Positions 1 through 64,000 of a stretch of DNA of 64,000 nt are shown here, piece by piece. Location of the stretch: assembly GCF_902459465.1 (NCBI RefSeq), contig NC_047065.1, positions 21,390,001 to 21,454,000 of the forward strand, read 5' to 3'. The first letter of the stretch is position 1. Each line of letters opens with the position of its first letter. The notes under the pieces are model-generated. The model ran no database searches, was not told the origin of the DNA, and worked only from the letters and a program-made list of their open reading frames with translations. The position numbers were made by a program, and so were the translations under genes. Origin of the DNA: Asterias rubens. Lineage: Eukaryota.

Positions 1-232
1 ATGAACATAAGACTATTTTTAAATCAAATACTTTCTATTAAATTTGAAAATGTATTGACCAATCAAACTATTCAACTTCAGGCCTCTTTTTCTCTTGTAG
101 ATATCTAAACTGTTATTACAAAGTGTTAAATGTGCCCCACAGCCCATTATTTATTTAATTTTTTTTTTTTGGAAAAACACATTTGGAAGTTTTTTTAAAC
201 TACTTTTTCAGAGTATGCTAACTATTTCTTCT

Positions 233-271
<39 letters not shown>

Positions 272-382
272 CGCATTTGAAGTTGATTTTTTTTTTCAAA
301 CTACTTTTTTTTCAGAGACTACTAACTATTTTTTCTTTTTAATGTTCTCCTAATGAAATATTTTTGTTTGTTTGATGTGTAG

Positions 383-1078
383 GCATAAAAAGATGGCTTT
401 ATTGCGACACATGAGCGTCAGTGACAGTGCCTGTAACCTCTGCTTTGACAGGGAGGCAAATGTTATACTTAAACCATGCAACCACAGGTAGGTCATCTTT
501 TAGATGCTCTTTTTGTTTTTGGTTTAAAGGTAAAGTATACCTTTGGTTTTCGGAACCATTCGTTTGCTTTAATCCTACATGAATGAAGATATGTAGTGTA
601 CAACAACAACAAAAACCTGTGAAAACTTCATTTCAAAAGATAGTAGTGTTTTTGAGATATCTCAAAATATAATGTTTTAAAGAATTTTTACTCCTGTTGC
701 TAGAATTCTGTATTTTCTTATTTTTACGTTTGTCTGTGAAATTTACCAACCAAATTTCCATTTGTCGCATATTGCTTGATACTGGTGTTCAGCTGTTGTT
801 TGCTTATCATGAAAATTACGTGGAAATTTGGTTGGTAGTCCTGTTTTGATTAAGGAAGCAATTTCATGCTAAGCAAATTTTTGTGCTTACAGGCTTTATG
901 AAATTGAGCCCTGTGCCTCTTTCTTCAAATTTACCATTTTTTTCTTTTTTCTTTTTTCCCCTTTTTTATCAGCGGAGTGTGCATGGAATGTGCAATGCAA
1001 CTTGAGCAGTGTCATCTGTGCAGGAGTCCCATAGAACTACGTGCCTTGCACAGTGTCACAGAGGTCGTCCAATCATGA
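383..1078 (+). CDS. RSPRY1: RING finger and SPRY domain-containing protein 1, last two coding exons (gene begins upstream of window)
   Basis: Exons 383-487 and 973-1078 (AG/GT, phase 2) splice to HKKMALLRHMSVSDSACNLCFDREANVILKPCNHSGVCMECAMQLEQCHLCRSPIELRALHSVTEVVQS*. This is a C3HC4 RING matching the recalled RSPRY1 C-terminus ([49 protein letters not shown]). Confidence 0.9.
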
Positions 1079-3639
1079 CAAAGCGATTAACAAAGAGATT
1101 GTACTTCATGTCACCCCAAATCAACGAAGGCCAAACTGGAAGGGACGGTAAGCCACTGCTTCTTGGCTGGTTAATTATAATCGAGTATTTTCAGGTAACA
1201 TGTCAGGAACATAGCCTGTGAAAAACTTTCACTCAAGTAAGTGCTTGGGTTTTCAAGAACATGCCAGTCTTTTGCACTTTCAGTTGTTGGGACTTGCTGT
1301 TGTTGTTGTTCTATTATTCCCTTTTTTAAATAATCCCCTTCTTGGGGACAAGTTTAAAAAAAGAAAAACATTGCAGGACTATTTTATTGTGTAAAAATCC
1401 CTGCAGCTGCGTGTATGCCTGCATACAGCACTTGATCGGTCATATAAAGGTAGCAATGTTTTAAAGTGTTCTTCTTTCAAGATTTCACCAACAAATATTT
1501 GTGGGTGGGTCAAAAGAAAATACTTGGAAAATCAAACTCGATTTTCAATTTGAAAATAATTAGGAATTGTTATGGAAATCAAAACGTGCAGTGGGTGGGG
1601 GGGGGGGGGGGGTAAAAACAAAGATTAGGAGAGAAAAAACTGAAAACTTCAAAACATTGCCAATTCAGATTGGCCCCTTTCTCTTTTTGTTACATGTTTG
1701 ATTGCAGATTTTTTTTGTATTGGACCTGGTAGGACAACATAGAGTTGGATTCTAAGAGTTCTAACAATTTTTAATGTGTGACCCGACACACGATGGCAAA
1801 ATCTGGCATTTCTTGCTAATATTCAATTGATATTAGAATTGAAATGAATTTTATGTTCTATCTTGACATTCTATATTGTTGAGAAATACGTACCTTATTT
1901 GTCCTATGCTCCCATGTCACACACACAGTGACTGTGCCACACTCGGCGGGTAAGCGTAAAATGCTGCGTCACATATAATATGCACTACACTGTAGAAAAG
2001 ACCCCTGGCATTGGCCGTCGTCAACGAGACCAAACAATGGAAATATGTGCGCACGCCAGACACGCAGTGGAAAACCCTCTCTCTTAACTATAAGTGCGGC
2101 CTCGCTACCATGATCAGCGCGCCGTATCGATACCTCTCATCACTAACCCCTGGGAGAGATGTACCAAGAAACAGCGCTGATTGGCTCAGGAAATTGGTCA
2201 TGCATTAGATGTCAAGTGCGTGCGCGCAGTTTTAAGATATTTGCAAGTTGATCATGCCTGCAGTTTTTATGACACGAACACGTTTTTTTTAAACAAAAAC
2301 AAAAGTGTTCTTTGAGACGAAAGACATGCGTACGCGCATAGAAAAGATTAAATATAATACGCTCATTTAAATGTGCTAGCTTATAGCACATTTAAATTTT
2401 GGGTAATGATCGAGCAAGGCATGCTGGAAAAAAAATGGTGCAGCGAGATTGATCACCCCTGGGAACGAGGTTTGTTTCTACTTGCAGTACACAATACACT
2501 AGACATGCGGCTAAGTTTCCCATCTGAGAGATAAGGCAAATTATAGTTGAGCGTCAGTGCTCAAGGACACAAGTGCCATAAGCAAACCCATTTTGTGACA
2601 ACACCAGACGGTGCACTAGACAAAATTGTCCAACTCATGACCTAAGAACTCTAAAAAGAATTAAGTAGATTTAATTAACATTTATCTACTCTCCAATTTT
2701 ATATACAGAGTGAGAATGAATTTAAAGTGGATATATATTTTTGGGTTTGTTTTTATTATTGGTCAAAAAAGATGTGCTAATTGTATATAGTTTGACAGGG
2801 GAGACTGGGTCGACATTGACAACTTTGGCAGTGGCTTAAAGTTCACTGTAGCCAACAGCCCTATGGTTCAAGTCGCTTGATTCAGGAATAGTCAGAGAGT
2901 GAATTACCTTTAGGATTAGCAGGTTCCCATCCTAAAGGAGAAGTTAAGCTCACAATTTTTGCTTAGCAAATAAGATTAACATTTAGACTGAACATGTTAC
3001 CAGCCAAAATATTTATAAGTATGTAATTTTTAAAGGGCTGTGATCACATTCAGATAATTTTTTACACAGTGATTAAATTTGACAAACAATAGTTCTTTGC
3101 AGCTTCTATTTCGCTCAGAAACTAAGATGAATCCAAACTTGCCTTTAATTTAAATGTTTTGAGCCCCCAATTGATAAGGTCACTACTTGCATATTGGATG
3201 CAGTTACCGATGCTGTTGGGTAGTACTAAGGGTAGACTAGACTAACTTCGGTCAGTTTTCATGCTGCAAGTCAAAAACTAAGTAATTTGTGAGTTAGATT
3301 TGTATGATGTCGTCAGTTACAAAGCCTATTGTTCCATTTGAATTCCTCCGACTATATCCAGTGTTGCTAATGTCACATGGATAGTGGCAAGCTTTTGTTT
3401 AGTTGCATAAGAGACGACAAACACCCAGTGGCATTGTTCTAGACATCATTCAAAACCTAACTCGCAAATGGCTTGTTAAAGTCATAGGAAAAGAACTTAA
3501 ATCATGAGTGCCTTAATGCAGGGTGAATGGAGGTTGCTGGTAATTTGTTTCAATGTTTATTTATTCTTGCATCTATCCTGTATTCATTCCTTGATCTGTA
3601 ACCTCATTGCTCATTTTGTAAATCACTAAAACTATCATA

Positions 3640-4376
3640 GGGTGCGTTCGATAAGCTTCCCTGGGTCAACCCAGCAGTGCTCACTCGGGTGATCCCCTGA
3701 CAAGAGCTAATCGAACAATCACACTCGCCCTCTCGCGGCTACGTCATGCACCTCAGGTCACCCCAAAGTGACCCACTCCATAAGCAGGGCACTGGGGGCT
3801 AACCCAGGTGAGCCCCGTCAAAGCTATTCGAACGTACCGGGGCAGACCGGTGTGGCGGTTTCAACTTTCCGCTGTGTTCAGTTTTCCGAATGACCAAATA
3901 CGGTAGCATTACGTCATGCGATGCTTGCGCACAGCAAGCGAAAGTAGTCCATTTTTAGTGCCGTATTGAGTCATCCGTTACCCTCCGGTAGCTGTCATGG
4001 TGGCGTCCACAGGTCGAGTACAACTAGCGGCAAACGCGTGGATCGTATGAGTTGTTTTTTACGCAAGCAGAGTGTGACCTGCCTAAAGTTGTACCCATGA
4101 ATACATGTAAAGAGATTGGGCAAGAGATTATGCGACTACACAGAAAAGAATCGTAATATAAACAATTTGGGGTCACTGCTGAGAGAACTACAGTACTCGC
4201 CAGGGTACTCGCGGCGGTATCTGACAGGTCACCCGGAAAACTGAACACGCCGGAAAGCTAAAACCGTTCGAACAACGTGCTGATATGTTCGACTACGTCA
4301 CCCGGAAAACTGAACATGCCGGAAGACTGAAAACACCACACCGGGGTCGACCCAGGGAAGCTAAACCAACACACCC
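3640..4376. mobile_element. GGGTGCGTTCG-TIR MITE, interrupted by the Ginger-like insert
   Basis: Both halves align to the intact copy at 5717-5969. Confidence 0.75.
3851..4340. mobile_element. Non-autonomous TIR element, Ginger1-like (TGT...ACA, CCGG TSD), nested in a MITE
   Basis: Imperfect ~44-bp TIRs starting TGTGG / ending CCACA. CCGG is duplicated at 3847-3850 and 4341-4344, where the uninterrupted host copy (5717-5969) has a single CCGG. Confidence 0.7.
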
Positions 4377-5144
4377 ATTGTGAGATAATTAGTTGTAGTT
4401 GATATTTGTTTCCGATAGGAAAACCTACGAAAAAAACATCCTTGTTGCACAACTTTGTGTGATTTCAGATGCATAATAAAAGGATAATAAAAGGAGCTGT
4501 TTCTCACAACGTTTTATACTATCAACCGCTCTCCGTTGCTTGGTAACAAGTAAGTTTATATGCTGTCACATATTTTTAAGAATTTAGTTGATATCAGCAT
4601 AAAGCTGGGACCGGATTCAGAAAATGGTCGCAACAAAAGAAAGAAACAATAAGAATATTCAACTCTCATTGATTTTGTCATAAACTGTGTCCTAAACAGT
4701 CCACCCTGCAAAATGTATTTAATTTGTTACAACATAATAACCCGCTTATAACTCTGTAATATTTTGTAAATTGGTTAACTATCCAGAAGCAACTTGTAAA
4801 TATCTTGGCCTTTGAAATCTAAAGATATTTGCATTTGTGTAAATATGCTAGACAGTCTTATCTCTATAAACAGCTTCCTTCCATGGAGGTATAGTCCTCA
4901 ATACTCTTTGACAGGAATACTATTATGTTTCTGTTTGTATATGGGAGGTTTTGGTTAAATTTATTCTTTTTGGAATATTGTTTAGTTTGTTATTTAGGAG
5001 AAGGGGGGGCTGAACTAACCACTGTTAACCATATACATTTTATATATTATATAAGTTATCGTTAGAGGTAATTACTTGTTCGTACAGTCTGCAGACCTGA
5101 TGCTTCATGGAAGCAAAGTAGGCGATTGCCTCCATGCCCCACTG

Positions 5145-5387
5145 GGCCCAATTTCATACAGCTGCTAAGCACAACAATTTGCTAAGCATGACATTTCTTC
5201 CTTGGTTAAAACAGGATGATTACAAATCAAATTTCGACGTGATTTTCAGGATAAGCAACCAACAGCCGAGTACCAGCAAGAAGCAATATGCAACAAATGG
5301 AAATTTGGTTGGTAATCCTGTTTTTATCACAGAAGAAATTTCATGCTAAGCAAATTTGTGTGCTAAGCAGCTCTATGAAATTGGGCC
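5145..5387. mobile_element. Harbinger-like MITE (GGCCCAATTTCAT TIR, CTG TSD) nested in a CAGGCCTG-family element (5092-5511)
   Basis: CTG duplicated at 5142-5144 and 5388-5390; host sequence resumes in register. Confidence 0.75.
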
Positions 5388-5716
5388 CTGGTCGTTGCCA
5401 TGGAGCCCTTGAAATGCTACAGTAGAATTTACAATTTCCTTAAAGAGTGCCCTTTACAAAGGAGAAAATGCCTTGGTGCCCCGCCCTTCCAAACATTAAT
5501 CATACAGACTACAAAACTAGAAACCAGTGTTTTGGGGGTGAAATGCTCAGTAACTACTAGCCTTGACCGAGGTGTCAGTGTTTTATTTTCATTTATTTAT
5601 TTGTTTCTTGTTTTCCCTTTGCGCTATTGCGCTACCTGTCCGAGCTAGGTGTAATCTCTGTAATGTATACACACAGTGCTTGCGTGGTGTGCTGACTGCC
5701 TATGTATGCAGACAGT

Positions 5717-5969
5717 GGGTGCGTTCGATTTGCTTCCCTGGGTCGACCCTGCGGGGCTCACTCGGGTGAGCCCCTGACAGGAGCTAATCGAACGATCACA
5801 CTCCCAATCTTGTGATGTTGTCATGCACATTGGATCATCCCCAAGTGACCCACTCTACAAGCAGGGCACTGGGGGCTGACCCGGGTGAGCCCCTGGAAAG
5901 ACGTCAAAGCTATTCGAACGCACCAGGGGCAGACCGGGGTCGACCCAGGGAAGCTAAACGAACGCACCC
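5717..5969. mobile_element. GGGTGCGTTCG-TIR MITE, intact
   Basis: TIR GGGTGCGTTCGATTTGCTTCCCTGGGTCGACCC / GGGTCGACCCAGGGAAGCTAAACGAACGCACCC. Confidence 0.8.
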
Positions 5970-6740
5970 ATAATATACAAGTGCGGGTGACCCACACACA
6001 GTAGGGGGCGCTGTACTCAGTGTGATACACAAACTATGCATAGTGTACATCACGCGTAGGTTTATGCCATCTTTTTCAAAGTGGAAACTGTGAGGCTAAG
6101 TAACTACTAGACATTGTCCATTCTGTTGGCAAGTTATTGTGTCACACACTAGGGAAATTGCTGCCTGCCCAAAGTTTGGATGCACAGTCATCTACCATGT
6201 ATTACTAAACAATCTTGAGGGAGTCTAGTTGGTAAGACACTGTTCTAGAACTGCAAAGGTTGTGGGTTCAAATCCCATCCGAGTAATATTCATGTGATTT
6301 TTGTCACAGACCTCGGGAAAGTACATACATCGGTGTACATGGGTAAAACCAAAATGGATATTCTTCATCCCGATAAAATTTAACATAAAATCTTGAGGTT
6401 CACCACAAAGCACTCCTTTATCATTACTAACAATTCAACTAATGCATTGATCAAAATGTATTACATGTAATTGAATTTTAGAAAAATTTACAGAATAAAT
6501 GAACTCTTGGAAATGTTTTAATGATATAACAAAAACGCTTTTTGCATATTTATTTCTGGATGTATCTTTTATTGTTCGTTGAGGTCAAATGTTTGTCGTA
6601 ACTTTTTTTTATATTAGACAAAACAGGGACAAATGTGCCCAACAAGTCAATTTCCAGCTATATTTGAATCTCACCAAATATTATTAGCAAGACAATTTTT
6701 ATAAAGGGGAAAACAAAGTACTACTTAAGAAACATTTATT

Positions 6741-7130
6741 TTAAAGGCAGTGGACACTATTGGTGATTACTCAAAATCATTATTATCATAAAACCTTTCT
6801 TGACTACGAGTAATGGGGAGAGGTTGATAGGAAACATTAAGAAAAGCAGCTCCCTCTGACGTAGTTTTCGAGAAAGAAGAAATTTTCCACGAATTTGATT
6901 TTAAGACCTCGGATTTAGAATTTGAGGTCTCGAAATCAAGCATCTGAAAGCACACAACTTCGTGTGGCCATGGTGCGACAAGGGTGTTTTTTTCTTTCAT
7001 TAATGTCCCGCAACTTCGACGACCGATTGAGCTCAAATTTTCACAGGTTTATTATTTTATGCATATGTTGAGATACACCAACTGTGAAGACTAGTCTTTG
7101 ACAATTACCAATAGTGTCCACTGCCTTTAA
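6741..7130 (-). mobile_element. ~385-bp TTAA-flanked MITE, family A (Kolobok/T2-like)
   Basis: TTAA-AGGCAGTGGACACTATTGGT TIRs at both ends. Confidence 0.85.
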
Positions 7131-8627
7131 TAATACTCATCAAAATAGTACCAGCATTATAGTAATAGCGTTGTTGCAACATACTAATAAAATAACTGTA
7201 TTATTGCCAAAATTTGAAGGGAATAATTTCTCTAAATAGTTTACACTATCGACAGCAGTTAAGTGACCACGTGAGTTTTTATCGTTTATTTTTATTTTTA
7301 GTATTTACCAATCTATAACCCTACTTAATGCATAGCTGAGAAGCAGATGTTAAATTATGTACAACGAAATCAATAGATATACAAAAATAATAGTATAATA
7401 CTATAAATAGAAGCAGCTTACAAAACTTACAAAAATACCATAAGTACTGTATGAATACAATAGCATATTAAACAAATCCAGTACTGTAGATTTTGAGGCC
7501 ATAAAATGGAATACAATTTCAGATGCAAACCCTGTACAAAACATGTGATATATAATTTAGCACCTTATAAGGGTTTACAAGGTGCTACGGCGCATACAGC
7601 AGCCACAGCCAGGAACACCAGGGCGAACCCCGTATCTTTTCGATAAGTGCACTGGGTTCTTTTGCATGCATTACACAACACATGGGACCAACGGCTTTAT
7701 GTCCCATCCGAAGGACGAAGCAATGGCCAAGTGCTTGCTTAAAGGCAGTGGACTGTTAAACAAGAAGTGGCTGTTAAACAAAACTAACAAAAACCCAATG
7801 AATATTATACTTCACAAGTACATATTATTAAACAAATCTAGTACTGCAGATTTTTAGGCTGAAAAATGAATAAAATTTCAGATGAAAACCCTGTACAAAA
7901 CATATAAATCATCCAGTTTAAATGCTTTTAAACCTTTTCTCCTTTGGGATCAAAAAGGGTCAACTCTTCACCTTTAAATATAGAAGCAGATTACAAAAAT
8001 ACCATAGCTATTGTATGACTACACCTCTCTTAACATTCATGCACTGACGTCACCATTCTAACTCAAATTTAATGAGGCCATCGGCGCACGCCATGCCACC
8101 AACAGTACCAGCCACTCGATCCAAGTTGCTGTGGCTGCGCCAATAGCCTCGTTTTGGGTTTATTGTGATGTCATGCATAAATATTAAGAGAGGCGTATTT
8201 TATACTCTACAAGTACATTTATTCTTTAAAAAATCAGTTACTGCAGATTTTTAGGCTATAATATGAATACAATTTCAGTTGAAAACTTTGTACAAAACAT
8301 ATATAAACAATCCAGTTTGTTAATTTTAAAAAAAATTCTTTTGCAGCTAAAAAGAAAGCATATTCTAATTTCTTTGCCTTAGATTTTAGTTTGACTGTTA
8401 ACACTGGTGACATCACAGTTTGTTCAACACTTTGTAGAAGGACATAAAACCATTGTGTCTCAGTGACATTAATGTGCAAACCATTTAAAGTTTCCAAATT
8501 CATGTTCCATCAGCAATGAGTAGTTGTGATAATCATAATTCTCCATCCTCACACCTATAAAATGAGTTGTAAAAAATCTTTGGTTAAAAATTGAGCTGCT
8601 CAAAAGTTAAGTTGAAACATCTGTTTG

Positions 8628-9920
8628 CTACATCCACGTATCCTTTTCATTCACATCAACAGCAACGACCAAATCCGTCTCGTCCAGAGGTTCCCTCCTC
8701 ATTTCAACTTCTTCATCTTTGTCCCGAGACCCCGGCTCGGGTTGGGCTGGATAACTCTGTGTGGGATAACCGTGGCCAGGCGATATGGGGGTCCGAACCT
8801 TATTGTCCGGTTTAGAGCGTGCCTTTAGTTTGCTGCGGAACAATGGGATACGGTCGCGGTTCCAGCAGAGGAAGATGGAACCAATGATGCATGTGAGGAT
8901 TACTAGTCCAGGGATGATCATGGACATCACAACGATTGCGAGACCGGCTGAATATGTGATTGCTGTAGGGAAAGAAACAAGGGATAATGTTTGTTTTTAA
9001 GGGAAGGTATATTATGTTTGGTTATTGTTGGCCTATTATGGCTCTCTTTCAACATCAGTCTTGTCACAGTTGCCAGATAAGACCTGTTAAAGGAGAGCCA
9101 TAACACCCCAACAAGGTGGGTCAATGTTTGGTAATTAATCTGAAAGTTAATGGCTATAGACAAACAAAATTGTTAAAAACCTTCACTGATCATTCAGAGA
9201 TAGGGCACATTTTGAGAAACATTTCAATAATAATATTATTAATATGATAAGATATCAATTTTTATATGCTCCGAATCCAAATTTTGAATTGATTCTCAAA
9301 TATGTGACTACTTTTGAAAAGAAATAATTTCCAACGGTTATTTTTATTGTACATAATTTACATTTTTATAATAGGATTTCCAATTTTACTGGTTCCAAAG
9401 ACCAAAAGTTATTTAAATAAGCTGTGTCAGTTGCACTTCTTGGAAATAAACAAAATAATAATCAATAAAAGTTGTTAAAATGCAAATTATATTGTCTAAT
9501 TTCAATATACCATACCATGTTTCTTATATACATTTTTTTAAACCAAATGAAATAATCAGTTCCTTTTTCTGTGTCATGAAACAGGTGAAAAAGAAGGTGT
9601 GGCAATAATAATAGATTCTATCCCCCGGTTTTCTAGGCCACCAGACCAGCGGAAAAAGTGTGTTATCTTCATAAATCTATATTACAATTAGTACATCCCT
9701 CCAGAGGAGTATAGTCATACCATGGACTCAATGATGGAGGAAGGAATGGTCATACACACAGAAGTCTGCTCTTTTACAAAAAAACAACAAAAACATTGCT
9801 CCTTATTAAATTAATTTAAACAAAATAAAAATAGACAAATTCATATTGCTTACCACTTACTCCTCCAAAATATGCACAGAACAAAACAACAACCACTAAA
9901 AACGCGTGAGCATTTGCCAT
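8628..9920 (-). CDS. Uncharacterised 133-aa protein: signal peptide, transmembrane helix, Pro/Tyr- and acid-rich cytoplasmic tail
   Basis: Exon 1 9920-9854 (MANAHAFLVVVVLFCAYFGGVS, donor G|GTAAGC) joins in phase 1 to exon 2 8962-8628 (acceptor TTTCCCTACAG; AITYSAGLAIVVMSMIIPGLVILTCIIGSIFLCWNRDRIP...VDVNEKDTWM*). No family recognised. Confidence 0.7.
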
Positions 9921-10215
9921 GGTGGTCTTTAACAAAATATCCAGCCTCTTCTTGACAAAAGTAAACAATGTGCCTTTATTTTGCAGGGACAAAATCAGTT
10001 TTGACAGTTCAGTTTGATGCCTCACTCACACACACACGCACAACATCAACATCCGCGTTTTTTTTTGTTATTGTAAACAGCGCCCTCTATGGGTTTAGAA
10101 TTGACACAACTTTCACACATTACTTTACACACCATCACACTCGATCTTCAAAATCATCAAAATACCACAAAGTGCTACAGATTTTACTGCTAGAGAAACT
10201 TGCAAATTCCCCACA
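9921..10215. promoter_or_regulatory. Probable bidirectional promoter (orphan TM gene / PSME3IP1)
   Basis: Divergent start codons only 295 bp apart. Confidence 0.55.
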
Positions 10216-13200
10216 ATGGCGAAGGATGGTGGTTCATTCATGTCATTTGTTTCAGAGTCAGAAATTGACGAGAAGCGGAAAAAAAGACAGGAAGAATGGG
10301 AAAAAGTTCGCACCGAAGATCAGCCGCAAGGTAAGTTGGTGGGAAATTCAAGCGTTATACGTGTAATTCCGACATCAGGGGGGTTTGTTGAATGTTTTTT
10401 GGGATTTTTTGTGTGTAGGCCTAGTTAAATTAAAACCAAATGTAAAAATATTTTGAATCATGGGGGGGGGGGCGGGGTTGGTGTTAATGCACCTCTGTAA
10501 TTTAACTGACATTATATCACAGTCACACACTAAGCTTGGTTGGGCGGTTCCAGAATTTTGGGGCTCGGTTCCGGTTAAAAAAAAAGCTTGGTTCTGAGAC
10601 ATACCCGGTTCCACTCTATATAAAACATAAGCCGCCGTCCCGAGCTCACACAAACACAATTGAGCCGATCTATTTTAACTGAAAATAACCAAGTTAATCA
10701 GACATCGGTCCCGAGCTCACACACACACAATTGGAGCCGATCCATTTTTAACTAAAAATTAATACCAGAATACCCACCAATCAGACATCGTGCGACCGAC
10801 CACCTATTCTCCCTGCATTTAAACAAGTCTTTGATTTGGCCGACAGTGTCCGTATATGTAGAGAGTGCAGTACGTCCATAGTGCAGTACGTCCGTAGTGC
10901 AGTAGGTCCGTAGTGCAGTACGTCCGTAATGCAGTACGTCCGTAGTGCATGCAGTGTGCCGTCTGTGTACATACAAGTGTACATGCATAGGTTCGAGCGG
11001 CAACGGTTAATCTGGTCCAATACGTACAATTTTGACAGCTAGTCACCAGATTTGCCCCATTTTTACCACTTTCAAAAATCATGACACAAATTCTGAGGGT
11101 ATGAACTTAATCCGCAATGTCTAATGCAGCCTGCCATAATTCTCAAAACACCATTTAGGAAATATTTCAAAGAAAAATGGACAAAAACTTACCAGATCCT
11201 GGAGCGAATTCATGAACCTGTCGCATCGCTTTGCAAACGCATTGTTTTGTTGTTGGGCTAAACCATTCTGTAAAAGGGGTGTTACAATGTTGCAGTGCGT
11301 GTTAGTTGCGGTAACGTAACCCTCCTGCTGACGGCATAGCCGGAGGGTTACGAAGCAAACGCAATTTGTGCAGGGCGAAATGGTGAAAAACGTACAATTT
11401 CGACAGCTAGTCAGCAGATTTGCTCCATTTTTACCACTTTTGAAAATCATGACACAAATTCTAGAAACACGAACTTGATCCTCAATGTGTAATGAATCCT
11501 ACAATATCACTCAAAACACCATTGAGGAAATAATTTGAAGAAAAGGCACAAAAACTTACCAGATTCCTTACTTATCATAACCCTCTGGCCTGGCGGCCGT
11601 CGGGAGGAGGGTTACGTTATCGCAACTAGACATAGGCATGCATCAAACATTTTCTCCATACATAACTCATTAATTAAATTAACATAATGCCTAAAATTAA
11701 AGACACTGAGTACATGTTTGGTAATTGTCAAAGACCAGTCTTCTCACTTGGTGTATCTCAACATATGCATACAATAACAAACCTGTGAAAATTTGACCTC
11801 AATTGGTTGTCGAGGTTGGGAGATACACATGTAATAATGGAAGAAAAAACACCCTCGTCAGACGAAGTTGTGTGATTTCAGATGCTTGATTTCAGGACCT
11901 CAAAATCTAATTCTGTAATCTGAGGTCTCAAAATAAAATTTGTGGAAATTTACTTTTTCCTGAAAACTACTTTACTCCAGAGGGAGCTGTTTCTCACAAT
12001 GTCTTACACTATCAACAGCTCTCCATTGCTTATTACCACAGATTTACATTAAACTTACAGTTTACACCATTTCATTTGAAGATAATGGTAGTAGAAAGCG
12101 TACCTTAAAATATAAGTTGCTGAGGTGCTCTAGTTTTTGAGAAATGAGTAAAACAATGTCATGAAAATACGTTTTATACATGCTAAAATAATTTTCGTCT
12201 CATGATCAATGAGATGAAAATTATTTTCATGACATTGTTTTACTCATTTCTCAAAAACTACAGCACCTAAGCAAGTCATATTTTCAGGGAAGCTTTCTAC
12301 TATCAGTATCTTCAAACTGTGTAAGTTTAGTGTAAATCTGTGAACTTTGTGTTTTTTGTCCTACAAAAAGTTCATAGACCCTTTCAAGTTTGTGTTAAAA
12401 GTGTGTTTATACTTAGTATGCAAGGTAATATTTTCTTCTGCAGAATGTCCTGAAGAGGATACCGACATGAGATGCCTCTACGACAAACTTCAAGAACAGA
12501 ATGACAAGAAGCAAGAAGATTTTGAAGAGCAATTCAAATTCAGTAAGTTGAAGTAATTGCATTTAGAAAAGAATATCTGACACATAACTGATGGAATATT
12601 TACAAGTTGAATAGCGTCTGACTGGCAACCTGGAACAAAGCTATTGACAAAGAAGGGAGACCGCCGACATTTGGGCTAGGTTTAACTCGGTTGAGATCGC
12701 GGAATGTTAATCTGGAGGTCGCAGAATTTAAGTTCTGCTCCAGTTAATTTCTCTGTTTATACTAAATTATTCATAATGTAATGAACATTTCCCTTACTTA
12801 TCAAATCTGCGGAAGAGCCAAATTGCATAAATTATGTAACTTTGATTGTTTTGTTGTTGTTTTGGTTTTTAAAGTTTTGTTTTAAAGCCGTTGGACACTT
12901 TCGTTAAACAGCATTGTCCAAGGCCCACACTTCGTGTACCACAACTTATATATAAAATAACAAACCTGTGAAAATTTAGGCTCAATCGGTCATCGGAGTC
13001 TGGAGAAAATAATGGGAAAACCCACCCTTGTTTCCCCACAGTTTCTCCGTGTCATGACATGTGTTTAAAATAAATCCGTAATGCTCGCTATCGAGAATTT
13101 GACAATGTTTTAATGTTTTCTCAAAAAGTAAAGCATTTCATGGAAAAATATTTCAAGGGAAGTCTTTCACCATTACCTTCTGTAAACCCTGTAAATTATT

Positions 13201-16200
13201 TGTTAATCTGTGAACTTTTAATTTTTTTTCTGTACCGAAAGTGTATAATGGCTTTAAGTAGATTTTGTAATAATAATACCGGTAGCTGTTAAATTTTTAA
13301 TGGACCTGGAATTACAATTTTTTTTTAGAGCAAGGCCACTTTGGCCTTGGATATAGGCAAATTTTGAAGGGCACCAAGGCCAGTAGAAAGGGCACCAAGG
13401 CCAAAAGTTTCAAAATAAAGAAGGCGCGAAGGCCAGTAAGTTATCGAAGGGGTCATGAGCCTTATTAAACGAGTAAATAAACAAAATTGCTAGAGGTTTC
13501 TCTATGGGTGGTTAACCCAATGGAACAGTCTTTTATGACTAAGATATTGATAAATCGTATGTTATTCAAGATATTGATAAATCATATCTTATTCATAAAG
13601 AAACCAAATGATTTTGTAAAAAAAAGAAGTAAAAAAAAAAAGAATTTCTATGAAGAAAAAAATAATCGTAAGTTAACTTTCTTGCATTTGGGGCATAGTT
13701 CACAAATTCATCTTTTACATCTTCCTCCAAACGCTCTTTTTGCGTCTTTATTTTGGCAAATTCCTTTGTAAACATTACTAAGAGTCATTTCATTCACCAA
13801 CAATATTTCGTCCGTTCACAAACGGAGGATACCATATATGGGCATTTTAACAACAGCGCCCTCTGTTGATCAATGGATTGTGTTAGACTGGTTCCTTCTG
13901 AAATCGGGACGTCAGATAAACGAGCGTGTGGATTATATGCGATGCAGGTTAACGCTAGCGTGTGGATTGACTCAAGAGTGGAATCTCCGTTGCGCTTGTA
14001 ACGTTGAATACCATGACTGTCAATAATAAAATCTTGGGCTTGGGTTAAAAAAAGGGCACGACGGCCACCGGGAAAAAAGGGCACGTCAGTTTTGGCCGTG
14101 AAAATGGTATTTTTTCGAAGGGCATCGACGGCCGTGGCCGCCGTGTAATTCCAGGCCTGAGATATCCTTTTATTTACCGATTTTTAAAAAAGAATTAAAA
14201 CTGTTGATAAGGCTTGACCAATGTTTGTTTTTTTGTTCTAAGGTAAAAAAAAAAACTTCCATCTTTTTATAGATACAAATTCTTCACTTATTGTTATTTA
14301 TTATATTCAACTAATGATAATGTTAACCTCTCCAGGGTTATGGGATTCGTTCCAGTTTCGGACTTAAATAAAACATAAATTATTCTACCCTTCCCATTCC
14401 CCACCAAATATAGAGAACATGGTGAGAGGTATTGACGAAGAAGAGAGTAAATTTCTTGACGAGGTCGCCGACCGCCAGATGGAGCTAGAGACGAGACGGT
14501 GGAAGGAAGAGAACGAGATGGTTGCAGAGATCAAACAGTACACAATATCCTTTTAAAAATCATTCAATCAATTACCAAGAAGCGATGTTCTGTTATCATC
14601 GTGATATCAAATCCCTTTACGTTATGGTAGGGGTTCTTGTATAATCACAGTGACCCCGGTAAATGATGATTTACAAGTAGTAAATGGGTCTGGCAAGCCC
14701 GCATTAATTTGATCATGTTGGGTCTCGTACTGCAGTGTGCCTTAAAACTTTGGTTGTAAAAAAAAATTCTGTGATTTGTCTGTTGAGGGTCTTATCCAAA
14801 GAAAATTCAGTACCTCAAAACTGGTTATTTTCTATAAAAAAAACTCAACTGCAGAGCTTCAGTGCTTTTCACCGAGTAAGTTTTTATAGTCGTTAATCTT
14901 TGGAGTACCGTAGACTCTCATTATAACAAGGTCGCTGAGACTTCCAAAGAACCTCTTTACAACTGGTAACTTGTTATAAGAGTACAGAGAAACAAAGAAG
15001 TGCAAAGCAGAAATGAGATTCGGGACTTCAGAATAATGTACTCTTTATAAGCAGAACCTCTTTAAAGCCATTGGACCCTTTCGGTAAACAGTATTGTCTA
15101 AGGCCCACACTTTGTGTACCACAACTTCTATATCAAATAACAAACCTGTGAAAATTTAGGCTCAATCGGTCATCGGAGTCGAGAGAAAACAACGGAAAAA
15201 CCCACCCTTGTTTCCGTGCGTTTCGCCGTGTCATGACATGTGTTTAAAATAAATCCGTAATTCTCGTTAACGAGAGTTTATATTGTTTTGCTGTTTTCTC
15301 AAAAAGTAAAGCATTTCATGGAATAATATTTCAAGAGAAGTCTTTCACCATTGCCTTCTGTAAACCCTGTAAGTTATTTGTAAATCTGTGAACTTTTATT
15401 TTTTTTTCTGAACCGAAAGGGTCCAATGGCTTTAAATACAGTGGTCTTTATAAACGAGAGCCGACTGTGCTTGTACTTACCAACGTATGACTCTACCTTT
15501 AAACTCAATAATTAAAAATGTTGTTTCTTCCTTAATGAGATGATATCACGATAGGGTGATACCAATTGATGACACAAAGAAACGAGTGAGCGTCAAACCA
15601 CAGTCTGCAGCAGAGGTTTCAGCAACGGCTAAGACGGGGACGTCATCTACGAGTAGGAGGTCTCAAGCAACACTCCTAGCTGGAGCCGTTAAAAGAAAGA
15701 GGTAAGTAGAGATTCAGGCCCGATGCTTCACGGAGGTGGACAGGAATTCTGAGTAGCAAACGGTGACTTTGGTGGTCAAGTTTAGACTTAGTGGTATCTT
15801 TTCTTACCTTCCAAACCCTGGTTTGAATCCCATCGGGGGCGCTATGTGGAGTGGGTTTCAGTTCCTACCTGATTGTACATTTGTTTTACCTGCCTAAAAC
15901 ATATTTGCTTGTTCTTGAATATTTCGTTTGGTTTTATCTCGTTAGCAATTGATGTACTTGCTTTAGTATTTAATGTTGCCATCCATTTTTGTATGTGTGG
16001 CCAAACAATGTTTATCTTGCTGATCGTTTACATTTTGTTATCGTTTGTATTCGTATTGATTCCACTTTTTTAATGTTTTAATGTTTTCTTTGTGACAGAT
16101 ACATGTACATTAGCGGTATACCTTGTAACTTTGTTTACAAAATATTGTCCCTGTACATTCTATGGCCTTTCTGTGTGTCATAATTTCCAAAGAATTATAC

Positions 16201-17546
16201 AAAATAACAGTTGTACAAGTTGTGAGATGTGTCTTTTTCTTCATATCAGAAGTTGATAACAATCAGACAGTGCAATCTCCATGAAATAAAGGTTTTTGTG
16301 TTTTTTCTTCTGAGTATGTAGAAATTTTGCATGCAGAAAGCGGCTCTGTGGCTCTTTTGTAAACATTTGATGTCAGAGGCCACATGGTCTATTCAAGTAT
16401 TTGTGTATATACTGTTGCCAGGCAGAGTTGAGAATGTCCTTGACAGAAGCCATGTTTCTTTGAGGCACTAAATGGGGCTCTTGATGGCTCAACTATTTCC
16501 TTTGATTGATGTATCAATTGTAATTTTTTGGCTCGCACTTTTTACTTGCCAAAGAAATGAAATAATTTTAAACATTGTTTTGTGTTTGATGGTGTATCCC
16601 CTTCCACCTTTGTTTTTCAATTAATTTGTGTAGGCATAACTTGATACTTCATTTTATTAATTTGTGTTCTTTTATGTTTGATATTTGTGTAGGTTGTTTG
16701 TAATGTGCTTATTATATTGTAACATATTTTGCAAATCGGCCTTGGGTTTCTTTCTTGTTAGGTAGTGTATCCCCTTGACCCCTTCCACTTTTGTTTTTGA
16801 AATATTCTGTGTAGGCATAACTTGATACTTCATATTATTGGTTTGTTTTCTTTTATGTTTAATATCTTTGTTAGTCGTTTAAAAACTGCTGTTCATATTG
16901 TAACAATATTTGCCTTGGATTTCTTTCGTTCTCGCTAGATAGTGTATCCCCTTCCACCTTTGTTTTTCAAGTAATTTGTGTAGGCATAACTTGATACTTC
17001 ATATTATTGATTTGTTTCTCTTTTATGTTTGATATCTTTGTCGGATTTTTGTATTTCAACTTAATCATCATGAATATTATCAAACTGCTCGCACGGGAAA
17101 AACGCATTTTGGGTAAACAAGAAGAGTCCACAAAACCATTTTTTTCTAAAAACCTGTACCATACTAGCCCTTTTAAATATAACAAAATCACTTTTTATCT
17201 GATTTTTTTCAACTTTTTTATCTGATTCAGGAACACTTCAGAAGGGACAAATGGAGAGGAGAAGAAAGCCAAAAGTGCCCCGTCAACTTCCACAAATCCA
17301 AAACCGTTGTCACAAAGTCCAACAGAGTTGCTGCAAGACTCATCAAGTGAATCAGTTACTACCAACGATGTAGACAGACCAGCTCGTAGTGTTAACGACA
17401 AGGCCCATGTAGTGAGCATCCTACCCGGACTCGGCTTCTATACTAATAGTAGTGACTCCGATACATCAAGTAGCGACTCTGAAGTAGACTTGCTTAACTC
17501 TGTCATCCACAGGGCGGTTAAAAAGAAAAGTTGTCACTCCTCTTAG
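10216..17546 (+). CDS. PSME3IP1: PSME3-interacting protein (PIP30/NIP30/FAM192A), 270 aa
   Basis: Exons 10216-10330, 12444-12542, 14414-14544, 15550-15701, 17231-17546 give 813 nt in one frame. Motifs [72 protein letters not shown] and [22 protein letters not shown] match the recalled FAM192A pattern. Intron 3 is AT-AC. Confidence 0.93.
10865..10949. repeat. 16-bp minisatellite (GTGCAGTACGTCCGTA) x5
   Basis: Five adjacent near-identical units. Confidence 0.9.
12040..12340. repeat. Foldback element with ~125-bp inverted arms
   Basis: AGATTTACATTAAACTTACAG...GAGAAATGAGTAAAACAATGTCATGAAAATA mirrored by TATTTTCATGACATTGTTTTACTCATTTCTC...GTAAGTTTAGTGTAAATCT. Confidence 0.65.
12882..13257 (+). 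mobile_element. ~370-bp TTAA-flanked MITE, family B
   Basis: TIR TTAA-AGCCATTGGACACTTTCGG; shares the AACAAACCTGTGAAAATTT..CTCAATCGGTCATCG block with family A. Confidence 0.85.
14545..15549 (+). other. U12-type (minor spliceosome) AT-AC intron in PSME3IP1
   Basis: 5' end ATATCCTTT at 14545, branch site TTCCTTAAT at 15528-15536, 3' end AC at 15548-15549. Removing it keeps the frame (EIKQYT|DRVIP) and reaches the conserved [11 protein letters not shown] motif. Confidence 0.88.
15062..15435 (+). mobile_element. MITE family B copy inside the U12 intron, nested in an older TIR element (~14906-15470)
   Basis: Full TIRs and TTAA. Host ends CCGTAGACTCTCATTATAAC / TATAAACGAGAGCCGACTG lie either side. 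Confidence 0.8.
16592..17050. repeat. ~175-bp degenerate tandem repeat (about 2.6 copies), PSME3IP1 intron 4
   Basis: GTGTATCCCCTT...GTGTAGGCATAACTTGATACTTCAT at 16592, 16765, 16942. Confidence 0.75.
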
Positions 17547-18290
17547 TGAATCAGAAACGGGAGACTAGAACAATTAATGCGGACTTCGGCTCCAAAGGGA
17601 TGAGAAGTTCCTGACTTTTATCTGAATTCAGATGTTTAAAAGTCTGCCTGGAAGTTTCTGACTTTTATCTGAATCCAATACATCTAGCAGGTTTACTACC
17701 AGTGACTCTGAAGTGGACTTGCTTAACTCTGTCATCCACAGGGCAATCAAAAAGAAAAGTTGTCACTCCTCTTAGTGAATCAGAAACGGGAGACTAGAAC
17801 AATGAATGCGGACTTCGGCTCCAAAGGGATGAGAAGTTCCTGACTTTTATCTGAATTCAGATGTTTTAAAGTCTGCCTGGAAGTTTCTGACTTTTATCTG
17901 AATCCAATACAATCTAGCAGGTTTACTACTAGCGACTCTGAAGTGGACTTGCTTAACTCTGTCATCCACAGGGCGATTAAAAAGAAAAGTTGTCACTCCT
18001 TTTAATGAATCAGAAATAGGAGACTAGAACTATAAATGCGGGCTTCAGCTCCACAAGAATGAGGAGTTACTGACTTTGATCTGAATTCAGATGTTGTAAA
18101 ATCTGCCTGGAAGTTCCTGACTTTTATCTGAATCCAATACATCTAGCAGGCTTACTAGCAGCGACTCTGAAGTGGACTTGCTTAACTCTGTCATCCTCAC
18201 ACCGAAAAGTTGTCACTCCTCTTGGTGATCAGAAACGGGAGACTAAAACACTGAATGCGGACGATGTTTTAAAATCTGCCTGGTTATCAC
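17472..18290 (+). repeat. ~229-bp tandem repeat (3 full copies plus 1 partial) spanning the PSME3IP1 stop codon and 3' UTR
   Basis: Unit starts AGCGACTCTGAAGT at 17472, 17701, 17931, 18160. Confidence 0.9.
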
Positions 18291-18708
18291 AACATGCTGT
18301 GTTTGTCTGAGAACTAAATAAGCAAGGCTCTTTGATCTACTTCTCTAGTCCTGCGGATACTGTACCCAAAAACTCCTTGGAATCGATAACTCCTTGGGGT
18401 CATCAAAAGTTGGACATCAAGCCTGGACTTACAGATAGGCCATGGCGGCAAGGCAATGGCCTTTGTTGCCACTGGTCTTGGCCTTGGTGCCCTTCAGAAG
18501 TTTCTCATTGACTTTAAGAGTTTCCAATAGAAGTGCCCTTTGCAAAATGAAAATGCCCTGCCCTTTCAGCATGTTCAAAGATGAAAATGCCCCAATGAAC
18601 CTCCTAAGATCTGGACTTCAAGTTTTGTTGTCTGCATTTACTCTCAGCTCTGGTTCCAATTTCTCCAAAATCCTACTCAGAAAGATGTCTGATTTTAGGA
18701 CTGCAGGT

Positions 18709-19058
18709 TTAAAGATGCTGGACACTATTGGTACATGTAGTTGTCAAAGACCTCAACATATGCACAAAATAACAGACTTGTGAAAATTTGAACTCAATTT
18801 GGTCGTCAAAGTTGCGTGATAATAAGGGGAAAAAAACACTCTTGTAACACAGAGTTGTGTGCTTTCAGATGCTTGATTTCAGGACCTTAAAATCTAATTC
18901 TGAGGTCTCAAAATCAAATTTGTGGAAAATTACTTAGAACTTTCTTGAAAACTACATCACTTCAGAGGGAGCCATTTCTCACAACGTTTACGTTACCAAG
19001 TAAGTTTTTATGCTAACAATTATTTTGAGTAATTACCAAAGGTGTCCACTGCCTTTAA
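18709..19058 (+). mobile_element. MITE family A copy (diverged)
   Basis: Same body and TTAA ends as the other copies. Confidence 0.75.
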
Positions 19059-19071
19059 GTAATAATTGCTT

Positions 19072-19458
19072 TTAAAGGCCGTGGACACTATTGGTAATTG
19101 TCAAAGACTAGCCTCCATAGTTGGTGTATCTCAACATATGCATAAATTAATGAACCTGTGAAAATTTGAGCTCAATCGGTCATCGAACTTGCGAGATATG
19201 AATGAAAGAAAGAAACACCCTTGTCACACGAAGGTGTGTGCGTTTAGATGGTTGATTTCGAGACATCAAGTTCTAAATCTGAGGTCTCGAAATCAAATTC
19301 GTGGAAAATTACTTCTTTCTCGAAAACTATGGCACTTCAGAGGGTGTCGTTTCTCACAATGTTTTATACCATCAACCTCTCCCTATTACTCGTCACCAAG
19401 AAAAGTTTTATGCAAATAATTATTTTGAGTTATTACCAATAGTGTCCACTGCCTTTAA
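19072..19458 (+). mobile_element. MITE family A copy
   Basis: Full TIRs and TTAA flanks. Confidence 0.85.
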
Positions 19459-19687
19459 AACAGTCATATTACTCCCATGCAAGTCTTAATATTTGGTGTT
19501 GATCGTTGAGGCACCATTGAAGCTTGTTCTTGTAGGATACAGGGAGGGTCTCTCGCTAAAGACAAAGGTGATGGAGCCCTCCCAAGAAGTCTCAAAATCA
19601 TCACAATGATTTTGAGGGATTGGGGTTGACATTCAGTGTAGATTCAACAAAACATAAATCAGGTTCTGAAGGATTGGGGCAGTTGTT

Positions 19688-20074
19688 TTAAAGGCAGTGG
19701 ACACTATTGGTAATTGTTAAAGACTAGCCTTCACAGTTGGTGTATCTTAACATATGCATAGAATAACAAACCTGTGAAAATTTGAGCTCAATCGGTCATC
19801 AAAGTTGCGAGATAATAATGAAAGAAGAAAACACCCTTGTCACACGAAGTTGTGTGCGTTTAGATGGTTGATTTCGAGACCTCATGTTCTAAACTTGAGG
19901 TCTCGAAATCAAATTCGTGGAAAATTACTTCTTTCTCCAATACTATGGCACTTCAGAGGGAGCTGTTTCTCACAATGTTTTGTACCACCAACCTCTCCCC
20001 ATTACTTGTCACCAAGAAAGGTTTTATGCTAATAATTATTTTGAGTAATTACCAATAGTGTCCACTGCCTTTAA
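19688..20074 (+). mobile_element. MITE family A copy
   Basis: Full TIRs and TTAA flanks. Confidence 0.85.
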
Positions 20075-22333
20075 TGCAATGTGCGGTTTTAGGCATTTAC
20101 ACGGTTTTGCAGTAACACCGTGTGTGTGTCTATTTGCCAGGTAGATTTTGTTCTGCTTAATAGTCTATTACTGTGGAGTAGATTTTCAGAATTCAGGAGA
20201 CTACTGTCTTGCATTTTAACTTCTTCCTTTAACGGATCGTTTTCAACTTCACTATTGTGGAGCGAGTTCTTAAATGGTCTAAAAGTTTCAACTAGCTTGC
20301 TCTAGACATCGTTAGGAGACTGGATAATGCAACTTCTAATTATACATTTGATAAGCAAGGTTCCAATAAACCAATCACACAAGAATTAAGGCAGTAGACT
20401 GAGTTTACATAACTTACAATATTTTATTACAAAGTCTTTAATATCTCCATAATATATTAATACATGCTCTCCTTGTCTTGGGTGTGAGAAAATAGTCATA
20501 CAAAAATTGTTTTACCTGGGACTTATTTTGCTGATTTGCCTAAAAACACTGCACCTCGAGACAACAAAATGGCCACTGCATATCAAATGGATTACTGCTT
20601 TAAACAATCGACTTGGCATAAAGTAAATGTACTCCTTTATTTTCTGACATCAATATACTGCTTTATTTGTTGTATGTTAATTTTGATTTATAAATAAATC
20701 ATTAAATTACCACAAGAAATGTCATAACAAATTATTTGTTTATCGCTGTAGACCCTTCTGAAGTTCTTGTATGATGTCACTATTTGTAATGGGCTCTGCA
20801 AAAATGAGTCACAAGGGGAGCAATTGACTTATTGGGTTTTATACATGGCTGAAAAGAGCAAACAACAAGCTTCATTCTGACATATCTTACACACTTGTAT
20901 GATGTGTGGTTCAAAAGTTATGACCTTTTGAAAAATAGATTATGTCACAATCTGAAAATAAGCCATACTGGAGAAACGGCCCGTTTAATAAAAACATCAA
21001 CTATTGAGGTCTAGGGATTGAACAAAAAAGTACATTTTTTTATTCACCTTTTATCGATCAAAAACAAAGTTTTTGTTTTTAAGAACATGTGAAGATATAG
21101 ACCCTTTAGCATAAAACCACATAAAAAGCTGGAATTTCTTCAAGCGCATGTTACACGCATGTTCTTTTCTAGAACTGCACGGACATACACTGAAACAAAA
21201 CGCTGGCTTGTACTGCTTTTACATGTATTTACTCTACACATGTCACAGAAATGTGACATCAGTGAGAAAGTCTTTATATGTAATCGGGAGTTTAACTTTA
21301 CAAAAATTAATAATTCTGAAGATTTGTTATGGTCTCCTCTTGGTTTAGAGGAATACAACCCTCCCCCCCCCCCCCGATGCTGCAAAAAAATACTGTCGTA
21401 TAGCTGCAGAATAAGTACATTTGTGTATCTTCATACAAGTTTATACGTTTCACTTCAACTGCTAACCATAAAGAAGTTTGTGGGAAACAGCACCATGAAA
21501 TTAGACACATCGAAATAAACAAAATATATAATATTAATTTTGGTTTTTACCCATACACAGATGTGTATTAGCACTGTATACTCGGCACTTTCCCGAGTCC
21601 TGTGAAAATAATATCAGTTCACAGGCACAGTACTCGGGTGTGAGAACTAATTATACAGGACTCGGGGGGGGGGGGGGAAGTACTGAGTACACAGTGCTAA
21701 TACACATCGGTGTATGGGTAAAAAACAAAAATTAATATTCTTTATCCCCAATGCAAATTTACCATCTATTATATAAAATATGTATAGAATGACTTTGGTA
21801 CAAATTAAAGTAAAACCTGTGACAGCGTAAAATATTATCATGTTAATTTGGTGGTTGGACTTATAAATTTCAGGTTTGTATTGTATATGAACTCAAGTCA
21901 ATAAACATAATATTCATGATAAAAGGCAGTTTCAAAATGCACTCAAAATTAGTTGTAACAAGTCTTTGGTTTGCAACACAGCATGTACATTTTTTTCCTC
22001 CAGATACACTAAATACAATTTCACATTTCAACATTGGCAGTTTATCATGAAATCTCTCCTATTGTCTCCTTACATGATGTGGAAAGCACCTTCGCACAAT
22101 GCACATTTGCCATTTTGGGAGTCGGACTCTTTGGTCGTACCCTCAAATCTTTTTTATTTGTTTATATTTTTTATTCTTGTTTTGTTGCGATTAAATATAC
22201 AGGATGTAAAACTTCTCACACAACCACTGTAGTATATTGTCTGCCAGGAAAGGCGCAAGCCTTTAAATAACCCTTAGCACCCACAGAATAACATTGGTGC
22301 CCTGTGCTTTTGCCATAGTGTCCTCTGCAATGT

Positions 22334-22714
22334 TTAAAGGCTGTGGACACTATTGGTAAATACTCAAAATATTAGCATAACACCTTATTTGGTAACGAGT
22401 AATGGTGAGAGTGGTTGATAGTATAAAACAGTGTGAGAAACGGCTCCCTCTGAAGTGATGCAGTTTTCGAGATAGAAGTAATTTTTCTAAAATTTGATTT
22501 CAAGACCTCAGATTCAGAATTTGAGGTCTCGAAATCAAGCATCTGAAAGCACACAACTTCGTGTGACAAGGGTGTTTTTTCTTTCATTATTATCTCGTAA
22601 ATTCGACGACCAATTGAGCTAAAATTTGCTCAGGTTTTTTTTATGCATATGTTGAGATACACCAAGTGAGAAGACTGGTCTTTGACAATTACCAATAGTG
22701 TCCAGTTTCTTTAA
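22334..22714 (-). mobile_element. MITE family A copy
   Basis: TIRs and TTAA flanks. Confidence 0.8.
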
Positions 22715-22804
22715 TACAAATTTTCATTTTCCCCATCCATAAAAGAGCCCTTCCAAAGAGAAAAATTGGAGTGCCCCTTCATCAAGAGCCAAGTTCTGGA
22801 CCTG

Positions 22805-23012
22805 GGGTGGATTTCACAAAGGTAGTCCTAACTTAGGACTAGTCCTAGGCAATGCTAAGAGATAGGACCAGTCCTAAGTAGTCCTAACTTAGGACTAGTC
22901 CTAGGCAATGCTAAGAGATAAAACCTAAGTTAGGACTATTTAGGACTGGTCCTATCTCTTAGCATTGCCTAGGACTAGTCCTAAGTTAGGACTACCTTTG
23001 TGAAATCCACCC
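22805..23012. mobile_element. Near-palindromic Harbinger-like MITE (GGGTGGATTTCACAAAG TIR, CTG TSD)
   Basis: Long self-complementary arms with internal AGGACTAGTCCT repeats; CTG at 22802-22804 and 23013-23015. Confidence 0.8.
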
Positions 23013-26000
23013 CTGAAGGCCCAGGGAATGCACAAACCCCTCTTTTTTTTGCAAACAAGGTGACATAGTCTATACAGTAGTTACAATATCATTAATATTC
23101 CCAACATTTTAAATAAACATTTTAAAGACCTACTAAACTTTCTGAAAGCAGGAAAAATAGCAAATTATTCCCAAATAAAACTTTTCTTCTTGAAGTGAAA
23201 ACCTTTAATAATGGAAGTGGAATGATTGAATCTTTAAGTATACTATTCATTCTTACAATATAATCACATTTTACACAACTTTCATAAATGTTATATTTCA
23301 CATACGCTTTTTTGTAAAATATCTTAGATATAATATGTACAGGTAAATTACACATGCATTCATAATTTATATTAAGGTTCATTTTAAACATAGACTGGAT
23401 TCAGTCATTTGTCATTTTAAAAAACAATTATAGCTTTGCACTGTCAGTTTCAAATGTCAGAATCAACATTGGCAGACAATGAATGATAATCCATTTAAAA
23501 CAAAAAAAAAGAATTAAACAAAAATCCAGGTAAAACAAAATAATTATGCCGGTGCTCTTTTATACACAGTCCCAGCAAATCTTAATCACAGGCAAAGCCC
23601 TTGAATTTTTTTTCTGAAGAAGAACCGAGTGCACGTTTGAAACATCAAGAACAAAACCACGGCTCTTCGCTGAGTCACCACTAGCCTCGATTCAAGGGTG
23701 TTGGCGTAGTGTGCCCCCGGCCCGGTGCGCGGCACGATTCGGCAACAAAAACTGCACGCAGTGTATACACCAACATTGTATACATTGCATGTGCAGTACA
23801 TTGTACAGCGAGAACAGTATAGCGTAGTCATGAGTACGGTCGTGTCTTCAACCTCGTGCGTGTGGCTCAAACAACTTAGAAAGTACTCATGTACCCTAGT
23901 GTACCGTACAGATGGTACATGTACATGTACAGTATGTGTATATACGCTGTACACGTATTATATGCACGCTTTGTGTTGCATGTATGTATGGGGGGTGCGC
24001 TGGCGGAATTCAGTGATGAGGACTGGGATTTTGCAGGTCACTGCTGGCTGGAGCGCCTTGATCAAGACTAAGCCACCACTCACTTCCCTACTAGACATGT
24101 CTAACAAACATCTTGAAAATAATTGAAATGGACAGCCATTTACAAAAAACCAATGGCAAGAGATACAAGTTTTTTTTCATGGACAGAAATATTTGTTTAC
24201 GTTTTTTGGGGGGGAACTGTGAGAACGTTAAGCCAAGGGTGCTTGATTGTTGGTGGAGTGCAGATCGGACACATAAGTACTACAATAAACAAAACTTGTA
24301 GAACTATTATGTAGTATTGGTCTGCGATACCACCAAGGACACAAGCTTACCCTGCCCAGGTTCGTTAACTGTCCTACTGGTGACTTTTTCCAGAAAGTTT
24401 GAAACCAGTTTCCTGCAGGGATTGTGTATAGTTGCATAATTCTGCACAGAACTGGATTTTGTGTTGAGTGTAGCCCACGTGATATAATACAGGCAAGCAT
24501 ATAGTTTACTCATGGTTTATCCATCATACCATAGAGGTACAAAAACCATACAAAACCACAGCAGGTAGTCATTGAATGGTCAGTCAGTAGGAGGGTCATT
24601 ACACAAATATATATATCGGTCAATAAAAAGCGACCTCGTCAATATCATTCAACTTCTTCAGTTTGGTGATCAACCCATCATAAAAAGAAAGCACACAAGT
24701 TTCATCTTTCAAACGAATTTCATCTTTTTACATCTGCCTGGTGAAACTAAAAGATGTAGTATTTTGCATCAGGTATTTCATTTCTGATAGCCATGAAAAA
24801 CTGATATATAGGAAAACTGCCAACTTAGAGCTAGACTTGCTCTATGATTGTCAGAGCAGACACATTATTCAGGAGGCTGCAGGTTCAATTTTCCTTTGTT
24901 TGCACAAAATAACATGTTAATTTATCCAGTCAGTTTCCCTTGTGGTATATATCTTGAACAAAAGTTTCTATCATAGGAGCAGAAATTATAATTTGGTTCC
25001 ATTGAATAAGAAAAAAACGGTTTTGAGAAAATCACTATAAATCTTCACGCAATTTTTCTTTTCATCTTGTGCATTATGCTAAACAGATGTCGCTGCTTTT
25101 CCACAGAGCTATCAACTGTGATCAGAAAGAAATATCATAATATATCATAACATAACAAAATATGTCATATGTAAGATACATTCCACCACATTCTTAAACT
25201 TTTTGAGAGAAGGGAAAACTAGAATTTGAACATTTGTAAAATTTATTTCCATTACAAAACCTTATAATGTTAGTCCTTTGCCTGAACAAAGTTATTGATG
25301 CAAATAAAAAGTTTGGAAGTTGGCAGGAACAGACTATAGCACAAGTTTTACTTTGGTACAAACTATTCAATTAATTTGTGGTGATATTGGTAACCCTGAA
25401 TTGGCTCCCGGCAGTTGCAGACTGGAGGGCTACAAGCACATGTCTAAAGACCATGGGCTGAGAGGCAAAAATAATTATATTTATAAAAGAGTTTAATTTC
25501 GTTGTTCACCTCTGGGCGATACCCACGTTAAATTGAAGGTAAAAATACAAAATCTTGAGTGGCAGTTGATCTCTTCGGCAGTTGTGAAAAGACAACTTGA
25601 ACTTTATAAGTGGAGTTCCGGCCATTTCCATCACACCCGTGACTAGATTTCCACCACTTCCGAAAATCAAAACACATGGACATAATGTCAATCATGTTTA
25701 TTTGCAGTTAGGTTAGTGGTTTGATTATCACAACTCAGGCCTGATACTTCACAAGGCAACAAAGGTGATTACCTCAATGCCCCCCTGGTCATTGCCTTGG
25801 TGCCCTTAAACTAATTCATTAAAGAACCAAGCATACAGGCATGGCAACTACACTTTGAAGGTTAGAGTTTGAGATGCCTTACCAGACTTTAAGTACATGT
25901 TGTTGTTGTCAAAATGTTTTGAAAAGTTTGGTCAATAATACCATGGAGGAATGAAACGAAGGAGTATGAACGGCCCGCCAAACCGCAGAGTAACAAAAGA

Positions 26001-27460
26001 AAACCCTTACAATAGCCCCTGTCTGACCAGTGGAAAAAGATAGGAGACCTCCAGCTGGACGGCCGATTAACGAGCAGGATTAGATCTCTTTGTACATAAG
26101 GTGTGGTACCGCCACTCTGCACTGTTGCCTTCGTGTAAAGTTGAATCATTGGAGACAAGAATTGTGAATATACACTTCTTCATTACCGTTTGTGGTGTTT
26201 TCATGGAAATATCATAGCATATTTTTACATTTTTTGCAACTTTCCGGTCACTAGCGGTGGGTCAGAATTTGGGTATAAGCACCAAGGGTGGTTGGTATTC
26301 AATTGTGTTCATCGTTTAGGTGTCCGATAGCGTCCAAAAATGTTATCGCGTTTAAAAAAAAGTAGTTTTACTTTATTATATCCATACAACATACGACCCC
26401 ATAGTTTGGTGAAAACCAAGTGCGCACACGCAAACTCACACACGCCAGGTCGCCCATTGTTTGTGTAAGGTTTGTGGGTGATTACGAGGTTTGACTTTTG
26501 AAGTCCCTTCGTTCGAACTCCTTCTCTTCCTTCCTCCATGATAATACTGTTCTTAATTTTGATTTGAGAGCATGCAAAGTATATGTACAAGAACAATCGC
26601 CATTATGTCTACAATGCAGTAAAAAACTTATACTTTTCTTCTTGTTAGCGCCTTGAGAATACCTTGGGTGGGTATGTTTTTGCGCATTATAAATGTCCTC
26701 ATTATTATTATATTATTTTCAAAAAAATATCTGTAGAAACAGACAATTTCTCCTAAAACGTCATTTTTATGGATACTTCGAGGTCTGTTCTAATTGCATA
26801 ATTTTAAATCACTTTTTATCTTTGATCCATCATTTATTGTAGGCAGTTCAAACTTTGAAGGGACCGTTGATTCTTTCAATGACCTATAGGATGAACTACC
26901 TAAGGGCCAAACTTCATAGAGCTGCCTAAGCACAAAAACTAGCTACTACCCCCATCACACCGAACTCGTTCTCACTACATTCTGAAAAATGTAGTCTCGG
27001 TTCAAGACAATAGTAATATGCGCCGCGAGTGGGGATCGCGATAGTTGAGTTAAATGTGAATAACAACAAGACCACATTCTTCAAAACATAGTGAGAAAAA
27101 GTTCAGTTCGATGGGGGTATCAGCACAACAAAATCATGCTTACCAGGTTACCAGCCCAAAAAACACGTCACATGCACCAACTTTGACTGGTTTACTGCCT
27201 ATTCTTGCTTAGCACAAACTTGGTCAGCCAAATTGTCTCTATGAAGTTGGACCCAGGATGAAATAGTTAACATCAAAAGTCTCTCACATGAGACGTGTGA
27301 TTGTCAAGCTTTATATTACCTGATGACAGCGGGATCCCTCAAACTTTAACATTCAGTTCCGACCTCATGTTAAAAAGATACATTTGAGTGGCAGTAAAGT
27401 TCGGTACGCACACATTTTGAGAATATAGATGCTGACATTACAGGTGCGGTGTATTCGGTG

Positions 27461-28698
27461 TTAATATAAACAGCAACTCCTCTTCTTTGGCTGTGTCCTT
27501 TGTCTCCTAAGCTGAACTGTGTCTGTAGAGTTGTACGGCAAGACAGACTCTGCAGGTAACCGCTCACCTAGAAGAGGACAAATAAACCCAAATGTTACAT
27601 AGTTTTCAATACTTGTTTTGTGTTTTTATCTAGTGCCATTTGTCTAGTGCCATTTGCCGTTAATATATGACAGCTGTTTTTATTAAAGTTTAATAATTGA
27701 TTTTTAAATGTAGCACTTTGTCACAGCCCAACGACTGTATCAAAGTGCTTCTGACATTATTACCCCCGAGCACTGGGCCATTAATTTGATTCCTTAAACC
27801 ATCTCAGCTCCCTGGGGAGTATACAACCGGCTCCAAGCGAATCATTCACTTAAACCATCTCTGCCCTCACAGGTACCCATTTTACCCCCGGGCGGAGAGA
27901 ACCAATTACAGTTAAGTGTCTTGCTCAGGAACACAAGAGTCACAACTGGGATTCGAACACACATCCCGATGACTTAACCACCATATCTTAAGTCCTATGC
28001 TCTTATAGCACTCGGCCACGACACCCTACAGTTGGTATAGCACCGGCACTTTATTCCAGAGGTTGCAGGTTTAAGTCCTGCTCTGGAGGTCAATTGTTCT
28101 TGGTTCAACCACAAACAATTCAAAATTTACCCAGTCAGTGTCACTTGTGGTTTACAACTTGATAACTTACTTATTTTGAGGAACAAATCTTTAATATTTT
28201 CAGCTGTTTTGGCGCTTGTTTCTGTGAACACAGCTCCGATATCTTGTGCATAGTCCATGGCTGTTCTTGTCTCCACTTCTCTAAGGTCAGCCATGTCAAA
28301 CTTGTTCCCTGCGATGGCTATAACTATGTTCTCTGGGCCGTGCTGCTGGAGTTCTCGTATCCAATCCCTGACCTTTACAAAAGAGATCTGAAGCAGGGAA
28401 GAAAAAAAATCTACATTTTGTGTTCACTCATCCTTGGAACTCATCCATCTATTAACCCTCCTAACTGTGTGACCATTTATTAACATCCACTGTGGCTTTG
28501 AATGCAACTATGCCAGCCTAAAGTATGACACTTAAATTATGACGCATAAAACTACACAGTACACAGTCAACCCTCCTACTGCCTGACCATTTAATACCAC
28601 ACACTGTTGTTTTGAATTATATTTATTATGACATAATGTGGTGAATGCATACTACACAATACACAGTCAACCCTCCTAATGTGTGACCATTGAATTTC

Positions 28699-28732
<34 letters not shown>

Positions 28733-31700
28733 GACTTGTAATGCGCACATATCCACCCTGCTGGGTGTTCAAGGCGCAGTAAAACCAAAAACAAAATAAA
28801 AACAAAACACAACACAAAGAAAAACAGACACAACAAAATTAGTCATTGAAAACCTGTGACATAAGATAAGTTTTGAGAAGAGACTTGAATTTTGCAGCAC
28901 AAAGACAAGATCGAAGATTAAGTGGTAGAGAGTTCCAGATGCGTGGCGCGGCTGAAAAAAAAGACCTGTCACCCCATGAGTGTCGAGACTTGGGTTCAAT
29001 GAGGAGAAGCATAGAACTTGATCGAAGATTCCTTGATGGAGTGTAAACTTGAAGCAGTTCAGAAATATAGTGGGGAGCCTTGCCATTAAGAGCTTTGTGG
29101 ACAATGAGCATCAGCTTGAAGATGATTCGTTGAGAGATAGGGAGCCAGTGTAGTTGTTTCAGAATGGGGGTGATAGAACAGGATTTTCTAGACAGTGTCA
29201 CAATGCGGGCAGCAGTATTTTGGAGCCGTTGAAGTCTGGAAATCTGGTTGTTAGGAAGACTGTAGAGAAGAGCATCCACTTGTTTTGAATGAAACTATGC
29301 CAGCCTTAAATATAATATTGTATGGTGTATGAATCTACACAGTACACAGTCAACCCTCCTACTGTCTGACCATTAAATACCACACACTGTGGTTTTGATT
29401 GATGTTTTGCCAGTCTGCAATATTATATCATGTGGTGAATGCATCTACACAGTACACAGTCAACCCTCCTACTGTCTGATCATTTTAATGTGTGTGGTAC
29501 TTAAAAGTACCACACACTATTGTTTTGAATAATATTTTGCCACCATGGTGTGCTTTGAGAAGTGTGTTTTACACTAACCTAGTAAAGTACCGAATGGGAT
29601 TGACAGAGTATCTTGAAGGTATGAGTACATGTATATACCGTATTGAATAACCGCTTTTTCGCTATGAAAGTCGCCATCATGTATGGCAAACCATATGAAG
29701 CACGCAGCACGCAGCATTCCCGGTTTGATTTCTACGGCACATAATGAAGGTCAGATATTTGAACGGTGACATCTTATTCAATACGGTCTATACGCAAAAA
29801 ACACTAATAGAGTAATCACCTGACTCGTGATGTCATACACGATAACGGCAGCTGCTGCTCCTCGATAATACATCGGGGCGAGACCACGATACTGAAATAT
29901 ATAATAATGATAAGCAATTTGAGAGACCTGTAAATAAAGTACTATATACACCAACATTATTATTTATTTTAAATACTTTCTGACCAGGCTGACTACCTGT
30001 GATTGTGACAGAGCATTGGATATGAGTTGGCTCCTTAATTGCAACAAAAATACAAAAAGATCAACTTTTTTAACCATTTGGTGAATTTTTCTTGTCTTTG
30101 TCAAAGAAAGGTTTGAAAACAAATTCAGCTATCTATTCTTACCTTTTCTTGACCCGCAGTATCCCAGATTTGGAATTTGAATGATTTTTCTCCCACGGAT
30201 ATTGTTTTGGACATGAATGATGCACTGCAAAAAGAAAATATTAACTATTAACATTTAATCAGACAAACTAAATAGTCAATTTCATTGTACAAACAACTTT
30301 GTTCTGGGAATTTTCCTCATTAAGTAGGAACAACATGCCATTATTCCAACAGGGAGAAAAAGAAAAAGTGGTGATTACCCTGGGCATGCTCAGTTTTCTA
30401 GCAGTTTTAAAGACATCTCTCTAGAATACAGAAGGTCATGGGTTTGAATCTCGCCCAGGGAGCATAGATTGTTTTACAACAGGGCTAAAAAAAAAGCACT
30501 GCCTAAAAAATTGGTTTAAGCAGTGCTGATTATATAGGGGGCTAAAGGGGGTGAACCATTTTTTTTGTTTAGGTTAGTCCAGACTTGCCGACAGTGAAAA
30601 ATATAGTTTCCTTTTGCTTTCCTCTTTTAAAACAAGCCAATGTTTAGCGCTCTTACTATGCCATTTGCAAATTTTTATAAGATAATCTGACGCAAGTGTA
30701 AAAACAAATTGTCTGCATGTAAATGGAAAAGTGTAACATTTTACGCTGTTAATTTAGATTCTCAAAATCCAGAATGGGGTGGGGGGCACAGAAACCAATG
30801 ACAACCCCCCCCCCCCCCACCACCATATATCCTAGTTACACCATGTCGTAAGGGTAAAACAGTTTCATAGCGTGGATTTTGGATTTCAAAATAACGGACT
30901 ACTACCTAGGGTCTAGTTGTGATATTGTTGATAAGGTAACCCTCCTGGTTACGTTATCGCAACGACCTAGGGTCTTACTCTTACCCTATAGTTGGAGGAA
31001 TAGAGTCTTGGTATGAATCACAAACAAAACGCTGCACAATGCTGGACTTTCCTACTCCAGAATCCTGAGGAAGAAACAAAATTAGCTTTCAATTAAGAAT
31101 GTAACTTCCAACGATGGCTTAGGGTAACCTTGATTGCCCAGCATCAACTAGTTGTGATAACGTAACCCTCCTCCCGACGGCGAAGGAGGGTTACATTATC
31201 GTAACTAAGCATCAACTTGAAAAGGATCTTATTCGGTGTTCAGCCTAAAAAATCAACAAGTGGTCGGAACAGCTGTCTCACCATGGTTGAATGAATCATA
31301 CACGCAAAAACGCTTTGGATAACTTTCCGTATGGCGCCACCACTTTTTCACTCATTTTTACAAAAAGGGATTTATCATTGAGGTAAATAAGATACTATAT
31401 TATTTCATATCGGATGAAAAAGTGGTGGCGCCATACGGAAACTTTTCCAACGCTTTGACCAATGTCATGACTAATCTTAAACATGATTCTGGTCAAGGTC
31501 GCCATAACATGAGCTTCACATGAAGCGTGCCTTTGCGTTTATTCCAAGTAGATCTGTGGGAAAAGTGCGTATATTCGAGTTACTGAGCTGAATGTCATTG
31601 AATGAGGCTACTTCTACAGTACAAGACAAAACAATGACCGAAGCTCAATCATACAGATACAGTTAGAAGCTAGAACTTTAAAAAAGAATGATGATTTGAT

Positions 31701-32000
31701 AGGCCTTCTCAAAATCAGTCTAAAACTCTAAATAAAACGGAGAACTCATCTAACCCCCCTAAACTAAAGAGTAAAATTAAAATAAAATAATGTATTTCCT
31801 TCTCTCTCTGGTGGCTCTGACTTTCTTACTTGTTGTGATAAAACTCAATCATCCTAAATTATGCTTCAACCAAACAAATCAACATTTCTCGTAGTTTTCC
31901 CCCTCAATATTTCCGCAAAATGTGAAATCTGGGAAGAAGGGGCGGGGCTAAGAAGGAAACTTACCCCCAGCAAGCAGAGTTTGACTTCTCGCATAGCCAT
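27461..32000 (-). CDS. RAB22: Rab22/Rab31-family small GTPase (Rab5 group), 197 aa
   Basis: Exons 32000-31965, 31064-30985, 30224-30143, 29891-29820, 28387-28171, 27567-27461 (594 nt, all GT-AG). G1 GDSGVGKS, G2 PTIG, G3 WDTAGQE, G4 GNKFD, G5 ETSAK; YYRGAAAAVIVYDIT, ELQQHGPENIVIAIAGNK; C-terminal KKRSCCLY prenylation motif. Co-orthologue of RAB22A/RAB31. Confidence 0.93.
27720..28025 (-). mobile_element. tRNA-derived SINE in Rab intron 5
   Basis: The - strand begins GGGTGTCGTGGCCGAGTG...TGTGTTCGAATCCCAG, then CCTGAGCAAGACACTTAAC and AAAATGGGTACC. Related pieces at ~7560-7740, 35670-35790, 45990-46230. Confidence 0.6.
28452..29530. repeat. ~105-bp degenerate minisatellite interrupted by the L2 fragment
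   Basis: ACACAGTACACAGTCAACCCTCCTACTG.CTGACCATT units at ~28555, 28655, 29337, 29447. Confidence 0.65.
28700..29279 (-). mobile_element. 3' fragment of an L2-clade LINE in Rab intron 4
   Basis: LQRLQNTAARIV...ITPILKQLHWLPISQRIIFKL...GDRSFFSAAPRIWNSLP...FKSLLKTYL*, followed by a 3' UTR and an (ATT)n tail at 28700-28732. Confidence 0.88.
31317..31448. mobile_element. ~132-bp GG...CC MITE with 8-bp TSD (family D, Merlin- or hAT-like)
   Basis: TIR GGATAACTTTCCGTATGGCGCCACCACTTTTTCA; TSD AACGCTTT on both sides. Confidence 0.85.
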
Positions 32001-33141
32001 AATTGACTTTTTATTTCAGCAGCAGTTGCCTCCTCATGACCTCATCATAGATTACAACTCACCACCAAACAGGCAATACAAACAACTTTAGGAAGCCAAT
32101 TTAGTACAGAAATATTAACCTTGTTGAGCATAAACAGATAAATATTAAACTTTCTTGGCAGTTCTAGCAGGTTTCTGTGATAAGGCAGACCCGTTTATCA
32201 TCAGTGTTTCCGTTCACTGATTTTACACGGTGTAATTGGTGGTCTGGTACCTAGAGACAGCAACAGCTTGAAAACTGTTGTCAAAGATTGAAACCATGGT
32301 CTCCGACTATTCAGATGTTGATCTTTCATCTGACAAATGTAACTTGCAGTTCGTGTCAAAAAGTAACTTGTTCGTTGAGGTAGAATATCCTATTTTTGTG
32401 TATACTTATGAAAATGTTATGGTATTTTATGGGTTTTCACTTTTTAAAAACTGTTATTTATCACACACACAAATTATAGCTTCACGAACTGATTAATTTT
32501 TAAAATCGACTTCATCTATACGTTTTTGACAAATTTATCGAAGTTGCGCAAAATGAGTGAATCACTCGGCCATTGTTGAACACGCCCCCCACACCAATTA
32601 TGACAAAACTTTCTACCGCAATGAATAATTCAATTCTATAATTAGTAACCCTATGAATGATAGTAACTGGGGAAATTTAAATGAATTATATAAAAGCAAC
32701 GCAGGAAATTACCATGGTAATTGTCTACACCACCCGCAACCAAAAATAGCCATGCCAGTATTTAGCAATTTGGCTTTCAATAATTTAGGCCCTTGTTTAT
32801 AAAAGTACATTTTGTGCTTTGGTAATTTTTTTCAAAACTATTTCTTCATTAAAAAAGTGTGACACAAATTAAGCATTAATAATATTTACCAGAACTGGGT
32901 TGTTTTTGCGCAACATTGGTGAGAATGAAAACGTAAAATTTTCACAAATTTTCACTGGTTAAATTGTAAGAAAATGGTCAAGGTGGAAATGCTTCCATGG
33001 AAATAGTTTTGTCAGAAATGCCAAACTTTTAGGAAAATATGTAAAACCATGAGTTCTGATCTAGGTCCCAAACCAAATGTTTGAAGACAGTGAAAAGGGG
33101 TGTTTTTCACTACTTTTTTGCGACTCAGATGACAAATTAGC

Positions 33142-33501
33142 TTAAAGCCATTGGACACTTTCCGTAAACTTCAAAGGCCCACACTTCGTGTATCACAACT
33201 TAAATATAAAATGACGACCCTGTGAAAATTTAGGCTCAATCGGTCATCGGAGTCGGGAGAAAATAACGGGAATACCCACCCTTGTTTCCGCACGTTTCGC
33301 CGTGTCATGACATGTGTTTAAAATAAATTTGTAATTCTCGCTATCAAGAATTGATAATTGTTCTAATGTTTTCTCAAAAAGTAAAGCATTTCATGGAATA
33401 TTTCAAGAGAAGTTTTTCACTATTACCTTCTGTAAACCCTGTGAGTTATTTGTAAATCTGTAAAAAAAAAATTCTGTTCCAAAAGTGTATAATGGCTTTA
33501 A
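33142..33501 (+). mobile_element. MITE family B copy
   Basis: TIRs and TTAA flanks. Confidence 0.85.
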
Positions 33502-34681
33502 AGATTAAGTTGCACACATACTTCAAAAACCAAAAACAACCAAACATACGTCAGACGTAACTATGTAAACAACACAATCCAAACAGACACAAACTCCAAG
33601 ATTTTTTTTACAATTTCAATAATAACATTTCAATTTGTTCAAATAAATGAGAATAACTACAGGATCTGAGTGAAGTCAACAATCAAACTGTGGTTTTATT
33701 TCAAACTGTAGTTGTATAACTAAATCAAACACAGCACAGCATTAATATGATTATTGATAAAAGAAATAAACATCATTAGTAATTGGAAAATGATAAAGGC
33801 CGCCATTTCTTAATGACCAAGAATTAACATGGACTTTCATAGCCGTCATACTTTGTGTATTGGAAGAGGTAATGACCAGGGCCCGATTTCATGAAATTGC
33901 TAAAGATAAAGAAGATGCTAAGCACAACAAAATTATGCTTACCAAAGTGAGGTAACCAGCCAAACTACCATGTACATGTACCATTTGTGACTGGTATCCT
34001 GCTCATTTCTGCAAAGCAGAAAATTGTCCAAGCAATGTAATTGGAACCTGGCCCAATGTCATCGATCTACTTATAAATAGGAATAACTATTACCAGCCAA
34101 AAAATCGTTCCTTGTGACTGGTATCCTGCTTATATTTTTGCATAGCAGAACATTTTTATTTTGTCACTATTTGCTGGTTATGCAGATCTCTGAGAAATTG
34201 GGCCCGCCAGTCCATCTAAAAGACTTATTTATTCAACATTATGACCGCATAGCCATAAATGCTTGATTCAGATGAGATTTTGACAATTTGGTTATAACCT
34301 GTATCTCATTGTTGTTTTGACACCCCGTCCCTACTATCTCAAACCTTTTCCGCTTATCCTAAATTAATGCAATCCTTCAAGCTTTTTTGGTAGTCTAGTA
34401 ATTACCACATCACCCTATCAATTTGTGAAAAATCCTAGTGTCCAATATAACTGAAAGGTATTAAAAACATGTCATGTCAAACCCAAACTCAAGCTAAATT
34501 ACCCTCCTGCTCCTGTTTGCTTGTTACCTAACCTTTACATTTTCAATCAAGCAGGGGGAGCAAAGACCACAAAGTGAAACACAACGGATTGATTCAAGTT
34601 AAAGTAAAATGACTCCATAATTGTTATTTACAGGACAGTGATGTCATATCCTATTAAAGGTCAGAGGTCATATGTCAAAGG

Positions 34682-37600
34682 TCACGAGGCTTGGGGTTTG
34701 TTTTGGTTAGCTCCCTGTCCTAGAAGTTGCTTCTCTTCTTCCACCAGCTCTTCCCATCTGGTTTGCTCGGCCAAAACTCGCTTTTCTCGCCTTGCGAAGT
34801 AGGTCGGGTAGCGAGCTTTTTCTGACGGATGCCAGTAGTTCAGAACCTGTGGGAGAAAGTAAGTGCCAGTCAGTAAGATTAATTCCATAAAACAATTTTG
34901 TTCTCAGCTAGGTCTATAAATACAGGAATGCAACTGCTGCATAACAACAAAAGAGAGAAAAATGTTACCAGGCCTGTATGCTTCGTTTTTGAAAGGGCAA
35001 AGGCACCAAGGCATTTTCTCCTTTGGGTAATTTCTACAGGAGCATTTCAAGGGCATGAAGGCAATGTTCAGGGGGCATAGAGGCAATTGCCTCCGTTGCC
35101 TTCGTGAAGTATCAGGCCTGGTTACACACAGCAAGATGCTGTGTGTGTCATATTTGTTTTATTTTCTATGCATCAAATGAAAAACCAAAACCACAAAAAA
35201 TCAGCTGAAAAGCTGCATGCCTGTACTGCTGAAGCAGACAAAACAAAAGTGGTTTCAGAATGTTCTGCTGGGGTGAACAAAATATCCTTTTTCTCTAAAC
35301 ACCACACATACTTCGTGGGGTGTTGTTTCTAACAACATTCTAAAAATATCAACAGCTCTCCCATGCTCTTTACCAAGTAATTTTCTAAGGGTCATTAGTG
35401 AAGTATTTACCAAACAGTACACGCTGTCCTTAAGTCTACATGGGATAACCAGGGATTATTTTAGCTTCCTTTGGGATGGTGTGCGCGATGTTAGAGCAGA
35501 ATGTTGTCATTAATTAAAAAACTTACCCATTCTGGCGCAGGGATATTGCGTTCATAGCGTGTTCCACCAGGAGAATCAATGACTGAAAAGAAAAGACAAA
35601 AAAGAAAGTAATTTCAAGTTTTGAGATATCTTTGTTTGTACTACAAGAAACAAGTCTGTTGTGGTGTGTCCTTGCAGAAAGGTCTAGTTCACCGAACCCA
35701 CGCTCTGGTATGGTCAGCAGCAGAATGTGGGTTCGAATCCCAGTCATGACACTTGTGTCCTTGAGCAAGGCCAAAGGCACTTAACCATAGTTTAAAGGCA
35801 GTGGACACTATTGGTAATTGTCAAAGACTAGCCTTCCCAGTTGGTGTATCTCAACATATGCATAAAATAACTAACCTGTGAAAATTTGAGCTCAATCGGT
35901 CATCGAAGTTGCGAGATAATAATGAAAGAAGAAAACACCCTTGTCACACGAAGTTGTATGCATTAAGATGGTTGATTTTGAGACCTCAAGTTCTAAATCT
36001 GAGGTCTCGAAATCAAGTTCGTGGAAAATTACTTCTTTCTCAAAAACTATGGCACTTCAAAGGGAGCTGTTTCTCACAATGTTTTATACCATCAACCTCT
36101 CCCCATTACTCGTCACCAAGAAAGGTTTTATGCTAATAATTATTTTGAGTAATTACCAATAAGTGTCCACTGCCTTTAAATGCTGTTGACTTTTCCTCAT
36201 GCAATGATTACATATATTAATGTACACCCGATACCAAGCCTGTATGCTTCGTTTTTGAAAGGGCAAGGGCACCAAGGCATTTTCTCATTGGTAAAAGGCA
36301 CCCTATGTAAACATTTTAATATTTCTACCGGAGCATTTCAAGGGCACCAAGGCAATGACCAGGTATGCCTGATATATGCTTTTCCTCAGAAATCCTTCTA
36401 TATTTTCTTGGCCAAAATGAAGGATTCAGAAGGACTATGAAGTGCGAAGGCCCAAATAACAATTGTTTATCACCAGGGCCCAATTTCATAGACAAAATTT
36501 TGCTTAAGCAAAAAATACATTGCTTAGTAAAATCAGTTTACCGGCCAAGACTTCACTCAATTGTTATGCTAAGTAAATAACAGCTAAATACTAGTCATAA
36601 GCAATGTATATGGCATGAAATTTTGGCCAGTAACATGTGTAAAATAAGCGAGCTATTTTCGTGCTTAAGCAAGTTTTTGCTTAAGCAGCTATATGAAATT
36701 GGCCCCAGTCAGGCTCTTCAATTTTATAAAACCCATAATAGTTGGTGTTGAGTGAGTGACACAAATGAGAGGGGGGTGCTAGAGGATTGAGGTCACATCT
36801 ATAGGCAAGTAACCTCATGAGTAAGGTTTATTATGTGTCACTAAAAATTTAAACCTTGCAGCCCACAACAGAAAACGAGTTGTTTGTTCTCACTTGCGGC
36901 TCTCGTTACATTCCGTAGGCTACTTACATATGTACGGCTGTGGATGCTGTTTTTGCCATAGTTCTTCCTCTCCCTGTTGAAGAAGTCGGACTGCTTTCTT
37001 CATATCTGTCTCATTCTTGTGCTCATCAAACCTCGCCCTCAGTAGTGTGACCTCATAACGAAAGGTTGACCTGGAGTAAACAAAAACAATTGTTTCTTGA
37101 GGTCACTGTTTGAAACATAAATATTTGTAAATATTGATTGATGCGGTACAAAATGTATAGGCCTACAAAGACAATTTCAGGAAACCCCCGTGTTCACAAG
37201 TAAAAGTTAGTGACAATCTAGCTTTTACTTTCATTAAGACAAAGTGCAAAGTTATATAATTATCTGAAAGTGAGAGCTCAATGATTTTTAGTATACTGGG
37301 CAAAATCTTTGTTTGCCAACACAAATAAAACATGCATGGCTGTGGCACAAATTTGACACAAACTACACAGTTTGCATTACTAATTTCCTTGGGACAAGGA
37401 TGTGGTTTATACTAGCATTGCTGTCAGAGCAGTTGTAGAACCCTTATCATCACACTAGCGTACAAAAAGATTGTGAGGAGTTTTTGTAATATAATTATTA
37501 CCCATAAAAATCAAATAAGACTGAGCTTGTATTTGGGTGTAAATATTTCATGACATGTGGTGAGAATTATGGTTGAACGACAAAGATCGCTTGGTTCTCA

Positions 37601-38320
37601 AAGTTTGCACGGATAACTTTCCGTATGGCGCCAACACCGGCTTTTCACTCATTTTTGACAAAAAGGTAGTTGCGATAACGTAACCCTCCTCCCGACGGCT
37701 GCCAGGCTGTCGGGAGGAGGGTTATGACTGTTATCGCAACTAACAAAAAGGGTCCTTTGTTACTGTATCGAATGAAAAAGTGGTGGCGCACACGGAAACT
37801 TTTCCAAGAAAACAGTCAATGTTTGTGCCTTAAAAAATAAAAAAAAGAACGGATTATACTCTAGTTCTACCACCCTGCAGCATGCAATGCAGTGGCAATT
37901 GTTTTATTAAAAAAATATATTTTATTTAACTTTTCAAAGATTGGCCTGGGCCCACACCACAGCACAAAAGTTAAATGTAAAACAGTTCTACGAAATGAAC
38001 ACACAAAGTCAAGTTAATAAGGGTGCTGGTTACTTTGGAGGACCACTTTAGATCTTGCCCTTGCCCCTCTCTAATATCAGGGTAAACATAAATAAATAAA
38101 ACTTGGCAACCAGAAATAAACCGACTTTTGTTGTTGTTGAGGGCGAGTTGACTTTTTAATGGGGATTCGACTGGAATAATAATAAATTTCATGATTGGCG
38201 AAAGGGAGCCGTTTTCCATGAAACTTTTGCTTACCTGTGTGTAATCCAAGATTGCAAATTTCTTGCTGACTTCTTATAAAGTCGGAGAACTCTTTGTGCG
38301 TGCGTCAGAGAACTTGCCAT
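34682..38320 (-). CDS. NDUFB9: NADH:ubiquinone oxidoreductase subunit B9 (B22, LYRM family), 149 aa
   Basis: Exons 38320-38235, 37070-36928, 35582-35527, 34846-34682 (450 nt). [13 protein letters not shown] (LYR), [50 protein letters not shown]. Confidence 0.95.
34969..35120. mobile_element. CAGGCCTG-terminated short element (family J)
   Basis: Body GAAAGGGCAAAGGCACCAAGGCATTTTCTCC...GAAGTATCAGGCCTG. Other copies or fragments at ~18440-18600, 25735-25810, 36236-36365, 42135-42292, 56389-56557. Confidence 0.7.
35792..36179 (+). mobile_element. MITE family A copy in NDUFB9 intron 2
   Basis: Full TIRs and TTAA flanks. Confidence 0.85.
36477..36705. mobile_element. Harbinger-like MITE, CAG TSD
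   Basis: GGCCCAATTTCATAG...TATGAAATTGGCCC. Related decayed copies lie at ~33880-34204, ~26905-27255 and ~770-912. Confidence 0.7.
37611..37805. mobile_element. Family D MITE carrying a nested hairpin element (37667-37742)
   Basis: D TIRs flank TAGTTGCGATAACGTAACCCTCCTCCCGACGGC...GTTATCGCAACTA. Confidence 0.75.
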
Positions 38321-38486
38321 GTTTGTATAGCAAATAACTTTGGGGTTAATTCCCCGTGTTTTAGGCAAGAAAAATAGAGCTGGATTACTTCGTCGGCCGG
38401 GCGGCTTGACTATCGAGTCAGATATTCGACCGCCGGGCAGAAGAACGCCCTCTGTTGGTGATCGTGTGATTGAAAATAAAAACAAA
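38321..38486. promoter_or_regulatory. Probable bidirectional promoter (NDUFB9 / METTL17)
   Basis: Divergent ATGs 166 bp apart, CpG/GC-rich (CGTCGGCCGGGCGGC), YY1-like AAAATGGCAGC overlapping the METTL17 ATG. Confidence 0.7.
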
Positions 38487-41400
38487 ATGGCAGCCTCCAT
38501 GAGTGTCACGTTGGGAATGCATGGAATGGGAGTTTTCGTCAGGGTAAAGCCGCGACAAACAAATAGCTCAAGCATTTTCAAATTTCAGAGGAGGGTGAGT
38601 TGGAGCGATTTGTAAGGAAAAGTTTCCGTATGGCGCCACCACTTTTTTCATTCGATATGAAATAATAAATAGTATCTTATTTACCTCAATGAGAATGAGA
38701 TATCCCTTTTTGTAAAAATGAGTGAAAAAGTGGTGGCGCCATACGGAAAGTTATCCGCAGTCACTCACTGCCCCACTGCACTGGGGCACTGGTCAGGTCA
38801 GATCAGAAATTAAAAATTGGCCCCCCCTCTCGGCCCCGCCCCTTTTCCCATGTGTTTAGTCCTTGACATTGTTTTATATGCCAAAGCAGTTTTATTTGGA
38901 AAAATAAGAGGATAAACATTTTATTCCATAATGATGACAATGAATTGAAACAGTGGCAGTGGGATATGGAAACTATTGCGATAACATAACCCTCCTCGAT
39001 CCCGCCCGAAGGCGAAGCTACTTGAACTTACTTGAACTTACTTGAGGATAACTTTCCATATGGCGCCACCACTTTTTCACGAATGAAAAAGTGGTTGCGC
39101 CATACGGAAACTTTTCCTTACTTGAATCCACCGACGCCATCACACAACTGGGGAGGAGACGGTGGCTCTGGTTACTGAGGGCAGACAGCTTAGATAAGCT
39201 TATAGAGCCCCCCGACGTTCTTTAGGAATTTGTCCACATGTCCCTTGAAAATGTTCACACTTGAAGCTTCAATTGCCTTTCGAGGGAGAATGTTCCAGTA
39301 GTTGACCACTCTCTGGCTAAACCAGAACTTCCTCAAGTTGGGGTGTGATCTTGATTTGTACAGTTTTAGTTGGTGACCCCTGTGCTGCACGGTCGACAAA
39401 TCAAAGAAGTGTTCAGGGTTCAAGCCCTCGAGGCCCCTGAGTATCTTAAAGGTCTCGATAAGATCTCCTCCCAGCCTCCTGCACTCCAGGGTGGTCAATT
39501 TCACTTCCCTGAGTCTGCCAACGTAGTCTAGGTGAGATAGACCTCCAATCATTCGCAATGCTCTCTTTTGAACTGTTTCTATTAGGTCAATGTCCCTTTG
39601 AAGATGAGGCCTCCATGCCTGTACACAGTAATCTATGTGGTCTAACCAGTTCTTTGTATAGTCTGATGATTGTTGTTTTGTCTTTGTTCGTAATGGTTCT
39701 GTTGATTAGCCCCAGGGCTCTGAATGCGCTTTTGACTGCCTTCGCACAGTGGGTACTTGCATTTAGTGACTGATGGATGATTACCTCAAGATCTCTTTCT
39801 TCACTTACTGTCTGAATTATACTGTCACCAATGGAGTAGTTGTGCTTGATGTTTCTATGCCCGAAGTGGAGGCACTTGCATTTGTCAATATTAAATAACA
39901 TTTGCCAGTCATCAGACCACCGGTAAAGGCGATCGAGGTCGTCCTGAAGACCGCAAGCATCTGCCAGGGTTTTCACTTTTCTGAAGACCTTGGTGTCATC
40001 AGCAATCTTCAGGACCGAACTCAAGATATCCTCGTCAATGTCGTTGATGTAGATGATGAACAACAACGGGCCAAGAACAGAACCTTGGGGGACACCGCTT
40101 TTAACTCCTGGCCACTCCGATTGGACCCCGTTCACCTCCACCCTCTGTTGTCTGTCAGACAGCCATGCCTCAATCCAAGCAGCAGTTGATTCACCTATCC
40201 CATGTGATCGTAGTTTCGTCAGTAACGTCTGGTGTGGTACTCGGTCGAAGGCTTTACTGAAATCAAGGTACACTGCATCAACAGGGTTGCCATCATCAAC
40301 GGTCTTTGTTACAAGCTCCAGAAAAGTTAGTAAATTGGTCAGGCAGGAACGACCTCTTAAAAACCCGTGCTGTGAATCACTGATCAATCTGTGTGCTGTC
40401 AGGTGTTCCATGATGGCTAGCCAAAGCATAACGAGCCATGCTCAAACGGCAACTAGTCAACAGATTTGCTCCATTTTTACCACATTTGAAAATCATTACA
40501 CAAATTGTAGGAACACAAAATTAATCCTCAATGTCTAATGATTGAACACTCAAAACACCATTGAGAAAAAAAATTTTGAAGAAAAAAGACAAAAACTTCC
40601 GGAGCGAATTCCCAGGTTGATATTTTGAACCTGTCGCATCGTATGGGTTTTTTTTTTGGTCACCAAGCGTTGAATCGCAGGTACCAGCCTGTTGGATTGA
40701 CGAACTGCCGAGCCACGGTCGAGTTGGACTAAACCATGCTGTGAAAGGGGTGTTACAAGGCAGCGTGCAGTGCGTGCGCGCCATATGCGTGAACAGCCAG
40801 TATTGTAATCGGACAGTGTTGCGGTAAGTAACCCTCCTTTGATGTCGGAAGGAGGGTACGTTATCGCAACAAACTTGGCTTTTGGCCGAAATTTTCTGAA
40901 ATGGTGCAAACACATAATTCTTTCTTTATTCATATTTTCTCACAAGAGAACGACAAATCTTTGGACAGTGCTGTACATAGGAGTAGCTTTGTTAAGTCCT
41001 TTCTTTGTCGATGTCAAAGTTTCATTGTGACAACAATATTTTCAAAGGAAAATAATTTCTCCAGAAACTTCAAAAAGTTCTGACAAGTAATAAAAGGCAG
41101 CAAAGGCATGGACAATTATTCTGGAATACCAACTTAAAGTTGTAATCACTTCTCTCTGGTCCTTGCTCCTTGGTGTTACTCACAGATGTCACCGGACAGG
41201 GAAGTTACAAAGCTTTGTCAAATTCTTACAAACTTGTAGTTCAATGAACATCAGGCTCAATTTGAGTTTGTGCGTACAAATTTTGTCATGACTTTGCTCA
41301 TCAAATTTACTCAGGCACTAGACCCAGTAACTGGGTGCTGTACTTCTTTTTTTACCCGAAATAGGGCCGATAATGACAAATTAGGAGAAAAAAGGAGAAA

Positions 41401-44400
41401 AGCCTCCCAGTAACTGGGTCTACTCAAAATTTTGATTTGAATTTTTGGAAAATTGCACTCAATAGAAACACTGTTTTTTTTGACAAAATTGTGATGGTTT
41501 CATGATATCGTAGTTTTTTTATTTTTATTTGTGATGTTTTCCTGATATTAATGCAGCTGGCTACCGTGGCAAAGTACAAGACTTTAGTTGATGACTCTTT
41601 AGTCGGACTGGCAACTTTTAGAAAACATCCTGGCATCATACGATCTAAATCAGTCAGACTTCCGGATGCATTGCTGCAGAATGTGATCAGATACCTAGTC
41701 GGTGAGTAACTTGGTGGCATGGTTGGCTTGTACATAAAGCGCTCTCCTCTCACCAAGGTGACCCCGGTTCGATTCCCAGCCAGGGCCATATGTGAGTTGA
41801 TTTGTGCGTTGGTTCTCTGCTGTGCCACAAGGGTTTTCCAGACCATCTGGTTTTCCTCCCTCGGGAAAAATTACTTTTGATCTTGGCTGTGCTCCGTGGT
41901 CATAATGGGTTGATGTGGCTGGCAGCTGAATGCGCCCTTGCATGCCTGCTTTTGAACACGTTGTAGCCGCGTCCTTCGCAATTCAGCTCTTATTATTATT
42001 ATCTTAGAATTGTTATTATTATTATTATTAATCATAACCCTTGATTCCCCGACATTCGTAGACCGGAAGGTTTTGAGGGGCCATCGGATGAAACTTACAA
42101 ACGTTTACGATCCTTTATTTAAACCCATTTACCATCAGGCCTGTGTGATTCGTTTTTGAAAGGGCAAGGGCATCAATGCATTTTCTCCTTGGAAAGGGCA
42201 CCCTATGAGTAACTGGAGCATTTCAAGGGCACCAAGGCAATGACCAGGGGGCATGGAGGCAATCGCCTTGGTTGCCTTCGTGAAGTATCAGACAAATTTT
42301 TCTTTTTTTCCCCATGGTAGTCTTCACTTTGAGTAGCTTTGCGTTGTTTTGATGTTGTTGTTGGATTTTTTTCAAAATATTATTAATCATAAAATCATGA
42401 TTGTTTATGTTTTTCTCGAGCCAGACAAGCCAGTGAAGCAGCTTCAACCGAATGCAGCTGCAATGGCCAGGTACCTCTTGGGACGTCAGCGACCGCTTGA
42501 ACGAGCTGATCTCCGAGCAAAGGCAAAGGAATTTGCATCAATTCAAGGGGTTAATGGTATGTTACGCCTTTCCAGACCTGCAATTTCATCTTAGAGAGGG
42601 CAAGACCATTTTCATTTTACCAAGGGCATGCCAAATGGGGAGCCTATGAAAGGGGCACCAAAGGGGCAGGAAGGTCAAGATCAAGGGGCAAACAGTAATT
42701 CCATGCCTGCCTGTTTGTTACAACAAGACACAAGCAGTGCACAATATTAAGTGCGTGTTATGCCATGTATTTCAACTTGTGAGTTGCAGATACAGTTTCA
42801 TAGAGGCCCTACTGGTTTGAATATGACTTCGTTTTAGAGGGAAATATTTTAGAGAAACAATGTTTCCAGTATAAACTTTTTAATCGGTATATAAAGCTTG
42901 TGTTGTTTTTTATCTTTACAAATCCTGTTTTATCATTAACCGATAGGAACCCATGCTAATATCCCCTCTCTAGGTATTGCCCACAATTGTTTTTTTAATA
43001 TTGGGCTTATCGAAGGAGGATGACTTGGCTGAACAAAAAAAATTAAAATCTTGCTGTCGTTATCTTTTTTAAGATATTGATGACGAAATGATTAGGAGTC
43101 CCGACTTATCCAAGGAAAACAAAAAGAAAATTGCATCTGTGATGAGTAAACTGAAGAGACACATCTATCACTGGCATCCTATCACGTGAGTAGATTCTGC
43201 AATCAAATAATAATGGACACTTTTTGGGACATGCTAAGCTAATCTTAATGTGTTAAAGACAGTGGACACTGTTGGTAATTGTCAAAGACCGGTCTTCTCA
43301 CTTGGTGTATCTCAACATATGCATAAAATAACAAACCTGTGAAAATTTGAGCTCAATCGGTCGTCGAATTTGCGAGATAATAATGAAAGAAAAAACACCC
43401 TTGCACACAAAGTTGTGTGCTTTCTGATGCTTGATTTTGAGACCTCAAATTCTAAACTTGAGGTCAAATTCGTGGAAAATTACTTCTTTCTCAAAAACTA
43501 CGTCACTTCAGAGGAAGCCTTTTCTTACAATGTTTTATACTATCAACCTCTTCCCATTACTCTTTACCAAGTAAGGTTTTATGTAATTATTTTGAGTAAC
43601 TACCAATAGTGGCCACTGCCTTTAAGCACTTTGTAATCAGTACTTTTCTAATTCTTGTAGAAAAAAACCCACAAATAAAATTACAACATTTACCTTTCTC
43701 CTTGTTACTACAGCTATAATGAAACCACTTCATGTGCATATATGATGTCAAGGATTGCCCCAAACTATGCAGTGACCTACAGAGTTCTAAACGAGGTACT
43801 TCCTGAGTAGTTCCTGAATTAAATTATTTTACAAACTTAATAAGGTATCATGAATAATGAAATGGCTTCAAAAGTGGAGACAACTGAAACATCAACAATG
43901 ATATCAATGTACCTCTAACTACCGGGCAACCTCGGTAGTCTAGTTTGTAAGACACTGCTCTAAAATTGTTAGCATTTACTTTTTTTCTAAAAAACTACGT
44001 TACTTTAGAGGGAACCATATCTCACAATGTTTTATACCATCAACAGCTCCCCATTACTCATTACCAAGTAAGGTTTTATGATAATAGTTATTTTGAGTAA
44101 TTACCAATAGTGTCCACTGCCTTTAATACAATACAATACAATACAAAAATGTTTTATATACCGCCATTTCATCAAGACCACAGCGGTTTGTGATGAAACA
44201 GAGAAACAAATAAACGATGAGACAAAATGCAAGTTAAACCAAAAAGCAAAACAATCATTGTGGGAACAGGTGTGATTTCAGATGCTTCTTGAAAATATGA
44301 AGTGAATCAGCAGAGCACAGAGATGGGGAAAGACTTCCAAAGTTTAGGGGCGGCAAAATAGAAGGATGGGTTCATATTCTCCAATGCTAATGGGAAGTTG

Positions 44401-47400
44401 CAAGGCAATCATGAAAACATAATGGAGCAACTCACCCTTTTATATTCTTATATTAAATTGATATTTGACCCAAATCAAATTTAAATTGGGCAAATTTTTT
44501 AATTTTGTTGCGTTAATTGACGTTATTTTTAGCAACCTTTATAAACAAAGATATCTCCGTGAAAACATTTTTTGTGGATTGACAGATCAGGAAAAGGATG
44601 GCAGATTTTACACCTGAAAACCTGCTGGATTTTGGTTCTGGTGTCGGAACGACAGCCTGGTATGTTTGGCTTGATTTTATACATCTACATTTATATGGGA
44701 TCATAAAATCAAAACTCATCTCAAAAACATATCTATTTCGGAAACAATAGCCTTCAAACTGTTGGTTGTCTTGTGTATTAGCAGAGTTCTTGTTTTTTGC
44801 ACGCCAGGAGTGTCATCATTGACAGACATGGCGCATTAGAAATGTTCAAACCAATCCCAAAACCAAAGGTACACAATGTATATATATGTTGCCTTCAAAT
44901 GAAATCCACCCAGATTTCTTCAGAAACTTGACCTATATAGGCATATTTGTTTTTTTAGGGCTGCTCATTCACTGTGGGGTGACTCACTCAGTGAATTCTT
45001 CTGTGTGGATACGTCAAGATCTATGCATGAATTATCTGATACACTCATGAGAGATAATAGTACAGAAGAGGAAGAGGAGGCTGGGAACAAGACTATCATC
45101 AAGGGAATCTACCTCAGACATTTCCTTCCAGTCTCACTTCAGGTATGTAGTACTTGACTAGTCTGGTTCATTCTGTCTTTATTCTGCTGGTCCTGGAAAC
45201 CACTGTTTTCTTGAGCAAAATGCTTAAAGTTACTAGACACTATTGGTGATTACTCAACATATTTGTTAGCATAAAAACTTACTTGGCAACAAGTAATGGA
45301 GAGTTGTTGACATTGTGAGAAACGACTACCTCTGAAATAACATTTCAGAAAGGTTTCTGAGAAAGGTAATTTCTCACTCAAAAATTCAAAGGCTTCGGGC
45401 CTAAAGTCTTTCAATAGTTTGGTATGCATCTGAAAGCAAACAAATTTGTGCAACAAGGGCGTTTTTCCTTTCATTATTCTCCTGTAACTTCGATGACCAA
45501 TTGAGTTCACATTTTCACTGATGTGTTATTTTATGCATGTTGGGATTTACACCAAGTGAGAATACTGGTCTTTGACGATTGCCAAAGGTTAGGTGTCCAA
45601 TGCCTTTAAAAACATTGGACACTTTCGGTAAACAGTATTGTCCAAAGGCCCACACTTCGTGTATCACAACTGATATAAAAAATAACAAACCTGGGGAAAC
45701 TAAAGCTCAATCGGTCATTGGAGTCTGGAGAAAATAACGGGGAAAACCCACCCTTGTTTCCGCACGATTCGCCGTGTCATGACATGTGTTTAAAATAAAT
45801 CCGCAATTCTCGACAACGAGAATTGATAATTGTTTTAATGTTTTCTTGAAAAGTAAAGCATTTCATGGAATAATATTTCAAGAGAAGTCTTTCACCATTA
45901 CCTTATGTAAACCCTGTAAGTTATTTGTAAATCTGTGAACTTTTATTTTTTTTTTGTTTCGAAAGTGTCCAATGGGTTTAACCATTGCAACAACCTTCCG
46001 ACGGGACATAAAGCCATTGGTCCAGTGTGTTCTGTCATGAATCTAAACGAACCCAGTCAATTTATTGTATAGAGAAGGGGTTCGCCGTGGTGTTTCTGTC
46101 ATGGTCTGGGAGCAATACCGGTATACGCCACCTCACCTTGTTCACCTTTCAAGGTGTTATATCATGGACGCTCAGCCTCACAAAATCGTATTCAATCATC
46201 ATGTTCAATTTGGTTGGCTACATGTAGTTCAGCGCCAGGCAGACTGGCGCCAGGAAAGTCATTTATGACAGACATGGCACCTTATAAAAATTTATACACA
46301 ATTATTTCTTTCAGAAAAAGTACGACTTGACGGTCAGCTCCTTCTCTCTGCTTGAGTTACCAAGTAAGGCGGACCGTTTAAACACACTGAGAACTCTATG
46401 GCATAAAACAGGGCAATATTTAGTCCTGATTGAGTGTGGTACAAACGAAGGATATCAAACTATCATGGAGGCCCGAGACTTTATTTTGAACGATCTGAAG
46501 GAGGAAGTAGAGAGGAATTCACAAGGACAAGCTGTCGGAAGATTGAGGAACAGAGAAGAGCTTGGAGAAGAGGCTGATCCTGTGGATGCTGTTGGTCATG
46601 TCTTTGCTCCGGTAAGAGATCTTCTATCACATCCCGATTTCGACAGGCGATCAAGAGTAGCGCCGAAGCTAATAGATTAGGAGTGACTCTAAAGCGACCA
46701 AAATAAGCTTCAATGGTACCTCAACGATTAACACCAAATATTAAGACTTGCATGGGAGTAATATGACTGTTTTAAAGGCAGTGGACACTATTGGTAATTA
46801 CTCCAAATAACTATTGGCATAAAACTTTTCTTGGTGACGTGTTATGGGGAGAGGTTGATGGTATAAAACATTGTGAGAAACAGCTCCCTCTGAAGTGCCA
46901 TAATTTTTGAGTAAGAAGTAATTTTCCACGAATTTGATTTCGAGACCTCAGATTTAGAACTTGAGGTCTCGAAATCAACCATCTAAACGCACACAACTTC
47001 GTGTGACAAGGGTGGTTTTTTCTTTCATTATTATCTCGCAACTTCGATGACCGATTGTGCTCAAATTTTCACAGGTTTGTTATTTTATGCATATGTTGAG
47101 ATACACCAACTGTGAAGGCTAGTCTTTGACAATTACCATAAGTGTCCACTGCCTTTAACATCGTATTTATATTAGGTTTAGCTCAAAATAATAGAACAAC
47201 TGCATAAGAAAGTCTCTAAGCACTCATGACCAGCTTGAAGTCTGGTCTGAAACAAAAAAGTTCCAGAGTCATTTTTCAATCTGTTGACTTCCAGTGCATC
47301 CAGTTGCTCCTAACTGATTCAGATGGCAAACTTTGTATGCGCTTAATGCAATAATTTGGTTCAGCACAACTCTCGAGCTCCTGTCTGAACCGGTGTCCTT

Positions 47401-50400
47401 AATGTTTATTGGTAAAAATCTGTTAACTGTAGTATCTACATGTAGTACTAGTAGAAAATGAGTGCATCACAAAACTGAATTTGACCGTAGAGCCATTTCT
47501 TTAAAGAGGGACACTCGCCATGATTTGCCAGGATTTTCCTGTTTTCAGGATTTCATTGATTAATGCCTTCAGAAAGAGGCGAAGTTTCATTAATAGCAAG
47601 GAAGACATAGTCCTTGTTATAATCAAACTCTATACTAGAGTTGTGATTGAGGTGATGTAGAGATTTCTTTGTTTTCTCCACAGTGCCAACACGATCTTGC
47701 CTGCCCTAGAGTCACTGATGGTTCTGGCACACCGTGTAATTTTGAGCAGGATTTCCATCACTTCAATAAAAAAGGGTTGGTGTCAGAGTTGACATCGGAA
47801 CGATTTTGCTACTTGGTGCTAAAAAAAGGTCCAAGAGTGCCAGGTAAATATATTTTCAAGAATGTGTTAACGCTTGTACGAATTTGTAAAGATGGACTAC
47901 ACTGCATTGTCCGGAGGCCCTCCACCTCATATGGATATTTTTTCAACTTAAAAAATTTTAATCTGAGAAATGATTCATGTTTCTTGGAAGGGTTGGTGTC
48001 TGTGTGTGAAGAAAGATGCGGTTGTAACCGCTGTCTCCTCTCTAAAACTGGATTGAATCAACCTTCTTGTGAAATTACCAGGAAAGTTTGTTGCTGTTTT
48101 CTCAGCAGGTAGACACTACCTGCAGCTGAAACTTTCACATTTGACTTGTATCATATCTTCCTTGTAAGATATCTTTTTAATTGTGCATACAAATCAGCAT
48201 TACATTGACAAATACCTATAACCCTTCCTTTAAGCATTTTCCTTGCTTAAAGACAGTGGACACTATTGGTAATTACTCAAAATAATGATGATTAGCATAA
48301 AACCTTATTTGGTAACAAGGAACGGGGAGCTGTTGATGGTATAAAACATTGTGAGAAACGGCTCCCTCTGAAGTAATGTAGTTTTCGAGAGAAAGAAGTA
48401 ATTTTCCACGAATTTGATTTTGAGACCTCAGATTTAGAACTTGAGGTCTCGAAATCAAGCATCTGAAAGCACACAACTTCGTGTGACAAGGTTGTTCATT
48501 CTTACATTATTATCTCGCAACTTCGACGACCAATTGAGCTCAAATTTTCACAGGTATGTTTTGCATATGTTGAGATACACAAAGTGAGAAGACTGGTCTT
48601 TAACAGTTACCAATAGTGTCTAGTGTCTTTTAAGGTTATGATCATTTTTTTTTAGAAATGAATGCTTGCCACAAACATTTATAGACATTTCTTTTCAAAG
48701 AGCTATAGTTGTTTGTTATTATGACTTAATCTTTACTCTGTGCTTTGGGGCAGATTTATATTTCTGTCATCTTTTGTAACACTCTTAACAATTTTAGTAT
48801 TATAATTATTATGTAATAAACCACAGGGGAATTATTTAAAAGGTTGAATCCCCTTAAAGGGAAGGTACACGTTTGGTAATTACTCAAAACAAATATTAAC
48901 TTTAAAACTGATTTGGTAACAAGCATTGGAGAGCTGTTGATAGTATAAAACATTGTGGGAAATCTTTTATTCCTATCTGAAAGCACACAAATACGTCCAA
49001 CACGGGTGTTTTTTCTTTCATCATTTTCTCGCAACTTTGATGACCGACTGAGCCCAAAGGCTTGTTATTTTATGCTTTTAAAGGCAGTGGAGACTATTGG
49101 TAATTACTCAAAATAATTATTATCATAAAACCTTTCTTGGTGACAAGAAATGGGGAGAGTTTGATGGTATAAACCATTGTGAGAAACGGCTCCCTCTGAA
49201 GTGCCATAGTTTTCGAGAAAGAAGTAATTTTCCACGAATTTGATTTCGAGACCTCAGATTTAGAACTTGAGGTCTCAAAATCAACCATCTAAAATGACAC
49301 AACTTGGTGTGACAAGGGTGTTTTGTTCTTTCATTATTATCTCGCAACTTCGATGACCGATTGAGCTGAAATTTTCACAGGTTTGTTATTTTATGCATAT
49401 GTTGAGACACACTAACTGTGAAGGCTAGTCTTTGACAATTACCAATAGTGTCCACTGCCTTTAAATGATGGGATACACCAAGTGAGGACACTGGTCTTTG
49501 ACAATTACCAATAGTGTCCACTGCCTTTAAATGATGGGATACACCAAGTGAGGACACTGGTCTTTGACAATTACCAAACTTGTACAGTGGCTTTAAAAAG
49601 GTGATTCCTTTCTGGGCACTTCCCAGGTTGTATCATAAGCTTGGGTGGGGCCTTTTTCCACTGTACATGTACAGGGTATTAACCGCAAACTTTACTGTAT
49701 ACTATTGCTGTAGTATTATTATTTACATCTTACCAATATGCTTACTGTCTATTGATTCCTGTGTCGCAAATCCCTAGGACGCCCACAGGGCTGAAGCCTC
49801 TTCTCTAAATATTAACAATGGGAATTTGTTAATTGAGTAGATGTAATATCACGTAGGCCCTATATTTAATATTTTTATTTAGTAGTATATGTAATTTTGG
49901 GTATATTTCAATTTTATTTCATTTCATTTCATATATTTGCCAGCAAACATGAACAATCTTGACAGTGTGGAGTTACTGATTGAATTGTGTTGTGTGTCAC
50001 AGACACCTGTATTTTTGTATGATGCTCAGAGTCAACTGTTACAAATTCCCGTGATTGTTTTTATTTTCCAGCTTAATCAATCAATTCATTCTATTCTATG
50101 TTTTGTTCTATTTGTTTGTCATTAACAGGTGATAATGACAACCATTGGCCTAGGATAGTCAGACCTGTTCTAGCTCGATCTCGTCACGTCATTTGCAGAC
50201 TGTGCTGTGCTAACGGTCAACTACAAGAAACGGTCATCACTAAGACCAAACATGGAAGGTTAGCTCAATAAGATTTTTTGTTTTTTTCTTCAAAAGTCTA
50301 TAATTTGTGCATGTGTGTTGTGCATTTTTCGGTGACCTTATTAGTTTTGAGCTTTTGACAAAATAGCAGTTTCAGGGCTTGCCCTTGAATACTGCGCTGG

Positions 50401-50739
50401 TGATTATTTATCTTTGCTTAACATGGCAAGTGCCAAATTTCTGCACTACCTGTGTCAGTGAAGAATGCCAAGTAACATGGAGTTTGTGAAATACGGTTTA
50501 TTTGATGGAACATTTAATTGTATTTTTCCATAAGAACTCAATCTATTGGAAATAAAGTGCTTTACAAATTTAAACGAACCTCAATTTTGTTTCTGTATCC
50601 TTCCTATAGAGAGCTGTATCGATGTGCAAGATATTCAAAATGGGGAGATCTTCTTCCGATATCGAAACAATCCGAGCCAAAGTCTCTTGAAGCAGCGCGT
50701 GAAGACCACGACAATTCTCAAACAGACGAATGTCCTTGA
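38487..50739 (+). CDS. METTL17: Methyltransferase-like 17 / Rsm22, mitoribosome small-subunit assembly factor, 517 aa
   Basis: 11 phase-consistent exons: 38487-38594, 41557-41701, 42425-42556, 43074-43185, 43714-43795, 44586-44659, 44959-45142, 46315-46611, 47684-47843, 50129-50258, 50610-50739 (1554 nt). SAM motif [31 protein letters not shown], Fe-S cysteines [11 protein letters not shown]...PCNF and HVICRLCC, terminal [15 protein letters not shown]. Confidence 0.94.
38616..38756. mobile_element. Family D MITE (reverse orientation), 21 bp after the METTL17 exon 1 donor
   Basis: TIR match; TSD not evident. Confidence 0.8.
39019..40429 (-). mobile_element. 5'-truncated CR1-clade LINE (reverse transcriptase C-terminal half), frameshifted, in METTL17 intron 1
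   Basis: [44 protein letters not shown], (I)ADDTK, then a frameshift near 39630 into [20 protein letters not shown]...[10 protein letters not shown]. 3' tail of TTCAAGTAAG repeats at 39019-39126. Confidence 0.92.
39046..39117. mobile_element. Internally deleted family D MITE inserted in the CR1 3' tail
   Basis: TIRs only; TSD TTACTTGA on both sides. Confidence 0.8.
41712..41875 (+). mobile_element. tRNA-derived SINE (second family)
   Basis: GGTGGCATGGTTGG...CCCCGGTTCGATTCCCAGCC followed by a CATATGTGAGTTG...TTGGTTCTCT...GGTTTTCCTCCC body. Confidence 0.55.
43253..43625 (+). mobile_element. MITE family A copy in METTL17 intron 4
   Basis: TIRs and TTAA flanks. A further 3' half-copy lies at ~43975-44126 and a truncated copy at ~11697-12040. 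Confidence 0.8.
44127..44400 (-). mobile_element. Degenerate L2-like LINE 3' end
   Basis: Decayed frame [14 protein letters not shown]...KKHLKSHLF with a stop and frameshift; (TATTG)n tail at 44127-44145. Confidence 0.55.
45224..45609 (-). mobile_element. MITE family A copy (diverged), abutting a family B copy through a shared TTAA
   Basis: Body homology; TTAA at 45606-45609 is shared with the next element. Confidence 0.75.
45606..45981 (+). mobile_element. MITE family B copy
   Basis: TIRs and TTAA flanks. Confidence 0.85.
46772..47158 (-). mobile_element. MITE family A copy
   Basis: Full TIRs and TTAA flanks. Confidence 0.85.
48247..48633 (-). mobile_element. MITE family A copy
   Basis: TIRs and TTAA flanks. 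Confidence 0.8.
49078..49596 (-). mobile_element. MITE family A copy (49078-49464) plus two tandem 66-bp copies of one terminus
   Basis: GATACACCAAGTGAGGACACTGGTCTTTGACAATTACCAA...CTTTAA repeated at 49465-49530 and 49531-49596. Confidence 0.8.
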
Positions 50740-52407
50740 TGATTTTTCTGCAGTAATTTGTTTCTTTATATGATGAGGATCGCGTTTTAGAAAAGTCTGA
50801 ACTGGGAAGGACAAATCTGTCAAATGGAAAGTGTGCACAAGCTTTTAAAGGAAACTGTAGTATTTACATGTACTGTTTTGTAAATACCATCAGTACACAC
50901 TACTGTATTTTGGGGATGTACATGTATATGGATATGGAAAATGTCATTTTTTGCCATAAATGATGATGTTTTTAAGAAACTGCATAAATCACTCTGAGCC
51001 AAGGAGAGCTTCTAGAGGCTACTTTATACACTCATCTCTACATATTGTATATTAACTAATTTGAGATACTTGTGATTAACCTAAGGGGCACTTTTGATTC
51101 ACGGTCAATACCTTCCCTGTAGAAGGAAAAACAACAGTTTAAAAAAACCTTGGTCCTTGGGTGGCACCTCACCCCGTCCCGCCCTCGGCTATACTGCTGC
51201 TTTTTTTGTGTTTTTTTTAAGAAAGTGTTGTTTAGTTGTAAGGATATACAGAAATTTCACAACCTCCTTAAAGCAATATCACTTTGGAATAAAGAATTTC
51301 CACAATTTCAGGTCGTTTACACAAGTGTTTTATTGTGTTACTCATAATTACAATGCTCCATCTTTCATGCACATATCACTTTGTTATACATTACAGTTAT
51401 TATACAACTAGTTTGTCAATTCCTTACAACTGAATGAAACAATATTTCAACTTTACTCCCAGGGTTGGACGTGACAAAATAAATCTAGACTTGGCGTCTG
51501 TTGGTATAGTAAGGAAACACTCAATCGGTCAGGAAAACCCAACAATTCTTCTTTTCAAATTACTGATAGAAATTTGTTTGCGGTTGGCAGGTTTCTGAAT
51601 AAGCGGGGAGCGATAATAAACTTATCTAGCTAGTTGGGGTCACAAAGATACATTACAAAAGAAATATATGGTCAGAAATTATGCTTTCTGAAAAATTTTA
51701 GTTCTTGTTTTTGTTACAAAAAAGAAACAGGGGGGGGAAGGTCAAGTACTTGAGGAGAAAAACACAAATTTAAAACTAAAGAACGAAACAAAAAATTTGA
51801 ACTGCATTTTGTTAGAAAAAACTGCATGAATAACAAGCGTACATAATATAACTAAATAAATCAAACAATCCATAAACAAACCAAGATATTTGATTCAATC
51901 AAAACAATATAAACCAGAAATGTGTTAATATGTGAAAATAAGCAAGAGTATAAGGTTTCACTAAATAAAGTATAGACAATAGATTTATTGTCTACGGTAC
52001 TTAAAAAATAATGATCAAGAACAACAAAAAGGTTTACAAATGTTCACACACTCCAAGTGAACAAAGAAAAGTGAACAACAAATGTTTTTGAACATGTTTG
52101 AAAATGAAATAATGGTAAAGATTTGGCAATAATACAGCAAAAACAACCGATGAAAAGGGGACTTGTGCCTTCTTAAAAATATGCCCAGAAATATATTTTT
52201 AAAAATTATGTGGGTGATTTTTTATTAAAATTTAGAGTTGTTGCTTTACTGCGCTAATAGAAGTTTGCAATATATTCACATACACCAGTGAACAGATGAG
52301 AAATGTTTCAGGTCTGTTGAGAGAAATTTCCAATTGCTTCCTAATCACATGTCAGACTCGAGACAAAAGTCGACAGCGACTACAATGCCATCCGTGCCCA
52401 AGCACCT

Positions 52408-52588
52408 CCCCAATGCCCCAGGATCCTGAGTTCCCCAATGCCCCAGGATCCTGAGTTCCCCAATGTCCCAGGATCCTGAGTTCCCCAATGCCCCAGGATC
52501 CTGAGTTCCCCAATGCCCCAAGATCCCGAGTCCCCCAATGCCCCAGGATCCTGAGCTCCCCAATGCCCCAGGATCCTGAGTTCCCCAA
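52408..52588. repeat. 25-bp minisatellite (CCCCAATGCCCCAGGATCCTGAGTT) x7
   Basis: Seven adjacent units with few substitutions and no spacers. Confidence 0.92.
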
Positions 52589-52966
52589 GGCCTTGGACTT
52601 CGCTCTTGACAGGCACTGCAATTTACCTCTAGTTTAAGGGGCATGGCGATAGACCAATCCATTAAGCTCCGCCCCATTGCGTATTGACTAATCACAACGC
52701 AATGAAGGTCGGACAAATAAAGTCCGACATGCGTGCGCGTATACTTGGCGCACTCAGCAGAGTTGTGCTGAAAAGCATTGGAGAGGCTCACGTGTTGTTG
52801 CTCACACGTGCGTCATGGGCGGAGCCTACTGGATCGCTTTATTTACCTCTGGTAAGGTGTACTCTATGAGGACAATTTTAATTTGTATTGGAACTTTGCA
52901 AATGGGTACCATGCAGCAATTGTTTTGGGTGCCGTGGTTAATTTCGGGGGCCTGTCTCTCTGCTCT

Positions 52967-53133
52967 CTAACTGAGTTCATCGTAAAGGACATTCTGTTCA
53001 TTGTCTGCTACCGCCAGCTCTGCAGGATCATCAACATAGATTTGTGTCTTATGGCCAATGGCCACGTGCTTCATCAACTCCCATGCATCGTCTGCCTCAT
53101 CCTTGCAGTAGGAACAGATCCACTGGGAGGGAC
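52967..53133 (-). CDS. Alternative distal terminal exon of the hnRNP C-like gene (zinc finger B)
   Basis: Acceptor TCTTATCCGACAG, phase 1. Encodes GPSQWICSYCKDEADDAWELMKHVAIGHKTQIYVDDPAELAVADNEQNVLYDELS*. AATAAA on - strand at 52838-52843. Confidence 0.8.
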
Positions 53134-56100
53134 CTGTCGGATAAGATTATGGATCACCTTAAAGATGTAGATTGATCGACTTAACATACAGGAGGACATC
53201 ACATAGGGCCTTTTAGAGGTGTATTCCTCTTGGACTTTAATGAAGTAGATTTTTTAAGTCCATCGGATAGATCCGAGTTTGTTTGGCTGTGGCTCTAGCT
53301 GATTTTGGTAATGGCTTCTACTTAAGCAACATGGCTTGAATATGTATTGCTATGTTCCAACCATAGCCCAGCCGGAACTTTGACTTTGTCAGACTGGACA
53401 GGAAATAGTATTGCCCCTTTGCAGGACTTTCGATTCAAAATATGTAAAGTTTCAAAACATGGCACCTGGCTTTTTCAGTAGCATTGATTCCTAGCATTGA
53501 CTCAAGAGTTCTGTCCGAATTTATAACAATTAGAAATGAGAAGGAGACGAATGTAGACTGTGTTGGATGAGGCAGACCAGCTTGTTGGGAGTTGATGATG
53601 GCGGCTGACGAGTCAAAAGATTAGCTTTGCAAGCTTGACGTCCACGGGTTAAAGTATCCATGATTTTAGGATTCAAAGTGGTCGACTCTCCACCTGATCA
53701 GTAATTTGTTTTGCTGGACCATCAGTTGGCTCAGGGGAGAAGCAATCAAAACTGATGCTCAGAGTTAAGTTGTCAAAGTCTAGTTGTACTCCACCTAAAT
53801 GAACACAGTTGTATTTTTTTAAATAATTTCCTGGAGATATCAAATCGAGACACGTGACTTTTCGGAATCGAACTGCCGTGTCCATGTACTGCCCTTTATT
53901 TATTTTTTTCATTGCTATGAAATTAATTGTCTCAAAGTATATCTCATTGAATGGCATAAATCTACAGTGCCCTTGATCATGCTTTGCACAATCTTGTCCA
54001 CTTTGTGTCATTCCATCTCACCATGAAAACAGATCAACACAAGAATTGTTAAAACGGGGTCACATCACAAAAAAGGATGAATAACCGACTTGCAAGATTT
54101 CCCGATTTCAAACAGAAGCTAATGGACTTCCGTTTTGATCTTGAAACAAATTCAAACCCCCCCCTTCCTAAAACCCCTCTCCAGCCCATCGTCTCCGCCG
54201 TATTGTCTTCAGTCATCCATGAATATCTGCGTGTGATGCTCCTGAGCCACGTGTCTCATCAACCCCCAACAACTGTCTGCCTTCTCTTTGCAATAAGCAC
54301 ACATCCACAAGGGGGGCTCTGTGTGGGTTCCAGGGTAGAAAAACAGGTGGTCATTTATTTTTACAAGAGTCTCTCCTCCCGACTCGTTTCCCTTCGCACT
54401 TTAAAATATGCAAGAAAGGGGCTTCCCAGTGGAATGACAACAATTTATTTATATAGGAAGAAGAGATATCAAATTTCTCGTTCAGTTTTTTTTTCCAATA
54501 CTTTTCCTTATGTGGAAAGTTACAGTGCTATGCAAAATGAAAAAAGTCTCATACACTGTACACGTATAATGTACATACATACGCCTCTCTTAATATTTAT
54601 GCATGAGGTACGTCACAATGCTTACCCAAAACGAGGCGATGGGCGCAGCCACTGCAAGTGATGGGGGAAGTGCGCCCATAGCCTCATTTTGGATAAGAAT
54701 TATGACGTCATGCATAAGTATTAAGAGAGGCGTATACAGGACATTTTGTAGTGTCTACTAGAACAAACAGTGCAAGGGCAGATCTGATTTTGACAGCTAC
54801 ATGCGTACTTGAGTGTATAATGATGTAGCGATCAAGCAGCAGCTGTAGCCCCCCCCCCTCCATTTTGGACACGGCCGAAATCTTTATAGAAAAAGTAACT
54901 AGAGGGCTGCATGTTTATCCCCAATCGAGTTCCCTGCACACAGTAGCAGGGCTGTATTTCACAAAGAGTTAAGTCTAATCTTATCTAAAGTAAGGATGAG
55001 TTACTCGTTCCAACCTTAGACTGGTGGTTTTAAGTTTTCAACAAACTCCTTAGACTAGTCTTTGTGAAATCAACCCCATGAGTCGTAATGTCTTTAAGTT
55101 TGATCTAAGCCACTTACCCTGTCCATCAAATTGTTGGGCCTTCCTCCCTGAGAAAGTCTTCTGTTTTTTGGCTGCTGGTGGGCCAGATGGAATAATGACA
55201 GGGAGACTAGCTGGATCAATGTAACCACTATCAACAGAGATTGTTAAGATGAATCAACCCTTATATTGACTACAGTAAAACTTATTAACAAAAGATGGTT
55301 TTGGTGGTTCAATCTTCCGTCTCATAACATTGTCTTCTTCATGGTGTTAGCCCAGTGGGTGTCTGGTGTTCTTTTGAAAACCTTTGGACACCTTGTTTTA
55401 TCTGTCATTTACATCTACTTGTATTGTAAGTGATCAATTTGGACATCCAGTTTTAAAATTTCCAGCAAATTTAGACACCCTTTTACCAATCCTGGTTGCC
55501 TTGTTCTTCTCAATGTTCTTCAAATCGAAGAATGGCATAAAATATCACAAGCCACTCTCAAACTTCTCCTTCCAATAATAACAACTCGAAACTCAACTTG
55601 GCAATTATTTTCCACATTTTGATACTACATTTTAAGTTGTACTGGGCCCAATTTCATGGCTCTGCTTACCGCTGAATTCTGCGCTCACGTGCAAGCGCCA
55701 TGTTACTAGGCATTCTACGCTTACGAGGCTAGCGCCAAATTTTTGCGCTAGCCTCGTAAGCGGAGTACGCAGGCGCAGAAGCCAAAATTTGCCGCTAACC
55801 CGTGAAACACGCTTGTCATAAGCACAGAATTCCCTGCTTCCATAAGCGCCGATTCTGTGCTTACTGTAAGCAGAGCCATGAAATTGGGCCCTGGTCCTTT
55901 TGTTTCAAGCTTACCTGCTTACAGTTCCCTGCACTCTCTTGAAACCTTTTGGCCGGTTGGGATTTGGTTCACTAGCAATTCTTACATCTGAAGGAACAAT
56001 TTGAAAAGGGTGTGGTTGAAAATGTACATTTTGTAGTGTTAGAACTAAAGAATAATAAACCAAGAGGGAAACTGATAATTAACCCCCGTCAGTTTTCCTT

Positions 56101-57004
56101 GTGGTATATTACTTGATATTTGTTACCAAAAAATGTTGCATCCACTGGATGTGGCTTCCCAGGTTGTGTTGTGAATAAGGTGTGATCCCTGGTTACACGG
56201 CTGCTAACGGTTGTACGGCTTCCGACTATTGCACCCTAAAGCTATCATATTGACCAAATAAAGAGACCACTAACATAGGGCTACATAGCTCAGCTAGTAG
56301 AGTGTAGGTCCCTAGTTCAAATTTGGATCTAGTAAATTTGTCTTTGTTCAAACCTTATTAGGTGTTTCTGAGGGTAGCTTGTGCTAACCAGGCCTGATAT
56401 AGTCCATAGAGGCAATGAAGGCAATTGCCTCTTTGCCCATGGTCATTGCCTTGTTGCCCTTGAAATGCTCCAATTTACAATTTCCTCATATGGTGCCCTT
56501 TACCAAGTAAATGCCTTGGTGCCCTTGCCACTTTCAAAAACGAACCATACAGTCCTGCTTTAATGCATAATAACATGATCAAACCATAGCCTTACCTAGG
56601 GGTTGTCTAGCAAGGACGGCTCCATATTCTCCTTCCCTAGCTTGCCTGGCATTGAGCTCATTGGTGTACTGCACAAAGCCAAAGCCCTCGTGGATACTGA
56701 TCCCGGTAATCCTGCCATACTTGCCGAAAAGCTTCTCAATATCCTGCTGCTGAACGAAGCCCGTGTTAAGGTTCCCGATGAAGATGCGCGAAGCCTTGGA
56801 CTTCATGTCGTTGAGGTTCGTCACGTTGCTGATGCCGGGGGTGAGCTGGGAGAATTGATTGGCGCCGCCGTGGGCGCCTGCATTGTGGGGATTCCCGAAC
56901 GGGCCTCCGTGTCCGTGACCACCCTGTGGATTGCTAAAACCACTGTGCTGGCCATGACCAAAGCCGAATCCACCTGGATTATGGCCTCCAAACATACTGT
57001 TCAT
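52967..57004 (-). CDS. HNRNPC: hnRNP C/RALY-type RRM protein with C-terminal C2H2 zinc finger (distal-exon isoform, 252 aa)
   Basis: Exons 57004-56596, 55987-55915, 55227-55118, 53133-52967. SNVTNLNDMKSKASRIFIGNLNT...HEGFGFVQY...DVRIASEP matches the hnRNP C/RALY RRM. It has an N-terminal G/H/F/N-rich low-complexity region, a basic AKKQK motif, and a last exon encoding CSYC-x12-HVAIGH. Probably the co-orthologue of HNRNPC/RALY/RALYL. Confidence 0.85.
53565..53598 (-). promoter_or_regulatory. Putative intronic RNA docking element complementary to both zinc-finger exons
   Basis: The - strand reads TCATCAACTCCCAACAAGCTGGTCTGCCTCATCC, the reverse complement of codon stretches in both exons (54256-54282 and 53071-53102). 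Confidence 0.6.
54209..54318 (-). CDS. Alternative proximal terminal exon of the hnRNP C-like gene (zinc finger A; isoform 233 aa)
   Basis: Acceptor ...GAACCCACACAG, phase 1 like exon 3. Encodes EPPLWMCAYCKEKADSCWGLMRHVAQEHHTQIFMDD*, paralogous to the distal exon. AATAAA on - strand at 53895-53904. Confidence 0.8.
54580..54735. mobile_element. Foldback MITE (ATACGCCTCTCTTAATATTTATGCATGA TIR)
   Basis: Inverted arms; second copy at ~8020-8200. Confidence 0.65.
55645..55890. mobile_element. Harbinger-like MITE, CTG TSD, in hnRNP C-like intron 2
   Basis: GGCCCCAATTTCATGGCTCTGCTTAC...GTAAGCAGAGCCATGAAATTGGGCC. Confidence 0.75.
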
Positions 57005-58589
57005 TATGTAACAGCCTTACTGTCAGTCGGAAAGAACAAATGAATATATATGTTAATTAAAAAAAGAGGGTTAGTGGCACACACACTTTCATCAGCAAAA
57101 AAATTATAAAATAACAATCAAAAAGATTGTAACCTCAACATTCTCTTTCTTGAATATTCTATAAAAATCCCTCTTTGAGCTCCAACAAAAATTAAGTTTC
57201 AGACCTGGTAGATGAACTTTTTTCATAAGATAATCCTAATGCAACACTAAAAATAATGACCTGTTTTTTGTCTGGAAATTAACCACTTTATTGTTTATTT
57301 GTTCATTGATGACACCAGTTCTAAATTCCGGACTGAATACAAAAAGTACTTGGTATCTCATGCCATATACATGTAGGTTGTGGGCACCAACTTGAATCAA
57401 AAGTCCCACCCTCACTGTTTTAGTGTCTGTTGATGTGAATATACAGGCAACTTCTTTTATCCTTGCAGGTTTCTTCTAATTCTCTGTCACTGTTGTGTGT
57501 GCAACCAGAGAACAAAATCAATCAGCAGATGAAAACAGGTCTACTGAGCGTCAAGATCCCACAAATTGTAATCAATAAAAAAAATCCTTATGGGTAAACA
57601 GAAACACTTGACACAAGAACAATCTGACAAGGTGATTAAGATTCGGATCTAAAATTATATCTGGCCCCGAAAACATATTCGTAAGTAAATGCACAAAAAT
57701 ATAAAATAATAACACTAGTGGCAATTGGAGTACTGGTGGATGTACAAAAACTGTAAGTATCAGTGTTGGAAACAAAGGCAACCGATAAATTTAAAAAATT
57801 GAGAAAGACTTCATTTACAAAATAAAAGATATAAACACCAAATAAATAAATAAATTGAATAAAAATACTCACTGTTAGAAAAATGTTGTTCAATAAAAGT
57901 CAGCTATAAGGATCCCAAAAAAGGCTCCAAAAAGGTTGCCAAAAATGTCACGTTGGTAATGAAAAAAACACTGTAGGTAGATATAAAACAGAATAAATAG
58001 GAGCAATAAACAAAACAAAAAAACAATAAATGTCCTATTGTCTATCTTGACACTGTGTATGCAGATAGATAACGAATAAATAGGAACAATAAACAAAATA
58101 AAAAACAACTATAAATTTCCTATTGTCTACTCTCGACCCGCCAATAACAACATGAAATGACAAGTAAAAACTACCCAACAGTAATAAAATAAAAAAATTA
58201 GAAGTTTGAATTATACAGAATCAGGAGAACCGTCCAAGTGCTTGGTAAAATATAAAGTTTATAGTTTTAGTCAAACTTACTGTTAGTTTAAAAAAAAACA
58301 CACGCGGGTGTTGAATGCAAATTTCCAGTCACACGCTGCGACTGATGCCACGCTCACCATGTTGGTGGTCATTAGGTTTACGTGTAAACGCCGCGTCGCC
58401 CAAAAATGTGCACTTCACCGAATAACATACGTTCTATTTCTATGGTCAATACGCACAAATTTACCACAACTTTACAGTGTTGTAGCATTGTGTAGCCATA
58501 CCTCAAAAAGGCTTATGGAGGTAAGATGTCCACATGTACATTTGGAAAAATGCACACCTAAGACTAAGTGTCTACTCCAAAAGCGAAAC

Positions 58590-58740
58590 GGGTCAACTCG
58601 TACCCAAGTCAACTCGTACCCAAAATATTGTACACAAGTCAACTCTTACTGTAATACTAGTCTTACCCAAGTCAACTCATACCCAGGTCAAACTAGGTAG
58701 TACCCATGTCAACTCGTACCCAAGTCAATTCGTACCGTAC
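58590..58740. repeat. Cluster of CAAGTCAACTCGTACC-like repeats
   Basis: About six irregularly spaced degenerate units. Confidence 0.6.
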
Positions 58741-58824
58741 AACGTACATTGTATGCCGAAACGGAAAATTTCCGTGTGGCGCGATTTTATAAGCGATAGG
58801 AAATAAAAATGATGTTCTACCATC

Positions 58825-58956
58825 GGATAACATTCCGTATGGCGCCACCACTTTTTCACTAATTTTTACAAAAAAGGATATCTCATTGAGGTAAATTAGA
58901 TACTATATTATTTCATATCGAATGAAAAAGTGGTGGCGCCATACGGAAACTTTTCC
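58825..58956. mobile_element. Family D MITE
   Basis: TIRs; TSD CTACCATC on both sides. Confidence 0.85.
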
Positions 58957-61900
58957 CTACCATCATATGTTGACCCGAATTCCTCCAAAGTACGTACATG
59001 TATGTATGTATGCACATGTACATGTACTATGACTATATATGAATCATAGTACTATGAATATGATGTTATTATCATGCGATCGTCGTGCCTACGTGCTACC
59101 TACATCTGCAATCTGGATCGTATTTTACATTGTATTCTGCTAAAATTATTCACCCCACAGAAAACAAAAACTGCCTGTAAATTCTTATTATGTCAAAGTT
59201 TAACTCACCGGCTGCTACACACCGTGAAATTCCTACATTTGTGATTTGTTTAGTTCTTTTGTTTCCAAAAGCGAAATTTACATTGAATCATGGAGCTAAT
59301 CGACAATGGATAATGTTTCGTTGGTAACCAACAATTTTTTTGTAATAAAATAATATGATTATTATTTTAACGTTCCCGGTACTGAAGATGCATGAACGTT
59401 ACAATTGAACGCACATTTTGAGATCGACGTGGAAGAAGGAGACGGGTACCAGCCAGTTAAAATTTTAGGGGAACCACACCCACAAATAAACCAGTCACTA
59501 GCACAGGTTTCATCGAAATCGCTAGCATGCTTGGGAACGCGGCTGTATTATATTATTTAGAATTAATAATAATTGTTTGATACTTGAAGAGAACCCATTT
59601 TCTAAAGATCATGATATTGATAATAAAATTATGTCACTATTTTGTTGAGAAAATTGTCATCTAAATTATTCTGAACAACTTGTTTTAATGGGTACCTTGC
59701 AAACTAGACCCACAACAAACTTTTTTAGTCCAAGCGCCTTTGTCGTTCATACAATTTATGCACTCACAAACAACAAAAAAAACAAAAAGAAGACAAAACA
59801 TAGAAAAAAAGCAACAATTGAACTAAAATTATGTTTACTTCAATTCTACTTGCTGCGTAATGTGGCCATCAACGATCGAGCCACAGCATTCCAGAGAAAA
59901 GTTATGAAAAGAGGATTTACCGTTTTTTTTAGTGTAGTGATTTACATTTAGTGGTTTGTGGTTTGTGTGGTTAAGGCATGGAGCCATGTTTAAGGGAACA
60001 CCTTGCTTAATATTTATAAAGTGAGCGAGCAACTGATGGATGTTCATAGGTTTCTTCTTTTCTATTTTAGTGTTGTTTGTTGTAAACGAGAATTCTACTT
60101 CTACTTCTACGTGGTACTCGGCAATGTCCGTAAGTCAGGATATAACGCCAAGGAATATATATTCCAAGGGGGGGGGGGGGCTCAGCTTTCTCGTGATTCA
60201 GAATACTTGGCATCAACAAATATTACCAAAAGAATCGAGATTGCGCCAGCAATAAAGAACACCCGAGACAAACCATTCATCCAGATTTGGCCGTAGTAAA
60301 ACACTTGTACTATTTTGCGAATAACCAAGTTCTACCTCTACTCTCTACGACTGTTTTAGTAGAGTGTTGTTTCTTTTATTGCTCCAACAAAATTGAAACA
60401 GGTTGTTTGGTGTGTACAGAATGCGGTTACCGCGACACGAAAGATAAACAATCCATTGAAAAACACACTTGCACTTTTCCGTACAATTTCCACATCGCCC
60501 ACAGTCTAGTCTAGCCTTTGGTATGCAAACAATTTGGCGGTACTTTAATGCAGATCGTACTCAATGACCTTGTAGACGGTTTCTCTGAACCAGAAATAGG
60601 TGGCTGAAAAGCTGACAATCTGATAGGTCTATTTCTTGATTGATATTGACCTGGGAGAATAACCAACCAACCAGCGGGGACAAATAATATGCAAATTATA
60701 TTTCATTGTATGACTGTGACAGGCACGAGCCGTCGGCCCAAAGAAATCCAATGGCCGTGTCACACAGCTGATTATTGGGAACTGTTCATTTTACTACAGG
60801 TGAAATAAAATACGTCTATATAAATAAACAATCATCATCATTTTCATTATCAAAAAAATAAGCCCATTTAACCATTAACAACTTTAATAATAAACTTGAA
60901 GCTAACAACAGTTTTAGTAAAACTCATAAGAATACAACTTCCTAGCAAAAAATACCATGTTTTAAATCCCCTCTTTAACTTCACTTCCCTTCTAAACGTC
61001 TTTTACAGTCCCATTATGTCTGACGCAAGGTCATTCATCGGTCGGGTATCTTTTGACCGGGCCGGGTGTGCGACTTGACATGACTGGCCTCAGCTCTAGC
61101 TAGCTCTCTCTGTGGCTGGCAATGCAAGGCTCTGGCTAGGCTGCTTGGTGAGGGCTGCTGGCAACTGATGGTGGTCGGTGTGTGTAGTACACGGTGATGA
61201 TGGTGATTGTCGACAGATGAATGGAATACCATACACAACTGGAAAGCTTTCCTCACTCAGTTTTCATTGTCTTTCCTTATTAAAACAAAACGACAGTTGT
61301 TGTTGAAAGTAAGTATGACAGTCCATTACCTCAGGTACATTTTGGGTCTACCAGTTTGAAGTTTATTTTGTTCGTTTTACCATAAAAACGTAAAATATTT
61401 AGGTCGAAAGACAGATCGCGATTATTATTTTTTAAGGTGCCACTCGTCGTGATGGTGTTTTACGCTACGCCCTCTCTCTCTGCAATGAATGAACTGTGAA
61501 TTAATATAATAAGATACTAGCCTTGTGTTCAACCTTGCACTTTTTTTTGCAGTGTATCACATTAGGTGAGGTAAACGTAGGGAAAGTTGTTTACACATTT
61601 TGTATCGTCACTTGAAAGTTGAATAAACATTTGTTTATTTTGTATTTTGTGGTTGTAAATCAGCTGGCCTCTGTTTTAAAATTTAATAGACAAACCAGCT
61701 GACCCATTCAAGTCAAAGCATAGAGGTTGCTCTATGGTCGTACTGAGTAGTGTAGCAGTTTCTGTCATCAAAATAGTTTCATCAACAACAAACTTTAAAA
61801 ATTAAAGTATTTACAAAATTTTGGGTCCAGCAAAAACAAATTTACTCCTTACTAGAGCAGAACTTGAATGAATCTGCCCTCTACCAACTGTACTTAAAAG

Positions 61901-62337
61901 AAACGTTACTGAATTGGTAAGAAACAAAATCGTGAAAATGATCACAGATTTACGTCAAACTTACACGGTCTAATGTTCATGATAGTAGAAAACATCCCTT
62001 GAAATATTTATGACTGAAATGTCATAATTGGTGAGAAATAAATAATCTAATTTCGCATTTGGAGTTTATCACTCAGTGAAAATGCAAAATGTGTTATCGA
62101 TTTTTCACTATTTTCTCGTGACCCCAGATGGCCGATCGATCTTAAACTTCTACTACAGGTTTGTCAGTTTATGTATATGGTGGATTACATAAACTGTGCT
62201 TACACTGCCAGCAACTATTTTGTTAGCAAAACCAATTCTGTAAAGTTTCTAGATGTAATTTGTTAACTTCAATCATGCTTTAATCAAGTCTGAACATGTT
62301 TTCTGTTCAATTGTAAAGAATCACTAGATCAGATCAG

Positions 62338-62483
62338 GGGCCGATTTCACAAAGGTCTCAAATTGATCGTAACTTCAAATCAATCGTAGTTGCTAAGTAA
62401 AGTGTGATGTCACAATACAAATCTCTATGGTGATACTGAAAATTTGTCTTGCGATGAATTTTATTGCTTTGTGAAATCGGCCC
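62338..62483. mobile_element. Harbinger-like MITE (GGGCCGATTTCACAAAG TIR)
   Basis: TIRs flanked by CAG and CTG. Confidence 0.7.
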
Positions 62484-62747
62484 CTGACCATGGACCTCCA
62501 TGATCAGACAGAGAGTGAACAACAGTTACCAGATATTGAATGTTTGGCAGATAGTTTGTTTAAATTCATTTCATGTGCATGTATTCATAAAAAAATGTGT
62601 ATATCTTTGTGTATGTATTTTACTCTGCTATGTCAAGTTCATGCATTTTGGCCCCCGGGCTGCAGCATGAATAAGGAAACAAAAGGGTAGCGACGAGCTC
62701 TTGAATCGGCCGTTTAAAACCAACAGGGTCGTGGCCGTGCGATAAAG

Positions 62748-62882
62748 GGACAACTTTCTGTATGGCGCCACCACTTTTTTACTCATTTTTTACAAAAAGG
62801 GATATATCTCGTTGAGGTGAACTAGATACTATATTATTTCATATCGCATGAAAAAGTGGTGGCGCCATATGGAAACTTTTCC
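62748..62882. mobile_element. Family D MITE
   Basis: TIRs; TSD CGATAAAG/CGATAAAT (7 of 8 match). Confidence 0.8.
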
Positions 62883-63650
62883 CGATAAATGCCCAAGCTG
62901 ACAGTTCAGCAAAATTGCTTTGTGAAGTGCATTAATAATAAGGGGGAAAAAAAGAGTTGGAGATGATTTCTTAAACGGCTGCATAAATTGACACCATGCG
63001 TAAGCTTGCGCACCATGTTGTATCGCAATAGCAATTGGTGCCCTCTCACTCTTCTTTGATCTTGTGATGTATCAGCGCTCAAATTTGTTACTATAGAGAG
63101 CACTCAAAGTAGTCAACCTTGGGAGCCAATCAATTATAGTTTCTCAGTGTTACATGGTAATAACAGGTATCGATACAGGCACTGCTAAGCATAGTTGTGA
63201 TGATTGTAACCCATTGGTCCCCGACTAGAACTTTGTTTTTTGTTGTAACAAAAATTGCAAGTTGCCCTATGCCAATGAGCTAGCATTAACAATCGGCAGA
63301 TATTGTATTGTTCCATTTAACCAACTGTGTTGTAGCTTATGCCACACTCTTGTGATTGTTTGCAGCTAAGTAACTATCCAAGACAATCCTATCCCTGCCT
63401 GATGCAAATTAAACATCGCCAGTAGTTGTTATAGCGCCCTCTTGCTTAGGCTTGTCTTTGTTTACGTTCGCCATCTTTGTAGTTGCGTTTTACTCCGTCT
63501 GTAATAAAAGTCCTTTTGTATTTAAGCATTCTAATTGGTATTCTGCTGTGGCTACCTTGTGTTGTTGCATCCATCTCTCTACTTTGGCACATCTATTAAA
63601 CTGTTGCAGTACCCACTGCTGAAACATAGGATTTAAACTGCCTCTAGCTA

Positions 63651-63990
63651 CAGGGCTATCTCGGTGGTCTAGTTAGTATGACCATAGAGAAAGTACAACG
63701 GTATGACACTCAGGCCTGATACTTCACTGAGGCAATGAAGGCAATTGCTTCCATGCCCTTGGTAGTTGCCTTGGTGCCTTTGAAATGCTCCAGTAGAAAT
63801 TCACATTTTCTTCATAGGGTGCCCTTTTCCGAGGAGAAAATCCCTTGGTACCTTGCCCTTTCAAAAACAAAGCATACAGGCCTGGACACTGCTCTAGAAT
63901 TGCAAAGGACGTGGGTTCGAATCCCACCCGAATACTTAGTATACACACATCAATGTACATGTATACCAAAAATGAATATCCAAGGCAAGA
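63651..63990 (+). mobile_element. tRNA-derived SINE interrupted by a family J element (63711-63884)
   Basis: A/B-box-like CTCGGTGGTCTAGTT...GTGGGTTCGAATCCCACCCG; GACACT duplicated either side of the J insert. Uninterrupted relative at ~6222-6390. Confidence 0.65.
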
Positions 63991-64000
63991 TGTACTTTAT

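Follow-up and report, generated by a model that had tools for sequence, protein, structure and literature searches.

How does an RNA-binding protein with a single zinc finger come to have two versions of that finger, and what decides which of them a transcript will carry? The question is raised by a minus-strand gene of Asterias rubens chromosome LR699095.1, named "heterogeneous nuclear ribonucleoprotein C-like" by NCBI. The 64,000-nucleotide stretch analysed here (the window) is identical in sequence to this part of the chromosome, and the gene offers in it two acceptors to one upstream donor, each leading into a C2H2 finger exon. Both resulting isoforms had been predicted beforehand, since RefSeq models labelled X1 and X2, with exactly these two endings, exist in Asterias rubens, A. 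amurensis, Patiria miniata and Acanthaster planci. Nevertheless, these models are automatic and come without comment, and the homology of the endings, their age and an inverted element lying between them are all unannotated. The gene is not mentioned in the literature searched.

Gene structure and gene models

To judge from its sequence, the gene encodes a small RALY/hnRNP C-like RNA-binding protein, composed of a Gly/His-rich N-terminus, one RRM, a KKQK linker and one C-terminal C2H2 finger. The upstream gene model (exons 1-3) was fixed by one RNA contig, from run X1. Exon 1 (56596-57019; this and all the following features are on the minus strand) is spanned by the contig and aligned by tblastn at 100% to both isoform proteins; it has its ATG at 57004, encodes the Gly/His-rich N-terminus and the hnRNP C/RALY-type RRM, and ends in phase 1. 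Exon 2 (55915-55987, 73 nt, DVRIASEPNPNRPKGFKRVQGTVS) was placed from splice sites read in the sequence, plus tblastn, and corresponds to a 73-letter gap separating exons 1 and 3 in the contig. Exon 3 (55118-55227, 110 nt) holds the KKQK motif and ends at 55118 as ...GATGGACAGG|gtaagt, leaving one base (phase 1), this donor being common to both acceptors; the contig begins exactly at 55118, which is a branch point of the assembly graph.

The proximal acceptor (...cccacacag|AG at 54318) opens finger exon A (54209-54318), which forms the coding portion of the proximal terminal exon and reads E-PPLWMCAYCKEKADSCWGLMRHVAQEHHTQIFMDD-stop, with the TGA at 54211-54209, and gives a 233-aa protein identical to RefSeq isoform X2 (XP_033625794). 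The distal acceptor (...ccgacag|GT at 53133) opens finger exon B (52967-53133), which supplies the coding portion of the distal terminal exon and reads G-PSQWICSYCKDEADDAWELMKHVAIGHKTQIYVDD followed by a 19-aa tail, with the TAG at 52969-52967, and gives a 252-aa protein identical to RefSeq isoform X1 (XP_033625791). The original prediction, made from the letters of the window, had placed both acceptors in frame after a phase-1 exon 3, which was confirmed on the minus strand, and had written both finger peptides exactly as they were found. Its complaint that the ORF track misses both exons is right for the bacterial-style ORF list it had been given, and wrong for RefSeq, which annotates the two isoforms. 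The pyrimidine tracts of the two acceptors are visibly different. The interval between A and B (53134-54208) is 3' UTR for one isoform and intron for the other, and contains overlapping AATAAA signals at 53895-53904, about 305 nt after the A stop, which represent a candidate polyadenylation signal; a further AATAAA lies at 52838-52843, 123 nt after the B stop. Both stand at the positions first given for them.

The RNA-binding domain and its relatives

Exon 1 matches Pfam RRM_1 with an E-value of 4.6e-11, and a phmmer search with it returned 306 proteins at E <=1e-10, with an identity of 51-64% over the RRM. Vertebrate hnRNP C, RALY and RALYL have an RRM of the same type as the starfish protein. 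The best library matches belong to this type, and the starfish, amphioxus and sea-cucumber proteins are named hnRNP C-like or RALY by NCBI. The single N-terminal hnRNP C-type RRM is followed in the starfish by a basic segment, which we take to resemble that of hnRNP C/RALY (human sequence). Unlike the vertebrate proteins, the starfish one is only 233-252 aa long and ends in a C2H2 finger. In fact, it stops 36-55 residues past the linker, leaving no room for a vertebrate-type leucine zipper and long acidic C-terminus; the amphioxus and hemichordate relatives have acidic tails. Among the 150 best library matches, a C-terminal finger was found only in RALY/hnRNP C-like proteins of echinoderms, hemichordates and amphioxus, most of the remaining best matches being presumably vertebrate hnRNP C/RALY. 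To our knowledge, no C-terminal zinc finger has been described in the vertebrate hnRNP C/RALY proteins.

Use of the two acceptors

The RNA data consisted of assembled contigs from three runs (X1, X2 and X3) covering two Asterias organisms, with depths that are rough. The joint from 55118 to 53133, with GT..AG ends, is present at a depth of 243 in run X1, 40 in run X2 and 104 in run X3. For the proximal acceptor, contigs in the same three runs begin exactly at 54318 with 30 further unaligned letters; these probably represent the joint with exon 3, which is absent from the 15 joints listed by the tool. Since the stretch upstream of acceptor A (54319-54466) has zero RNA coverage, the A-type contigs derive neither from DNA nor from pre-mRNA. 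The junction check proposed at the outset, for 55118-54318 and 55118-53133, therefore came out in favour of both acceptors, the second joint being seen and the first deduced. By rough contig depth, both isoforms are made in the three transcriptomes, B accounting for about 60-75% and A for about 25-40%, and the B joint is the more abundant in every run that carries both.

The A-type contig of run X1 follows the genome without a break from 54318 to 53105, with 0 mismatches, colinearity to 53105 being found in all three runs, and the words of the A-B interval are present in RNA at 100% in run X1 and 93% in run X2. Because A transcripts read through it, the interval is 3' UTR of the A isoform. This qualifies the description of the two endings as mutually exclusive terminal exons: exclusivity stands for the protein, a single finger being translated per mRNA because the exon A stop precedes B, but falls for the RNA, where A transcripts run unspliced through exon B and hold its sequence in their 3' UTR. 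The splice choice is thus one between two 3' splice sites 1185 nt apart.

The idea that each ending owns an AATAAA was not supported. Apart from the read-through of A transcripts, the A. rubens site at 53895-53904 is missing at the matching place in A. amurensis, and no AATAAA or ATTAAA occurs between A and B in Acanthaster. Furthermore, overlapping contigs (records 3 and 2 of RNA run X1) extend at similar depth beyond 52838-52843, to 52671, so that this AATAAA, if used, does not mark the sole 3' end. As contigs cannot reveal poly(A) sites, a fraction of the A mRNAs may nonetheless terminate at 53895.

Origin and maintenance of the duplicate exons

Exons A and B are homologous (57% amino-acid identity, tblastn E 1e-13, 69/102 nt or 68% identical) and both begin at the same codon, in phase 1. 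No further copy of the finger exon occurs in the 64-kb window. Exactly two copies are present in each starfish orthologue, and one in the starfish paralogue, the brittle star and the sea cucumber. The order and phase, A then B, are the same in A. rubens, A. amurensis, Patiria miniata and Acanthaster planci, and in the tree A and B form separate clades (support 88/83 and 93/93), which places the duplication before the split of these starfish lineages. The tree leaves clades A, B and paralogue unresolved relative to each other. Judged by these comparisons, the finger-coding last exon was duplicated in tandem in an ancestor of the sampled starfish. An origin of exon A as a copy of the finger of the nearby paralogue, with which it shares SCWGL, was considered and is not favoured by nucleotide identity, A and the paralogue being identical at 62/102 nt against the 69/102 of A and B.

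The C-terminal part of isoform X1, used as a query for B-type endings of other taxa, returned only itself; the other isoforms were gathered from cluster listings.

Comparison of the four starfish gave dN/dS values of 0.01-0.14 for exon A and 0.08-0.32 for the finger of exon B, with all zinc ligands kept in both. Moreover, the frame, the four ligands and the stop position of exon A are all kept in the four species. The purifying selection on both exons that had been suggested from their retained ligands is borne out by this dN/dS check, and both endings are, on such codon-level evidence, kept by purifying selection. As regards the marks of tandem duplicate exons, then, the neighbours are homologous, in the same phase, expressed and conserved, but strict exclusion, with one copy per mRNA, does not apply.

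The two zinc fingers

Both fingers have the spacing C-x2-C-x12-H-x4-H, which fits the classical C-x2-4-C-x12-H-x3-5-H. In 15 sequences from echinoderms, the hemichordate and amphioxus, the W, the L three before the first His and the four zinc ligands are invariant. At the aromatic-core position, four after the second Cys, starfish fingers A and B have Ala or Val and the paralogue has Cys, whereas the proteins of the brittle star, the hemichordate and amphioxus have Phe or Leu. An AlphaFold2 model of the finger adopted a beta-beta-alpha fold (pLDDT 90.1; strands 7-8 and 15-16, helix 19-29). Its top Foldseek matches were fingers of ZFY, tramtrack, CTCF and ZFAT, at an rmsd of 0.7-1.2 A and with E-values which, the domain being so small, were not significant. 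The starfish fingers did not reach the Pfam gathering scores (19.4 bits for zf-C2H2_2, cut-off 26.9; 16.2 for zf-C2H2_4, cut-off 27), and the hemichordate homologue lies just above its own (zf-C2H2, 25.5 bits against 25.2); single divergent C2H2 fingers often fall below these thresholds. A link with BCL11 was not established: a profile of the 15 fingers run against PDB sequences placed BCL11A at E 0.07-0.11, behind many other fingers, and the hemichordate protein, searched with its two-finger region, had no match in BCL11.

The usual ligand contacts of C2H2 fingers are made by helix positions -1, +1, +3 and +6. At these positions A has S, C, G, R and B has D/N, A/E, E, K, differences that are fixed in the four species, and the helix residues DSCWGLMRH of finger A are invariant among them. 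The two fingers would accordingly be expected to recognise different nucleic-acid or protein ligands, and the proposal that the duplicates have different partners is plausible. The contrast of a basic with an acidic finger was overstated, since Patiria and Acanthaster have KVH in place of the KEK of finger A, and the net charge of either finger is negative (-1 to -2 for A, -3 to -5 for B).

An inverted exon fragment between A and B

An inverted-repeat search found a 34-nt fragment at 53565-53598, within the A-B interval, which repeats part of the finger exon in inverted orientation and is antisense to the codons for K-D/E-E-A-D-x-x-W-x-L-M. In predicted duplexes the same nucleotides of the fragment can pair over 29-33 bp with either exon A or exon B. 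The pairing sites are not in introns but in the coding nucleotides, about 30-65 of each exon. In the four species neither exon has a duplex partner as good as the fragment (-43 to -54 kcal/mol, the median being -20), and its z-scores relative to shuffled sequences are -3.8 to -9.9. It is also the only block of the A-B interval conserved between the starfish orders (blastn E 3e-6 and 8e-5, the next best being above 0.5), and it is identical in a fifth starfish contig, against about 83% identity in the flanks. Beside the single-finger exons of the paralogue and the outgroups, matches to a comparable inverted element did not exceed chance level, and Rfam had no match in 52000-58500.

When the whole region was folded, the fragment was paired with one exon or the other with a probability of about 0.8 in every species, the preferred partner being B in Asterias and A in Patiria and Acanthaster. 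Some matches are specific to a lineage: in Patiria and Acanthaster, CACCTT in the 3' arm of the fragment matches AAGGTG of exon A, and in Asterias, CATCC matches GGATG of exon B. A cross-species matrix of duplex energies, which comprised only four or five sequences, gave no general advantage to cognate pairs. Two features of docking sites are thus found here, mutually exclusive pairings and conservation above the surroundings, and a third, intronic selectors, is not. Lying between A and B, the fragment is a candidate docking site that may set the splice choice.

A proposed mechanism and its rivals

The explanation which we regard as very probable is that the finger exon was duplicated, that the copies are served by two alternative acceptors, and that both have been kept; their ratio would be partly set by the inverted fragment. 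Exon 3 is spliced to either acceptor 54318 or acceptor 53133. In the proximal choice, the product ends with finger A and its stop, the rest of the locus, including the sequence of exon B, becoming 3' UTR; in the distal choice, exon A is removed within the intron and the product ends with finger B and a short variable tail. The fragment would influence the A:B ratio, at least in part, by pairing over about 30 bp with the coding nucleotides of one exon at a time. The covered exon would be hidden from exon-definition factors, so that the other acceptor would win. The pairing that is favoured thermodynamically in A. rubens is the one covering B, and yet B is the major isoform; the masking model fits this only if folding is co-transcriptional. 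That the fragment is a working two-state docking site setting which finger the protein gets is accordingly put forward as a tentative proposal.

That the fragment plays no part in choosing the splice site comes close to being probable. It could be the relic, in slow decay, of a partial duplication in inverted orientation, or act only in the mature A mRNA, where a long double-stranded stem with exon B in the 3' UTR could affect stability, export, editing or translation, the A:B ratio being then set by ordinary splice-site strength and protein factors. This reading draws on the fact that the fragment stays in the A mRNA along with exon B, on the lack of a cognate advantage in the duplex matrix, on the flip of the preferred partner between lineages and on the visibly different pyrimidine tracts. 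The relic version, nevertheless, does not lead one to expect the sole conserved block in about 1 kb that is otherwise unalignable between starfish orders, nor 100% identity between flanks of about 83%.

The remaining rivals concern the fingers themselves. Were only isoform B to matter, the proximal acceptor being noise or a means of lowering B and finger A non-functional, the greater abundance of the B joint in the three runs would follow. Moreover, B is similar to the one finger that sea cucumbers and crinoids have (AWELMKH), and so looks ancestral. We consider this improbable, as exon A retains its frame, ligands and stop place in four species, has dN/dS of 0.01-0.14 and an invariant DSCWGLMRH helix, and provides some 25-40% of the joints by rough depth, which is no trace amount. 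Still harder to credit is that both fingers enter one protein through a cryptic donor joining A to B before the A stop, a case raised since tandem C2H2 fingers are common and for which nothing was found in favour: the A-type contig runs from 54318 to 53105 without a joint, a consensus donor before the stop was not found, that stop is kept in all four species, and the two RefSeq products are single-finger ones. The duplicated exons with alternative acceptors, one finger per protein, remain the preferred reading.

Comparison with known systems

Duplicated exons used singly are a common way to vary proteins, and the core finding is therefore an ordinary one. As in mutually exclusive exons born by tandem duplication and equipped with competing structures, the exons are homologous neighbours of the same phase and similar length, one being used per protein; related cases are exons 7a/7b of ATE1 (PMC7797038) and duplicated terminal exons (PMC9013439). 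The starfish exon A, however, has no donor, which makes the exclusion one of protein and not of RNA, unlike in those systems. What is gained is a clean and old case, present in two starfish orders, of an RNA-binding protein that swaps its only zinc finger, with A/B differences at ligand-contacting positions that are directly testable by binding assays.

Competing RNA pairings have been described in the 3' variable regions of Drosophila PGRP-LC, CG42235 and pip, in which one docking element pairs with one of several selectors at a time (Pan et al. 2018, PMC6191721). The starfish gene shares with them the alternative 3' terminal cassettes spliced from one upstream donor and the single docking element. 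In the fly genes, however, each cassette is preceded by an intronic selector, whereas the starfish pairing sites are parts of coding exons with the docking element between them; the starfish gene has two choices only and belongs to a deuterostome; and function was shown there with minigenes, while docking is here only predicted.

As for origin, the model of Ivanov and Pervouchine 2018 derives competing arms from the duplication of one arm of a pre-existing intronic stem-loop (PMC6071210). Instead, the starfish element has the look of a partial exon copy in inverted orientation, without a counterpart beside the unduplicated exon of the paralogue or the outgroups, and it can pair with both exons because they are duplicates. 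If the proposed switch is real, a non-vertebrate deuterostome would have a splicing switch based on competing structures, and an unusual one in two respects: the exons themselves would be the selectors, and the docking site would have arisen as an inverted partial exon copy and not from a pre-existing intronic hairpin. In this context, and as Patiria miniata is kept as a laboratory species, the conserved antisense exon fragment represents a compact and readily testable candidate for structure-guided splice-site choice outside insects and mammals.

Gene structure and use of the two acceptors

The gene, read on the minus strand, comprises exon 1 (57019-56596, ATG at 57004), encoding a Gly/His-rich N-terminus and an RRM (Pfam RRM_1, E 4.6e-11), exon 2 (55987-55915, 73 nt) and exon 3 (55227-55118), which ends in CAGG/gtaagt with one base left over. 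The acceptors at 54318 and 53133 each complete this split codon and open the finger frame. Exon A, the proximal one, carries one C-x2-C-x12-H-x4-H motif and stops at TGA (54211-54209), while exon B carries one such motif followed by a 19-residue tail up to TAG (52969-52967). This reading bears out the two in-frame acceptors, each with a C2H2 finger, of the original prediction, whose finger peptides match exactly. Amino-acid identity between the two exons is 57% (tblastn E 1e-13), and no further copy lies within the 64-kb window. In 6 kb of the window every base was identical to the assembly record LR699095.1, which puts the window at ~21.39-21.454 Mb of that record, and the finger-B (252 aa) and finger-A (233 aa) products are identical to the Asterias rubens RefSeq isoforms X1 (XP_033625791) and X2 (XP_033625794), both named "heterogeneous nuclear ribonucleoprotein C-like".

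Transcriptome contigs from four runs, two of organism A and two of organism B, were aligned to 52300-58200. Organism B is taken to be a close relative, since it is ~5% divergent in non-coding parts. The upstream exon model was fixed by one contig in which exon 1 is connected to exon 3 through 73 additional letters and which ends precisely at 55118. The joint 55118-53133 (GT..AG) was found in three runs (depths 243, 40 and 104), and the same three contain a contig of ~1245 nt beginning at 54318 (depths 82, 24 and 77), in which 30 further letters at 54318 are followed by sequence colinear with the genome to 53105, within exon B. We read these letters as overlap with exon 3, that is, as the joint 55118-54318, which is not itself among the 15 joints listed for the contigs. 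Contig coverage is zero immediately 5' of 54318, and likewise 5' of exon 1; the contigs therefore represent spliced RNA, neither DNA nor pre-mRNA. The joints to 53133 and the contigs starting at 54318 therefore confirm the predicted use of both acceptors; by rough contig depths the A share of the joints lies between about a quarter and two fifths. In a second index search, words of 53140-54318 were present in RNA runs X1 (100%) and X2 (93%).

What varies in the RNA is which of two 3' splice sites, separated by 1185 nt, is used, A-type transcripts continuing past exon A, through the A-B interval and exon B. Since exon A has no donor, the fingers are mutually exclusive in the protein only; the proposed exclusion of the terminal exons thus stands for the protein and falls for the RNA, where A-type transcripts include exon B. 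A separate AATAAA had also been claimed for each exon. One is present after exon A, at 53895-53904, but it is absent in A. amurensis and A transcripts read through it; neither AATAAA nor ATTAAA was found across the Acanthaster A-B interval. Some A mRNAs may end via this signal, poly(A) sites being invisible in contigs.

Several repeats lie in and around the gene. The segment 55640-55895 (intron 2 and the first bases of exon 2) is a very high-copy repeat, with an RNA contig depth of 20,000-120,000 against ~170 for the exons and many alternative joints and loose ends, and probably represents a short interspersed or foldback element that is transcribed. In intron 3, a ~170-nt element at 54570-54745, bounded by long terminal inverted repeats (CATACGCCTCTCTTAATA... 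at each end) and with an RNA depth of up to 54,000, looks like a miniature inverted-repeat transposon. Downstream of exon B, a 25-nt unit is repeated 7.4 times at 93% identity (52407-52592), probably inside the 3' UTR, since contigs of similar depth reach at least 52671; the adjoining 52497-52890 shows repeat-level RNA depth. An A-rich 83-nt unit occurs twice, at 84% identity, at 57972-58137, just upstream of a presumed 5' UTR exon (~57840-57938; run X1 contig, record 6).

Conservation and age of the duplication

The same isoform pair is found in RefSeq for A. amurensis, Patiria miniata and Acanthaster planci, all three loci having the exon order 1, 2, 3, A, B, phase 1 AG acceptors and a stop that ends A, with acceptor spacings of 1196, 1167 and 594 nt, respectively. 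Over 34 finger codons dN/dS was 0.01-0.14 for A and 0.08-0.32 for B (dS ~1 between orders), while the B tail evolves much faster (0.5-1.1 between orders). With dN/dS well below 1 and invariant ligands in four starfish species, the purifying selection suggested for both exons is upheld, and, judging from these substitutions, both finger copies are retained by selection. The finger tree places A sequences in one clade and B sequences in another (88/83 and 93/93), and the paralogue finger in a third; therefore, the duplication is older than the split between Asterias (Forcipulatida) and Patiria/Acanthaster (Valvatida).

Only one finger exon was counted in the paralogue and in the genes of the brittle star Amphiura filiformis and the sea cucumber Holothuria leucospilota, each taken with flanks of 6-8 kb on both sides; the annotated isoforms of all three differ at places other than the ending. 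Two alternative endings appear to be a peculiarity of this starfish gene. The paralogue, an hnRNP C-like protein of 223 aa (P0169), lies outside the window (locus L004, LR699095.1 ~21,481,900-21,486,000), ~35 kb away and head to head, and its finger exon shares the phase of A and B. The helix of the paralogue (SSCWGLVKH) is similar to finger A, and finger B resembles the sea-cucumber/crinoid finger (AWELMKH).

The zinc finger and its family

An alignment of 15 sequences, drawn from starfish, brittle star, sea cucumber, crinoids, a hemichordate and amphioxus, shows W, L, P and all four ligands unchanged throughout. An AlphaFold2 model from this alignment gave a beta-hairpin and helix (pLDDT 90), whose closest solved folds are classical fingers at ~1 A rmsd. 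Numbered from the helix start in this model, A and B differ at -1, +1, +3 and +6 (S,C,G,R against D/N,A/E,E,K), differences fixed in all four species. Classical C2H2 fingers usually contact nucleic acids through these positions, and it is therefore fair to infer that A and B would have different ligands. The proposed contrast of a basic with an acidic finger was not sustained: KEK becomes KVH in Patiria and Acanthaster, and both fingers are net acidic, B more so. A BCL11-like relation is a lead; in PDB searches the BCL11A fingers rank no higher than many others.

Echinoderms, a hemichordate and amphioxus have proteins in which a RALY/hnRNP C-type RRM precedes a W-x-C-x2-C...H-x4-H finger, namely P0115 (Branchiostoma), P0082 (Glandiceps), P0005, P0013 and P0175 (crinoids), P0173 (Holothuria) and P0170 (Amphiura). 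The hemichordate and amphioxus proteins have an additional upstream C-x2-C...H...C motif and an acidic tail. In the crinoid Anneissia japonica (P0005, P0171, P0172) the whole RRM-linker module is doubled ahead of a single finger, and the NCBI name "serine/arginine-rich splicing factor 5-like" looks like a misnomer. Among the best 150 RRM matches the finger was absent outside the echinoderm, hemichordate and amphioxus proteins, the remainder being presumably mostly vertebrate. The deuterostome ancestor may already have had the finger, with a later loss in vertebrates.

An inverted exon fragment between the acceptors

The A-B interval contains, at 53565-53598, an inverted partial copy of the finger exon, antisense to codons ~K-D/E-E to L-M. 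In all four species it is clearly the best duplex partner within the interval for both exons, at -43 to -54 kcal/mol against a median of ~-20, with 29-33 bp and z of -3.8 to -9.9 against shuffles. Moreover, it is the only part of the ~1-kb interval alignable between Asterias and Patiria/Acanthaster (blastn E 3e-6 and 8e-5, next best >0.5), and no other block of the four-way alignment reaches 15 invariant columns out of 30. When metagenome contigs were searched with a pattern, a single contig (JACSEG010004557.1, 2888 nt) emerged, whose exon B, together with ~83% identity to A. rubens, marks it as nuclear DNA of a fifth starfish; it contains exon B, part of the interval and an element identical to the A. 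rubens copy. No comparable inverted copy was found near the unduplicated exons of the paralogue, brittle star or sea cucumber. In folds of the exon A-exon B stretch the element is paired with one exon (probability ~0.8), with exon B in the two Asterias species and with exon A in Patiria and Acanthaster. In a cross-species duplex-energy matrix cognate pairs had no general advantage, the species being too few for a test of covariation.

One donor and two acceptors thus yield two proteins differing only in finger and tail, both forms being ancient and constrained, and the conserved element is, by modelling, able to pair with either exon. Such a duplex would mask ~35 nt in mid-exon from exon-definition factors, and masking one exon would favour the acceptor of the other. 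The energies of the two duplexes being almost the same, helicases or RNA-binding proteins, perhaps the gene's own products among them, could tip the A:B balance. Simple thermodynamic masking fits A. rubens poorly, however, as exon B is the favoured partner there although B is the major isoform; co-transcriptional folding would reconcile the two, because exon A and the element are transcribed first. Alternatively, the element could act in the mature A mRNA, where it and exon B both lie in the 3' UTR, by pairing with exon B as a long stem.

Comparison with known systems

No mention of this gene was found in the literature searched. The two-ending finding is real, well supported and ordinary in kind, its core being already in the RefSeq models of four species; it is the conserved antisense exon fragment that merits experiment. 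Tandem exon duplication with one copy per product is common, including terminal exons, as in Drosophila pip (PMC9013439). A single docking site facing several selectors governs the 3' variable regions of Drosophila PGRP-LC, CG42235 and pip (PMC6191721), a general pattern which the starfish case resembles, and competing pairings of this kind also govern the mutually exclusive exons of ATE1 (PMC7797038). According to the proposal of Ivanov and Pervouchine, such structures originate through duplication of an intronic-hairpin arm together with the exon (PMC6071210). The starfish gene departs from these systems in that its paired sites are coding, its docking element resembles an inverted exon copy, and its exon A, being without a donor, is exclusive at the protein level only.

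What the first reader, a model, noticed from the sequence alone, without database searches (positions are those of the whole stretch)
53565..53598. A single intronic element complementary to both alternative zinc-finger exons: candidate competing-RNA-pairing switch
Seen: in the - strand pre-mRNA the element reads UCAUCAACUCCCAACAAGCUGGUCUGCCUCAUCC. It can pair with proximal exon A (AGGCAGACAGUUGUUGGGGGUUGAUGA, 54282-54256) over 27 bp, with one G-U pair and two single-nucleotide bulges. It can also pair with distal exon B (GGAUGAGGCAGAC...UGGGAGUUGAUGA, 53102-53071) as two perfect 13-bp helices around a 6x8 internal loop. Its centre (CCCAACAA, CUG) matches exon A, while ACUCCCA and CCUCAUCC match exon B, so it fits each exon better in different places than a copy of either one would. 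It lies about 660 nt downstream of A and 460 nt upstream of B, and it cannot pair with both at once. Known: mutually exclusive exon choice by competing docking/selector pairings is established for insect Dscam1 and for duplicated exons in several Drosophila genes. Inference: pairing with A masks A so splicing goes to B, while pairing with B favours A and its proximal poly(A) site at ~53895. The element probably arose as an inverted copy of the exon and was kept where it pairs. I know of no such system in an hnRNP C/RALY gene or an echinoderm-like deuterostome. Because the product is an RNA-binding protein, autoregulation is possible.
Basis: partly seen in the sequence, partly recalled or inferred. 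Interest (0 to 1): 0.92.

Follow-up and report, generated by a model that had tools for sequence, protein, structure and literature searches.

The report
Conserved intronic element pairing both alternative exons
Between the two alternative final exons of a starfish hnRNP C-like gene sits a 34-base sequence that can base-pair with either exon and is almost unchanged in six sea-star genomes while everything around it has diverged; this makes it a strong but untested candidate for an RNA-structure switch choosing between the two protein endings.

Summary
The window is Asterias rubens chromosome LR699095.1. The gene, on the minus strand, is "hnRNP C-like". NCBI annotates two isoforms, ending in zinc-finger exon A (X2) or exon B (X1).

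The element (53565-53598) pairs with exon A over 27 bp (-43 kcal/mol). It pairs with exon B as two perfect 13-bp helices (-49 kcal/mol). Both are 7-8 sd beyond shuffled controls.

New here: the element lies between A and B in all six sea-star copies I could fetch, spanning two superorders, Forcipulatacea and Valvatacea.
- It is the only conserved block in the A-B interval.
- It is the top antisense match of exon A in each of the five loci that hold A, and top or tied for exon B.
- It is predicted to pair only with A or B.
- Two homologous genes with a single zinc-finger exon lack it.

Not supported:
- No two-sided compensatory change was found.
- The synonymous-site test is inconclusive.
- The proposed proximal poly(A) signal is not conserved.
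- The direction of any effect is unknown.

An ADAR editing-complementary site and a single functional duplex remain live rivals.

Verdict: a real, selected long-range pairing element. It is most likely a docking-like regulator of A/B choice: a new variant of a known kind, here with selectors inside coding exons, terminal exons, and an echinoderm host.

The parts
53565..53598 (-). Element E: a 34-nt docking-like sequence lying in the intron of the B isoform, downstream of exon A
   Evidence: Sequence verified. Unique in the window. Locally unstructured. Core TCAACTCCCAAC...CTG(G)TCTGCCTCA is present in six sea-star loci. A 38-nt perfect run, 53565-53602, is shared with L009; the next longest run in the interval is 21 nt.
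53552..53564 (-). 3' extension of E (AACACAGUCUACA), conserved only among the forcipulatid-like copies; it can add a short second helix with codons 4-6 of either exon
   Evidence: Conserved in A. rubens, A. amurensis, L009 and L001 with A/G and C/U changes that keep pairing possible. Valvatida instead carry CCUU(UU)GCA, which pairs with UGCAAGG of the exons.
54209..54318 (-). Exon A: proximal alternative terminal coding exon (zinc finger CAYCKEKADSCWGLMRHVAQEH, stop TGA at 54211-54209)
   Evidence: Translation. Matches the C-terminus of A. rubens isoform X2, P0016, and the X2 isoforms of A. amurensis, P. miniata and A. planci.
54256..54282 (-). Segment of exon A that pairs with E (27 bp, one G-U, two bulges in E)
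   Evidence: -43.0 kcal/mol, z -7.2. Predicted probability that E pairs with A is 0.78-0.88 in transcripts truncated before B, in all five species.
52967..53133 (-). Exon B: distal alternative terminal coding exon (zinc finger CSYCKDEADDAWELMKHVAIGH, stop TAG at 52969-52967)
   Evidence: Translation. Identical to the C-terminus of A. rubens isoform X1, P0004.
53071..53102 (-). Segment of exon B that pairs with E (two perfect 13-bp helices around a 6x8 loop)
   Evidence: I7, I8. (-49.3 kcal/mol, z -8.4).
53895..53904 (-). AATAAATAAA: candidate proximal poly(A) signal for the A isoform in A. rubens; inside the loop closed by the A:E duplex
   Evidence: Present in A. rubens. Not conserved at the aligned position in A. 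amurensis, and no canonical hexamer between A and B in A. planci. Its role is therefore uncertain.
55118..57004 (-). Constitutive upstream coding exons: exon 1 57004-56596 (G/H-rich N-terminus plus RRM), exon 2 55987-55915, exon 3 55227-55118. The exon 3 donor, in phase 1, joins either A or B
   Evidence: Read from the sequence. The concatenation reproduces P0004. RRM_1 Pfam hit on the product.

Best explanation
E is a selected long-range RNA pairing element, docking-like, in the pre-mRNA of the Asterias rubens hnRNP C-like gene. The same 34 nucleotides can form a duplex of about 27-35 bp either with codons 9-21 of proximal terminal exon A or with the homologous codons of distal terminal exon B. 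The two duplexes therefore exclude each other.

Likely course of events:
- During transcription E appears about 600 nt after exon A and can fold back on it. This covers the middle of exon A, from a few tens of nucleotides behind its 3' splice site, and loops out A's stop codon and 3'UTR.
- That should disfavour use of A and let polymerase reach B.
- Once B is made, its equally strong complement competes for E and frees A.
- The balance of the two duplexes would thus set the ratio of the two protein C-termini.

Shown: the sequence, the dual and mutually exclusive complementarity, both isoforms being annotated, conservation across two asteroid superorders, and absence from two single-exon homologs.

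Inferred: that pairing happens in vivo, that it affects A/B choice, and in which direction.
For: Conservation:
(1) E lies between A and B in all six sea-star loci: A. rubens, A. amurensis L003, JACSEG contig L009, ENA contig L001, P. miniata L004 and A. planci L005.
(2) In a five-species alignment of the A-B interval it is the only conserved block.
(3) The longest shared words between distant species all fall in E, at 12-19 nt against 9-12 nt for the next best.
(4) Against L009 the longest perfect run of the interval is 38 nt and coincides with E, with 21 nt next.

Specificity:
(5) E is the top antisense match of exon A in each of the five loci that hold A (scores 32-39). For exon B it is top in four loci (29-38) and ties an unrelated hit in L001 (29 each). 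Other background hits score 18-26.
(6) A:E and B:E core duplexes are -45 to -52 kcal/mol in every species. With flanks the two energies agree within about 2 kcal/mol in four of five species, and differ by 8 kcal/mol in P. miniata.
(7) In partition-function folds of the whole A-to-B RNA, E pairs with A or B at a combined probability of about 0.8-0.9 and with other sequences at no more than 0.07. Before B is transcribed, P(E:A) is 0.78-0.88 in all five species.
(8) E is locally unstructured and matches no Rfam family.
(9) The single-zinc-finger homologs, Asterias paralog L006/L008 and distant homolog L007, show only background-level antisense matches.

Isoforms and precedent:
(10) Both isoforms are annotated in four species.
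(11) Precedent exists in docker/selector competition and its origin by exon duplication (PMC6071210), in competing pairings at 3' variable regions (PMC6191721), and in Nmnat, where a stem around a proximal terminal exon controls the proximal/distal acceptor choice (PMC2724269).
Against: - No base pair shows a two-sided compensatory change. Variation is limited to 5-6 one-sided, wobble-compatible changes per duplex, plus breaks at helix ends.
- Synonymous sites in the paired codons are not clearly more conserved than elsewhere. Codon-invariant fractions are 35% in exons 1-3, 45% in A and 54% in B, on tiny counts.
- Because both exons are held by protein-coding constraint, an element conserved for any reason would stay complementary.
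- The mosaic fit (centre like A, flanks like B) can be ancestral rather than optimised.
- The proximal poly(A) signal is not conserved.
- Predicted A versus B preference in full-length folds differs between species: B in Asterias, A in the others.
- No expression, structure-probing or mutational data were available.
Confidence: 0.5

Rival explanations
1. Only one duplex is functional, most likely A:E. It forms co-transcriptionally and masks or loops out the proximal exon so that the distal exon B can be reached. Complementarity to B is an unavoidable by-product of A/B homology, and there is no real competition.
For: - In transcripts truncated before B, E pairs with A at 0.78-0.88 in all five species. 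In full-length folds A wins in three of five.
- The centre of E matches A, not B, in every species.
- An exact antisense copy of one exon would also pair with the other at about -60 to -89 kcal/mol, so dual pairing is not special in itself.
- The Nmnat precedent needs only one stem (PMC2724269).
Against: - In forcipulatid copies both flanks of E are perfect complements of B (13 + 13 bp) and fit A less well.
- A:E and B:E energies are close in four of five species.
- In Asterias the full-length ensemble prefers B.
Confidence: 0.2
2. E is an editing-site complementary sequence. The exon-intron duplex recruits ADAR to recode one or more adenosines in the zinc-finger exon, with no primary role in exon choice.
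For: - A deeply conserved intronic element complementary to coding sequence a few hundred nucleotides away is the classic anatomy of ADAR recoding sites (own knowledge: GluA2 Q/R and R/G sites; Drosophila comparative-genomics screens).
- Duplex length and imperfections fit ADAR substrates.
- Exon B codon 15 toggles Asp/Asn among species (GAT, AAT, AAC, GAC). In one register its first base faces a U of E, so a genomic G could be a hard-wired edit.
Against: - No A-C mismatch is seen in either duplex.
- In the 13+13 register the toggling base faces a G.
- No RNA data were available to show A-to-G differences.
- For exon A, E would lie beyond a proximal cleavage site if one is used.
- The hypothesis does not explain why the element is missing from the two single-exon homologs examined.
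Confidence: 0.12
3. E acts in the mature A-type mRNA. If that isoform reads through to the distal poly(A) site, E and the B sequence sit in its 3'UTR. There they could form a 3'UTR hairpin or pair with the A coding region, affecting translation, stability or localisation.
For: - No conserved canonical poly(A) hexamer lies between A and E. A. planci has none between A and B.
- The duplexes are stable enough to persist in mRNA.
Against: - The 3' ends of the A transcripts are unknown here.
- A. rubens does have AATAAATAAA upstream of E.
- Ribosomes would unwind an A:E duplex.
- No precedent was checked.
Confidence: 0.08
4. E is conserved for a reason unrelated to pairing, such as a protein-binding splicing element or a DNA regulatory element. 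On this view its complementarity to the exons is a relic of an ancient inverted partial exon copy, or it is a neutral relic altogether.
For: - No compensatory covariation.
- Coding constraint on the exons would preserve complementarity passively.
Against: - The conserved block coincides with the complementary stretch and ends where complementarity ends.
- Changes inside helices are mainly wobble-compatible.
- Lineage-specific 3' extensions of E differ in sequence yet each pairs with the exons.
- A neutral relic cannot survive when the rest of the interval is unalignable between superorders.
Confidence: 0.08

Closest known systems
Docking-site / selector-sequence competition in arthropod mutually exclusive exon clusters (Dscam1 exon 6, 14-3-3 zeta, Mhc, srp), and the duplication model of Ivanov and Pervouchine 2018 (PMC6071210)
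   Same: One conserved sequence is complementary to a homologous sequence in each of several tandemly duplicated alternative exon units. Only one pairing can form at a time. The model predicts that duplicating one arm of a stem yields exactly this arrangement.
   Different: - Here the 'selectors' lie inside the coding exons (codons 9-21), not in flanking introns.
- The docking-like site lies between the two exons, not upstream or downstream of the whole cluster.
- The alternative exons are terminal exons with their own stop codons.
- The host is an echinoderm.
- Function is untested.
Competing RNA pairings at 3' variable regions of Drosophila PGRP-LC, CG42235 and Pip (Pan et al. 2018, PMC6191721)
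   Same: Choice among alternative 3' terminal cassettes is governed by competing long-range pairings with a docking site.
   Different: [quoted passage not shown] Here the pairing partner is exon sequence, and no 5' splice site is involved.
Drosophila Nmnat stem around the proximal alternative terminal exon (Raker et al. 2009, PMC2724269)
   Same: There is a proximal terminal exon with its own 3' processing signals and a distal acceptor. A conserved long-range stem reduces the competitiveness of the proximal site and enables distal splicing.
   Different: The Nmnat boxes flank the proximal acceptor, and a single stem is involved. In the starfish the A:E stem starts inside exon A, downstream of its acceptor, and a second, competing partner (exon B) exists.
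Vertebrate competing or bridging structures at duplicated exons: human ATE1 exons 7a/7b (PMC7797038) and SCN exons 5a/5b (PMC12772994)
   Same: These are deuterostome genes with tandemly duplicated alternative exons, regulated by deeply conserved complementary elements.
   Different: The elements there are all intronic and the exons are internal cassettes. Those cases are validated by mutagenesis.
ADAR editing-site complementary sequences (own knowledge: GluA2, Drosophila and cephalopod recoding sites)
   Same: A highly conserved intronic element forms an imperfect duplex with coding sequence hundreds of nucleotides away.
   Different: No editing evidence exists here. One element serves two alternative exons, and no A-C mismatch is present.

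Membership tests
Docking/selector competing-RNA-pairing system (Dscam-type) | One docking sequence is complementary to two or more selector sequences, one per alternative exon unit | tested here: met
   E pairs with A (27 bp) and with B (13+13 bp) in A. rubens. It pairs with both exons in all five species that carry both, with 29-35 bp in each core duplex.
Docking/selector competing-RNA-pairing system (Dscam-type) | The pairings are mutually exclusive because they use the same docking nucleotides | tested here: met
   Both duplexes use E positions 53565-53598. Ensemble folds split E between A and B, with no more than 0.07 going to other partners.
Docking/selector competing-RNA-pairing system (Dscam-type) | Selector sequences lie in the introns next to each variable exon | tested here: not met
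   The partners of E are coding nucleotides inside exons A and B, codons 9-21.
Docking/selector competing-RNA-pairing system (Dscam-type) | The alternative exons are internal cassettes spliced in a mutually exclusive way | tested here: not met
   Both exons end in stop codons and no downstream coding exon follows. They are alternative terminal coding exons.
Docking/selector competing-RNA-pairing system (Dscam-type) | The docking site is evolutionarily conserved above the surrounding intron | tested here: met
   Six sea-star loci from two superorders carry it, and it is the only conserved block of the interval.
Docking/selector competing-RNA-pairing system (Dscam-type) | Compensatory covariation supports the helices | tested here: inconclusive
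   There are no two-sided changes, only 5-6 one-sided wobble-compatible changes per duplex and a few breaks. Most pairs are invariant.
Docking/selector competing-RNA-pairing system (Dscam-type) | Disrupting and restoring the pairing changes and rescues exon choice | not testable with these tools
   This needs minigenes or embryo injections.
Nmnat-type loop-out of a proximal terminal exon | The complementary boxes enclose the proximal acceptor site | tested here: not met
   The A:E stem begins about 11-37 nt downstream of the exon A acceptor (54320-54319). It encloses the stop codon and 3'UTR, not the acceptor.
Nmnat-type loop-out of a proximal terminal exon | The proximal terminal exon has its own conserved poly(A) signal | tested here: inconclusive
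   AATAAA is present in A. rubens (53904-53895), lost at the aligned site in A. amurensis, and absent between A and B in A. planci.
ADAR editing-site complementary sequence | A conserved intronic element forms an imperfect duplex with the edited exon | tested here: met
ADAR editing-site complementary sequence | A-to-G differences between RNA and genome at a defined adenosine in the duplex | not testable with these tools
   No RNA-seq reads were available. The only indirect hint is an Asp/Asn (G/A) toggle at exon B codon 15.

The most novel reading that the evidence does not exclude
Sea stars have kept, since before the Forcipulatacea-Valvatacea split, a true two-way RNA switch. A single intronic docking sequence competes between selector sequences embedded in the coding sequence of two duplicated terminal zinc-finger exons of an hnRNP C-like RNA-binding protein, and so sets the ratio of two C-termini. 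This would be the first docker/selector-type system described in an echinoderm, and one in which protein-coding and structural constraints overlap in the selectors.
Probability: 0.35. Interest if true: 0.75.

Novelty: new variant of a known kind. Interest (0 to 1): 0.62.

Why it matters
Docker/selector competition is well documented in arthropods. Only a handful of vertebrate genes have validated long-range structures at duplicated exons.

A deeply conserved example in an echinoderm would matter in three ways:
- It would show that the mechanism arises repeatedly wherever exons duplicate, as the Ivanov-Pervouchine model predicts.
- It would give a compact test case, with about 1.1 kb between the exons and a 34-nt element.
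- Patiria miniata embryos accept injected morpholinos and mRNAs, so the test can be done in a tractable organism.

It would also be a case where the same nucleotides encode zinc-finger residues and act as selectors. That bears on how much synonymous and amino-acid variation such exons can tolerate.

If the element instead proves to be an ADAR complementary site, it would be one of the first conserved recoding substrates defined in echinoderms.

Tried and rejected
- **Neutral relic or chance inverted repeat.** Rejected: the element is conserved across two superorders while the rest of the interval is unalignable.
- **Repeat or transposon fragment.** Rejected: the core is unique in the 64-kb window. 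The nearby palindrome at 54579-54735 is a recent insertion absent from A. amurensis and unrelated to E.
- **Known structured RNA (snoRNA, miRNA and so on).** No Rfam match at E <= 1 over 52800-54500. The local fold is no better than shuffles, z = +0.5.
- **Similar element in the neighbouring paralog.** Antisense hits in intron 1 of L006/L008 score 26-27. That is within the background seen in other loci (up to 29), and they lie in a locally repetitive stretch. I treat them as chance.
- **Synonymous-site constraint as support.** Counts are too small to tell.
- **RNAalifold-style covariation on exon-linker-E concatenates.** No two-sided changes.
- **More sea-star genomes through the protein searches.** The last protein search, with the exon B ORF, found only the query itself. 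X2 isoform look-ups failed because only the longest products are indexed. The Amphiura look-up also failed.
- **Transcript evidence for 3' ends.** None is reachable: the isoform proteins are recorded only on the genome records.
Full report
**What is there**

The gene model read from the sequence is:
- exon 1, 57004-56596: G/H-rich N-terminus plus an hnRNP C-type RRM
- exon 2, 55987-55915
- exon 3, 55227-55118, whose donor is in phase 1
- then either exon A (54318-54209, stop TGA) or exon B (53133-52967, stop TAG)

Both A and B have acceptors in the matching phase. Each encodes a CxxC-x12-H-x4-H zinc finger followed directly by a stop codon.

Joining exons 1-3 to B reproduces protein P0004 exactly. 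P0004 is [quoted passage not shown], and the look-up places the window on LR699095.1 of assembly GCA_902459465.3. Isoform X2 (P0016) ends in exon A. The same X1/X2 pair is annotated in A. amurensis, Patiria miniata and Acanthaster planci. The two alternative endings are therefore an annotated, conserved feature of sea-star genomes. A-type and B-type exons form orthologous sets, so the exon duplication predates the Forcipulatacea-Valvatacea split.

**Checking the observation**

- The element at 53565-53598 and both exon segments read exactly as quoted.
- The repeat finder independently lists the two 13-nt perfect inverted arms with exon B (I7 and I8).
- RNAduplex gives 27 bp for A:E, with one G-U and two one-nucleotide bulges, at -43.0 kcal/mol. 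It gives -49.3 kcal/mol for B:E.
- Against 1000 dinucleotide shuffles these are 7.2 and 8.4 standard deviations out.
- The core is unique in the window, matches no Rfam family, and lies in a stretch whose local fold is no better than shuffles. It is therefore free for long-range pairing.

An inverted partial exon copy will always give such numbers. The real question is whether selection has kept it.

**Comparative test**

I fetched the orthologous loci through the X1 proteins: L003 for A. amurensis, L004 for P. miniata, L005 for A. planci. Two further copies came from other routes:
- L001, an ENA assembly contig whose exon 1 product is 86% identical.
- L009 (JACSEG010004557.1), found by scanning metagenome contigs for a degenerate pattern of the element. 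It carries E and exon B.

Results:
- In each of the five loci with both exons, a sliding duplex scan of the A-B interval gives one sharp minimum with both exons, at one site.
- That site carries the same core, TCAACTCCCAAC-N3-5-CTG(G)TCTGCCTCA.
- A Smith-Waterman scan of each whole 9-11 kb locus with the reverse complement of each exon puts this site first for exon A in all five loci (scores 32-39). For exon B it is first in four loci (29-38) and ties an unrelated hit in L001 (29 each). Other background hits score 18-26.
- In a MAFFT alignment from exon A to exon B, the element is the only block conserved in all species. The interval is otherwise unalignable between Asterias, L001, Patiria and Acanthaster.
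- The longest words shared by any two distant species all lie in E: 12-19 nt against 9-12 nt for the next best.
- Against the closer L009, blastn aligns only parts of the interval, at 80-93% identity, and a global MAFFT alignment gives 62% identity overall. Within it the longest perfect run is 38 nt at 53565-53602. The next longest is 21 nt.
- The distance from A to E (311-601 nt) and from E to B (165-614 nt) varies freely. What is kept is the sequence and its position between the exons, not the spacing.

**Does it keep pairing with both exons?**

- With 45-nt exon cores and 44 nt around E, both duplexes have 29-35 bp at -45 to -52 kcal/mol in every species.
- With wider flanks, A:E / B:E are -64.8/-64.2, -64.8/-64.7, -58.7/-60.5, -59.9/-68.2 and -56.7/-55.5 kcal/mol.
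- In partition-function folds of the entire A-to-B RNA (838-1441 nt), the 34 nucleotides of E pair with A or B at a combined probability of about 0.8-0.9, and with anything else at no more than 0.07.
- If the RNA is cut 30 nt after E, as during transcription, E pairs with A at 0.78-0.88 in all five species.
- With B present, the ensemble prefers B in the two Asterias species and A in the other three.
- The flanks of E differ between lineages yet still pair. Forcipulatid-like copies carry ACAGUCUAC, which can pair with GUGGAUCUGU or GUGGAUGUGU at codons 4-6. Valvatids carry CCUU(UU)GCA, which pairs with UGCAAGG at codons 9-11.

**Limits of the evidence**

- On exon-linker-E concatenates, no pair shows a two-sided compensatory change. 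Five or six pairs per duplex show one-sided, wobble-compatible changes: G-C to G-U in A. amurensis E, C-G to U-G where valvatid exon A has GUA, and U-A to U-G in L001. A few pairs at helix ends are broken, and the core is invariant.
- Among amino-acid-invariant degenerate codons, 35% are codon-invariant in exons 1-3, 45% in exon A and 54% in exon B. Inside the helices the counts are 3/2 and 4/3, too few to conclude anything.
- Exact antisense copies of one exon would pair with the other at -60 to -89 kcal/mol. Dual pairing is therefore expected from homology alone.
- The AATAAATAAA at 53904-53895 is changed in A. amurensis at the aligned position, and A. planci has no AATAAA or ATTAAA anywhere between A and B. 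The A isoform may therefore not have a conserved proximal cleavage site. The event could be a choice between two acceptors of one long terminal region.

**Controls**

- The neighbouring paralog has one zinc-finger exon and lies head-to-head about 35 kb away on the same chromosome (L006; A. amurensis copy L008). It shows only antisense matches of score 26-27, within background, in a locally repetitive part of intron 1.
- A more distant homolog with one zinc-finger exon (L007, assembly GCA_964275005.2, species not identified here) has none. Its best score is 23.
- Among the genes examined here, the element is found only where the exon is duplicated.

**Mechanism**

What is shown is a selected element whose conserved extent coincides with its complementarity to two alternative exons, with mutually exclusive and near-isoenergetic pairings.

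The best-supported reading is a docking-like regulator of A/B choice. A:E forms first, covers the middle of exon A and loops out its stop codon and 3'UTR. B then competes for E once it is transcribed. This is the arrangement predicted when one arm of a stem is duplicated together with an exon (PMC6071210). It resembles validated cases at 3' variable regions (PMC6191721) and at Nmnat (PMC2724269).

I put 0.5 on regulation of A/B choice by competing pairing, and 0.2 on a one-duplex version. The other rivals are:
- an ADAR complementary site, at 0.12, with a weak hint from the Asp/Asn toggle at exon B codon 15
- a role in the mature A mRNA if it reads through E, at 0.08
- conservation for non-pairing reasons, at 0.08

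The direction of the effect and any autoregulation are not addressed by any data here.

**Comparison with known systems and novelty**

It works like a docker/selector system but is not a standard member. The selectors are inside coding exons, the docking-like site sits between the exons, and the exons are terminal (see the membership table). It is not Nmnat-like in anatomy, because the stem does not enclose the acceptor.

Three full-text searches returned no paper describing such a system in echinoderms. Vertebrate examples with intronic elements exist for ATE1 (PMC7797038) and SCN genes (PMC12772994). I classify it as a new variant of a known kind.

Two notes from the scan on this same window (s1-150247 and s1-151204) describe the duplicated terminal exons and the RRM-zinc-finger architecture. 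Both agree with what I found.

Noticed in passing
window 52382-52617: A 25-nt tandem repeat, TCCCCAATGCCCCAGGATCCTGAGT, with at least 7 copies at 93-100% identity. It lies about 350 nt downstream of the exon B stop codon, probably in the distal 3'UTR.
   Followed up: no
window 54579-54735: A near-perfect palindrome of about 157 nt (arms 94% and 87% complementary) in the intron, about 260 nt upstream of the exon A acceptor. A related copy sits at window ~8126-8198. It is absent from the A. amurensis locus, so it is a recent MITE-like insertion and not part of the conserved mechanism.
   Followed up: yes
window ~55644-55891: A MITE-like element with 26-nt perfect terminal inverted repeats (GGGCCCAATTTCATGGCTCTGCTTAC...) in intron 2 of the gene. 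Short matches occur elsewhere in the window.
   Followed up: partly
L006 (LR699095.1:21477922-21490019), outside the window: A paralogous hnRNP C-like gene (P0022, 223 aa) with a single A-like zinc-finger exon lies head-to-head about 35 kb from this gene. Its exon shares CAYCKE and SCWGL with exon A. Antisense matches to its zinc-finger exon at L006:4628-4716 score only at background level.
   Followed up: partly
window 53088-53090 (exon B codon 15) and orthologs: This codon toggles between Asp and Asn among sea stars: GAT in A. rubens, AAT in A. amurensis, AAC in L001 and L009, GAC in P. miniata and A. planci. It sits at the edge of helix 1 of the B:E duplex. Such a pattern is sometimes left by hard-wiring of an A-to-I edit.
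   Followed up: partly
L001 (ENA ERZ26222911 contig) and L009 (JACSEG010004557.1): Two contigs filed in metagenome collections are sea-star nuclear DNA carrying this gene, that is, host sequence in metagenome assemblies. The species were not identified.
   Followed up: partly
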